This document shows, one piece after another, positions 1 to 64,000 of a stretch of 64,000 nt of DNA. The notes under the pieces were generated by a model. The model ran no database searches. It was not told where the DNA came from and was given only the letters and a program-made list of their open reading frames with translations. A program made the position numbers and the translations under genes. The stretch lies in assembly GCA_964016885.1 (NCBI GenBank), contig OZ024742.1, positions 229,276,001 to 229,340,000 on the forward strand, read 5' to 3'. Position 1 is the first letter of the stretch, and every line of letters begins with the position of its first letter. The DNA comes from Eledone cirrhosa. Its lineage: Eukaryota.

Positions 1-308
1 TTGTGTTCACTCACATTCATAACGATTAGATAAATCTACATGTACTTCTTTGAATATATGTATGTATGTGTGTATGTATGTTTGAATGCATGTATGTGTG
101 TATGTATGTATGTGTGTATGTGTGTATATATGTATGCGTGTATGTAAGTATATATGTATATATATATATATGCATGTGTGTGTGTGCGTGTGTGTGTGTG
201 TGCGTGTGTGTGTTACAGAGGCATATAGACAAGGAAAGAGCGCCAGACGTAGAGAGAATGTGGCAGACAAAATTGTGTTGAAATACGTTAAGTTATATAA
301 GCGGAAAC

Positions 309-388
<80 letters not shown>

Positions 389-1329
389 ATGTGTCTATAT
401 AATTATATATGAGTTTGTGTAGGAGTGTGTTTAAACATATATATTTACAAAAATATATTTTTAGCATAAACAATTTTTAATCAATATATAAACACATACA
501 TAAAATTATTTATTGATTAAATCTAAAAATCTAAAAATGCAAATATGTACATTAAAATGTTTTTGAATGGTGAATAGTTTTTGACATTTTGATTATAATT
601 TTATGTAAAAACTGGCAGCTGCTTACTATTCACGTTCCGTCTGGTTACATATATTTATTTATCTAACTATACGTCGCTTCATCTTCACCAATCATCAATG
701 ATATTCATAATTAATTTTTCGCTTTGCGTAAATGCTAATATTAAAGTTGCAATAAAAATAATGTAGGTTTAGTTTTGTCTTCACTTATATATTTATTTAT
801 TTATTTATTTATTTATTTACTTATTCATCTATGTATTTCTTCTTTTTTTTCTTTTTACAATTATTTTGTAATCAAACTATACACTCTGTCAAAATTTCTT
901 TCGAAAGCATTTCTCAGGCAATGTATCAATAAATGTAAGGAAGCGCCATTTCGTATTACATTTTTGGTATATTTTGTTGTTGCTGTTTTTTTTTTTTCAT
1001 TTATTCCTCATTTCAATTTAGACGATTACAAACATGGCGCCTCTTAGACGAAATCAAATCGAATTTGATCAACAACGGCAGCAGTAATTTGACACTATTC
1101 TTACCTCGGAATCAGATGGAAAGTCTAAACTTTTGCGAAAGTGATACAAACGAAAGTGATAAAACGAAAATCAGAAAAACAGTGAAAATGAAAGAATACA
1201 ACAGCAGCAATATAAACGAAACAAACAACAACAGTGTAACAGTTAATATTCATATATTGGAATATTGGAATGAATAAATTGTGCTATTGAAATATAAACG
1301 CATAAACTAATATTCAACTGACTAATCTA

Positions 1330-1690
1330 AAGATTGTGTGGACACCAATATATGGTGAGGTGTATGATGGGTTGGACTTCCATCGATTTCGACGACAAAA
1401 GTTCCAGTTGATATGATCAACAGCTTGGTCATCAAATTAACGTGCAAGTGTTTGAACATAACATTTATACGAATGTACAGCTAACCTAGTTCTCATGGCA
1501 ATTCAGCGTGTCAATGTGTCTAACACTTCTGCTCCTTTGATCAACAAATCATTTTTCCCAGTTGAGGGGAGTGAAATAGAGCAGCATGGAAAACAGTGTC
1601 TCCCTCAAAGATATAAGCCCTCGCCGTGAGACAAACTCATGACCTTACGATCATAAGTCGAACACTCTAACCACTATACCACACGCATTC
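1330..1690 (-). mobile_element. Decayed tRNA-derived SINE (family 2)
   Basis: Minus strand starts gcgtgtggtatagtggttagagtgttcgac (A-box-like); body loosely resembles copies at 27412 and 60470-60700. Confidence 0.5.
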
Positions 1691-2419
1691 GCAGATAGGT
1701 AGCAATGGCAAGGTATATATACCATTGAACTGTAGTAGCCCTACTGAATGAAGATTTTTGTTTTCATGCAGTGTCTCTTGATTGACGGAGGTAATCCCTT
1801 CCCAAAGTTTAAGCACAGGAGGAATTGAATTTGGCATTCACTAACGACTAGTACATAATTTAGGAAACTTTACAATAGTGTAACTATTTGTAGTCAATTC
1901 AAGGGTCTCAAAAGTTAATATCGATTAACAGCTTTTGATGGATTGAATAGTTAGATCCAAAAACCTGATAGTATTATAAGGAATATATACATAGAAACAT
2001 ACGATAAAATACACTTTATTCTTATGGATTTCTGATTTATATATAATTAGTCTTTATTGTCTTTTTATTTTATATTCCGTTTACTGATTTATTTATTTAG
2101 TTAGTATTTGACGACAAGGCAAATAATCAACGAATATCGATTTTTGAAACATTTTGCGATTCCTCTGATAGGTGATGTTTGAGAGTAAAGGTTGCTTAAA
2201 CAAGGATATGAAGAATTGCCACTAATACTGCACGAATATCCGACTCTCGACTAATAGCGTCAAGTACTGGGTTCAATTTTAATTGGTTAAACCCTCGCCA
2301 CTAAAATTCTGGCCTTAGGCCTAAATTAAAAGCCTTATGAAGATCTCGTATTGTTCAGTCACACAATGGTAAGCCAAGCCCACAACAATCTATTATAACA
2401 TACTGATCTAATCAACATT

Positions 2420-2735
2420 ACAGCACTTTACATTACACTACACTAAAACATCACTGCATCACACTACACATCAATTTACAGTATATCACATTACACCACA
2501 CCACACTATATCATACCACATTATATCATACCACATGAAGCTACAACACACTACACACCTTTAGATCATACCATACTATATCGCATCACACTACATAACA
2601 CCACACGATACTGCACCACATAACATTACACACCGATATATCACACCAGACTACATTATACTACAACTCACTGCATCACACTATACTACACACCACAACA
2701 TCACACCACAGGACACTACACCACACCGCATTAGT
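2420..2735. repeat. Degenerate pentamer repeat (CACTA/CACCA/CATCA)
   Basis: Visible 5-bp periodicity. Confidence 0.85.
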
Positions 2736-3374
2736 ACATATTTACTTCCCATTAATATATATGTAAGAAGCTACTGTGGGTAATATTTCAAATGTGATTC
2801 GCTAGAGAGATCTAAGAAGATCGAAACAATTGTTTTTAAATACAAGATACATTCTTTCAGTAGAGCTATTCTGCTAGAGAACGGGTCGCAAGTAACGGAT
2901 AGCGATACGGCCACCAGATATGTTCGGACCTGCCGGAGGAATAAGGAAACCCCAACCAACAGCAGTAAACTATTACGAGTGTTGGAGATATAGGTGACAC
3001 TTTTAGGTCCTAAGAAATCTCTCACAACCCAGTGATGTAACTATGAAATAAAGGCCGCCTCTAAAACAAGCTTAGTCTACTCGGGTCTGAGAAAAGTACC
3101 AGGTTGGTGACTGACGTAAATAAGACCAACAAAACTGCGATAGCGTAAAATGTAACAAAATGAATCCTACCGCATCGTCTTTTGCGCGAGTTAACAAGGG
3201 AAGTGTTCAGGACTTAGGTAGAGTGACCTGTTAAAGTATATTGCTATCCCCATTTCATGCTGTAAAAACTGGCGATGGGCCTGTGACCTATCCTGGGAGG
3301 CGTGGCGTGGACACACCAAAAAGTGCGTATTTCGTGTGTATTCCGTAACCCAAAAAGGGTTCGGAAGGGAGCAA

Positions 3375-3600
3375 ACATTGACAAATGGAACCCGGAACAT
3401 TACAACCCTTACATTTAAAGAGCAGGAACTAATGGAGGAGGCGAGATGCTACCGGTTAGATATAGTCGGGGTTTCCTGCACAAAGTTCCGTGTATCTAGC
3501 ACTGTAGATTTGTCTGGGGGGGGGGGGGAAACTCCATTATTCATGTGTGGAGCTAGAAAGTAGTGCACAGGTGGGAGTGAAGGTACTCGATAGAGTGCGT
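3375..3600 (+). pseudogene. Decayed N-terminus of an RTE-clade APE endonuclease
   Basis: LTNGTRNITTLTFKEQELMEEARCYRLDIVGVSCTK fits the GTWNV..L..K..EL..E..RYRLDIVG start of Rex3/Expander-type RTE proteins; frame lost after a poly-G run. Confidence 0.6.
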
Positions 3601-3770
3601 AGATCTGAGATCAGACTGTCGTTCCAAGTAGATCCGCTACATTTCCGGAACGAGTGATCATAGCTCCGATATTACAAGTATGTGGTTAGAATGTCTCATG
3701 AAGAAGGAGGAAGAAGTAGAAGAAGAAGAAGAAGGAGAAGGAGAAGGAGAAGGAGAATAATAATAAAAAT

Positions 3771-4765
3771 AGGTCTTATCAGCATAGAGGACTGTGTTCA
3801 GATGGAAAAAAACAACCTACACAAATACGTGACTGGTGTAAGGAGCCAATGCTCAGAACTGTACTGAAGGAGGGGACAATAAGCCAGGGGATGTCCAAGG
3901 AGGAAATAACATCAAGGAGAAAGAGCAGCCTTCAGGAAAAATCCCTTCATAGTACCTTCTTTGAGAAAACTGAATTTACAGATCCACAGACATGGAACTG
4001 GTTGAGAAGAGGAGACCTTAAAAAGGCTACAGAAGTAATGTTAATGGCTGCGCAGGAGCAGGCCCTCAAAACGAAGTGGTTGAAACACCATATTTACAAG
4101 GAGGAGGCTAGCCCACTGTGCAGGATCTGTGGAGAGAGAGAGGAGACTGTGGCTCACATTGTATCCGAGTGTAGACACCTAGCCCAGACCCACTATAAGG
4201 GCTGGAGACATGATGTGATGGGCAGGGTGATCCACTGGCACCTGTGCAAAGTAAACAATTTACCACATTCTGAGAACTGGTATGAGCATAAGCCAGAGGC
4301 AGTGATGGAGAACAATCAGGTGAAGGTGCTGTGGGATTTTAGGATACAGACGGACAAGAAACTGGAACACAATAGACCTGACCTGGTGGTTGTGGATAAA
4401 GAAAAAAGATCGTGTCTGATTGTGGATGTGGCCTGCCCATTCGACACGAGAGTGCAAGAGAAGGAGAGGGAGAAAATTAACCGATACCAGGACTTAAAGT
4501 GGGAGGTAAAAAGGATTTGGAACTGCCATGAAGTCAAAGTGATCCCGATTGTCATAGGCGCACTGGGGACTATCTCCAAAAGTTTCCAGGGATGGTTAAA
4601 GAAAATCGGCCCCTTCACGCTTTTTGGAACGATTCAAAATGCATGCTTGCTGGGAACAGCAAGAACCCTCCGATACGTCCTGAATATCTGAGGCTGCAGG
4701 TAGTGGCTTGATATTCATTCCAACGGACTTTCCAGTTAACTAACATCAATGACTGAGATTCAAGG
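3771..4765 (+). mobile_element. 5'-truncated R4/Dong-type RLE retrotransposon, copy 1
   Basis: Near-identical to ~14700-15694; ORF 3849-4691 has CRICG..H....C knuckle, RHD and PD..D endonuclease motifs; flanked by (AAT)n. Confidence 0.93.
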
Positions 4766-4797
4766 AATAATAAAATAATAATAATAATAATAATAAT

Positions 4798-5493
4798 AAC
4801 GAAGTGGTTGAAACACCATATTTACAAGGAAGAGGCTAGCCCACTGTGCAGGATCTGTGGAGAGAGAGAGGAGACTGTGGCTCACATTGTATCCGAGTGT
4901 AAACACCTAGCCCAGACCCACTATAAGGGCTGGAGACATGATGTGATGGGCAGGGTGATCCACTGGCACCTGTGCAAAGTAAACAATTTACCACATTCTG
5001 AGAAGTGGTATGAGCATAAGCCAGAGGCGGTGATAGAGAACGATCAGGTGAAGGTGCTGTGGGATTTTAGGATACAGACGGACAAGAAACTGGAACACAA
5101 TAGACCTGACCTGCTGGTTGTGGACAAAGAAAAAAGATCGTGCCTGATTGTGGATGTGGCCTGCCCATTCGACACGAGAGTGCAAGAGAAGGAGAGGGAG
5201 AAAATTAACCGATACCAGGACTTAAAGTGGGAGGTAAAAAGGATTTGGAACTGCCATGAAGTCAAAGTGATCCCGATTGTCATAGGCGCACTAGGGACTA
5301 TCTCCAAAAGTTTCCAGGGATGGTTAAAGAAAATCGGCCCCTTCACGCTTTTTGGAACGCTTCAAAAGGCATGCTTGCTGGGAACAGCAAGAACCCTCCG
5401 ATACGTCCTGAATATCTGAGGCTGCAGGTAGTGGCTTGATATTCATTCCAACGGACATTCCAGTTAACTAACATCAATGACTGAGACTCAAGA
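4798..5493 (+). mobile_element. 5'-truncated R4/Dong-type RLE retrotransposon, copy 2
   Basis: Near-identical to ~14999-15694; begins in the (AAT)n tail of copy 1 and ends in (AAT)n. Confidence 0.93.
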
Positions 5494-5502
5494 TGTAATA
5501 AC

Positions 5503-5539
<37 letters not shown>

Positions 5540-5781
5540 TTTTCTATATTAACCACAAGGGTTCACATAAAGTAGACATTAAGGACAGTACAGGACAATA
5601 CAGGACGGTACAAATGGGCATTTCTGCGTGTAAAAAAACAGAGGTTGAAATAAAATAACAAAGAAAAATTCCCCAATAGGGGGGAGACTTCCAAGGGACA
5701 TTTGTGGAGAAAGCCCATTAAAAGACCACAGTGGCCCTGACCACCAGGGCAAGTGCCCTCTCCCAGTTTTCCACCTTTAAT

Positions 5782-7705
5782 TTACAGACACATACTCAGA
5801 GAAGGCCCATTCATTCGGGCCATACTTGCTTCTCTCACCCATCTTTCAACAAAATGCTGGGAAGAGAGCACTTCCCTCTCTACCCTGATTTTCCTTTTCA
5901 AATGAAATTTGAAAAAGTTAATCAGGGCATCACCGAAGAGGTAAGTGCTCGTCTTCAGCCCTTTCAAACGTGTCCACCATACTATCTCTTTCGCCATGGC
6001 CACCAGACAGATAAAAACTGCCTGCCCTTCCAGGCTAAAGGAAGGGGGCGGGGCAATCCTCACGATGGACTCAGCTGATAGCTGGATCCGTCCTACACGT
6101 GACAGCAGGTCTTCGACATAAACCCACAAGTCAGCAATGCTCGGACACTGGACGAGTGCGTGCAGGACGGTTTCGTCGCCCTGCGCGCATTTCGGACATG
6201 CCCGGCTGACGGCCCCTCCATGCCTGTAGGAATTCTCCCGTTCTGTTGCCAGTTGCAGTAGACGTCCGCCAAGAGGCCTCCGAACAAGTTTGGCATTTGT
6301 ACGTAAAGTTCATAGGGCAGACCATCCAAACCAGGCGATTTACCCCTTGTGCAACTAGTCATTGCATCCCGTACTTCAGCGGTTGTTATCGGCTTTTCGC
6401 AACACTCCGCCTCAGTGGCCGAAAGCCGCGGCAGTCCGTCGAGATAGACACTAAAGTCCATCCCTCGATCCGGCCCGCCACTGCCCCCGAACAGTTGAGC
6501 GAAGTGTCGCTGAAAAGCTTCACACATTTGCCCGGGATCGAGTAGCATGCGCCCGTCGTGGTCCACCAAAGACCGGATCGTGGCTTTGTTGCCACGACGC
6601 GCCTCCGCCACTCGGGCCCATTGAACGGCTTTCGTCCCCTCGTGTCTGAGAGCACGCACCCTAGCTCTGACAACGCAGCCTTCGTGCTTTGCATTGAAGA
6701 ATTGGTCAAGGGCCAATTTCGCCGCAAGTACGTCGGTCGCGATGCCTTTGCTAAGCGCCTCATCTAATTTTCTAACTAATTCTCCCTCTGCTCTATTTTT
6801 CTCTATTGCTAAAGTCTTACTAAACCTAATGGACTCTATTCTAATTGCTCTTTTCAGAGCAAACCACCACTTGTTGTTGACGATGGCCCCCGTCAACGCC
6901 CGCTTAACTAGTTCGCTAATCCGGTCTCTGTAGACCTTGCGCGCTGGTAAGGACGCGTTTAGCTTCCAGTAGCCGGGTCCTCGTCTATGAAGCCTATCTA
7001 AGTCAAGCACACAGATCACGAATTTGTGGTCCGTGTAGCTGACTATCTTGAATTGTGGACAGCCTATGCTAGACCTATCTATTTGCCTACAAAATACTCT
7101 ATCTAGATATGATCTGGATGACCCTATGCGATTTGTCCAAGTCCACAGTGGTACATTCGGGAAATCCATTCGGTACCTGTCAGACAGTTCAAAACGTCTG
7201 AGCAGGTTGGTGAGACTCTTGCACCCTCCTTCCCTATCCACTAATCCCACACAATCCCAGCGTGCATCTAAGATCCCGTTCCAGTCGCCCACTAACACTA
7301 AAGAGCGGGACGTTCCAAGAAAGGTCTCCAGACGCCGGAAGAAATCAGGCCGCCCTGCTCCTGTCGGGGCATAGACGGCCACTAACCTGAAAGCTTGCCC
7401 GTCTCCGCTGGTCACGTCCAGCACCACCAACTTACCTTCTGGGTCCAGGAAGATGGCCCGTATGGCAAGATCCAAACCTCTCCGAAAAAGCACAGCAACT
7501 CCTCCCCCGATCCCGGACGGCTGGGAAATGCGTACACATCGTAGCCGCCGAAGATCGGTGCGAAAGCCTGTGCCTCGGAGATTCTGGTCTCGCTGATGGC
7601 CACTACATCTATGTTTAGTGACCTGAGGTCGTTGAGCAGGTGGCCCTGCTTCCATGACGACCCCAAGCCACGCGCATTTATGCTGCCTATTCTGAGTGAG
7701 GTCAT
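5782..7705 (-). pseudogene. Tx1-A ORF2 (endonuclease and C-terminus only)
   Basis: SINARGL, ISET, GDWN, SYLD, TDH, KSPGLDG motifs; frameshift near 7505; jumps to the CCHC C-terminal region at ~6230. Confidence 0.9.
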
Positions 7706-7739
7706 GTTGAAAAGGAGTGGAAAAGATGGGAAAGACCAC

Positions 7740-9718
7740 TTACCTTACTTCTTGTAGGGGAAGGACGGTTTTTCCATCCGTTTCACTGCTTGTGGCCTCC
7801 TCAGGAAGGATGTCCTTATAAATCCTCCTGGAGAGTGCTTGTCGGAAGTCTCCGATGTCTTTGGGGAATTTTTGTTTTAGTGTCATGCGAGTGATTTGTA
7901 TGTGTGGAGGTGGTGTGAATTTTGGGGTTGTTGTGTAGTCTTTTTCTGTGATGCTGGTGTTGTGTTGGATGTAGTGTAATAATTGCTTGTTGTTCAAATT
8001 TAATGCTGTGTAGTGTGTATCGTTTTGGTTGTTTTGTTTTGTTTGCGTTTGTTGTGGGTTTGTTTCTGTTTCGCATTTTGGTGACTTTTGTGGTGTAGGT
8101 GATGGTGGTGCTGGGGTTAATGATGGTGATGGTGTTGGTGTTTGGGTTGATGGGGTTGGTGATGCTGGTGTGGATGGTGGCATATCTGTCCTAACTTTTT
8201 TGTTTCTTAATTTATTTGTTTCCCTCTGTATTTTGTTTTTGGAGGGGGAAGGAAGAGAATTTTTTTTTTTTTTTTTTTTCCGGATATCGTTTCCCACTCC
8301 TCGTCGTCACAATGTGTCTCCAGTTGTGATAGGCCGGGGAGTGGAAAATCCCCCACGGCCGTTAGTTTTGGTTGTGGTGTGGTGGATGGTGTAGGCGCTG
8401 GTGCTAGTTCTGAAGCGTTGGGTGGTGGTGGTGTTGGTTTTGCTGGTGGTGGTAGTGGTGTTGGTTTTGCTACTGTTGCTGGGGTTGTTGCTGTTATAGT
8501 TGCTTCTGTTGTTGCTGCTACACTTGTTGCTGCCATCTCTGCTACTGGTGGTGTTGATGGTTGTGTCACTGGGGTGGGTAGGAGAGGTGGCCTCAACCTT
8601 TTAACCTGAGGGCAGAAAGCCCTTAGGTGGGTTCCTTCACCACAAACGACACACCTAGGTCTTCTGCCCTCGACAATTACCGTGAGGTGGCTGCCGTCAG
8701 TGAGGTCTATTACCTCTGGGACCTCCTCAATGCTTTTTTGGTCCGCCTGGATCAGGAGCTCCATCCCAGATCCGGACCAGTTTTCCTGCTTTTCCTTTGC
8801 TATTGCTATTATTTTCGTGTTGGCTTAGATGCCGGCGAGGACAGCCGCTATTAGCCAGGGAATTTCGATGGCCGGTGGAACGTGGGTCACCTTGATCTTT
8901 ACGAGTCTCTGGCCACAATAGCTTGGGACGAGTGTGAAGTCGTCACTTTTTAATGGGGCCATGGAGTGTTCTCTAGCCTCCTCTGGTGTTTCAAAGAACA
9001 CATCCACGGTTCCATACTTTTGCCCACGTCTGATGTGGGTTTTTCTTGCCCACACATGTCCCAAAGCTTTTTGGATTTGGGACTCGGATGCCCGTTCCAC
9101 TCGGCGCGATTTTACATTTATTGTTCTATACGACACGGTGCATAGGCGCCGATGCTCCATTTTATTAGGTGGGGTGGGGGGGGGGGGGGGGGGGTGAGGC
9201 TGACCCTGTACCCATCTTTCTTTACCATTTGTTTGGCATTTTCTAAATCTTCCTGAGTTACCGTAAAAGCTTCGAATTGTTTTGCTACTCTGGCGAAACT
9301 GAGGGGGGGGGGGGGTTATAATGTCATTGTTGTTGTTGTTGCTATCGTTAATATTAATTTTTGTTTCAGTTGTGGTGGTGGTGACGTCAGTCGTCTTTGG
9401 TGGGGAAGAGTCCATTTTGCTTGATTTCATTTCGACATCACGAGTTAATTTATTTTTTTCTTCTTTTGTTTCTGTTGTCGCGGTGGTGGTGGTGGTGGTA
9501 GTTGTCGCGGTGGTGGTGGTGGTGGAGGCTTTAACACCTGCAGTCATTGGTAATGGCGGGAAATGAATGTCTGCCTGAGACAAATTTAAAATATTGCTAG
9601 TGCTTATATATTTTTTTGTGTTGGCAAACGTAGTAACATTTACAATGGTGGTGTCGGTGTGAGGTGTTAATTTGTGAGGAAGGCTTTCAGCTGCTTCGTG
9701 CAGAGGTGAATTAGCCAT
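7740..9718 (-). pseudogene. Tx1-A ORF1 (gag-like), disrupted
   Basis: ORF pieces 8825-9727, 8207-8764, 7740-8297; knuckle CVVCGEGTHLRAFC; core aligns to ORF1 of copy B. Confidence 0.85.
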
Positions 9719-9926
9719 TTTTTTCAAAGAAATTTTTTTGATAATAATAAAAGTTTAAATTTTGGGCACAAGGCCCCAATCTTTTTGGGTGTCCTTTTCG
9801 GAAAACAATGTATGTGCGCTTATAAACAGTTAACAATAAAATTTTCCATAAATGACAATTTTTAACAAACGGAAATAACAAACCTTTGCGGAGCTCACGA
9901 TGATACGATTTACTACGTAGGTCGCC

Positions 9927-9970
<44 letters not shown>

Positions 9971-9971
<1 letters not shown>

Positions 9972-10156
9972 TGTTATTTCTTTAGGCACAAGGCCAGCAA
10001 TTATCCAGTGCATTACTGGTACTTTATTTTATCGACCCCGTAAGGATGAAAGGCAAAGTCAACCTCGGCGGGTTTTGAACTCAGACCGTAAAGGGACGTA
10101 ACTATGCTGGAAAGCATGGCGCCCGACCCTCTACCGATACTGCCAATCCACCGCCT

Positions 10157-10157
<1 letters not shown>
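9971..10157 (-). mobile_element. tRNA-derived SINE family 1 (Nin/Deu-like core)
   Basis: A-box tggcagtatcgg, B-box gagttcaaaacc, core gcctttcatccttacggggtcgataaaataaagtaccag resembling the Deu/Nin domain as I recall it, (ATT)n tail; many copies in the window. Confidence 0.88.
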
Positions 10158-10190
<33 letters not shown>

Positions 10191-10370
10191 GACGCACGGA
10201 ATAAGGGAAGAAGACGCACGAGGTGACGGAGGTCATGAAATCGCTCCCGTAAGTTTTGAATTTTTAACATATTTAAATCATTTGTGAAATAACAACTCTT
10301 AGTACAAATGCTACGTAAAGCACCCGGCTTGAGCCCCAAAAAAATTCGGACCCAAAATATATTGTTATAA

Positions 10371-11656
10371 GGCTCAAATATTCAAATATTCAACTTTGTA
10401 TTGTACACTGTATATCCAAAAAAAAATGGCTATAAATGGAAGAAGAAGAACCCCCCCCCCTCCTCTCCTCTGGCTACACTATATAGGACAGCTAAACTCA
10501 CCAACACCAGAAACTAGATACACCACCCACCCCATCATCTGTGTACACTAAACACAACAGCATTTTCACCTTCACCGCCACCGCTCACTACGGCCATCAT
10601 TACCACCACTATCCCATCACCGCCGCCACCACCCCTTGACTCCTTCACTGCTGCTGCCACCGCTACAGCACCATCACTACAGTAATACGGCTCAAATATT
10701 CAAATATTCAACTTTGTATTGTACACTGTATATCCCCCAAAAAAATAAAATGGCTATAAATGGAAGAAGAAGAACCCCCCCCTCCTCTCCTCTGGCTACA
10801 CTATATAGGACAGCGAAACTCACCAACACCAGAAACTAGATACACCACCCACCCCATCATCTGTGTACACTAAACACAACAGCATTTTCACCTTCACCGC
10901 CACCGCTCACTACGGCCATCATTACCACCACTATCCCATCACCGCCGCCACCACCCCTTGACTCCTTCACTGCTGCTGCCACCGCTACAGCACCATCACT
11001 ACAGTAATACGGCTCAAATATTCAAATATTCAACTTTGTATTGTACACTGTATATCCCCCCAAAAAATAAAATGGCTATAAATGGAAGAAGAAGAACCCC
11101 CCCTCCTCTCCTCTGGCTACACTATATAGGACAGCGAAACTCACCAACACCAGAAACTAGATACACCACCCACCCCATCATCTGTGTACACTAAACACAA
11201 CAGCATTTTCACCTTCACCGCCACCGCTCACTACGGCCATCATTACCACCACTATCCCATCACCGCCGCCACCACCCCTTGACTCCTTCACTGCTGCTGC
11301 CACCGCTACAGCACCATCACTACAGTAATACGGCTCAAATATTCAAATATTCAACTTTGTATTGTACACTGTATATCCAAAAAAAAAATAAAATGGCTAT
11401 AAATGGAAGAAGAAGAACCCCCCCCCCCTCCTCTCCTCTGGCTACACTATATAGGACAGCGAAACTCACCAACACCAGAAACTAGATACACCACCCACCC
11501 CATCATCTGTGTACACTAAACACAACAGCATTTTCACCTTCACCGCCACCGCTCACTACGGCCATCATTACCACCACTATCCCATCACCGCCGCCTCCAC
11601 CCCCTGACTCCTTCACTGCTGCTGCCACCGCTACAGCACCATCACTACAGTAATAC
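10371..11656 (+). repeat. Four tandem ~320-bp units upstream of the Dong ORF
   Basis: Units start ggctcaaatattcaaatattc at 10371, 10689, 11011 and 11332; differences are almost all homopolymer lengths. Confidence 0.97.
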
Positions 11657-12227
11657 GGTCGCATCACCGCCACCACTGCCTCGGTATCGACATCACCACC
11701 ACCACTGTCTCAGTATCGCCAACGCCGCCAGTCTCTGCTGGCTACCACTTCCACATTATAGAATTCCTACTACTAACAAAGAGGAAGGCATCAAAATATA
11801 TAGATAGACTCAAAAGAAAAAAGAAAAAACAAACAACAAAAGCAGCACAGCAACAACAGTAAAAAACGAGAAAAACAGAGAAAAACAAAAACAAAAAAAG
11901 AAACCCCAAAAACGTAAAGAAAATAAGAATGAAGAGAGAAGCAGGCGGACGGACAGAGAAGAGGGGGGGAAAAGTAAAACTTAAAAAACAAAAACTAAGT
12001 CAGACATTCGAATACTACATTACAATGAAACTTATGCTTATTCATTTTTGGGGCCCTTTCTGCCCGTGTGTTTGTTTGTTTATGTGTGTCCGTATACAGC
12101 GTGGTGATAATGCCACACAAGGGCCAAGTGGGATGGCGGATCCACAGATGGCTATGTAAACATACATTCGCCAATCCTCGATAAGAGTGTTTAAATATCG
12201 AACATAAACAGTTCGAATAACGGTGAA

Positions 12228-15200
12228 ATGGAGACTAGAACGTCATGTGACAGACTCTCACCCAACAGGTGCCCCCTGGCTCAGCAGCAGGAACCTGACT
12301 GTCAACCAAATACTGCTGATGTTGGAGGAAGAAGAAGAAGGAAAGGGGCCAGAACCAACTGGACGAAAGAATTGAATAGAACTGTTATGCAATGCTACCT
12401 GAAAAGTAACCCCAAGGAGAGGGGCTACAGGAGACGGATGCATAACATCTGGAACGAGATTGGTTTATTTAAATTAGATGAACAAAAATTGGCCGGGCAG
12501 GCTCGGGTAATAAGAACTAATGGGTGGATAAGCGAGCTGGAACTGGAGGAACTGAGCAGAGAGAATGGCTTGGAGATGGCGGGTGTAGTATGCCAGACAA
12601 GCGAGCCGGCGGGAAATGAAGGTGAGGAGGTCCTGAGAACGGAGGAACCACCCGAAGCAGACAATGATCTGAATACTGAGATAAATAATACCTGGAACAG
12701 AGATACGGCCACTGAGGAGATGAATGCTGACGGGCTAGGACAAGATTCGGTTGACATCCTAAATTTAGTGGTAGATGAGTTGAACAATGATAGTGGGAGA
12801 CCTATGAACCTAAGATTTGTAGACAGGAAAAAGTTAAAAGAAACAACAGCTAAGGTAAACAAAGTCATCCCATACCTTGAGGCGAGGAGTCTTCACCAGT
12901 GCAACAATATCCTCAAAGCAACAGCAAATACGGTGAGGAAACTACTTGGTATAAAAGCGAGAGGAAACAACAGACAAGAAAGAGCAGAGCCGTGGTGGAA
13001 GAAGCGACTGAGTGGGCAAATCGGGGAAATGAGAAATGACATAGGAAAGCTTGAGTCACTACTGAATGGGACACTAAAAAACATAGGCACTAAAAATAGA
13101 CTGGAAATAAAATACAAAACTAGGAGTAAAAAGCTAAATATTATCATAGAGGAATTGAAGCAACGCATTGTAGCAAAGAGTGCCAAAATCAGGCGATACG
13201 AGAACAGAGTCAGTCAGTATAAACAGAACCGCATGTTCGACAACAACCAGAAGATGCTGTTTGGACAGCTTGAGGGGAAAGAAAGAGGCAACGACTTGAT
13301 CCCTGGGGCGGAACAAGCTAAAACATTCTGGAGAGGAATATGGGAGCAGGATGTTAGACACAATGCCCAGGCAGGGTGGATTGAGACAGTACAGAGGGAG
13401 ATCGGTGAGCAGGCACAGCAACAGACTGATTTGAGTATCACAGTTGAAACTCTTAAGGGGCAAGCCAAAAAACTAACCAACTGGAAATCACCAGGCCCAG
13501 ATGGTGTGCAGGGGTATTGGATTAAACATTTAACATCCCTCCACCCGAAGCTGACGGCCATGTTCAATGACTGCTTGGTGTCGGGTGAGGTGCCAGAGTG
13601 GTTGACAAAAGGTACCACAGTTCTGATAATGAAAGACCGAATCAAGGGTAATGATGTTACCAACTATAGACCTATCACATGTCTGCCCGTAATGTGGAAA
13701 CTGTTGACGAGCATTGTGTCTGAGGAAATCTACCATCACCTCCACACAAACAACTTGTTGCCGGACGAACAGAAAGGATGCCGAAAGAAGTCACGTGGTA
13801 CAAAGGACCAGTTGCTTATTGATAAGATGGTAATGGGGAATTGCAGGAAGAGACACACTGATCTTGCCATGGGATGGATAGACTACAGAAAGGCATTTGA
13901 CATGGTGCCTCATTCCTGGATCACCAAAAGCCTGGAGATCTTCAGGGTGGCAGATAACATCCGACAGTTGCTGGGCAGGAGTATGGGGTCCTGGGAGACA
14001 GAGTTGACATCAACTGGAGTATCCTTGGGAAGCGTGAAGATCAAGAGAGGTATCTTCCAGGGAGATAGCCTGTCCCCTCTGTTGTTTGTCCTTGCCCTGA
14101 TGCCCTTGACCATTATGGTGCGAAAAGTGAGAGCAGGATACAAGTTGGGAAGGGGAGAGCTTACCATCAATCACCTTCTCTTCATGGACGATCTTAAGCT
14201 CTTCGGGAAAAGTGAGAAGGAGTTGGATGTGCTTGTTGACACTGTCCGTATTTTCAGCAGTGATATATGTATGCAGTTTGGTATTGGTAAATGTGGAGTC
14301 ATTGTGATGAGGAGGGGTAGGTTGAGCAGAAGTAACGGGATCCAGATACCAACAGGTGAGATGATAAAGGAAATTGACTCTGAGGAAGGATACAAGTATT
14401 TGGGCGTTCTGGAGGCTGATGGCATAAAGAACAAAAAAATGAAGGAATTGTTAAGAACTGAATACATTCGGAGAGTAAGGAGCGTATTGAAGTCACATCT
14501 GAACAGCAGAAATGCCATAAGCGCAGTAAATTCCCGAGCTGTGTCTATTATTAGGTACAGTGCGGGAATTCTGAGATGGAATGTTGCTGAACAAAAAGAA
14601 ATGGATAGGAAGACTAGGAAGCTATTGACTATCTACAACATGTTCCACAAGAGGAGTGATGTCGATAGACTCTACCTAAGGAGATCTGATGGTGGAAGAG
14701 GTCTTATCAGCATAGAGGACTGTGTTCAGATGGAGAAAAACAACCTATACAAATACGTGACCTATAGTAAGGAGCCAATGCTCAGAGCTGTACTGAAGGA
14801 GGGGACAGTAGGCCAGGGGATACCCAAGGAGGAAATAACATCAAGGAGGAAGAGCAGCCTTAAGGGAAAATCCCTTCATAGTACCTTCTTTGAGAAAACT
14901 GAATTTAGAGATCCACAGACATGGAACTGGTTGAGAAGAGGAGACCTCAAAAAGGCTACAGAAGGAATGCTAATGGCTGCGCAGGAGCAGGCCCTCAAAA
15001 CGAAGTGGTTGAAGCACCATATCTACAAGGATGAGGCTAGCCCACTGTGCAGGATCTGTGGAGAAAGAGAGGAGACTGTGGCTCACATTGTGTCCGAGTG
15101 TAAACACCTAGCCCAGACCCACTATAAGGGCTGGAGACACGATGTGATGGGCAGGGTGATCCACTGGCACCTGTGCAAAGTAAACAATCTACCACATTCT

Positions 15201-15620
15201 GAGAAATGGTATGAGCATAGGCCAGAGGCGGTGATGGAGAACAGTCAGGTGAAGGTGCTGTGGGATTTTAGGATACAGACGGACAAAAAACTGGAACACA
15301 ATAGACCTGACCTGCTGGTTGTGGACAAAGAAAAAAGATCGTGCCTGATTGTGGATGTGGCCTGCCCGTTCGACACGAGAGTGCAAGAGAAGGAGAGGGA
15401 GAAAATTAACCGATACCAGGACCTAAAGTGGGAGGTGAAAAGGATTTGGAACTGCCATGAAGTCAAAGTGATCCCGATTGTCATAGGCGCACTGGGGACT
15501 ATCTCCAAAGGTTTCCAGGGATGGTTAAAGAAAATCGGCCCCTTCACGCTTTTTGGAACGCTTCAAAAGGCATGCTTGCTTGGAACGGCAAGAACCCTCC
15601 GATACGTCCTGAATATCTGA
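12228..15620 (+). CDS. Reverse transcriptase / restriction-like endonuclease polyprotein (R4/Dong clade), 1130 aa
   Basis: Uninterrupted ORF: Myb-like WTKELN..., KSPGPDG, NYRPITCL, QGDSLSP, LFMDD, KYLG, CCHC knuckle, RHD, PD..D...EK..Y. Confidence 0.96.
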   Translation: METRTSCDRLSPNRCPLAQQQEPDCQPNTADVGGRRRRKGARTNWTKELNRTVMQCYLKSNPKERGYRRRMHNIWNEIGLFKLDEQKLAGQARVIRTNGWISELELEELSRENGLEMAGVVCQTSEPAGNEGEEVLRTEEPPEADNDLNTEINNTWNRDTATEEMNADGLGQDSVDILNLVVDELNNDSGRPMNLRFVDRKKLKETTAKVNKVIPYLEARSLHQCNNILKATANTVRKLLGIKARGNNRQERAEPWWKKRLSGQIGEMRNDIGKLESLLNGTLKNIGTKNRLEIKYKTRSKKLNIIIEELKQRIVAKSAKIRRYENRVSQYKQNRMFDNNQKMLFGQLEGKERGNDLIPGAEQAKTFWRGIWEQDVRHNAQAGWIETVQREIGEQAQQQTDLSITVETLKGQAKKLTNWKSPGPDGVQGYWIKHLTSLHPKLTAMFNDCLVSGEVPEWLTKGTTVLIMKDRIKGNDVTNYRPITCLPVMWKLLTSIVSEEIYHHLHTNNLLPDEQKGCRKKSRGTKDQLLIDKMVMGNCRKRHTDLAMGWIDYRKAFDMVPHSWITKSLEIFRVADNIRQLLGRSMGSWETELTSTGVSLGSVKIKRGIFQGDSLSPLLFVLALMPLTIMVRKVRAGYKLGRGELTINHLLFMDDLKLFGKSEKELDVLVDTVRIFSSDICMQFGIGKCGVIVMRRGRLSRSNGIQIPTGEMIKEIDSEEGYKYLGVLEADGIKNKKMKELLRTEYIRRVRSVLKSHLNSRNAISAVNSRAVSIIRYSAGILRWNVAEQKEMDRKTRKLLTIYNMFHKRSDVDRLYLRRSDGGRGLISIEDCVQMEKNNLYKYVTYSKEPMLRAVLKEGTVGQGIPKEEITSRRKSSLKGKSLHSTFFEKTEFRDPQTWNWLRRGDLKKATEGMLMAAQEQALKTKWLKHHIYKDEASPLCRICGEREETVAHIVSECKHLAQTHYKGWRHDVMGRVIHWHLCKVNNLPHSEKWYEHRPEAVMENSQVKVLWDFRIQTDKKLEHNRPDLLVVDKEKRSCLIVDVACPFDTRVQEKEREKINRYQDLKWEVKRIWNCHEVKVIPIVIGALGTISKGFQGWLKKIGPFTLFGTLQKACLLGTARTLRYVLNI

Positions 15621-15971
15621 GGCTGCAGGTAGTGGCTTGATATTCAATCCAACGGACTTTCCAGTTAACCTACATCAATGACTGAGATTCAAGGAATAAC
15701 AATAACAATAATAATAATAATGATTTCTTTATTAACCACAAGGGTTTACATAAAGTAGACATTAAGGAGAGTGCAGGACAATACAGGACGGTACAAATGG
15801 GCATTTCTGCGTGTAAAAAACAAAAACAGAGGATGTAACAAAAAATAACAATGAAAAATTCCCCAATAGGGGGGAGACTTCGGAGGGACATTTGTGGAGA
15901 AAGCCCAGTAAAAGGCCACAATGACCCTGACCACCAAGGTAAGTGCCCTCTCCCAGTTTTCCACCTTTAAT

Positions 15972-18900
15972 TTACAGATATATACTCAGAGTAGGCCCAT
16001 TCACTCGGGCCATTCTTGCTTCTCTCACCCATCTTCCCTCTCTACTCTGATTTTCCTTTTCAAAAGAAATTTGAAAAAGTCAATCAGAGCATCACCGAAG
16101 AGGTAAGTGCTCGTCTTCAGCCCTTACAAACGTGTCCACCATACTATCTCTTTCGCCATGGCCACCAGACAGATAAAAACTGCCTGCCCTTCCCGGCTAA
16201 AGGAGGAGGGCGAGGCAATCCTCACGATGGACTCAGATGATAGCCGGATCCGTCCTAAACGCGACAGCAGGTGTTCGACATAAACCCACAAGTCAGCAAT
16301 TTTCGGACACTGGAAGAGTGCGTGCAGGACGGTTTCGTCGCCCTGCGCGCATCTCGGACATGCCCGGCTGACGGCACCTCCATGCCTGTAGAGTTTATCC
16401 CGAACTGGCAAGGCTCCTCGGTAGCACTGCCAGGCCAGAGATTTCTGGAAGTTGTCCATAGGCCCTGGCACGAAAATTCTTCCGAAGAGATTGGCTAGTT
16501 GATTTTCGTCGACGCCTAGAGTTTCTCCAAGTACGTCGTCGCTCTTCCCCTCCACTAATCCTCTATAGAACGCCGAGGTGTAGTTTTCACCGATCACATT
16601 GCCCGATTGGTCGAGGGCTGTGAGCGCCTGAAGACATTCCAGTCTCCAGGCGCTCCCTCTCGGTCTTCGCTTGACCCAGGACTGCAGCTCCGTCAAGGAA
16701 ACGAGCTGGGGAAATACGTGTCTAGTAAACGGCGACCACACCTGATCACCGTCGAGGAAGAGGTGGAGATGTCGTAGCCTGAGCGCGTGCCTGCGCATCA
16801 TCAGCCACGGCATGCCCAGCCCTCCACGTAGCGGGTGTTGACAACAGATGGACCACCTGACCATCGGAGCGCGTCCCTTCCACAAAAAGCGAATAGCAAA
16901 CGCTCCAGCGCAGTCAGGCGAGGCTTAGGACAAGGTACGACGGTCAGGCGGTAGCAGATGACAGACGCGATGTACGCGTTAGCCACCTCCGCTCGACCTT
17001 TCAGGGATAGCTTCCTCTCCGCCCATTTCTGGGTGAGAGAAGCCACCCTGCTCGTCACCTCGTCCCAGTTTTTGTCCGTCTGGAGGTCCGGACCGAACCA
17101 GACCCCTAGCAATTTAACCGGTCCGTCCGTCCAGCGTCCGACGACGCTGTTGGACGGCATGGACCTGCCTCTCCAGGTGCCGAGCTGCAGGCCCACTGAC
17201 TTTTCCTGGTTGATCATTGCTCCTGTCACCGCTTCGTATTCTCTTAGTGTAGTGCCGATCGCCTCGATGTGTTTGGCGTTCGACACCACTACGGTGAGAT
17301 CGTCCGCATATGCTGACACGGATCTTCCACATCCTAGTTCGCGCGGGACGCCCCTCAACGTCTCTAGTTTGTGCAGTAATGGCTCGAGAGTCAATACGTA
17401 CAAGAGGGACGAGAGGGGACATCCTTGGCGGACTGAGCGCATGATGTTGAACGGTTCCGACAGGTGACCGTTCACTCTCACCACAGAGCAGATGTCGCTG
17501 TGCATGGCAGCGATCCAGCCTCTGAAGACGGGCCCAAAGCCAGCCGCCCTCAGGACTGCCGCTAGGTTACGATGGTCGACCCTATCGAAAGCTTTCGACT
17601 GATCTAAATTGATCAAGGACCGACCCGTGCCAGGTTCCCTAGCTACTCTCTCTACGATGTATCGCATGAGGTGGAGGTTGTCGTGGATGGATCTGTCGGG
17701 AATGGCGCATGTCTGCGCCTCTCCCACCAGACCACCAACGACAAGCGCCAACCTCTTTGCTAGCACCTTGGCCAAAATCTTGAACTCTGTGTTTAGCAGA
17801 GTTATGGGCCTGAAATTATCTATGTTTCCTCCTTGTTCGGATCCTTTCTCAGCAGTGCCACCGCTCCTCGGCTCACAGAGCTGGGAATTCTCCCGTTCTG
17901 TTGCCAGTTGCAGTAGACGTCCGCCAAGAGGCCTCCGAACAAGTCTGGCATCTGTACGTAAAGTTCTTAGGGCAGACTATCCAAACCAGGTGATTTACCA
18001 CTTGTGCAGCCAGTCATTGCCTCCCGTACTTCAGCGGCTGTTATCGGCTTTTCGCAACACTCCGCCTCAGTGGCCGAGAGCCGCGGCAGTCCGTCGAGGT
18101 AGACACTAAAGTCCATCCCTCGACCCGGCTCACCGCTGCCCCCGAACAGCTGAGCGAGTGTCGCTGAAAAGCTTCACACATTTTCCCGGGATCGAGTAGC
18201 ATGCGCCCGTCGTGGTCCACCAAAGACCGGATTGTGGCTTTGTTGCCACGACGCGCCTCCGCCACTCGGGCCCATTGAACGGCTTTCGTCCCCTCGTGTC
18301 TGAGAGCACGCACCCTTGCTCTGACAACGCAGCCTTTGTGCTTTGCATGAAGAATTGGTCAAGGGCCAATTTCGCTGAAAGCACGTCGGTCGCAATGCCT
18401 TTGCTAAGCGCCTCGTCTAATTTTCTAACTAGTTCTCCCTCTGCTCTATTTTTCTCTATTGCTAAAGCCTTACTAAACCTAATGGATTCTATTCTAATCG
18501 CTCTTTTCAGAGCAAACCACCACTTGTTGTTGACGATGGCCCCCGTCAACGCCCGCTTAACTAGTTCGCTAATCCGGTCTCTGTAGGCCTTGCGCGCTGG
18601 TAAGGACGCGTTTAGCTTCCAGTAGCCGGGTCCTCGTCTATGAAGCCTATCTAAGTCAAGCACACAGATCACGAATTTGTGGTCCGTGTAGCTGACTATC
18701 TTGAATTGTGGACAGCCTATGCTAGACCTATCTATTTCCCTACAAAATACTCTATCTAGATATGATCTGGATGACCCTATGCGATTTGTCCAAGTCCAGA
18801 TTGGCACATTCGGGAAATCCAATCGGTACCTGTCAGGCAGTTCAAAACGCCTGAGCAGGTTGGTGAGGCTCTTGCACCCTCCACCCCTATCCGCTAATCC

Positions 18901-19326
18901 CACACAGTCCCAGCGTGCATCTAAGATCCCGTTCCAAGAAAGGTCTCCAGACGCCGGAAGAAATCAGGCCGCCCTGCTCCTGTCGGGGCATAGACGGCCA
19001 CTAGCCTGAAAGCTTGCCCGTCTCCGCTGGTCACGTCCAGCACCACCAGCTTACCCTCTGGGTCCAGGAAGATGGCCCGTATGGCGAGATCCAAACCTCT
19101 CCGAAAAAGCACAGCAACTCCATCCCCCCGATCCAGGACGGCTGGGAGATGCGTACACATCGTAGCCGCCGAAGATCGGTGCGAAGGCCCGTGCTTCGGA
19201 GATTCTGGTCTCGCTGATGGCCACAACATCTATGTTTAGTGACCTGAGGTCGTTGTGCAGGTGACCCTGCTTCCATGACGACCCCAAGCCACGCGCATTT
19301 ATGCTGCCTATTCTGAGTGAGGTCAT
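15972..19326 (-). pseudogene. Tx1-B ORF2 (APE endonuclease + RT + CCHC), frameshifted
   Basis: Pieces carry SINARGL, TDH, DQSKAFDRV, VRQGCPLS, AYADD and CPRC..ETVLHALFQC; several indels. Confidence 0.93.
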
Positions 19327-19465
19327 GTTTAAAATAGAGTGGAAAAGATGGGAAAGACCACTTACCGTACTTTTCGTAGAGGAGGGATGGTTTTTACATC
19401 CCTTTTCACTTGATCGTCTGGTGAAGGGACCGTTGAATCGTCCCTTCGGCTGGTCGTCGGCTCTT

Positions 19466-21457
19466 CTATGAGTATGTCCGAATATACTCTTCGATTGTAG
19501 TTCCTTCTAGGTCCCTGAAATCACCAACTGCGTTGGGGAATTTCGTTTTAATGTTTGTGTATTGTTTCTGTGCTATTTTTAGCAGTCTTATGTTAGTTGG
19601 CGTTTTGATTGGTGCTGGTATTATGTAGTCGTGTTGTGAAATGTCTGTGTGTTCAATTATGTAAGTCATTAGTTTCTTGTTGTGTGTATTTATTGCCGTG
19701 CATTCGTTTTTCTGGGGGTGGGGTGTGGTTCTGCTATTTTCTTGTCGTTGTTGCTGGGTGTGTGTGTTTTGTTGTTGTGTTTGCGATGTTGGTGCTTGTG
19801 GTGGTGGTGTTGAAGGTGTTGTTGGCGGTGGGGTTTTCGCCGGTGGTGATGGTGGTGCTAGTGTGGGTGGTGATGGTGTTGGTGGTGTTGCTGCTGTGAG
19901 TCTCTTTGCAGTAGACTTTACCCTTTTCTCATTTCTTTCCTCCCTTTTCAAAGGCGACGATGCGCTGCTTCTGCGTTTGTGCCTTCTTACGACCTTTTGC
20001 CATCCCTCTCCCACCTCATACTCCATGTCTGATTCTGTGAGGTCGGGGAGGCGTACCAGACCCACTCTTTCACTTGTTGTTGTTGGTGATGTTTGCACTG
20101 GAGTCTCTGTTGCAGCTGCATTTGGTATTGCTGTTGTTGTTGTTAATATTTCCACTGCTGCTGCTGTTTTTGATTTCCGTGGCGTGGGTGCCACGGACCT
20201 ATCGTTCCTGGTTGCCGCTTGTCCTGTTGCTGGTAGCCGTGGAGCCGGTTTCGGAAGGAGGGGGGTTTTCTCCTTTCTCCGGGTCTTCTCGTTGCAGAAG
20301 GCCCTGAGGTGAGTCTTCGATCCACAGCGAAAGCATTTCGGGCGTTTGCCCTCAACACTTATGGGCAGTTGAGTGCCGTTATCGAAGTCTATCACATCCG
20401 GGATAGCTTCGATGCACTCCTGGTTGGTTTGGATTAACATCTCAATGGAGGTGGCGACCCAATCTTCTCTTACTTTTTTCTGTACTTGCAGTACAGTTGT
20501 TTTGTCCTCGATTCCGACGAGGACAGACGCGGCCAGCCAAGAAGGGGCCATCCCGGGGGGGACGTGGGTCAGTTTGACCCTCACAATTTTTTGCCCGCAG
20601 TAGGAGGGCACCAACGCCATTTCCTCGCTCCTTAGGGTCACTACGGATTGAGCCTTTGCCTCCTGGGGTGTGGCAAAAAGTATGTCTACTGTGGCATATT
20701 TTTTGCCTCGGGTGATGTGCGTTTTCCGCTGCCACACAGACCCCAAGGCTTTTTGTATTTGAGCCTCTGTGGCTCTTTCAACCCTACGGGATTTTGTACT
20801 TACTGTACGGTACGTGACCGTACAGTGCTGTTGGGTTTCGAAAAAATTTTCCGCTACCTTGCAGATTGCTCGGTGTCCAGTCTTTGTCACCATCTTCTTC
20901 GCTTCCTCTAATTCCTCATTTGTTATGAGGATTGTTTCCCGGTTCTTCGCGATACCTGCAAACGAGATTGGTTTTTCTTTGCTGCTGTTGTTGTTGTTGT
21001 CGTCATAGCTGCTGTTACTTTTGTTGTTGCTGCAGGTACTACGACTACTGCCTCCGCCGCTGTTGCTGTGGTTGTTGTTGGTGTTGCTGCTGCTAATGCT
21101 GTTGTTGTTTATGCTGCTGGTGATGCTGTTGCGGCTGCTACTGTTGTTTTCATTGTCACTGTTGCTGTTGTTATTACGGCTGCTACTGCTATTATTCCTG
21201 ACGTCAGACGAATGAAATGGGTTTTCGTATTTCCCGCACACCTGTTTCATCGTTGTCGTCGTCGTCGTGGAGAAATCTTGCACGCTTTGCACGAGACTTT
21301 TCTTTTCTGTCGTCGCTTGCGAAAGAGAAGGGAGGGAGAGAGACACATTTAAAGAAGGGAGGGAGAGAGACCATCTTCTCTCTGCTGAAGTGATGATTGA
21401 GGAAGAAGAAGAAGGAATGAGTGGGAGTGACCTATGAAAATTCTTTTTCGTAGCCAT
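19466..21457 (-). CDS. Tx1-B ORF1, gag-like nucleic-acid-binding protein
   Basis: Open from ATG at 21457; Asn/Ser-rich N-terminus, central domain shared with A, knuckle CFRCGSKTHLRAFC, Pro/Thr-rich tail. Confidence 0.88.
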   Translation of the reverse strand: MATKKNFHRSLPLIPSSSSSIITSAERRWSLSLPSLNVSLSLPSLSQATTEKKSLVQSVQDFSTTTTTTMKQVCGKYENPFHSSDVRNNSSSSRNNNSNSDNENNSSSRNSITSSINNNSISSSNTNNNHSNSGGGSSRSTCSNNKSNSSYDDNNNNSSKEKPISFAGIAKNRETILITNEELEEAKKMVTKTGHRAICKVAENFFETQQHCTVTYRTVSTKSRRVERATEAQIQKALGSVWQRKTHITRGKKYATVDILFATPQEAKAQSVVTLRSEEMALVPSYCGQKIVRVKLTHVPPGMAPSWLAASVLVGIEDKTTVLQVQKKVREDWVATSIEMLIQTNQECIEAIPDVIDFDNGTQLPISVEGKRPKCFRCGSKTHLRAFCNEKTRRKEKTPLLPKPAPRLPATGQAATRNDRSVAPTPRKSKTAAAVEILTTTTAIPNAAATETPVQTSPTTTSERVGLVRLPDLTESDMEYEVGEGWQKVVRRHKRRSSASSPLKREERNEKRVKSTAKRLTAATPPTPSPPTLAPPSPPAKTPPPTTPSTPPPQAPTSQTQQQNTHTQQQRQENSRTTPHPQKNECTAINTHNKKLMTYIIEHTDISQHDYIIPAPIKTPTNIRLLKIAQKQYTNIKTKFPNAVGDFRDLEGTTIEEYIRTYS

Positions 21458-21675
21458 GTTGTTTTTTTTTTGTTTAAAATAAATATTGGGCACAAAACCC
21501 CAATAAGCAGTTATTTAACCCCGAAGGGCCAAATAACGGGCAGAAAGACCCCTCTCACGAGGAGGAGGGTGTTTTTGTCGTCAAGTTCGTTAAAGTTTTA
21601 AACAATTTACAATTGTTATAGCGTTCAAAATTTACAATACCTTACAGAGCCGAGCCTCCGTCAACCATAGCATTC

Positions 21676-21775
<100 letters not shown>

Positions 21776-22089
21776 CCACACTCATCGGGATTCTCTATAT
21801 TTTTCATAAAATTTCGATTAGCTTAACATATAAGTATTGTCTCCCAAGTTTGTTGTTTTTCAGCTATTAAACATCCTGAAGTGCGCTTTTGGTTTGAAAT
21901 GAATATCTTTTTTAATAGAAAATTCTCAACTCACCACATTACATATGAGAGAAGCTACATACTGTATACTCCAGGATTTCCTTTCGTTCTCTTCCCACAC
22001 ATTCTTTGTTTGTTTGTTTGTTTCTTACTTTCTCTCTTCACTCCATAACGCTGCTTCCAACAAAATTAACAACAACCGCAATGTCAGCG

Positions 22090-22225
22090 CCTGTCCTTAC
22101 AGTATTGAGTTCAAATCCCGCCGAGGTTAATTTTGCCTTTCATCCATACGGGGCCGATAAAATAAAGTACCAGTAACGTACTGGGTTTTTACTGGCCTTG
22201 TGCCAAAAGTAGAAACAATTATCAT
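22090..22225 (+). mobile_element. SINE family 1, partial
   Basis: gagttcaaatcccgccgagg...gcctttcatcc...ggccttgtgcc. Confidence 0.8.
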
Positions 22226-22227
22226 AA

Positions 22228-22293
<66 letters not shown>

Positions 22294-22337
22294 AAGAACA
22301 ACAACAGCCACAATGTCGGTATCTGCCTTACAGTATA

Positions 22338-22398
<61 letters not shown>

Positions 22399-22699
22399 TA
22401 ACAGCAACCACCACAGCAACAATATTAACAATAATATACATGCAGTATACGTACATAATCATTATCAAAAGAAATAAATATTGTTGTTATTTTATGGGTA
22501 GAAAAACCATTTGCTTTATCGTAAAAACCACATATCGAAAAAAAGTCTGATGCAGTACATGAAAAATAAAACCACATAATGCTACATGAACGTCAAGAGG
22601 ACGGAGGTGTTTGAGCTGATCATATGAAAGTATCAAAGAAATAACAATACAACCACAACAGCAACAACAACAACAACAACAACAGCAACAAGAGCATTC

Positions 22700-23495
22700 A
22701 TAATGGTTTCTTATATAGGGACAAGGCCAGCAATTTTGGGGGAAGGGAAAATCGATTAAATCGACTCCAGTGCGTGACTGGTACTTTATTTTATCGACCC
22801 CGTAAGGATGAAAGACAAAGCTAACCTCGGCGGGATTTGAACTCAGACTGTAAACGACCATGACTCTAGGCCGCGAAGCATAGAATAATAATAATAATAA
22901 TAATTGTTTCTACTTTAGGCACAAGGCCAGCAAATACCCAGTGCATTACTGGTACTTTATTTTATCGACCTCCTAAGGATGAAAGGCAAAGTCAACCTCG
23001 GCGGGATTTGAACTCAGACCGTAAAGGGACGTAACTATGCTGGAAAGCATGGCGTCCGACTCTCTACTGATACTGCCAATCCACCATTAATAATAATAAT
23101 AATAATAATAATTGTTTCTACTTCGGGCACAAGGCCAGCAATTTGAAAGGCAGGGGAAAGTCGGTGGAATCAGCCCCAGTGGATAACGGGTACACTATTT
23201 TATCGACCCCGTAAAGATGGAATGCAAAGCTAACCTCAGTGGGAAGTAAAGGGCCATAACTCTATGCTGCAAAGCATGGTGATAGACTCTCTACCGATAC
23301 TGCCAATCCACCGCCCTAACAACAGCAATAATAATAATTGTTTCTACTTTGGGCACAAGGCTAGAAACATTTGGGAATGGGAAAATCGATTTAATTGCAT
23401 TACTGGTGCTTTATTTATCGACCCCTGAAAGGCAAAACTAACTTCGGCGGGTTTTGAACTTTGATCGTAAGGGATTGTGACTCTATGTTGCGACC
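22700..23495 (-). mobile_element. Four head-to-tail SINE family 1 copies with (AAT)n spacers
   Basis: Copies at ~22700-22885, 22903-23087, 23111-23318, 23337-23495. Confidence 0.88.
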
Positions 23496-23499
23496 TTAT

Positions 23500-24320
23500 G
23501 TCCGAACTTGACGATGGCGTGGATCGATTACTTCAAAGCTTATGACATGATTCCGCACTCTTGGATTATGGAATGCTTTAACTTATTTAGTATTGCATCA
23601 ATTGTTGATAGATTCTTAAGGATAAGTATGAAAGAGTGGACGACTGAACTGACAGCATATGGAAGATATTTAGGAACAATAGAAATCAAGAGTGGTGTGT
23701 TCCACTGATGTTTATTCTATGCATGATATTACTGGCAAGGGTTTTGGGAAAAGATAAGGCTGGGTATGAATTCAAAGATTGCCAGCAAAATGTCAACCCT
23801 TATTATTTATGGACGACCTCAAGCTTTATGGTATGAATGAATCCCAACTTGGTTCCCTCGTTTATACGGTATATACATTTAGTCCTGACATCAGAATGGA
23901 CTTCGGATTAAAAATGTGTGGTGCATTAATCTTGAACAGAGGCAAAATTCAAAGCATTGAGAGGTTAGTGCTGCAATCAGGAAAGGTTATGAAGCAAATA
24001 GAAGAAGGTTATAAGTATTTATGGATATTTGGAGTTAATAAGATAATTGTTTCTACTTTAGGCACAAGGCCAGCAATTAACCAGTGCATTACTGGTACTT
24101 TATTTTATCGACCCCGTAAGGATGAAAGGCAAAGTCAACCTCGGCGGGATTTGAACTCAGATCGTGAAGTTAATAAGATAATGCAGGATGAAATGAAAGA
24201 AAAATTTAGGGTGGAATACATGCTCAGATTGAGACTTATTCTCAAGTCGAAACTGAATAGACGGAATACGGCGGTGGCTATCAATACGTGGGTGGTGTCA
24301 CTCCTTAGATATGGACAATC
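23500..24320 (+). pseudogene. Old R4/Dong-like RT fragment interrupted by a SINE
   Basis: AWIDYFKAYDMIPHSWI, LLFMDDLKLYG, YKYL motifs collinear with the 12228 ORF; stops and frameshifts. Confidence 0.85.
24047..24167 (-). mobile_element. 5'-truncated SINE family 1 with 15-bp TSD
   Basis: agttaataagataat at 24033-24047 and 24168-24182. Confidence 0.88.
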
Positions 24321-24699
24321 TAACCAAATTTAGTAGATTACATCAACGATGAATAAAGAGTCTTCCTCAAGGACACAATGCATTGTTGGAATCAAACTCA
24401 CAACCTTACAATCCCGAGTCTAACAGCATAACCATTATGTCATGGGCTTTTACACATGCAGTATACGTAAACATATCAGCAGCTATAAACACGGCTGTTG
24501 TCTTCTACGCATAAAAATCCTCTACTTTATTGTGAAACAATATTTTTACAAACAACTAAAGAAAATTTAAGTATTCTTCCATAAAAGAGCTTCAGCTATT
24601 TCTCCTTCATATTGTTGTTTATATCGAATGTTTTCTTTTTTAAATCCACATTATATTACTGTAAAACAAAACATCTGCCTTCGACCCCTCCGCTGGTTA

Positions 24700-24721
24700 T
24701 TTGATGTTGATGCTGCTGCTT

Positions 24722-24753
<32 letters not shown>

Positions 24754-25305
24754 GGCGTAGGCGGTGTTCTTTGGTGATGTTGGTGTTGTTGTTAGTGAAA
24801 TTTTTGATGAGGTATTGTTGTTGCTGCTGTTGTTGTTAGTGCTGATGATGTTGTTAATGTTGATGGTGTTGTTACTGTTGTTGTTAGTGCTGATGCTGTT
24901 GTTACTGTTGTTGTTAGTGCTGATGCTGTTGTTACTGTTGTTGTTAGTGCTGATGCTGTTGTTACTGCTGAGACTGTTGTTACAGTTGTTGTTAGTGTTG
25001 TTGTTAGTGTTGATGGTATTGTTACTGTTGTTGTTAGTGCTGATGCTGTTGTTACTGTTGTTGTAATTGAAGTTAGTGTTGTTATTGTTGCTGCTGCCGT
25101 GGTTAGTGCTGATGTTGTTGTTACTTATTCTTGCTGCTCTTGATGTAATTGTTGTTGTTGTTGGTGGTGGTGTATGTGCTACTATTCTTATTGTCGCTAC
25201 CGTTGGTGCTGTTGCTGTTGCTGCTGTTGTTGTTGTTACTGCTGTTGTTGCTAATATTGGTTTTATTGCTGCTTCTGTAGTTGTTGTTGTTGTTGCTGTT
25301 GTGTC
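24700..25305. repeat. (GTT)n-based tract with 30-bp higher-order unit
   Basis: gttactgttgttgttagtgctgatgctgtt repeats within ~24870-25065. Confidence 0.9.
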
Positions 25306-25999
25306 ATCCATTTACATAAGACCTGCAATTTTATTAAACGTCGTTTAGGAATGGAAGGACTGTTAGATTTTAGATTTTTATAACTCAGTTTAATTTTAGA
25401 TGCATTTTGTTATCTATTTTCCTGATCTTTGCACTTTTCAAAATAATTTGACATATATAACTACACACATAGCGCTTTTTCTCTCAATATATATATATAC
25501 ATAATACATACATACATATATATTTATATATATATATATAGATAGATAGATATATATACATATACACATATATATACATGTTTATATATATATACTTATA
25601 TATATATATATACATATACACATATATATACATATTTATATACACACACACACACATATATATATATAAAAGAAAATTTTCGCTCTACATGGCTGAATAC
25701 AATAAATGTAATCTGAGTTTTTCGAATATTAATAATAACATTCCATTCGTTTGCAATTATGCAAACGGGCCTCAATTTTATAGCCAATTTTATCGAATGA
25801 ACCCTTTACACATACATATATACATATGTATGTATATGTGCATAAAATTGTGTGTATAAAATTACAGCTTACACAGAAGGACAAACCCTACCACAGCTGT
25901 AGTTTGGAGATTTTTATAATTCCGGCATCTTCCGAAACTTTTGCTCCTTCTAGTGGTGCCAAGCATTTATGAGGATAACAGCAAATTTCCGGATCTTAT

Positions 26000-27410
26000 G
26001 GTCTCCTTTGTAGCACAACTTTACTCGTTATCCATGCCTCTATCACTAGAATCGTGTCGATGCTGTAACAACCCAGCCATTGAGGAATCATGATCTTTAA
26101 TTGTTGCTGAGGTTTTTCCCTCTGATCTCAGCGTTGGCCTTTCCTCCAAATACCTTTATCATGTCCTTAATGAAACTTCTTCCACCCCTTTCGTATGTTT
26201 AAATTATATCTGTACTTTCCTTTCCAAGTCCAATACCATCCAAGTAAAACATTGTCGATTTAGCCATCAATCCACGCTATCCCACCTTAACTGCGCGCAA
26301 TGTACACTGCCATCCTCAACCCTCACGTGACGGTCTGAGTTCTTCATATTTTATGTACTTTCATTCAAGAGAATACTCCATATTGACTTACTAAGACACC
26401 GTCAGTTAAATATAATCAGGAATTCATTTTGTCAAGCCTGATAATTCTATAAGGACAGGACGTTGTGTTACTAAAGGAATATTTCTAGTGAATACTAGCA
26501 CTATTTTCAGGTCAATCTGTACTTCCTTATCATTGGCCCTTCACAGAATCCTAGGTACCAATGTTCCTTTCCCCCTCCTGCGTTGTATCTCCATCCGTGT
26601 GGAAGACAATAGGGTGCAGCCTTGTCTTGTTTTTCTTAAGTACTAGTATGAAATTGTTTTCATGATTTATTAACGAGGGCCCTAGGACTTTGCTCCACCA
26701 TCAATCATATTCTTCCTGTGATGGCTAACATATTGCCAGAACACGTTCCAAAGATACATAACACCCACACAAATGACACTCAGCATTACCACTCCATTCA
26801 CCCGGTCTATTATTAGCTGGGGGTGGGAGCACAGAAGAAATTGCAGCCTGATCGGTTTCGTTTTCTATAATCTGTCCTACAGCAGATAACTTTGTTCCAC
26901 TGTCTTCCATGCTGCCCAAGCATTCTGGCTCATGAATCCTGATTTGGTCGCATGCTGATCACCCTGAATGTGACCAATTTATTCTATTACAATTTCTCTT
27001 CGTCCTTTGTTATTTTGACGGCATATTCACTTGTTCTCTGTTCGTCCCAGCCCTACCCGTGCGTATTACTTCCTTCATTTCTAGGTTAGTGCAAGCATTT
27101 CTCATTCTCCGTTTTCTTTCTGCTACAAAAGTTAGCCGGGCAAACCGAACAGCGGGGTCCCTCAAATTTCATATTATCATATGGACGAGGACATGTACTA
27201 CGTTAGCCTCCTCCACCTGACATATTAAAGGCAGTTGGAGTTTCAAGGTAGTTCTAAAAAGCGCAATGTTTGTAAAGTTTATCGGGAGACCAAACATTTA
27301 TTTCCTGCACTCTTTTGGGGAGTATTTCATGAATGAAGAACATCTCCCGATTCAAGAACATAGGCAAAAGGTCAAGTTGGTAGCACTATAGCTTAAATTT
27401 CGTTGCCAAT
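26000..27410 (-). pseudogene. Decayed HERO/NeSL-like RLE retrotransposon 3' half
   Basis: Translated pieces TNIALF..LKLQLPL, LPPPAN..CHLCG..SL..VL..C, KYEELR, GWQCTLRAVKVG*RG fit HERO-type C-terminal motifs; many disablements. Confidence 0.6.
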
Positions 27411-27411
27411 G

Positions 27412-27690
27412 TAGGCATAATTCGCTTAGTGGGTAGAGAGTTGGATTCACAGTTATGAGTTTGGTAGTTTGATTCCCTGACTGGGCGATATGTTATGTCC
27501 TTGAGCAAGGCAGATATTTCACGTTGCTACAGTTCACTCAGTTGTAGAAATGAGTTGCGACGTCACTGGTGCTAAACTTTATCGGCCTTTGCTTTTCTCT
27601 TGGACGTTATTGCTGGTGTGGAGAGGGGAGACTGGTACGTACGGGCGACTGCTGGTCTTCTACAAAAGCACTCTGCCCATGGTCATTCGT
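27412..27690 (+). mobile_element. tRNA-derived SINE family 2
   Basis: tRNA-like head, then tgtccttgagcaaggc...tttcacgttgct..agttcactcag. Confidence 0.65.
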
Positions 27691-27729
27691 GACAGCGGCT
27701 GATCATTATATATTTTTCTTATATTTATA

Positions 27730-28231
27730 TTTTTTCCTCAGCTGCGATTGTCTGTTTCCCCTCTCTGTTTTCCCTCTCTTTGTATCTCTCAACTTCTTTT
27801 TACCCCCTCTGCTAGTCACACTCTCTCTCAGCTGGCCTCTTCCTCGCACTTCCACTCACTCACTCTCTGCTTCTCCCCCTCTCTCACTTCCTCCCGTTTG
27901 ACCTGTGTGAAATCCTTTTCTCGCTCACATCTCACCCAAGTCGGATGGTCTGTATCTCTCGTCCATGATTTCACCAAGCTTAAGCTTACAGATATCATGT
28001 ACTTGTCTCTTCCTATCTTTCCGTTGCAATACCATATTTGTTTGTTTACATGTCTCGCTCGTTTCATCCTATTTTACTTGTCCCAATAACTTTATTTAGT
28101 TATTGCTCGCACCAACCAGAGGTATATGATTTTTAATGCGATGAAATACCAATGAAGGTTGGAAGATCACTGATGAAGGACTAATTTTATTCATATGTAA
28201 CCCATGTGCAACCACGCAGCACTCCATTTTT

Positions 28232-28232
<1 letters not shown>
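27730..28232 (+). repeat. Unclassified dispersed repeat, related to 63245-63800 (reverse)
   Basis: Shared blocks cccaataactt(t)attt(t)agt, gaaatacc(a/g)atga and gaagatcactgatga in the same order; both abut (TA)n. Confidence 0.65.
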
Positions 28233-28291
<59 letters not shown>

Positions 28292-28295
<4 letters not shown>

Positions 28296-28445
28296 GTTGC
28301 CTGTAAACCTTCACATGCCGCTTCAGTCTTGCTACAGATCGACATTCTTAACCACATTCATTACATTTTGCAATACCCTGGAGATCATAGATCACTGGTT
28401 CTCTTTGAACATGGCTGCAACTGTGGCTTCTGAGACCACATACAG
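28292..28445 (-). pseudogene. Probable RTE-type 3' end with degenerate C2H2 finger
   Basis: Translates KCNECG*ECRSVARLKRHVKV then runs into (TA)n. Confidence 0.4.
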
Positions 28446-30444
28446 GCATGTATACATACATATATACATACATACATATACATACATATGTTCATACATT
28501 CTTATGAACGGTTCTCATTTAATGTAAGTGTTTCATATACTTTTTCCGCATTAAATTTGGCAATTTTGCTACTTAAGTTATCAGTCAGTTCATTTGAATA
28601 ATTATAATTTCTGCCAACTTGCAATTTCTCTCTGTAACGAAGCAATTAATTAGATTACCATTAATATATGTGCTAACGAGCGTAAAGAGTGATGTTTTCT
28701 AACTATTTTCCTATTTGTTTTAATCACGTCGATATTTTCATTAAATATAAATGTTAAACAATTAATGTTATCATACTACAAGTCACATTGCTGTTATTAA
28801 GATGAACTGACACAGTATTTTAGGGATATTTCCATTTCTTGATACTTCTGCTGTAAAAAGCATTATCTAACCCTTTCGTTGCCATATTTGCAACGGAAAA
28901 CTGCTTATCCTTTTCAAATAATTTTGAAAATAATCAAGAATTTAGAGAAATTTAGTAATGTAACTAACTTTGTCAATATCAAGCTGGTGTTTGGAATATA
29001 TTTTAACACAAGTTCTTATATGAAAGGTTCTTAGATACCTTAACCTTTTCATGATAGGCTTTTAGAAAATTTAACACTTTCATTGTCATATTTCTAGGTT
29101 TTTCCCATAATTGTGAAACTAATCAAGAATTTACTCATTTTTAATCTGGTGTTTAGAACATAGCTTAATAAAGTTTAGATAACTATAAAATCTTTAACAC
29201 ATTCGTTATAAAGTTTCTAATAAACAGCATGGAGTATGGGTTTCAAATACTCAATTTTAAGAGATTATAGTAATGTAACTAAATTTCTCATGATTAAGTT
29301 AGTATTTTGAAAAATAAACGTATGATAGAAGGGATCTAATACAATACAAACATCTTTATATCATACAAACAAAGGTAGTTTAATGCAGTTTGGCATCAAA
29401 AGAGTTAATCATCATTTGTTGTTGTTGTATAAATTCAAGTGAGTCTAGATCATGTAAACTTGTGATCAAAAGCATTCCAGCTGTTACCTTCTGATGTACT
29501 TTCAACACAATGTCTTCTAAGATTACGTTATCCACGTGTCATTCCTTATTTTTTTAAAGATGGTAAGGTGTGATTTAAGCTAGAGCTGGTTGCATTTCCT
29601 AGTAGTACATGCGACAGTATAGATATTCTGTCGTTGGCTAACCTATGTGTAAAACACAGCTATATCATGCTATATACTAGATCTAAAAAGATATGAAGGC
29701 TACCATTCTCTTCATTGCACCAGAGATTAGTATTTGAAATTTACAATTATATCGTGAAATTACATCGCAGTCTTTGCGACCTGGTGACTGACGCCAAGAA
29801 ATAACTTTCACACTTTTTCTATGGATTTGATTTGGAAAAATGATTATTCCACTACATAATTGCTTTAATTTCAACACATCAAGCCACTTTCCAGATAAAT
29901 ACAACTGTAGATAAAATGATTCTTCCACATTGTAATTGCTTTTTTTCAATACATGACCTCAGATCAAGTCACTTGCCAGACATGTAAAACGATGGCTTAA
30001 GTGACCTTTTCTCAATGTGATGGAGTTAGTTTCAGCACAAAGTCTCAGATCAAATTACGTGATGGATGGTTCAATTCTGAAGCTTGAAATTTGAATTATT
30101 TTATATTCTTTATATTTTTGTTCTAATTTTGTATTACGATAATAATATAAGTCGAATTTAAGTGAGAAAATTAATTAAATTAAACTTCATATGAAGACTT
30201 CCCACTCCACCTTTAAATCTACATGTTGGATGCTGCTACACGCGTAATAAGACAAAGTAAAACTCCATTAGCATCTGATAATCAGCAGCTTTGGAAATAT
30301 TAACGTCTGAATGGATTATCTAATTAATAAATTTTCGTTCAGAAGAGGTAATAATACGCTGGATTGTTGATTTTAGTTCTGAATCCGATCAACATCCTGT
30401 AAGCGATTTATGCGTGTGATTCCTTTTTTATTATTTGTTTTACG

Positions 30445-30862
30445 GAGGATTGGCAGTATCAGTAGAGGCTCGGACTCCATGCTTTGCAGTATAGAGTTAC
30501 GGCCCTTTATGATCTGAGTTCAAATCCCGCCGAGGTTAACTTTGCCTTTCATCATAACGGGGTCGATAAAAATAAAGTACCAGTCACGCACTGAGATCGA
30601 TTTAATTGACTTTCCTCTTCCCCAATATTGCTGGACTTGTGCCTATAATAGAAATCATTATTTGATTTTACAAGGGCGGTTGTTTGGCTGTATCGGTAGA
30701 GCATCAGACACCACGCTTTGCAGCATAGAATTATCACCCTTGAACGGTCTGAGTTCAAATCCGCCGAGGTTAACTTTGCCTTTCATCCTTACGGGGTCGA
30801 TAAGATAAAGTACCAGTAATGCACTGGGGTAATTGCGGACCTCGTTCCAAAAGTAGAAACAT
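30445..30862 (+). mobile_element. Two tandem SINE family 1 copies
   Basis: ~30445-30660 (long form) and ~30672-30862 (short form). Confidence 0.88.
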
Positions 30863-31195
30863 TATTTGTTTTTACAAGAATCAGGGAAGGCACGTAGTTT
30901 AGTGGTCCTCGTGTTCGGCTTACGATGGTAATGTTGTAAGTTTGATTTCCGGCAGTGCGTTGTTCCTTGAAAATATATATTACTAGCTGAGGTACCCAGC
31001 TTCGCCAAGGTTAACAAATGATAAGAGAAGACCGGCAGAAGAGACAACGTCTGTATTGAATGCATTGTCTTGTTTGCAGTGTGTAGTATTGTGTGTGTGT
31101 GTGTATGTTTGTGTGTGTTTGTATATATATATATATGAATGTGTGTGTGTGTGTGAGTATTCGTGTGTGTGTGTGTGAATATATATGCATATGTG

Positions 31196-31247
<52 letters not shown>

Positions 31248-32279
31248 TGTTCGTGTGTGTGAGTGTTCGTGTGTGTGCGTGTGTGTGTGCGTGTCGTGTG
31301 TGTGTAAACCACCGTTGGAATCGGAGACATAGGCTCGAAACACGATCATCACTGACAACGAACTCGCAGAGCGAATCCCTTATGGTTGATTCCCAACCTG
31401 CTAGAAATAGCAGTCAGGTTTGTTAGCATACGTGGTATGTCTTTCTTCTTCTTTGGTGTTATAAAATTAGTATCAATAAACTTTCCTGGATATACTCTTA
31501 TCCAAATCCTGTACATACTTTCCGATTGTCACTTTTCGTTTTTTTTCGTGTGATACGCGAAGGAACCAACCAACAAACATGTCTCTTTTATATCTCTTTT
31601 ATATCTCTTTTATTTGTTCATTCAAAATATTTTTCAGCTAATTCTGTTATACAATATACATCAGCAATCGTTATCTAATGTTTAAATCATATGAATAGCT
31701 GCGATATAAGCACAATATCAATCAAAAACGATATGAGAAGTGAATACCATACTAAAGCGCCAGTAAGCTTGCTAAGAACCTCCAGATAGAAATGTTAATA
31801 AATACAACATTTGGCTTGGGTAAACTTTAAGATGTTCTTTCATTGTAGGTTTCTTTTCTCCTTCTCCCCCTCCCCTCCTCTTTGAGAGTTACAACAATAA
31901 AAGTTGAACAGAGAACAAATTTTTTAACAAACTTTACAATAATTTGTAAAACCATAATGGATATTCCAAGTAACAGAAAATATATAAATTACATTATTAG
32001 AGCCTCAGAATATACAATTGACCATGGTTTTCCCAGATGAAGGCCAGCCACATTTAGGGTTTTACCCTGAGCTTTGTTGATGGTAATCGCGAAGCTTAAT
32101 CTCTCTGTTGCTCTAGTAACATTTTTTCTTCTGTAAAATCTGATCTTGCGGCCAGGCTAGGACTTTTGGGTGGCATATCGGCAGTAACAATGATGATAAG
32201 CCGTCTGTGCCTTCGTGAAATAAATACGTTTGTTTATATTTTGTTTTTGTGTATGCAAAAATATCTGTACTCGAATATA

Positions 32280-32332
<53 letters not shown>

Positions 32333-32500
32333 TAAAATAACAGATTAAAGTTTAAGAAAAGAATCGCTGCTTTCACCCTTAACGGGATCTTCTGAAACTA
32401 AAAAATCAATCTGTGAACGCAGAAGTAAATATTTCGAAAAACGTTGCAACCGAAAGAAAACAGGAAGATGATACTTTGGTTCGTGAAGACGTTAGGAATG
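32333..32500 (-). mobile_element. Fragment of Penelope family B terminal repeat
   Basis: Matches ~52050-52210. Confidence 0.8.
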
Positions 32501-32555
32501 TGGTATAACCGGAAGTGTTGACATTTGAACATTTTAAAGAAGTGAATATTTAAAT

Positions 32556-32735
32556 AATTGTTTCTACTTTAGGCACAAGGCCAGCAATTACCCAGTGCAT
32601 TACTGGTACTTTATTTTATCGACCCCGTAAGGATGAAAGGCAAAGTCAACCTCGGCGGGATTTGAACTCAGATCATAAAGGGACGTAACTATGCTGGAAA
32701 GCATGGTGTCCGACTCTCTACCGATACTGCCAATC
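32556..32735 (-). mobile_element. SINE family 1 nested in the Helitron
   Basis: Near-identical to 9971-10157. Confidence 0.88.
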
Positions 32736-33481
32736 AAAATAATGTCTTTAATCTCTTAAAATTCAGTAGACAAAAATACTCTCACTTTTTACTTGGAAAA
32801 AGTTACATCTATGGTGCAAATTTGGTGCTGTTTGGTCCAGCCGTTTGGCAGAAAGTTTGTTACCTACATACGGCCGTCAGCTTTATAGTATAGATTTCAC
32901 GTTGCTCCAGTTTACACAGCTTTGTGGGAGGAGCTGCTAGAAATGGCAGCCCAAAACCACTCAAAGAAACGTGTTCAGGATTCCTTTTCCTTTGAGCCCA
33001 TAATTTACAGGGACTAACGCGAGTCTATGGCTCCGTTAATTTATTTTGATATTTCACTCCTTATAACAGTCTTTCCTCTCTCTCTCTCTCTGTGTTTGGT
33101 TGAGCACGTTTCTTTGAGTGGTTTTGGGCTGCCATTTCTAGCAGCTCGACCCACAAATACCACGGGTTTCTGTCCTATGTACGCTGTCACATCTCTCTAC
33201 CACGTGTTGCAGGACGGTTATCTTATATATTCTTAGAGTTGTCTGGAATGTATTTACCTAACAGACGCTGATGACCCATAGGTGTTTCCATTTGAGTCAA
33301 TAATTTTTTGGCAAATCAAATCTCTTTGGATTTGTACGTGTGTGATATATAGTTATAGAGGTGGGTATACATATTTTCATTTATATATTTAATTATTATG
33401 TGTCTACCTCACCTTCCGTAGTTTATAGATTCCATACACTGGTGGTTTCCCTGTTTATTGATGGCACACACACACACACCC

Positions 33482-33533
<52 letters not shown>

Positions 33534-33540
33534 ACACACA

Positions 33541-33598
<58 letters not shown>

Positions 33599-33687
33599 CT
33601 CTCTAGGGTGTTATCCTTTCTATATATATATATATATATATATATACGATATTAAACAAATGGAAACTATATTTATAAAACCATATT

Positions 33688-33762
33688 TATTTCATTATAC
33701 ATATTTCGGGGGTACCATATTAAAAATATTAAAAATATGGCATGCCTTCTTCAGATAAAATA
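33688..33762 (-). ncRNA. Minimal type I hammerhead ribozyme (left arm)
   Basis: Mirror copy of 33789-33863 with intact core. Confidence 0.7.
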
Positions 33763-33788
33763 CAATATATAAACAGTTTTATATATTG

Positions 33789-33863
33789 TATTTTATCTGA
33801 AGAAGGCATGCCATATTTTTAATATTTTTAATATGGTATCCCCGAAATATGTATAATGAAATA
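33789..33863 (+). ncRNA. Minimal type I hammerhead ribozyme
   Basis: Stem I tattttat/atgaaata, CUGAAGA, long stem II, GAAA, 2-bp stem III, AUA site. Confidence 0.72.
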
Positions 33864-34047
33864 AATATGGTTTTATAAATATAGTTTCCATTTGTTTAAT
33901 ATCGTATATCTACTCCAAAACTTGTTGAGTGCTTTATATCAGCTATAAAATATTTACTTGTTGTAACCCAACAATTTTAAATAAAACTTTTGCATATATA
34001 TATATATATTTATAAGTAAGAGTGAGAAATGAAATTTCATTTTTTCC

Positions 34048-34127
<80 letters not shown>

Positions 34128-34132
<5 letters not shown>

Positions 34133-34740
34133 TATTGAAGTTTGCTTGAAGCATTGTGGAATAATAAGATTTATTTATTTTGGTTGTTTTGGAAGCCTCA
34201 ACAATGCAGATGGGTAAATCTCCGGGTAACAGAGTCCGGTGGTGAAGAGAGAGATGTAACGGAATGTAGAATGAGATGTATAGTGTGTAGAGGAACGTAG
34301 AAAAGAGCGTAAAAATAAAAATAATAACAAGATATAGAGTTACCTTGGGAGAGATTTAATTGTCCCTATATTTCGGATTCGCATTCATCAACTGGGGGGT
34401 TTTCGGAGGGGGTGCGGGTTATCCGTCGGAGAGCAGCGGTACGTGTCCTCTGCTGTCCGCTGTTTGTGACTAAGTTAGTCACAAACAGCGGACAGCAGAG
34501 GACACGTACCGTTCCTATCCCGAAAACATCCCAGTTGATAAATGCGAATCCGAAATATAGGGACAATTAAATCTCTCCCAAGGTAACTCTATTTTTATTT
34601 TTACGCTCTTTCCTACGTTCCTCTACACACTATACATCTCATTCTAAATTCCGTTACATCTCTCTCTTCACCACCCGGAGATTTACCCATCTGCATTGTT
34701 GTGGCTTCCAAAACGACTAAAATAAATAAATAAATAAATA
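34128..34740. repeat. Fold-back element, ~280-bp arms
   Basis: Inverted repeat centred ~34472 (gtgactaa g ttagtcac), ~40-nt extra tail on the left, in (TA)n. Confidence 0.9.
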
Positions 34741-35288
34741 TATATATATATATATATTATATTATATTATATTATATTATATTATATTATATTATATTAT
34801 ATTAAATTCAGGTGAGAAAAAACTCTATCTATGAGAGTACAAGCCAGATAGATGAAAACAATATTCTATCTAAATTCGCTTATATAAAGATCTCTGTGTT
34901 TCTTTTCGTTTGCGGAAGAACTCTTATTTGAATTACCAATAATTGAAGTATCCGCAATGCTATTCAGGGGAAATTAATTCTTCAAACGTTAAATGAAAAT
35001 TAACCAAGAAATTATACATAGTTTCATTTGCAGAGGCAGCATGTTGACTAAAAGTCACGTTGTGTAGTATAAATATTATGTGATCGAAAATCTCTTAACG
35101 GATTAGGAATATTCGACAGGCATACAATGCCGCTAGAAATAGTAGCCCAAAACCGTTTGTTAAAACTCGACAAATTAAGGAGCAGTTTGATTAAAAGTTA
35201 ATAAGTCCCTAATACTTAAACAATATTAGAGACTAATTGGTCTGGAGCAGTAGTCTGTTAATTTGGAATTGTGGGCATATACTCCATG

Positions 35289-35339
<51 letters not shown>

Positions 35340-35346
<7 letters not shown>

Positions 35347-35515
35347 TAACAGATTAAAGTTTAAGCAAAAATCGGTGAGAGCAGCGATTCTTTGCTTAAA
35401 CTTTAATTAGTTATTTTAATAAATATTTGCTCTAGGGTTCTTATATATTTGATATATATTTATCCTTATCGAGCCCTCTTTGGATTTTAGTCTTCAAATT
35501 TATTATTATTACTAT
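35340..35515. mobile_element. Mini fold-back of Penelope family B 3' end
   Basis: ~35-bp arms plus ~95-nt tail that is the reverse complement of 51957-52050. Confidence 0.85.
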
Positions 35516-35522
35516 ATATATA

Positions 35523-36243
35523 TGAGTGAGTTGGAACTTGGTCGGAGTATCGCTATTAGCTTTCTCCGATTATGTATTTATATATTTACTCTTGGGGCAA
35601 CAGATATGAACTTTCCCGATATAAGGTATGACTCTCTTTGTTTATTTTTTATGTGAATATTGATTGTTTGTTCTTGTATCTCATTCTGTTATTTTGCCCG
35701 AGAAAATATCTATGTGTGTCATTAAGCGATGCGCACATATGGTTATTTTTTCATATCCAATTGAGTTCTTAGCACGTGGCTTGAATTCTTTTCAGAATTC
35801 AAATACCTGCGCATGTATTGTTTTTGGCGGTAGTCTCCTTCCTCCTATTTTCGGGACAGTGTGAGATTTTCTTTAGAACTGCTGTACTAACAACCTAGCA
35901 GCTCCATCAAGCATTGAATGTGTTTATCGCTAAATATTGATGTTGATTTGGTTATCAATATTAATATTATTGGGCACCCACTGAAGAATTATAGGAGCCC
36001 ACTTGAATAAGTATCTGTTGATCTTATACAAGCTTCTACATAATCTGGTATAATTTCACCCAACGTGTCTGGGAAGTGATATATGTGATATATCTCATAT
36101 GAAATGATACAGCCAATTTTCCATACAATACAATTAGTTAGCACCCCGAACGTTTAATTAGGAATATACTTAGGTATTTCCTAATGTTTGTTGAGTGAGT
36201 TGGAATTTGGCCGGAGCATCGCTATTAGCTTTCTCCAATTATA

Positions 36244-36250
<7 letters not shown>
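35523..36250. repeat. ~730-bp unit with ~51-bp direct terminal repeats
   Basis: tgagtgagttggaa(c/t)ttgg(t/c)cggag(t/c)atcgctattagctttctcc at 35523 and 36192. Confidence 0.8.
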
Positions 36251-36334
<84 letters not shown>

Positions 36335-36761
36335 TAAAACTGACGCACATAACTTCACGCATACGTTTTCTCTGTAAGTGCGTCTGTTTGTGCATATGTG
36401 TGTGTATGTGCATGTGAGTGTGTGTGTGTGAATGTGTGTGTGTGTGTGTGTGTGAATGTGTGTGTGTGTGTGTGTGTTTGTACGTATATAATCAATGGAA
36501 AACGTAAGGAGAATAATTCAAGGAAGCCGGTGAAGCCGTACAACTAACTTAAAGAAAATATAAAACATTTAAAATGTATTTTCTTACATTCGTGAAGATA
36601 ATACTATCATTGACATGAGAGAGAGAGAGAGAGAAGCAGAATGAAAGCGATAGAAAGAATGTGAGGGACAGATATAGAGAGAGAGAAGCAGAATGAAAGC
36701 GATAGAAAGAATGTGAGGGACAGATAGAGAGAGAGAGAGAGTGAGAGAGAGTGAGTGAGAG

Positions 36762-36821
<60 letters not shown>

Positions 36822-37157
36822 GAGAGAGAGATATGAGGGGGAATGAGATCCTAAAGACAAATTATATAGAGGAGTAAAATAAACACATGTTGACACTATA
36901 GAAACAAACCTTTTTTCTTGTCTCAGTAACTATATAAATATATAAATACCATAAGCAATGTTTAACTAGTTTACATTTCTACACAATGTATTGTATTTTA
37001 TCTGATTCATTGTGTTATATCCTAATATCATATGAAGGTTTCGTCGTCGGTGGTAGTTTTATAATATATTGTAAATTGATAACACAATACGTATTGTGTT
37101 AGAAATTAATATCCAGGCTCTCTTACCTTCCCTGTCTAACCCCCCCCCTCTCTCTCA

Positions 37158-37240
<83 letters not shown>

Positions 37241-37345
37241 GAGAGTAAAACAAAGAATTCTTTAATACATCAAGAGTTTTTATTAGCCGACAATGTTTCG
37301 TCTTATTAAAGGGTGTTTAACTCAAACACGCTCCAGTATTCTAAT

Positions 37346-37381
<36 letters not shown>

Positions 37382-37580
37382 GTACTATTGACGGACGTGA
37401 GGAAAAGTAACTGAATATAGAATTAAAGTTTAAATATTCATTTAATATGGGTAATTAGCGAGCCTTGGTACTCTGGAACTTCACCTGCGCACACTCAGGT
37501 TCATCTGACAAGCACTATACGTCAGTAGTGTATCCCAGGCAGGTGACTTTGAATAACTGAGTATTCATTTATCAAATGTT

Positions 37581-37672
37581 GGTAGTTAAGACTGGATTAA
37601 ATCACCATAATTGTTTATTTCATTCTATATATAATGCAATAATTATGGTGATTTAATCCCATCTTAACTACC
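37581..37672. repeat. Short inverted repeat (~35-bp arms)
   Basis: ggtagttaaga...attaaatcaccataatt / aattatggtgatttaat...tcttaactacc. Confidence 0.8.
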
Positions 37673-37690
37673 ATTACTTTGTATATATAA

Positions 37691-37878
37691 GGGCGGGGAA
37701 TTGGCAGTATCGGTAGAGAGTCGGACGCCATGCTTTCTAGCATAGTTACGTCCCTTTACGGTCTGAGTTCAAATCCCGCCGAGATTAACTTTGCCTTTCA
37801 TCCTTACGGGGTCGATAAAATAAAGTACCAGTAATGTACTGGGTAATTGCTGGCCTTGTGCCCAAAGTAGAAACAATT
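37691..37878 (+). mobile_element. SINE family 1
   Basis: Complete copy with A/B boxes and core. Confidence 0.9.
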
Positions 37879-37884
37879 ACTTTG

Positions 37885-37917
<33 letters not shown>

Positions 37918-37919
37918 GA

Positions 37920-38025
<106 letters not shown>

Positions 38026-38101
38026 AATGGTAGCTATGATGCTTCCATAGGCGGTATGCCAGTTGAGCACTCTGTGTTCTTACAGAGCAGAGTGTGATAT
38101 A

Positions 38102-38395
38102 ATATAAAACGAAATATCAGTGATGCATCTGGACTCAATTAATTGTGTGTTACAATTGTTTCGCCAGAAGACAACTTGAGACACGATCATTGTATGGATC
38201 TGTCTGATTCTAGAACTGCAGGTTCGGCGGACACTTGCAATAATTTCGGATAAAATTATTGCAAGTGTCCGCCGAATCTGCAGTTCTAGAATCAGACAGA
38301 TCCATACAATGATCGTGTCTCAAGCTGTCTTCCGGCGAAACAATTGTAACACACAATAAATTGAGTCCAGATGCATCACTGATATTTCGTTTTAT
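38102..38395. repeat. Fold-back element, ~140-bp arms
   Basis: Inverted repeat centred ~38248 with few mismatches. Confidence 0.92.
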
Positions 38396-38420
38396 ATATA
38401 TATATATATATATAAATATA

Positions 38421-38703
38421 TTCAGAGCGGTAGGGGAGCCTCCCAAAAGTCAGCTCAAAGCTGACACAGAGGAGACTGAGGTTAGCTGGACATGCTCACC
38501 GACATCCAGAGTTGACAGTGCACTCAGTGGTCCTGTGGGAGCCCCTACATGGACACACTGGCAGAGGAAGACCGAAGTTAACATATGTTGATGCCCTAAG
38601 GACAGACACTAGTCTGTTGGAGACGCCGGACATGGCATCGATAATGAGGGACAGAGACCGCTGGAGAGAACTGGTCCATGGATCTCGGGAATTTTAGCCG
38701 CCC
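38421..38703 (+). mobile_element. 5'-truncated RTE-clade 3' fragment
   Basis: Same family as 46294-46580; WEPLHGHTGRGRP..TYVDALR..RDRDRWRELV; in (TA)n. Confidence 0.88.
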
Positions 38704-39889
38704 TATATTTATATATATATATATATATTATTAAGAAGAGAGCGCCTTTATATTTACATGTTCTGACATGTTCTTTTCAGACAGTTTGAGTTTCGTGTTG
38801 CTTCTGTTCAATGTTGTTTACATTGCTGTCTAGTAGACATATGGTTAGTATTGCTATTTAGTAGGTATTTAGTGAGCGGGAGGTGTATTGTTGCTGGTAT
38901 TCTAATGATTGTAATTAGGTCAGTCTCCGGTAAATATATTTTAAAGATAACATTGCAACGAATACAAATCGTTTGTTAAAAAAAAACGGCGGATTATATG
39001 ATAAACCAACTTTAATTAATTGAATAATATATATATATACAAAAATATACATATATACAAAAATATACATATACGAATATAGATAAATATAACAGTCTCC
39101 ATTAATTACAATTTTTGATCAATGAATGAATTATCTGAATTATAAATCAATTAGTCAGAGCATTATAACATTAATAATGCGCAAAGGAAAGTAATTAAGA
39201 CAAAAAAATACCTCAAAATACTTAATGATTCTTACTGCAGTTTTGTCCTTAAAAGTAACCCGAATGTTCTAATAATTTAGCATATAGGCTTAGGCGAATA
39301 GTACTCCTCAAAGAATCTTATTATATCCGGAGAGATTTCAAATGACTAAACCGTCACGTGGTATATAGTTCACAAGAAGGGATGTAATAAATGGACTATT
39401 AGCAAGCAAACAGGGTCGCTAGAAATAGCAGTTCGTTTAAGCCTTTTTCACTCTATCGTGTCGAGTGAATTAATGGACAATTTACGTGCATCTATATGAA
39501 TATATGTATATGAATATATGCATTTGCAATTATTTGTTGGTTAGAGCCATTGTCAAAACAGGTTGAAACGACTTGGTTTCTCTTTTGTCCATTTTGTTGT
39601 TATTACTGGAGCCGTTGTTCTGCGGCATCAACATACTATCGCTCTAACCGAAGGCGGCGGCGATATAATGATAACGAGGACAAATACCAGAGAAAATACC
39701 CAAACCGACTGACCACTAAACAGCATTCAGACGAAATAATGAACCGCAAGCTGAGGTGTAATATATAATCTGTATATGAACTTTACTTGGAGCCTATAAA
39801 CTCAACCGATCAGAAAGCGGAGATATCTACTACTAGAATTTAGTTAGAAAAGAGATCCAATCTCATATGCTTGCTGGCATCACAACAAG

Positions 39890-40053
39890 ATGGTAATACA
39901 TGACCAGCGACATACCCACATGATTGCATAAATGTATCTAATAATTGTGTGAGTATCTGATGAAGTTATGTATGTGACTTCATCAGATGCTCACACAATC
40001 ATTAGGTACATTTATGCAATCATGTGGCTATGTCGCCGGTCATGTATTACCAT
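39890..40053. repeat. Fold-back element, ~78-bp arms
   Basis: atggtaatacatgacc...ctgatgaagt / acttcatcag...ggtcatgtattaccat. Confidence 0.9.
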
Positions 40054-40152
40054 ATATATATATATATAGTCATATAGAAATGACTTTTACATTATTATGG
40101 GAATTGTGTCATTCGTTTGAATTCACCTGGAATGTCCTGATGATAATAAGTT

Positions 40153-40462
40153 AATTGTTTCTACTTTTGGCACAAGGCCAGCAATTATCCCAGTACATTA
40201 CTGGTACTTTATTTTATCGACCCCGTAAGGATGAAAGGCAAAGTTGACCTCAGGGGAATTTGAACTCAGAATGGAAAGGGCCGTAACTCTATGCGTCAAA
40301 GCATGACGTCCGACCCTCTACCGATACTGCCAATCAATAAATTAATTGTTTCTACTTTAGGCACAAGGCCAGCAAATACCCAGTGCATTACTGGTACTTT
40401 ATTTTATCGACCCTGTAAGGATGAAAAGGCAAAGTCAACCTCGGCAGGATTTGAACTCAGAT
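40153..40462 (-). mobile_element. Two tandem SINE family 1 copies
   Basis: ~40153-40335 and 5'-truncated ~40343-40462. Confidence 0.88.
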
Positions 40463-40572
40463 CAATAAACCAATCAATAAATTAATGATCCAATTTTAGT
40501 CCTGAAGCCATTTATATATGAAATGTATACATCAATACCTATATCTTTATCTCTCCTCTCTCTCATCTCATC

Positions 40573-40615
<43 letters not shown>

Positions 40616-40676
40616 ATATATATGCGTGTGTGTGTGGGTGTGTGTACATATAAATGCACACACAGACATCCATCTC

Positions 40677-40794
<118 letters not shown>

Positions 40795-40799
40795 TATAT

Positions 40800-41040
40800 A
40801 TGTAAAGTTATATTTAAAATTGTTGGGTTACAACTAGTAAATATTTATAACTGATATAAAAGCACTCGACAAATATTTGGAGTATATTTACAATATTAAA
40901 TAAATGGAAAACTATATTTATAAAACCATATTTATTTCATTATATATATTTCGGGGATATCATATTAACAATATGCTATGCCTTCATCAGACAAAATACA
41001 ATATAAACAGTTTTATAGATAAATATATTCGACATACCGT
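40800..41040 (-). mobile_element. Solo Penelope family A 3' end
   Basis: Reverse homologue of 33765-33994, not folded back. Confidence 0.82.
40933..40998 (-). ncRNA. Minimal type I hammerhead ribozyme
   Basis: tattttgt-CUGAUGA-stem II-GAAA-tatatata-atgaaata; one stem I mismatch. Confidence 0.62.
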
Positions 41041-41362
41041 AATAAACATGGACTTCATTTGAAGAGGTTTACGCTAGCAGTGAAAATACAGAGATAAAGA
41101 AAGAGAGAAAGAAAAGAGGGAAAAAAGAAAGAAAGACAAAACGAAGAAAAGGAAGAAAAAGAAGAAAAAGAAGAAAAAGAAAAAGAAATGCATGGAACAA
41201 AATAGAGAGATGGAAAAATAGATAAAGCGAAGAGCTTCATGTAAAGAGACAGAAAGAGATATATATATATATAGAGAGAGGAAATAGAGATAGATACATA
41301 TATATAGAGAGAGAAAATTAGGTAGTGGGAGGTCATTTTGAGTAAGTGTATCAATGATACAT

Positions 41363-41405
<43 letters not shown>

Positions 41406-41762
41406 GCTCAAGTATTAACGTAAGGGAGATATATAGAGAGATATAGAGAGATATAGAGAGATATAGAGAGATATAGAGAGATATAGAGAGAGAAAAAAAA
41501 AATTAAAAAAAAATTTAAAAATAGCCAGACATATTCGAGGCGTAGAAAACCCTATGTTTTAATGTATTAGTATTTATAAAACTTACACTACATTGTAAAT
41601 ATCAGTATTCCTGAATGAAACAAGTATTCACAATGTGTGAAAATTCATTATCTTATGTTTAGTTTTAAAAAATTCATATGTTTATGTGACAGCTACAAAC
41701 ATCAATATGAATCCAACTATATAGTATATATATATATATATTTATATATGTATATATATTTA

Positions 41763-41820
<58 letters not shown>

Positions 41821-41875
41821 GGAATTGTAATTTGCTTGAGTGAAATACACACACAGACACACACACATAGACGTA

Positions 41876-41984
41876 TTTATAGGTGTGCCGCTACAAACGA
41901 ATGAAATACACACACACATGTATATATATACATATATATACATGTGTGTGTGTATTTCATTCGTTTGTCGCGGCACCTATAAAT
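41876..41984. repeat. Inverted repeat around a (CA)/(TA) core
   Basis: atttataggtg..gccgc.acaaacgaatgaaatacac / gtgtatttcattcgtttgt.gcggcacctataaat. Confidence 0.85.
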
Positions 41985-42742
41985 TCATTCTCGTATTCTT
42001 ATATTCTTTTTCAGGTATAACTAATTATACTGCGGCCATACTGTGGTACCACTCTGAAGTCGATCATATCGACATTTGTAATTTTATTTTTTTCCAACGC
42101 CATTGAGAGTTTTGACACAAGGGAAGCACGCCTGGGGATGAAACCCTCAGATGTGGAATGACTCAGAGAGCCAGTATCACTGGTGTTCTCCTCACCAACT
42201 CCTACGCCGTGTCTTCGGGAAACAGCTGAGATATACCATCCAGTCTTGCGCGTAAAATTTCCTGTTCAATTCCTCCATATCCCCTCCATTTTCTTCTTTT
42301 TCTCATTATGATATTCTAAAAGTATTTTGCAATTAAATAAAGTATCATCTATTTAATTTAGTACCTTCTCTTGGGAGCACGTTTCTTTGAAACTCTTATT
42401 TTACGCTTCAATAATCCTGAAAGTATGGACGGATGGTTTGAACGTATATGACAATAGTAATTTATATTGTTGGTCAGTCAATTTTAGAAAAATAATTATT
42501 TGCGTTACTTTAAATTTAATATGGCGTAGCATAGCTATGTAGTCAAGTAGCTTGCTTGGAACCATGTCCTTACCGGTTTCGATCGCACTGTTTGTCAGTA
42601 TATTTCTTTTTTATGTCAAACCTAAGTATAGACCAATACGGTGTATATCCAAATTAGTAGGATATGTATACACATGTATGTGCATATATGTAAAAAAGAT
42701 ATAAGCATATACATGTATGTAAAAACATAAACATAGAAATGT

Positions 42743-42776
42743 CTTAACGTTTCATACACTAGACTTTCATCAGAAG
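42743..42776 (-). ncRNA. Possible degenerate minimal hammerhead
   Basis: ctt-CUGAUGA-aagtctagtgtat-GAAACGUU-aag; stem II pairs poorly. Confidence 0.35.
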
Positions 42777-42889
42777 GTAGTGTTAAATAGAAGTTAAAAT
42801 AGAAAGATAAAGAGTGAGAAGAGTAGAAGGGAGGAAAATGAAAATCAACGGGAGAAAAACACACGTGCGTATTCAGTCAGCAATTTGGG

Positions 42890-42921
<32 letters not shown>

Positions 42922-43043
42922 TTATCCTCCGGGACGTTCGATTCCCGATGATCTCCAAAAGAAACGCCTGGTTTTATATCTATCTATCTATCTATCTATC
43001 TATCAATCTATCTATATATATATACATATGTATATGTATATAT

Positions 43044-43135
<92 letters not shown>

Positions 43136-43695
43136 AAGGAGTCTAAGTCAATATGGTAAAATTAACTACATTCAATAAACGAAGTTAATTTTAACCTTCT
43201 TGTTTTTAAAATACTGCGGAGTAAACAGACCCACTTGCGCACTTCGTTGAGTGTTCTACCCTGCACTAAAGAGAGGTACGCTGGCGCACAGAAGTGACTG
43301 GAAGAAGGAAATAAAGAATGGCAATGTACAAGACAAGTTTACAGCCACACGCATCTTCACCCTCATCAGCTCTCAAACCAGCAAAATGGTTTCGCACGAT
43401 TGTTTTCAGAATGCTGGACCGTGCAACAACAAAAAATAAAATCTTTCTACTGACATGATGTGTACGTGATATGTGTATTGTGTATATGGGTGCGCGCACG
43501 CACGACTGTGTGCGTGTGTGTGTGTGCAAGGAAGTTATATTACATTTCTACAATACGTGTATATTTTCATGAGTATACACCTCTATATTGAAATAATAAA
43601 TTCATGTAAACTCTACGAGCTCAAGAACTGTGTTCAGTGTTTAAGTTAAAGTTAAAAATGTATTATAAGTTTACAACATATAATAACAATACACT

Positions 43696-43730
<35 letters not shown>

Positions 43731-43845
43731 ACGCGCGCGCGCACACCCACACACCCACACACACAGAAACACACGTACTCATATAAGGAGATTGAGACAT
43801 AAACACGCAGAAATGGACATATTTATATATACATATATATATATA

Positions 43846-43880
<35 letters not shown>

Positions 43881-43893
43881 CTCTATACCTCTC

Positions 43894-43946
<53 letters not shown>

Positions 43947-44083
43947 CATATATGTATATAAATATTTATATACGAATATATATATATATATACATATATA
44001 TACATATATATATATATATACATATATATATATGTGTGTGTGTGTATATATATACATATATATACATATTCCTACATATATAG

Positions 44084-44149
<66 letters not shown>

Positions 44150-44419
44150 TCAAATCCAATATGTGTACAACTAAACTAAATGCAGACATTTTCATCTTAC
44201 GGCTAACAAAGAAACTTGATGAAAGAGTAGGAAGAAAAATTCTGCATATAAAAACTCCATCCATTTCCTGGAGATATCTAGGTGTAAGAAAACAACAAAA
44301 GAGAACAGAGTAAAGAGTAAAACAAAATAAAAATGACACAAACATTATAATGAATAAAAGAAAAATGTAAGCAAACAAAGCAACGATAATGATGATGTCA
44401 ATGATGATGGTGTTGTTTT

Positions 44420-44731
44420 CATTAAGAGAGAGAGAGAGAGAGAGAGATAGAGAGAGAGGGAGAGAGAGAGGGGGAGAAATATATAGAGAGAGATAGGGGA
44501 GAGAGAGGGGAGAGAGAGAGGGAGAAGAGAGAGGGAGAGAGCGGGGGGAGAGTTAGAGAGAGAGAAAGAGAGAGAAAGAAAGACAGATAGAGAGTGAAAG
44601 AGCAAGAGAAAGAGGAGAGAGAGAAAAAGAGATAGAGAGTGAGAGAGTGAGAGGGAGAGAGAGAAATAGAGATAGAGAGAGAGAATGTAATAGAAAGAGG
44701 GAGATAGAGATAGAGAGAGAGGGAGAGAGAG

Positions 44732-44772
<41 letters not shown>

Positions 44773-45471
44773 GAGAGGGAGAGAGTGTGAGAGAGAAAGA
44801 GCGTGAGAGAGAGAGAGAGAGAAAGGTAGGTATGGACGTCGTAGTTGAGAGTACAGGGAGAAAAAGAGGATGGAGATGAAGAAGTGGACAATGATGGCTA
44901 AAATAGTGATGGTAATAATGTTGGTGATGGTGATGATGATGGTTATGGTGATTATAGTGATAATAACCATGGTGGTGTTGGTGGTGGTGGTGGTGTTGGT
45001 GGTGGTGGTGGTGTTGGTGGTGATGGTGGTGGTAGTGGTAGTGGTGGTGTTGGTGGTGGTGGTGGTGGTGTTGGTGGTGGTGTTGGTGTTGGTGGTGGTG
45101 GTGGTGGTGATGGTGGTGGTAGTCGTAGTGGTGGTGGTGGTGTTGGTGTTGGTGGTGGTGGTGGTGGTGGTAGTGGTGGTGGTGTTTGTCGTGGTGGTAG
45201 TGGTGGTGGTGGTGCTGTTGGTGGTGTTGATGATGGTGGTGGTGGTGGTGGTGTTTCTGGTGGTGGTGGTGGTAGTGGTGGTGGTGGTGTTTCTGGTGTT
45301 GGTGGTGGTAGTGGTGGTGGTGGTGGTGGTGTTGGGGTGGTGGTGTTTGTGGTGGTGGTAGTGGTGGTGGTGGTGCTGTTGGTGGTGTTGCTGTTGGTGG
45401 TGGTGGTGGTAGCGGTGGTAGCGGTGGTGGTGTTGGTGGTAGTGTTTTGGTGGTAGTGATGGTGCTCGTAG

Positions 45472-45502
<31 letters not shown>

Positions 45503-45594
45503 GGTGGTAGTGTTTCTGGTGTTGGTGTTGGTGTTGGTGGTGGAAGTGTTGGTGGTGGTGGTGGTGGTGGTAGTGGGAGTGATGGTGCTCGTAG

Positions 45595-45649
<55 letters not shown>

Positions 45650-45840
45650 AGTAGTGGTGGTGGTGTTGGTGGTGGTGGTGGTAGTGGTAGTGGTGGTGGT
45701 GTTGGTGGTGGTAGTGTTGGTGGTGGTGGTGGTGGTGGTGGTGGTGATGGTGGTGGTGGTGGTGGTGATGGTGGTGGTGGTGGTGGTGATGGTGGTGGTG
45801 GTGGTGGTGATGGTGGTGGTGATAGAGATGGTGATTATGT
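44420..45840. repeat. (GA)n-rich then (GGT/GTT)n-rich low-complexity tract
   Basis: Directly visible; source of the poly-His/Thr/Val ORFs. Confidence 0.95.
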
Positions 45841-46211
45841 AGATTGTGATGGCGATGGATCCTCCTTCAATGTCAATGATGAGCATTTATTTAGACAATC
45901 AACTGAATGTCCACATCATCACGATAAATAAATACAGCAAGGATGATGAGATCACGATGCTGATGATGATGATGATGATGATGATGACATTGTTGTCATT
46001 AAGCGAGGGAGAGAGAGGGAGGGAGAGAGAGAGAGAGAGAGAGAGAGACGGAGAGAGAGAGGTGCAGTGAGAGAAGAGGGAAGAGAGATGGAGAAAGCGA
46101 GTGAGGGAGAAGAAGCGAGAGAGAGAAAAAGATTGAGGTACAGGAAGAGGTAGGGGTGGAGTGGATACATAGATAGGTATATATATGTATATATGTGTGT
46201 GTGGGGGGGGG

Positions 46212-46261
<50 letters not shown>

Positions 46262-46284
46262 ATGTATATATACATATTTATGTA

Positions 46285-47722
46285 TTCTGGGACAGGTAAA
46301 ATTCCCGAGATCCATGGACGAGTTCTCTCCAGCGGTCTCTGTCCCTCATTATCGCTGCCATGTCCTTCCTTCGTCTCCAACAGACCAGTGTCTGTCCTTA
46401 GGGCATCAACATACGTTGACCCTGGTCTTCCTCTTCCAGTGTGTCCATGTAGGGGCTCCCACAGGAGCACTGAGTGCAACGTCAACTCTGGATGCCGGTG
46501 AGCATGTCCAGCTAACCTCAGTCTCCTCTGTGTCACTTTTACGCTGACTTTTGGGAGGCTCCCATACAGCTCTGAGTTTTTCATCCTCAGTGTATAATGA
46601 TTAATGTTCAGAGCCATCCTCAGCATTCTCGTGTAGCACCCGTCCACCATCTGATTGAGTTTCTTGGTCAGTGTCCAAGTCTCAGACCCGTACAGCAGCA
46701 CAGACTCCACTACAGCAATGAAGAGGCGGATCTTCAGATGCTCACGAAGGTCCGACTTCTACACCGATCTCAAGCTGTGGCACGCCGCCCAGACCTTGCT
46801 CTCCCTCTCAACCACATCATCTTCCGTATTCCCAATTTTGGCTCCCAAATACAGGAAGTCCTCAACGAATTCTAGCGGCTTCCCGCCTACATTAGTGATC
46901 CCCTCTGGCTTCTCAACATTCTCTACCAGATATTTTGTTTTAGTCTCATTCATTCTCAGCCTCACACTCATCGACACAGTCTCAAGCTCCTGCATCAAAT
47001 CCTCTGCCTACTTCACTGTATTTGTCACCAAAACTATGTCGTCGGCAAATTCAGCATCCGATATCTGTTTCGCCTTAACTCTACTGCTCTGAGCCGGTGT
47101 TACAGTAAAGCCAGAGTCCTGGTGTTTCTCCAGTGCAAGGCGCATGCAATTGTCCACTACGACGATAAAAAGGTAGCGAGCCAATGTATCTCCCGGGAGC
47201 ACTCCAGCCAGTATCTCAAAGAACTCTGTTATCCCATTAGGTGTAATGACTTGGGCTTTGGTGTTGGTGTAGAGCAGTGATATCAGGTCCACTATCTTCT
47301 TGGGGATTCCATAAGCCTGTAAGCTTGTGACGGTCCACAGAATCAAAGGCCTTCCTAAAGTCAATGAAAACCATGACCGCATGAAGGCACTTTGCTCTAG
47401 CACCCTCTAATATCCTCCTCAACATCAGGATGTGACTGGTGGTTGATCTTCCCTCTCTGAAGCCGTTCTGGTTGTCACTGAGCTTCTTTTCCATCTCAGG
47501 CTGGATCCTGTTAAGAATCATCCTGTTGAGGGTCTTTGCCACAACTGACGCCAGGGAGACCCCCTGTAGTTGTTGGTGTTAGATAGATCTCCCTTCTTTG
47601 GCACTGAGGCCAAGGATCATGGAGAAGATGAATAGGTGTGATTTTGATGATATCATCCTGGGGTTCTGTAACCAGGCACTGGAGAAAGAAGTTGCCCCGA
47701 ATCAGTGGAGGATCAGTAACAT
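46285..47722 (-). mobile_element. 5'-truncated RTE-clade retrotransposon with 5' inversion
   Basis: PKKGDLSNTNNYRG, QNGFREGRST, FIDFRKAFDSV, GVLPGDTLA, FADD, FLYLG, LLYGSETW; ~47606-47722 is upstream RT sequence on the opposite strand. Confidence 0.9.
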
Positions 47723-47773
47723 ATTTATGTATGTATATGTATATATATATATGATGTATATATACATATTTAC

Positions 47774-47861
<88 letters not shown>

Positions 47862-47994
47862 AGAAGAGATATTTAATTTGTTGGAAATCCAACAAATATA
47901 GATGTTTACAACTGATTCAGAGCACTCGATAGATTTCTGGAGTAAGTATTCCATGATATTAAAAAAATGGAAACTATATTTATAAAACCATATT

Positions 47995-48056
47995 TATTCT
48001 ATTATAAATATTTCATGGGTACCAACAAATTTGCTACGCTATCATCAGATAAAATA
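47995..48056 (-). ncRNA. Hammerhead ribozyme in the left inverted terminus
   Basis: Reverse copy of 51777-51838; CUGAUGA and GAAA intact. Confidence 0.65.
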
Positions 48057-48170
48057 CAAAATGTTTCATATATATTTGACATGACCAAGGATAATATACC
48101 TTAACGGTTCAAGTTATCCCTGGGAAGTGAAGGAAAGAGAGAAGAAATGTCATATATTTAAAATTATTAA

Positions 48171-50434
48171 TATGCATGATAAATAATAGAATTCTTTAGG
48201 ATTTCTTCATCTCTAAAAGATGTACCTTTACCTAAGAATAATGAGTATCTAAAACAACTCATTGAGAAATCTGACTCCTTTATACGACGACTTAGATGGG
48301 GTGCCTTCCATTTCGATAGAAAATCGGAAAAAATAAATAAATTCCAGTTACAACCTCGATATGATCTTCAAATCTAAGAAGAATCCACCTAGCAACAAAC
48401 TATTAATGGAATTTGAAAAGGAAGTAATATCGATTATACAAAACATCAAATTCAAGAAAAACCAATTGTAGGTTAGGAATACCTTAAAGGCCTCAAAAAT
48501 AATATAGACAATCTTGAAAAAACTGAGAAGATCCTAATTAAATCTGATAAAACTAACAATCTATACGGAATGCAAAGGGACGAATACAATAATCTTATAT
48601 TGAAGGAACTCAGAAAAAATTACAGAATAACAACTAATGAAGATCTTGCAACATTAAATAGAGAAGCTTCCCATATAATTCATAAATTTGGCATCCAAAA
48701 TAGGACTGAACCCTTTATACCCAGAAGACCGAAAATTAACCTGAAAGACCACAAAAGAAACTTTGAAATAGAACTACCAGTCTGACTTATAGCACCATCT
48801 AAATCAGACTTAGGCATAATTAGTAAACATATATTAAATAGAATCATACCACAACTTAAAGAAAAATCACACCTAAAACTATGGAACGGTACTAATGAGG
48901 TTATAGATTGGTTCAATAACATACAATTTAAACAACAAAAAATTCATTCAAATGGATATTGAAAATTACTACTCCTCTATTACTCCTAGTTTACTTAATA
49001 GGGCTCTTATCTATGCATCTAAACATACAGATTTATCTAGTGAAGAAATGTATATCATTTTAACTGCACGGAAAACTTTAATTGAATTCAACAATCATCT
49101 CTGGACAAGAGCCGATAGGAAAAAGAATTTTGATATCACCATGGGATCATCCGACTCGGCACAAATAACGGATCTTGTGGGCTTATTTATTAATAATACA
49201 CTGCATAGAAAAATTCCAGAGATGACCGGTGGTTTATATCGTGATGAAATGCTACTTTTAATTGTAAACCATAGTAATTGTGAAATTAATAGGAAAAGAA
49301 AATCCATAATACAATTCTTCAATAATTATAACATTAAGTTAGAAATAGAGAATAACTATAAAATCTTTAACTTTTTAGACGTAACATTAAACCTTAGCAC
49401 AGGGCTCTACTATCCATTCCGTAAAATCAATTAGAATCTAAATTACGTAAGTTTTAACTCTAATCTTCCTAGATCTATCAAGAACACTATCGACAATAGC
49501 GTCCAGCAACGAATTTCACGCATCTCTGATAATAAAAATATTTTTGAGGATAAGGCTGAATATTATAATGAAGCTTTAAATAGAGCAGGGTATACGAATA
49601 AAATTAAATACATTGACAACAATAATAAGGCAAATCACCCTACTATTAATTATAATAAGAATAAACAATTTAACTTAAACTCTAAAACAAACAAAAGAAC
49701 TAGAACTAGAAATATTATTTGGTAGTCACCCCGATTCTCATTAAGCGTTAAAACACCTTTAGCAAAGCTATTCTTTAAAGCACTGGACAAATGTTTTCCC
49801 CAAACCCACAGATACCACTCAATATTTAACAGACATTCTATAAAACTATCCTACTCTACTACTATGAACATAGCACAAAATATAAATAGAATTAATAATA
49901 GAAACTTAAATTTAAACCCTAACCAAAATAACCATAATAGTAATAATAATATTTCTAGCAATATCCAGTATAATAGTACCGTTCTGAGCAACAACAACTC
50001 CGTAAAATGTAACTGTAGAATCAAATGAAACTGCCCTTTACAAAATAACTGTTTAGATAAAAACATAGTTTATATATGTACAGTTAAAACTAGTGATAAT
50101 ATATTCAACTGTCGGTGCAACTTCTACAGAATTTAAACTTCGCTGGAATAACCACAATTGTTCTTTTAGAAGATCTGACAAAAAATATTCTACTCCCCTC
50201 TCACATCTTATATGGAACTTAAAAAGCATGAATATAGACTATTCATTATCTTGGAAAACGATTTCGAAAGCACCTGCTTACCGAAACACGACCTTATCAA
50301 GATTCTGTAAATTACGTATTGAAGACATTTTTTATATAATTAATTGTAAAAACTCTATTAACCTTAGAACAGAAATATTTAATTGTTGCAGACATCGCCA
50401 AAATTCTACATTCAGAACTATATGTAACTTATAA
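48171..50434 (+). pseudogene. Penelope-type RT + GIY-YIG endonuclease, disrupted
   Basis: SLKDVPLP..FIRRLRW, KSDKT, DIENYYSSI, MGSSDSAQITDLVG, GLYRDE, NFLDVTL, CNC..C..CL..IVY..VGAT..FK.RW.NH. Confidence 0.9.
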
Positions 50435-51776
50435 TATACTTATAATATTCCTATTAATCTCCAAAATGATCTTATCTGCTCTAACATTTTATATGTTTAA
50501 TACTTTTAATATATTAATATCTCTAAATCATAATATCTTAAAAATTTCTTATAATATCTTTATAATTTCTTATAGGTGTGTATATATAGATATTTATATA
50601 TATGTATGCACTTCTGCATTATGTGCTTCTATATAATTATAATTTTAATTTTAATTTTAATTCTTTTAAATTCTTAAATTCTTTTTTCTTAATTTTTTAT
50701 TTTTCTAATGACACCCTCTAAAGCTTTATTTTCCTAATGATACCCTCTAAAGCTAATTTTTAAATGTAGATTAATAACCATTAACTGTTTTTAGTAAAAT
50801 GTATCCTATTCAGGATGATGTTTAAATATTCATATTTCTTTAGAATAAATAATTAACCCCACACTAGCGATTAACAAAAAAATTGGAGTTATCTTTCCTT
50901 CTTTCAAACATAAAAACTTTTTATACATAACTCCGTTAATTTAACCTTATAAATTGTAACTACCTATGTATTTACATAAAATCAACATCCCTAGTAACAA
51001 ACATTAGGAACAAACACCTATTTATTTTTATTTATTTATTTATAAATGAACATCTCTCGTAACTCATATTATAAACAAACTATCCTTTAAAAAAAAAAAC
51101 AACACATATGCTATTATTAACATATATATATAGATATTTATATATTATTATAATAAGATAAATAATTCTCCATATAAATATAGACAATTGTCTGAATATA
51201 TTTTCCCTAAATTAAAGTTCAGGTGATCTTCCTTTCCTTCTTCTTCAACAATTTTAGTTTGATAATTTATCTAGCTTCGTTAAATTAACAATATTCTGAA
51301 AACATTCTCTGTAAATTTTTGAATCCACAAATTATTCCAGTCTCATAACTTGAAAATAAAATTTTCAACATCCTTCGTAACTCATATTTGTTTATATAAA
51401 CAATCAATGCATACGCAACTTATTAATATATATAGAGATATTTATATACATATAACCTATCCTAATGTAATAAGATAAAAATACATACAACCATAATTCT
51501 TCATATAATTTGATAACTCATAATATACGCAACAAAAATCTTTCCCCCCAAATTAACGTTATTATTTTCTCTTTCTATTCCTTCCTTGTCATATATATTT
51601 AAATTTTCAATAGCGTCTAAAATAACGTTTTTTCAGCCCTTTAATATACACATCATTTGCATACTCATATTTTAAATATCTGACTTTTCTTCTCTCTTCC
51701 CTTCACTTTCCAGGGATAACTTGAACCGTTAAGGTATATTATCCTTGGTCATGTCAAATATTTATGAAACATTTTG

Positions 51777-51838
51777 TATTTTATCTGATGATAGCGTACC
51801 AACATTTTTGGTACCCTTGAAATATATATAATAGAATA
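51777..51838 (+). ncRNA. Minimal type I hammerhead in Penelope 3' region
   Basis: Stem I tattttat/atagaata (8 bp), CUGAUGA, stem II gtaccaa/ttggtac, GAAA, palindromic tatatata stem III. Confidence 0.72.
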
Positions 51839-51956
51839 AATATGGTTTTATAAATATAGTTTCCATTTATTTAATATCATTGTATATATATATATATACT
51901 TCTCGATACTTTCATATATATATATATATATAATTATATATATATATATATATATA

Positions 51957-54072
51957 GTAATAATAATAAATTTGAAGACTAAAATCCAAAGAGGGCTCGA
52001 TAAGGATAAATATATATCAAATATATAAGAACCGTGGAGCAAATATTTATTAAAATAACAGATTAAAGTTTAAGCAAAGAATCGCTGCTTTCACCCTTAA
52101 CGGGATCTTCTGACACTAACAAAGTCAATCTGTGAACCCAGAATGGGATATTTCAAAAAACGTTGCAACCGGAGGAAAACAGGAAGACGATACTTTAGTT
52201 CGTGGGAACGTTCCCTGGAAGAGAACGGGAAAAAGCGAATATAATACGTCATTAATAGGAGTGGTGAAAAACAATTACACGCAAAGACAGAACCACGTTT
52301 ATGGTATAAAAGAAGTCGTAGACTAATGTTCTCCTAGGTGGTTCATAGAGACGTTCTCTGGCAATATACGAAAAAAACGAAGATAATACGTCATATGTGG
52401 AGCGTGGAGAGCAATTGCACGCAAAGACAAAACCATGTAAATGGTATAGCTGAAGTCGTAGACTAAAATTCTAACTAGGAAACCGAAAGAATCTCCGCTT
52501 CAGAGTTAAGAATAAAGTGAAAAAAATACAATACAGAGGTAATAGAAATTAAATAAATACATACACGCATGCAAATACGTACATACACAAGCATACGCAA
52601 AAACACTTGCCATAGGTATACAAAACCACGCACATATAAATATGTGTGTGTGTGATGTATACAAATAAATAAATAAATAAATAAACGTATATAAATAAAT
52701 AAATACGTATATAAATAAACGTATATAAATAAATAAAGCGCACACACATACCTACATGTAAATACACAAATGTTCGGATACATACGTCAACCAAAACATG
52801 AAGTACACATATACACACACCCTACATACGTACGAACCTGCATACTCACGCAGACGCAAAGCTCCCGCATACACATAATCAAACCATATGTACCAGAATA
52901 TATAAAATTATACGCCATAACATATACAATCAAATATACGTACGAGAAAGTATACGTACCTTCACAAAACATGCAGGTAATATATACTTACCTATGCAAA
53001 TAAGTAATGGTATAAACATAACATATACTTAGCTACCACATCAAGACGTAAAATATCCACGTATAGATCGTACTATCCGTTAGGGTATAATGTGGGGCTG
53101 TAATACAGGAAAGTTTTGTGCAATTTATGTTTACAAGCCGAAATTGCCTCAGATTTTTTGTTTAAGATGTGGTCTGTGGCGTAGAGTATTTCCAGGGCCT
53201 CAGCGGCGCAAAGGTCACACGGTCTTTATTTCGGTTATACGATCTAGCCCAAGCTAGGATCTCCCAGTGTAATTTATATTGGGTGTGGTTGTCTTTTAGA
53301 CTCCAGATATAAGCTGAAAGTGACGTCATATTCCTTCTTAGAGGGTAACGAAAAGAATGGGTATGCATGTAAAGACGCTGCTTGAATCTATTGGCGGTTA
53401 ACCCTATGTAGGCCCTACGGGACGTGGGTGTTTCAACCTTACATTTGTAGACAATGTTACTAGAGAGGCATTTCCCGAATAGGGGGCAATCAACTCGATT
53501 CCTACAATTACAGTTAGTACTAACTACAGGGTAGCACGTGTTCCTATGTATTTGCATGCGTGTATGTATTTATTTAATTTCTATTACCTCTGTATTGTAT
53601 TTTTAACTTTATTCTTAACTCTGAAGCGGAGATTCTGTCGGTTTCCTAGTTAGAATGTTAGTCTACGACTTCTGCTATACCATTTACGTGGTTTTATCTT
53701 TGCGTGCAATTGTTCTCTACGCTCCACATATGACGTATTATCTTCGTTTTTTCCGTTCATTGCCAGAGAACGTCTCTATGAACCACCTAAGAGAACATTA
53801 GTCTACGACTTCTTTTATACCATAAACGTGGTTCTGTCTTTGCGTGTAATTGTTTTTCACCACTCCTATTAATAACGTATTATATTCGTTTTTTCCCGTT
53901 CTTTGCCAGGGAACGTTTCCACGAACCAAAGTATCGTCTTCCTGTCTTCCTCCGGTTGCAACGTTTTTTGAAATATCCACTTCTGCGTTTACAGATTGAC
54001 TTTGTTAGTGTCAGAAGATCCCGTTAAGGGTGAAAGCAGCGATTCTTTGCTTAAACTTTAATCTGTTATTTT

Positions 54073-54076
<4 letters not shown>
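51957..54076 (-). mobile_element. 5'-truncated Penelope-like element family B with ~530-bp inverted repeats
   Basis: Arms ~52048-52578 and ~53548-54076 around a GIY-YIG fragment; ~90-nt tail on the left; in (TA)n. Confidence 0.9.
53105..53540 (-). pseudogene. GIY-YIG endonuclease fragment
   Basis: CNCRNRVDCPLFGKCLSSNIVYKC..YIGLTANRFKQRLYMH..TSLSAYIW; frameshift near the CDLC motif. Confidence 0.9.
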
Positions 54077-54169
<93 letters not shown>

Positions 54170-54619
54170 ATTAAATATAACTATGTATACGTACATACAT
54201 ATATGTATACAGACGTACAGTAGTATGTATATATATACATACATGCACACATATATATATGTACGTATGGATTTACCGAACATTTATTATAATGCTCGGT
54301 TTGTTTCTAAACAAACATCCTGAATTAAGCCGTACACTGTTTAGCAACCATCGTTGCCCTCTTGTTCAACACTGACAAAGGAACGATGTACTAGTTTCAA
54401 GCTTATTAGCTATCGTCAGTACCGTATATCTTCCTGTCAGATGATTGAACGTCTGAAAGTATATACTTTCCTTATGCATATTAATGGCTGAGCAGCCTAA
54501 TTTGCATATCGATTGGGTTAATCGGCCGGGCGCACCGAAAACGATAAATGGAAAAAGCGAAACGAAATTTCATTTCTCACTCTTAGTATGGCTGTTACTT
54601 AAATATAAGTATGTATACG

Positions 54620-54930
54620 TCACATTTATATATTTAATAGTGTATGATACACTGATATACTTAGAATAATAGGTATCACATTTATATATTTAATAGTGTA
54701 TGATACACTGACATACTTAGAATAATGGGTGTCACATTTATATATTTAATAGTGTATGATACACTGATATACTTAGAATAGTAGCTGTCACATTTATATA
54801 TTTAATAGTGTATGATACACTGATATACTTAGAATAGTTACTGTTACATGGCTATACTCAAGATTAATAGCTCTCACATTGATATACTTAGAATAACAGC
54901 TGTCACATTGATATACTTAGAATATTGGCT
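54620..54930. repeat. Minisatellite: four 56-bp units then ~29-bp units
   Basis: cacatttatat starts at 54621, 54677, 54733, 54789. Confidence 0.92.
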
Positions 54931-57900
54931 ATTCTTAGATTGCTGTCACATTAGCTTTAAATATATTTAAACTGATTATATCAAATGTCTTTAAGCCCTC
55001 GTCATTACGTTTTGGTTTCAAGGAAAATGCATCAAGGAACTTTGCGAATTTTATTTTATTTCCTGTAAGAGTGGGATATAGCTGCTCTTTATAATAAATC
55101 AATAAATCGAGCAACCTGTGTATGACATCTTGTTGCCTTGACTAGCTTGAAATGTATGGTACTCCCATAAGCCCACTTCAAATTTAACTGCAATTTGGTT
55201 GTTAGTTTATATAAACTGGCATAGAATTTAACCGCAATGGGACCGTTAGAAAACCTCATTTAAAATTTAATACAAATCTTACTGTCAGTTTGTAGTTGGC
55301 GTCAAATTTAAGGAAAATGTCACCATTTTACTGAGAGGATAGCGAGCTGGTTATGATGGAGTCAGATTAAACGTCTCGGTATTTGTTTTGGCTTACTGTG
55401 TTCGGAATTGATATTCCGTTGTAGACAACGTTCAGGGAGGATAAATAAAGAACCGGTAGAGGAGGCGTAGATTTTTCTTACATCGGTCGCCTATGCGTTT
55501 TGAGTTCAGATCCCGCTTCCTCTTGAAAGGAAATATGACTAACACATAGCATCAGCAATAGAAACATGGTTTCCTCTGTCCGATCTGACGATCACCACTT
55601 TTCCTTTTATTTTTCTAATAAACAGAATATTTTACTTTCCACTTCTTTATTCGTCGCTTAAAAGAAAGCAGCAAATTATTGATAAAACAACATTAATTTA
55701 ACTGAGTGTCTGATAGCTTCAGGTAAGTTTACTTTTCTACCATTTATAAAGTTTTCCTCAAAGTTGTAATTCCTCTAATACCTCTTCAGTCGTTGCAATA
55801 TCAAAGATAACTTTCGTTATTAAATTTACTTATTTAATCTCCAATGTAAAGCTGATATATTTATTAGCGTGTGTTTTAAGTGATTCCCTTGTTTTATTAT
55901 TGGTACTTTCTATACCGAACCGAGATATATCCATTAATCTGTTTTATAGACGTAAATATATTTGTTTTAATTTAAACATATACTTATCAGGCTGTTCTAT
56001 TATTATGTTTAAAGAATTAACATACTCATTTATGTTTGATTGTATTTTCTGCACTTTGAGATAAAATGCTAATGTTTGTTTATATATTAATCTCAAGCTA
56101 AAAGTAGTCGACAATATTTTAATGCCAGTGTGCCAAATATAGTTTCCTAGTTAACACGTTTAATAGCAGTTTCGATTTCTTCATACGCGGATTTATTTAT
56201 ATTTATATTGTTAGTATTAGCAACAGTATTTTGAATTCTAGAAACTTCCATTTAAAATTCTTTTCAATATTATATAAATATGACACTCCATTACAGTATA
56301 ATGCCTTGTATTGATTACTAATTTAGGCACAAGTTGATTAACACAAACAGTACATGACTGGTACTGATTTCGAACCCCGAAGGATGAAAGTTAAATCTAC
56401 TATCCTTAAATAATTATTACAAATTATTCAGTCCAATGCTCTATCAACTATGTCAAACCAGGGCCATATGTTACGAAATATATTGGTTTCGGATTTAGGC
56501 TCTACCGATACAGCCAATCCACTGCCCTTACAATACTTATAATAATAGGGTATTTTATTATATTAAAATGTGCTTACCTTGTGCTAGTTCTGTAATATGA
56601 GGCGCTTCCTATAGGAAATTGCCCCTATATAAGTGGAGGTGGCAGGGGAGAAGCCAGCTTTGAGAAACAGAGAAAACTGTTGTAGTTGTATAAAATACAG
56701 AAGTAGACCAGATATAGGATATGTGAATGACTGCATGCCAAGCAATCCAGTGTTAATTCTGACGGTGTAGATGTAGGATATCTATCTATATGTATAGTAT
56801 TAGCACTGACTTAGTTGAGGGAACTACTGCATTTTGAGTCTCGCTAGAATTTTATAGAAATTTAGCAGTCGTTGCTCGCGGTGGTGGATGATGTATATCC
56901 TGGCTTTGAAAAAGAAGGGCCTTCTTTCTATGTTCAGTATGTGGCGTTTCAAGTAGAGATCCTCAATGATGTGAGGCATTGTATTTGTATCGATCATGAG
57001 GATCGTAAATTCGTGCTGTTTATGTTTAATTGGTGAGAAGAGTTTTGATAAGGTTTTTTTTGATATATCTGGAATTGAACACCATTGGTTTCGACAATCA
57101 GTGTTCCAATTGTTTGAACTACGTAACAGTCTGATCATGATTTAGAATATAAATGTCTGATTATTTTATTGACACGTGTACACAACGTAATGCTGTATGT
57201 GTCAAAGTAGTCATTTTAATTACATACACAGTTCATTCGACGGATTTCTAAATTTAACTAAAACATCGAGTCGAAACTATTGTAAAGTATATTTGTTCAA
57301 GATAACATGCAGTGGGATCGAACGTGGCACCGAATGACTGCAAAACGATCTACTTTATTATCCAGCCACGCTGCAGCATGACTGCTGTGCACAATAATGT
57401 TGTCTTGTGTAAATAAAGGAGACGATATTAGTACGATTCCACTAGAGGATATCTTCTAGGTCTCGGTTAATTGGAACCATGCTCGATACTATCATATCGA
57501 CTCCAGTAAATATGTCAATTCGGTACATGATTTATCGATCCTTATTTCTAGAAAAAACTGCAAATTCGTGGAATCATTATGGGGTCAGTACAACTACCGA
57601 AGTATTTGTTCCAGCTTACTGTAATATGTGTTCAAATCCCGCCAATGTCAAATTTGCCCTACCTTCTTTCGAGATCGATAAATAAAATACTAGTCCAATG
57701 CGGTGGATCCGTTCTTCCTCTATGACACCTTCTCTCATTCTCTCCCTTACATTCTCCGGAAGAAATTGGCTGTGTTCAGATGTAGAGAGCTTTAGGTTCT
57801 ACTAGGTTAAATATTCCCAAGAAACATTCCGTCAGGATAGTGCTTCCATGACTTCATCAACATTTAACGATACTTTTCATTCTTTTGCCTATTCCTCAAA

Positions 57901-58325
57901 CATCTATATCATCCAACATAAAGTGACATAATACATATCAAAGACCCGTTTTAGAACAGTGTAGATATCCAAATTGATTTTAAACTTAGAGATAATCTGC
58001 AACCGTTGTTACTGTTTAGCCGCAGAAACAAACAAAATAACACATACATACAAACACTCATAGACCCATATATGCATACACATATATACCCAGTGGGATG
58101 AAACCGGGAACGACAACCTCAGCTCGTTGCGAAGCAATTTTCTTAACCATACCATACACCTATGTGTATGTATTCCTAAATCCACACCCTCTGAAACAAA
58201 CTCACACACACACACACACGTACGCACGCGCGCACATACACACATATATATTTACTAATCTCTCCCTATATATACATCATTACACACACATTCACATAGA
58301 CACACACGCACACACACACACACAT

Positions 58326-58410
<85 letters not shown>

Positions 58411-60931
58411 CTGATCATAATAATCCCGAAAAAAAAAAAGAGGCATGAAAAAATGAAGGAGATATCAGTTGTTTATGTACGTTGCTTCCTGATTGTTCAG
58501 ACGAATTTTTGGGGAAAGAGAAAAATGTAAAGCGAAAAATATATTTACAGACATGACAAATATAAACACATCAACAGGATTTGGAAAGTAAACAGTTTTT
58601 ATAATGAAATAACACGATCGTTAGTTGTAAACATTACCAAAGAGAGATTATTCATGTCAGGTACACTTCAAATCTCAGGTAAACATCAGATCACCTGATC
58701 AGACAAACCAGATAATTTAATTCAAAGTTAGGTAAGACGATGTGTGTGTTTGAATATTAGTACCTGTATATGTGAGTAAACTTCAGATATATATGTATAT
58801 ATATACATAGATAAATACACACGAATACATATATACACATACACATGCATATTTACACATTCATACATACACTTTATATGCACACGCACACATATATGTG
58901 AACATATGTGAATGCGCGTGATTCAATATTTAAGGTGCTTCGCTTAAAATCCTAAGATCATGATTTTTTATTCTCGGTTGCCTTACGGGCCCAAGAACAA
59001 AACACTTTATTACACGATTGTCCAGTCCACTCTTTTGGAAAACAAGTTTGCTACCTGCGATACGAAAGGACTGCATATCAGGCAGTTTCTCGTTGAATTT
59101 CTCTGGGAAATACGTCATGTGTACACATGACTATGGAGTGCTTAGACACGCACTCGTTAATTTCATGAGCAATGAGATCGATTTACCAAACAACTGGAAC
59201 ACTCGTCGTTGGAAGCAAGAGAGATCTACACAAACACACATACACAAACGTACATACGCACATACACACACACACATACATATGTATCTACATAAATGTG
59301 GTATTTCTAATTCTGGAACTAAGAAAATTCAGTATATATATACATACGTACGTACGTGTACCTACCTACATACATACATACATGCATCAATACGTACATA
59401 TATACAGACACCTATATCCACACACACGCACGCACACACACACACACACACACACATATATGTTTATATATATACATATATGTGTGTGTACGTATGTATA
59501 TATATATTATGTATATATATATTATGTGTGTATATGTATATGTATATATATATATGTATACACACACATATATATATGTATATATATGTATATATATGTA
59601 TATAGATTTTCCTTTAGAAATATATTAAAAACACGATTGTCTGTAAGTCGTATTTCTTATGAAGGATTTTCATTTTTTCGTATTAAGTTTCTTACAGTTG
59701 GATGAAAATAAGAAAACAAACTAGAATTCAGTCGTGTTTTTATGCAACATACATATATACATGCATGCACTCTCACACAGACTCGTACTCTTTCGGACCG
59801 ACGCCTCAAAAGTCTTCTAGCTATGTTGATATAAGCACTCAAGCTTTCCTTAATTCTGCTTGAAAATTGAAGGACTACTTGGGTAAATGCAGTGTCCAAA
59901 TATTTTCAAATAGATGGAATATATATTTTCATATATGTGTGTGTTTTATCCGAGCTGACCTACGGTCAAATCACAACTAATTCGATATATATTCAATTAA
60001 ACTGTGAATGCATGGGACTTCGTGGTTATGTTATTGGACTCAGAATTCGATTCCTTGACCGGAACGCGCGTTGTGATACTGAGTAAGATGCTTCATTTTA
60101 CGTTGCTATTCCCGATAGTACTGGGGCACTTATAGTCAGAAAACCCACGAAAAACCCCGTAGTAGACAAGTTTTGCTACATTACATTTGATTAAACTAAA
60201 GAATTCGAACTATTAATAATTTAGTCCATTATTTTCATGAAATATTATTTAATAAATTATTGTATCCGAAAATTTAATATATTATAGTATTTTATACGTT
60301 CTAAATATATATTAACTATTTTTATACATTCTAATGATGTCTTTTATCGCTTTTCTTTTTGTTTTGGGGTGGGGCGGGGGACAGTTAAACGCCGATTCCA
60401 CAGGTTCTGGTACCTGAGAGGGAAGGGAGCAAATGGGACTGATATCCTCAGAATGGAGATTTGATCAGCATGGGTGGCACAAATAGTATTTCTTTATACA
60501 TGCAGCTAGTAAAAATGAGTTGTACTTGTAATTCAAAACGCCAGACTTGTCACACGATATGCCTCACTGAATCACCCCGAGAACTACGTTAAGAGTACAC
60601 AAATCTGTGGAATTCTCAAACATAGGATAATTTCACGAGTAGACAGTTTCGTCGCTCGAAAAATTAGAGCATTCGTCGTTGGAAGCAACAGAGTCCCTAG
60701 CGATGATGTTGATCTTTTCTTCTTTTCGGGTTATAGCTACTGTCGCTCAGAGAGTGGGATTGGCCCAGTGCACAGTCTTTCCTCACTTTAAAAAATATCT
60801 CCACGCACAGGTATTGCACGATAGAATTAATTAATAATTATTAATACTCGTATATCGTGCAATGGCCATACTTGATAACGAGGGGGCAGCCATTATCATG
60901 TATGTATGTATTTATGTATGTATGTATGTAT

Positions 60932-61537
60932 GTCAGGTCACCAGTTGGTGCTACTGGTAACATGTATTACAGTACAACCTGTCCCATGGTCGGGTCGTTG
61001 GTGACTAAACTGGCAACCCCACCAAGGTTTCTTTGGTGAGGAGGGTGACTTTGGACATCCTACAGGACTAAAAACAAAACCTGTCAAAGGGCAAAGGAGC
61101 TCTTAAGAGTCAATAGCCATCCAAAATCACCGGGACAGATGACCCCTTAGACTTTGTCAAGGCAGAATTTAGGAGAAGGAAAACTCTGATATAACACCTG
61201 CAACCCTGATGGTATCCAATGATGTTGACTTGTTCTTCTTTTTGGTAAATATCATCTTGGTTAATAGAGTGGGACTGGCTTTGTGCAGTGCCTTTGCTCA
61301 CGTTAAAAGCTTCACGGCACAGGCATTCTTTTATATCTGGAGATCTCTCTGCACTTGTCGTCACATGGTACCATGGGCCAAGCACTGTGTCAATAATTGT
61401 CACAAGTGTAGTGTTTGTACCAGAGTTTTCAAGTCGATGGCTGGACTAAAGAGTCACACTCGTTCAGCGCATCGGTAGGGGTTCTCCTACATGGATATAA
61501 AGTAGTGGCCGTACTCGAAAACGAGTTGGCAGCCACC
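60932..61537 (+). mobile_element. Probable non-autonomous bipartite RTE-derived element in (TATG)n
   Basis: RTE-like 5' UTR motif ggagaaggaaaactctga joined to a 3' end encoding CSVCTRVFKSMAGLKSHTRSAH*; no endonuclease or RT. Confidence 0.6.
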
Positions 61538-61617
61538 ATGTATGTATGTATGTATGTATGTATGTATGTATGTATGTATGTATGTATGTATGTATGTATG
61601 TATGTGTGTATGTATGT

Positions 61618-61880
61618 TTCTCTTTCTCTTAATTTCGAGTACATTTTTAACCGGCCATCTTCCTGGTAGCAAGGTTGCAAATGAAAAGAAATTGTCATCA
61701 CTTGAATCGCAAGAATGTTTTGCAAATTTTGAAGGTGCCACCTAGCGTAGCCATTTATAGTCTATGAATTAGGGGCTGCGTTCTTTGTCCACAAATCCAA
61801 GTTTAGTTGTACTTAGGTCCAAACGGGTTGGTACATAACCTGTAGCTCCAATAATGATGGGTATGAAGCTGAATGAGTAT
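61618..61880 (-). mobile_element. 3' end of a second R4-like RLE family with (TACA)n tail
   Basis: YSFSFIPIIIGATGYVP..L..LG..GTFKICKTFL parallels IPIVIGALG..GTARTLRYVL of the Dong ORF. Confidence 0.6.
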
Positions 61881-62220
61881 TATGTATGTACGTATGCATG
61901 TATGTATGTATTTATTTATTTATTTATTTATTTATTTATATATGCATGTACGTATGTATGTATGAATGCGTGTGTATGTGTGTAAGTGTGTACATGTGTT
62001 TGTGTGTGTGTGTAATAAATCCCATATAACAAAACTAATCTCCATCATAATTTTACCTCGTAGTTGATTAGAAGTACATCCACACCTCTACCACACATCT
62101 ACAATGTTATGACAGCAACAGTTGGTAGACTGCAAAAATAAACATACGTATGTAACTAATTAGATATCAATCACACATTATATATGTCTCTACATATATA
62201 TGTATGTATTTATCTATTTG

Positions 62221-62293
<73 letters not shown>

Positions 62294-63033
62294 ATATATT
62301 ATCTATCTATCTATCTCTCTATCTATCTATTTAACGTCTATCTATCTATCAACCTACCTATCTATCTATCTATTTATCGATCAATCTAACTCTGTATACA
62401 TACAAACACTCGCACACAAACACCGACACACACACGCACGCACGCACACATACACGCTTGTACACATACACATACACATACACATATACATTTATATAGA
62501 CGTACATAAATACATACGTAAAAATATCTACATACATATTGTTTCTGGTGAGTGAAACATATGGCACGTGTCTTGAACTGTAAAAGAAACTGAAATTTAA
62601 TGAAATATGATTAATGATAAAATTATAGATGAAAAACAGAAAAATTATCTTTAATAATCGATAATAAATGGCAAATGATTTAAAAAGAAAATTAACGCTA
62701 GTAGATCACGTTACTTCTGGGGATACAAAAAAAATGCACATATATTCAAATAGATTTGGTAATAGTCCTATATATATTTAACCTATAGCGTAAACATTTG
62801 TATTTACTTTAAGTAGTATAGAGTAATGGAAGTAGACCGCACGCGAGCACACTCACACACATACACACACACAGAGACACACACAGACACACATACACAC
62901 ACACACATATCTATATTATATACATTATATCATATATGTATATATATATAATATATAATATATATATATATATATTTATTAAAATAATTTTAGTCTTCAA
63001 ATTTATTATTATTACTACATATATATTATTACA

Positions 63034-63084
<51 letters not shown>

Positions 63085-63131
63085 AATGTATATATATATA
63101 TAAATGTATATATATATAATTGTATATATGT

Positions 63132-63867
<736 letters not shown>

Positions 63868-64000
63868 GGTGCTGTTGGCTTTTCGCTGCAGTGTTTTCTA
63901 TACCTTTCATTTATATATTTATACTCGGATTTTTTTCCTAGATTGCTTAAATTATTTGTGAGTAATCCCGGTTTTTTTTTATAAAAAAACTGCGATAATA

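Follow-up and report, generated by a model that had tools for sequence, protein, structure and literature searches.

Retrotransposons of the R4/Dong clade are described as having a single open reading frame (ORF), with a reverse transcriptase (RT) and a C-terminal restriction-like endonuclease (RLE), and as using (TAA)n as their target (PMC7998251, PMC3812793). Bombyx Dong, DongAg, DongBg and the ostracod Dong have this organization, and so does the Dong element described here, which lies in a stretch of DNA of 64,000 nucleotides (the window). Bombyx Dong and Ascaris R4 cleave at their 5' junction by means of HDV-like ribozymes (PMC3774820), whereas our searches at the 5' end of the window element found none. 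No other recently active LINE group of Octopus vulgaris is as numerous as Dong-R4, with 5 families and 1,129 near-full-length insertions that occupy 4.73 Mb (PMC13282606). These average 4.19 kb per insertion, not far from the 4.54 kb of the window element counted with one unit of its repeat array; with all four units it measures 5.50 kb. Octopus Dong is also mentioned in PMC8967140 and PMC9115989; in the accessible text of these two sources, as in that of PMC13282606, its 5' end is not described.

Other LINE clades already provide examples of long 5' untranslated regions (UTRs) that bear repeats, and of 5' UTR replacement. In L1, such replacement and internal tandem duplication are both common (PMC5381506). 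Mouse L1 (A, Tf, Gf) resembles the window Dong in having tandem units of a few hundred bases, variable in number and followed by a tether. However, mouse L1 is of the APE type and its CpG-rich monomers carry the initiation signals (PMC5381506), whereas the array in the window is internal and CpG-poor. In the L1 elements of horse, elephant, hyrax and opossum, two to three tandem duplications sit within a long 5' UTR behind a unique head (PMC5381506), although the units measure about 70-100 bp and the clade is not that of Dong. FoTeR/MoTeR elements share with the window Dong an RLE and a simple-repeat target, and their 5' UTRs of 492-3,366 nt are rich in variable-number tandem repeats (PMC12857005); they belong to another clade and host, and the repeat units searched for in that source were of 6-100 bp only. 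L1 5' UTRs with internal duplications behind a unique head, and the 5' UTRs of FoTeR, are closer counterparts than mouse L1. SLACS and CZAR carry a 185-bp 5' repeat. The accessible part of PMC4169256 does not describe it. For Dong itself, a search of the open literature turned up neither long leaders nor leaders with tandem repeats; octopus repeat libraries may already contain the consensus of this element.

The window contains an intact Dong in an AAT microsatellite (Table 1), with a 2-kb leader that related genomes share. On sequence grounds, we propose that the unique head of this leader is likely to be an internal promoter that replaces the self-cutting RNA of other Dongs, and that the unit of the array is likely to be a variable-number repeat rather than the start of the copied RNA. 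We would give this reading as a whole an even chance.

Table 1. Features of the Dong element and its leader (positions in the window).
Feature	Position	Strand	Remarks
(AAT)11 target tract, 5' side	10158..10190	.	TRF and sequence
Unique 5' head, 180 nt	10191..10370	+	CpG o/e 1.47, GC 39%; less folded than shuffles
Short motif shared with both Tx1-like 5' UTRs	10243..10254	+	By eye, post hoc; contains GTRAG 10249
Unit 1, 318 nt	10371..10688	+	ATG 10426, TATAAATG 10431, TATATAG 10480
Unit 2, 322 nt	10689..11010	+
Unit 3, 321 nt	11011..11331	+
Unit 4, 325 nt	11332..11656	+	Two private substitutions near 3' end
Tether, first part	11657..12048	+	C/A-rich low-complexity stretch, then A-rich tract ~11811-11999
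Pre-ORF segment	12049..12227	+	T-rich tract to CAG at 12099, then three hairpins 12120-12219
ORF, intact, 1,130 aa	12228..15620	+	RT aa 476-727, FMDD; CCHC C941-C958; RHD; PD..D..E..K endonuclease motif
Short 3' UTR (~75 nt) and AAT-type tail	15621..15721	+

The full-length element has (AAT)n on both sides. Its ORF matches RVT_1 (E 6e-23) and has R2 proteins as its best PDB matches; for an APE domain, Exo_endo_phos gave no match. Residues C941, C944, H953 and C958, the RHD, P1027-D1028, D1043, E1056 and K1059 are invariant in 18/18 aligned proteins, and the N-terminus shows a conserved helical block (W45, C56, S60, R70, W75) in the same alignment. In the R4/Dong clade, a Myb/SANT-like domain that lacks zinc fingers is expected there; Pfam Myb had no match in any of the 18 members. 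A single-sequence model of the N-terminus of the window protein has four helices and matches generic bundles alone (best Z 7.4), with the Myb family absent from the fold-search matches listed. The window also has two 5'-truncated Dong copies (95.4% and 96.4% identity), and all three young copies within the window start after, and finish in, AAT tracts. As far as the sequence tells, domain layout and AAT target fit the published description of R4/Dong. The surroundings (3768-21675) are a train of insertions with AAT tracts between its members: two Dong 3' fragments (plus strand), a Tx1-like element (minus), a SINE (minus), the full Dong (plus) and another Tx1-like element (minus), Dong and Tx1-like elements being on opposite strands.

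The leader (10191-12227; 2,037 nt) follows directly on the (AAT)11 tract and leads up to the intact ORF. It is made up of the 180-nt head, four units of about 320 nt and a 571-nt tether, and even with one unit it would measure 1,069 nt, as against 99-525 nt in 16 relatives. No (AAT)n run occurs between head and ORF, and BLAST of the leader against the rest of the window gave no match beyond itself. At the extreme 5' end there is a 9-nt direct repeat (10190-10198 and 10212-10220). A preliminary description of this DNA had noted an A-rich tract ahead of the ORF, which is indeed there, and a hairpin-rich segment after it. The latter holds for 12120-12219, which folds with a z of -2.6 (3/29 windows fall below -2.3), but not for the segment as a whole, as 12030-12235 is unremarkable against shuffles (z -0.61).

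According to TRF, the array (10367-11658) comprises 4.0 copies of a period of 322 nt, at 97% matches. The array is not terminal, since 180 unique nucleotides (10191-10370) precede unit 1. The units vary at 14/325 alignment columns, of which 11 lie in or beside an A/C run and a C run, so the four near-identical units of about 320 bp, differing mostly in homopolymer length, were correctly described at the outset. The other three columns are point substitutions: a T/G difference at column 130 that sets unit 1 apart, and two that occur in unit 4 alone. In units 2 and 3, column 130 has the allele of unit 4, and columns 265 and 273 have those of unit 1. Duplication of the middle of a two-unit ancestor would leave just this pattern. 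We infer that units 2 and 3 arose in this way, and unit number in general would change by slippage or unequal exchange.

Every unit contains TATAAATG, TATATAG and an ATG in the context AAAATGG, and a short ORF that starts with MAINGRRRTPP. The TATA-like boxes and the short ORF that had been attributed to each unit are thus present in all four. The ORFs run to 41, 29, 40 and 30 aa, as the frame past the C run varies; since this run changes the frame, we discarded the idea that the unit encodes a functional peptide. We also considered a retrozyme. The fold of the unit, no better than that of shuffles (z +0.60), counts against it, and no hammerhead core was found on either strand of the leader. 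A sense-strand AATAAA lies just ahead of the ATG in units 2-4 (10744, 11066, 11387) and is missing from unit 1; copies with more units may thereby gain premature poly(A) signals. Scans for the exact pattern of the unit returned nothing (0 in viral_contigs, 0 in genome_contigs), in collections that are not expected to contain animal repeats.

Parts of the leader occur in 16/20 listed sequencing runs, none of them recorded as RNA. For four of these runs (X1, X4, X6, X7), contigs were mapped on 9990-12989 and depth and contig tables were used, as the SINE upstream dominated the tables of joints and loose ends; the organisms behind them (A-D) may include the source of the window itself. Contigs of organisms A, B and C cover the head, the unit, the tether and the beginning of the ORF. 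Run X7 (organism D) has scattered cover and almost none on the leader. On the assumption of 31-mers, a tandem array like that in the window predicts graph forks at 10400, 10690, 11304 and 11629. X4 record 10 ends at 10400, the last entry-specific 31-mer, and X4 record 11 and X6 record 17 both end at 10690. X6 record 18 begins at 11304, the first junction-specific 31-mer, and X6 record 19 begins at 11629, the first exit-specific 31-mer, and extends to 12053; X6 record 21 (12024-12234) crosses the ORF ATG. X4 record 11 begins at 10494, one base past the T/G site. X6 record 18 has 28 letters to the left of the junction, under the 31-letter bridging rule; but the entry sequence would differ at 17 of these letters, and other letters number 8 over the whole record. 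No single contig among those listed spans the entire leader. The forks for entry, junction and exit are thus all seen in organisms B and C, both from a single study. Because contig ends fall on the predicted forks, the leader must be borne by the element family, and the tandem junction must exist outside this assembly. This upholds the view that the leader is part of the element family, its parts and the ORF start being covered in three organisms.

The same data bear on two further readings of the locus. The four units might be an assembly artefact of a single one, as most of their differences are homopolymer lengths and depth (see below) suggests few units on average. We consider this very improbable, because three substitutions are restricted to the terminal units, the adjoining 3.4-kb ORF has no frameshift, and the junction 31-mer fork recurs in runs of two organisms from another study. 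Alternatively, the leader could be a separate short element, or a Tx1 fragment, that happens to lie upstream of a Dong with a short native 5' UTR. The window is, after all, a train of insertions with AAT tracts between them, and in X1 depth rises about 2-3-fold from 12190 on, which points to many ORF copies without the leader. 5' truncation and the presence of other subfamilies would produce such a step too. Moreover, leader and ORF have no AAT tract between them, X6 contigs chain the array exit to the ATG, and the parts of the leader are at similar depth in three organisms. A separate element is accordingly quite improbable, though a little less so than an artefact.

Depth also speaks to the number of units, with the reservation that contig depth is not copy number and that all such estimates are a hint. 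Summed unit depth divided by head depth is 1.0 (X1), 1.36 (X4) and 1.09 (X6), where four units per copy would give about 4. At the X6 fork, the depths of junction (4.73) and exit (6.47) together come close to the stem depth of 10.9, which corresponds to about 1.7 units; in X4, contig depth in the junction bin is about 9, against 39 at the entry and 46 at the exit, or about 1.2 units. This hints at an average of about 1-1.7 units per leader in related genomes, not four, and most copies there are likely to carry one or two. The depths point to the unit being a variable-number repeat, with the four of the window at the high end. Head depth is 0.39 (X1), 0.6 (X4) and 0.5 (X6) of that of the 5' part of the ORF, and in all three well-covered runs the head and the remaining leader are about equally abundant. 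Relative to the neighbouring SINE, the Dong family is far commoner in organism A than in the other two; the contigs of B and C are nearly identical to the window. This contrast in abundance hints at a lineage-specific burst, with the reservation that depth is not copy number.

Does the window Dong, then, have a ribozyme at its 5' end, as Bombyx Dong has? Rfam on 9500-12600 found no ribozyme, only chance-level lncRNA and sRNA matches, and a custom HDV-like pattern, run without a positive control, had no match at the head. The head folds worse than 199/200 shuffles (z +1.93). A covariance model of the 5' motif of distant relatives (see below) had no match in the window, while it matched 4/25 further loci. 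Since neither ribozyme, HDV-like pattern nor relatives' motif was found and the fold is poor, the 5' end of the window Dong looks replaced. With the search for a 5' ribozyme fold negative, it is plausible that the element makes its own transcript.

A non-LTR element copies only what its RNA contains. Because head and remaining leader are about equally common, the start of the copied RNA must lie at or above 10191; an RNA started about 30 nt below the TATA box of a unit would lose the head and one promoter per cycle. RNA polymerase II would thus start at or near 10191 and include the head in the RNA. The RLE would then nick (AAT)n and the RT would copy the RNA by target-primed reverse transcription, as is established for the clade.

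The preliminary description had instead seen in the array a monomer promoter through which the element transcribes itself. In its strongest form, modelled on L1, each unit would be a TATA promoter or enhancer module and more units would mean more transcription. Each unit does have a perfect TATAWAWR with a pyrimidine-rich initiator-like site 29-33 nt below it, but the spacing between the two changes with the slipping C run, and the counts are borderline (one TATAWAWR per unit, P 0.054; two TATAWA, P 0.032). The unit also contains a YY1-like AANATGGC (P 0.028), its core as in the L1 literature (PMC5381506); motif P values range from 0.03 to 0.26 and are uncorrected for the 11 patterns tried. 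The unit junction is real in other organisms, and young mouse L1s are reported with 3-4 monomers (bioRxiv 2021.12.03.471143), yet the average unit number of this family is likely 1-1.7. By the usual thresholds, the unit is no CpG island (CpG o/e 0.54, GC 47%). The array lies inside the leader, behind a head that equals the rest of the leader in abundance. A polymerase III B box was found in neither head, unit nor tether. As a variant of the L1-like model, the array could drive a shorter mRNA while full-length RNA starts upstream. Of the original proposal, the part that concerns self-transcription keeps its footing in the family-borne leader, the real junction and the negative search for a 5' ribozyme fold, while the part that concerns monomers suffers from the internal array, the CpG-poor unit and the borderline TATA boxes. 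We regard an L1-like monomer promoter as unlikely, and as less likely than a head promoter followed by an internal variable repeat, although the units may still modulate the head promoter.

With 18 ATGs upstream of the ORF, the leader raises the question of how the protein is translated. Most of it could be an intron (10249 to 12099), such that unspliced RNA is copied and spliced RNA translated. The only GTRAG in the leader is a perfect GTAAGT at 10249 (P 0.045), the best acceptor-like site is at 12099, 128 nt ahead of the ORF ATG, and splicing between them would remove 13/18 upstream ATGs. These sites were drawn post hoc, however, and the score of the acceptor is equalled by about 8% of the comparable AG sites in the window (816 sites). 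The listed DNA contigs run unbroken across 10249 (X4) and 12099 (X4, X6, X7), and there are no spliced DNA copies among them. An intron, which we think has a small chance of being real, is compatible with a promoter in the head, and would leave unit number nearly free to drift.

If the 5' end was replaced, the two Tx1-like elements that flank Dong on the minus strand (5540-9926 and 15722-21675) are conceivable donors. Measured from (AAT)n up to an A-rich ATGGCT, their 5' UTRs are 208 and 218 nt long, and the head together with the start of unit 1 spans 235 nt to the same word. The likeness was first spotted by eye. In global alignments of the head with each of the Tx1-like UTRs, the score is reached by 2/1,000 dinucleotide shuffles, and by 28 and 6/1,000 block shuffles. 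The summed score of 211 for the head against both UTRs is reached by 0/2,165 ATG-anchored background segments, and 4/6,070 background windows tie or beat the head-UTR score when the A-run and ATG are trimmed. Trimmed single comparisons rank within the top 0.5-3%, the likeness between the two Tx1 UTRs being just as weak; other AT-rich segments of the window score as high on self-type controls, and the head is missed by a profile of the two Tx1 UTR sequences. Alignment of the head to the Tx1-like UTRs improves slightly when it starts at the second copy of the 9-nt repeat (10212-10220). A 12-nt word common to the pre-ORF segment (12056-12067) and the second Tx1-like 5' UTR (21536-21547) may be chance. 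A decayed Tx1 ORF1 in the leader found no support, since tblastx gave low-complexity matches only (best E 0.035); with blastp, leader translations matched 0/150 Tx1 ORF1 relatives, and a word-based search for such relatives found none.

From these alignments, it seems about as probable as not that the head was captured from the 5' UTR of a Tx1-like element sharing the AAT arrays. The two Tx1-like elements themselves are 89-93% identical over their 3' two thirds and 53-60% in the ORF1 core, with diverged 5' UTRs, a pattern that suggests a fast exchange of 5' parts. The fuller scenario, in which Dong swapped its ribozyme 5' end for a Tx1 polymerase II promoter and the old Tx1 start became the variable 320-nt repeat, possibly in a spliced intron, is rather doubtful, if somewhat less so than the L1-like model.

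Distant relatives show what other 5' ends look like. A metagenome scan yielded 79 Dong-relative loci with proteins about 31-55% identical, of which 34 have an ORF of at least 950 aa. A simple-repeat boundary lies upstream in 16 of these 34, and their leaders measure 99-525 nt. TRF upstream of the 34 ORFs found two arrays with a period of at least 15 (16 and 24 nt), and BLAST of the window leader matched none of the 79 loci. The 5' ends of the relatives are modular: some have tRNA-like heads, and in others (AAT)n is directly followed by a compact motif of interlocked helices. This motif is conserved, 60-75 nt long, lies mostly right after (AAT)n and can form five interlocking helices (L003:61-123, L004:84-153, L006:54-123, L008:72-131 and L009:56-112; further L018, L019, L020:653-718, L022, L026 and L033, and also L017, L028, L030 and L071). 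In our own five-helix drawing, made from the same sequences, 99% of cells are paired in 11 sequences and 2 pairs are changed on both sides. Rfam gave no match on the motif loci scanned. Judging by the modelled structure, the motif is a candidate for an undescribed self-cleaving RNA. The tRNA-like heads (L002:10-80, L007:24-95, L037:105-175 and L065:84-168, the last called by ARAGORN and Rfam, the other three by eye) suggest polymerase III promoter capture by autonomous elements. In addition, a module of about 28 nt occurs 2-5 times, interspersed, in the 5' UTRs of L004, L006, L030, L033 and L040 (by eye).

The transcription of RLE retrotransposons outside the rDNA is poorly known, and the one Dong that has been tested relies on its 5' ribozyme. 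A young and abundant Dong with an apparently replaced leader and a natural series of 1-4 units would offer a direct test of self-driven transcription and of the effects of unit number. Should the full scenario be true, a promoter would have been captured across the deepest split among LINEs, from an APE-type Tx1 to an RLE-type Dong, and a large burst of copies would have followed. If the head came from Tx1, shared microsatellite sites would be places where unrelated LINE clades trade regulatory ends.
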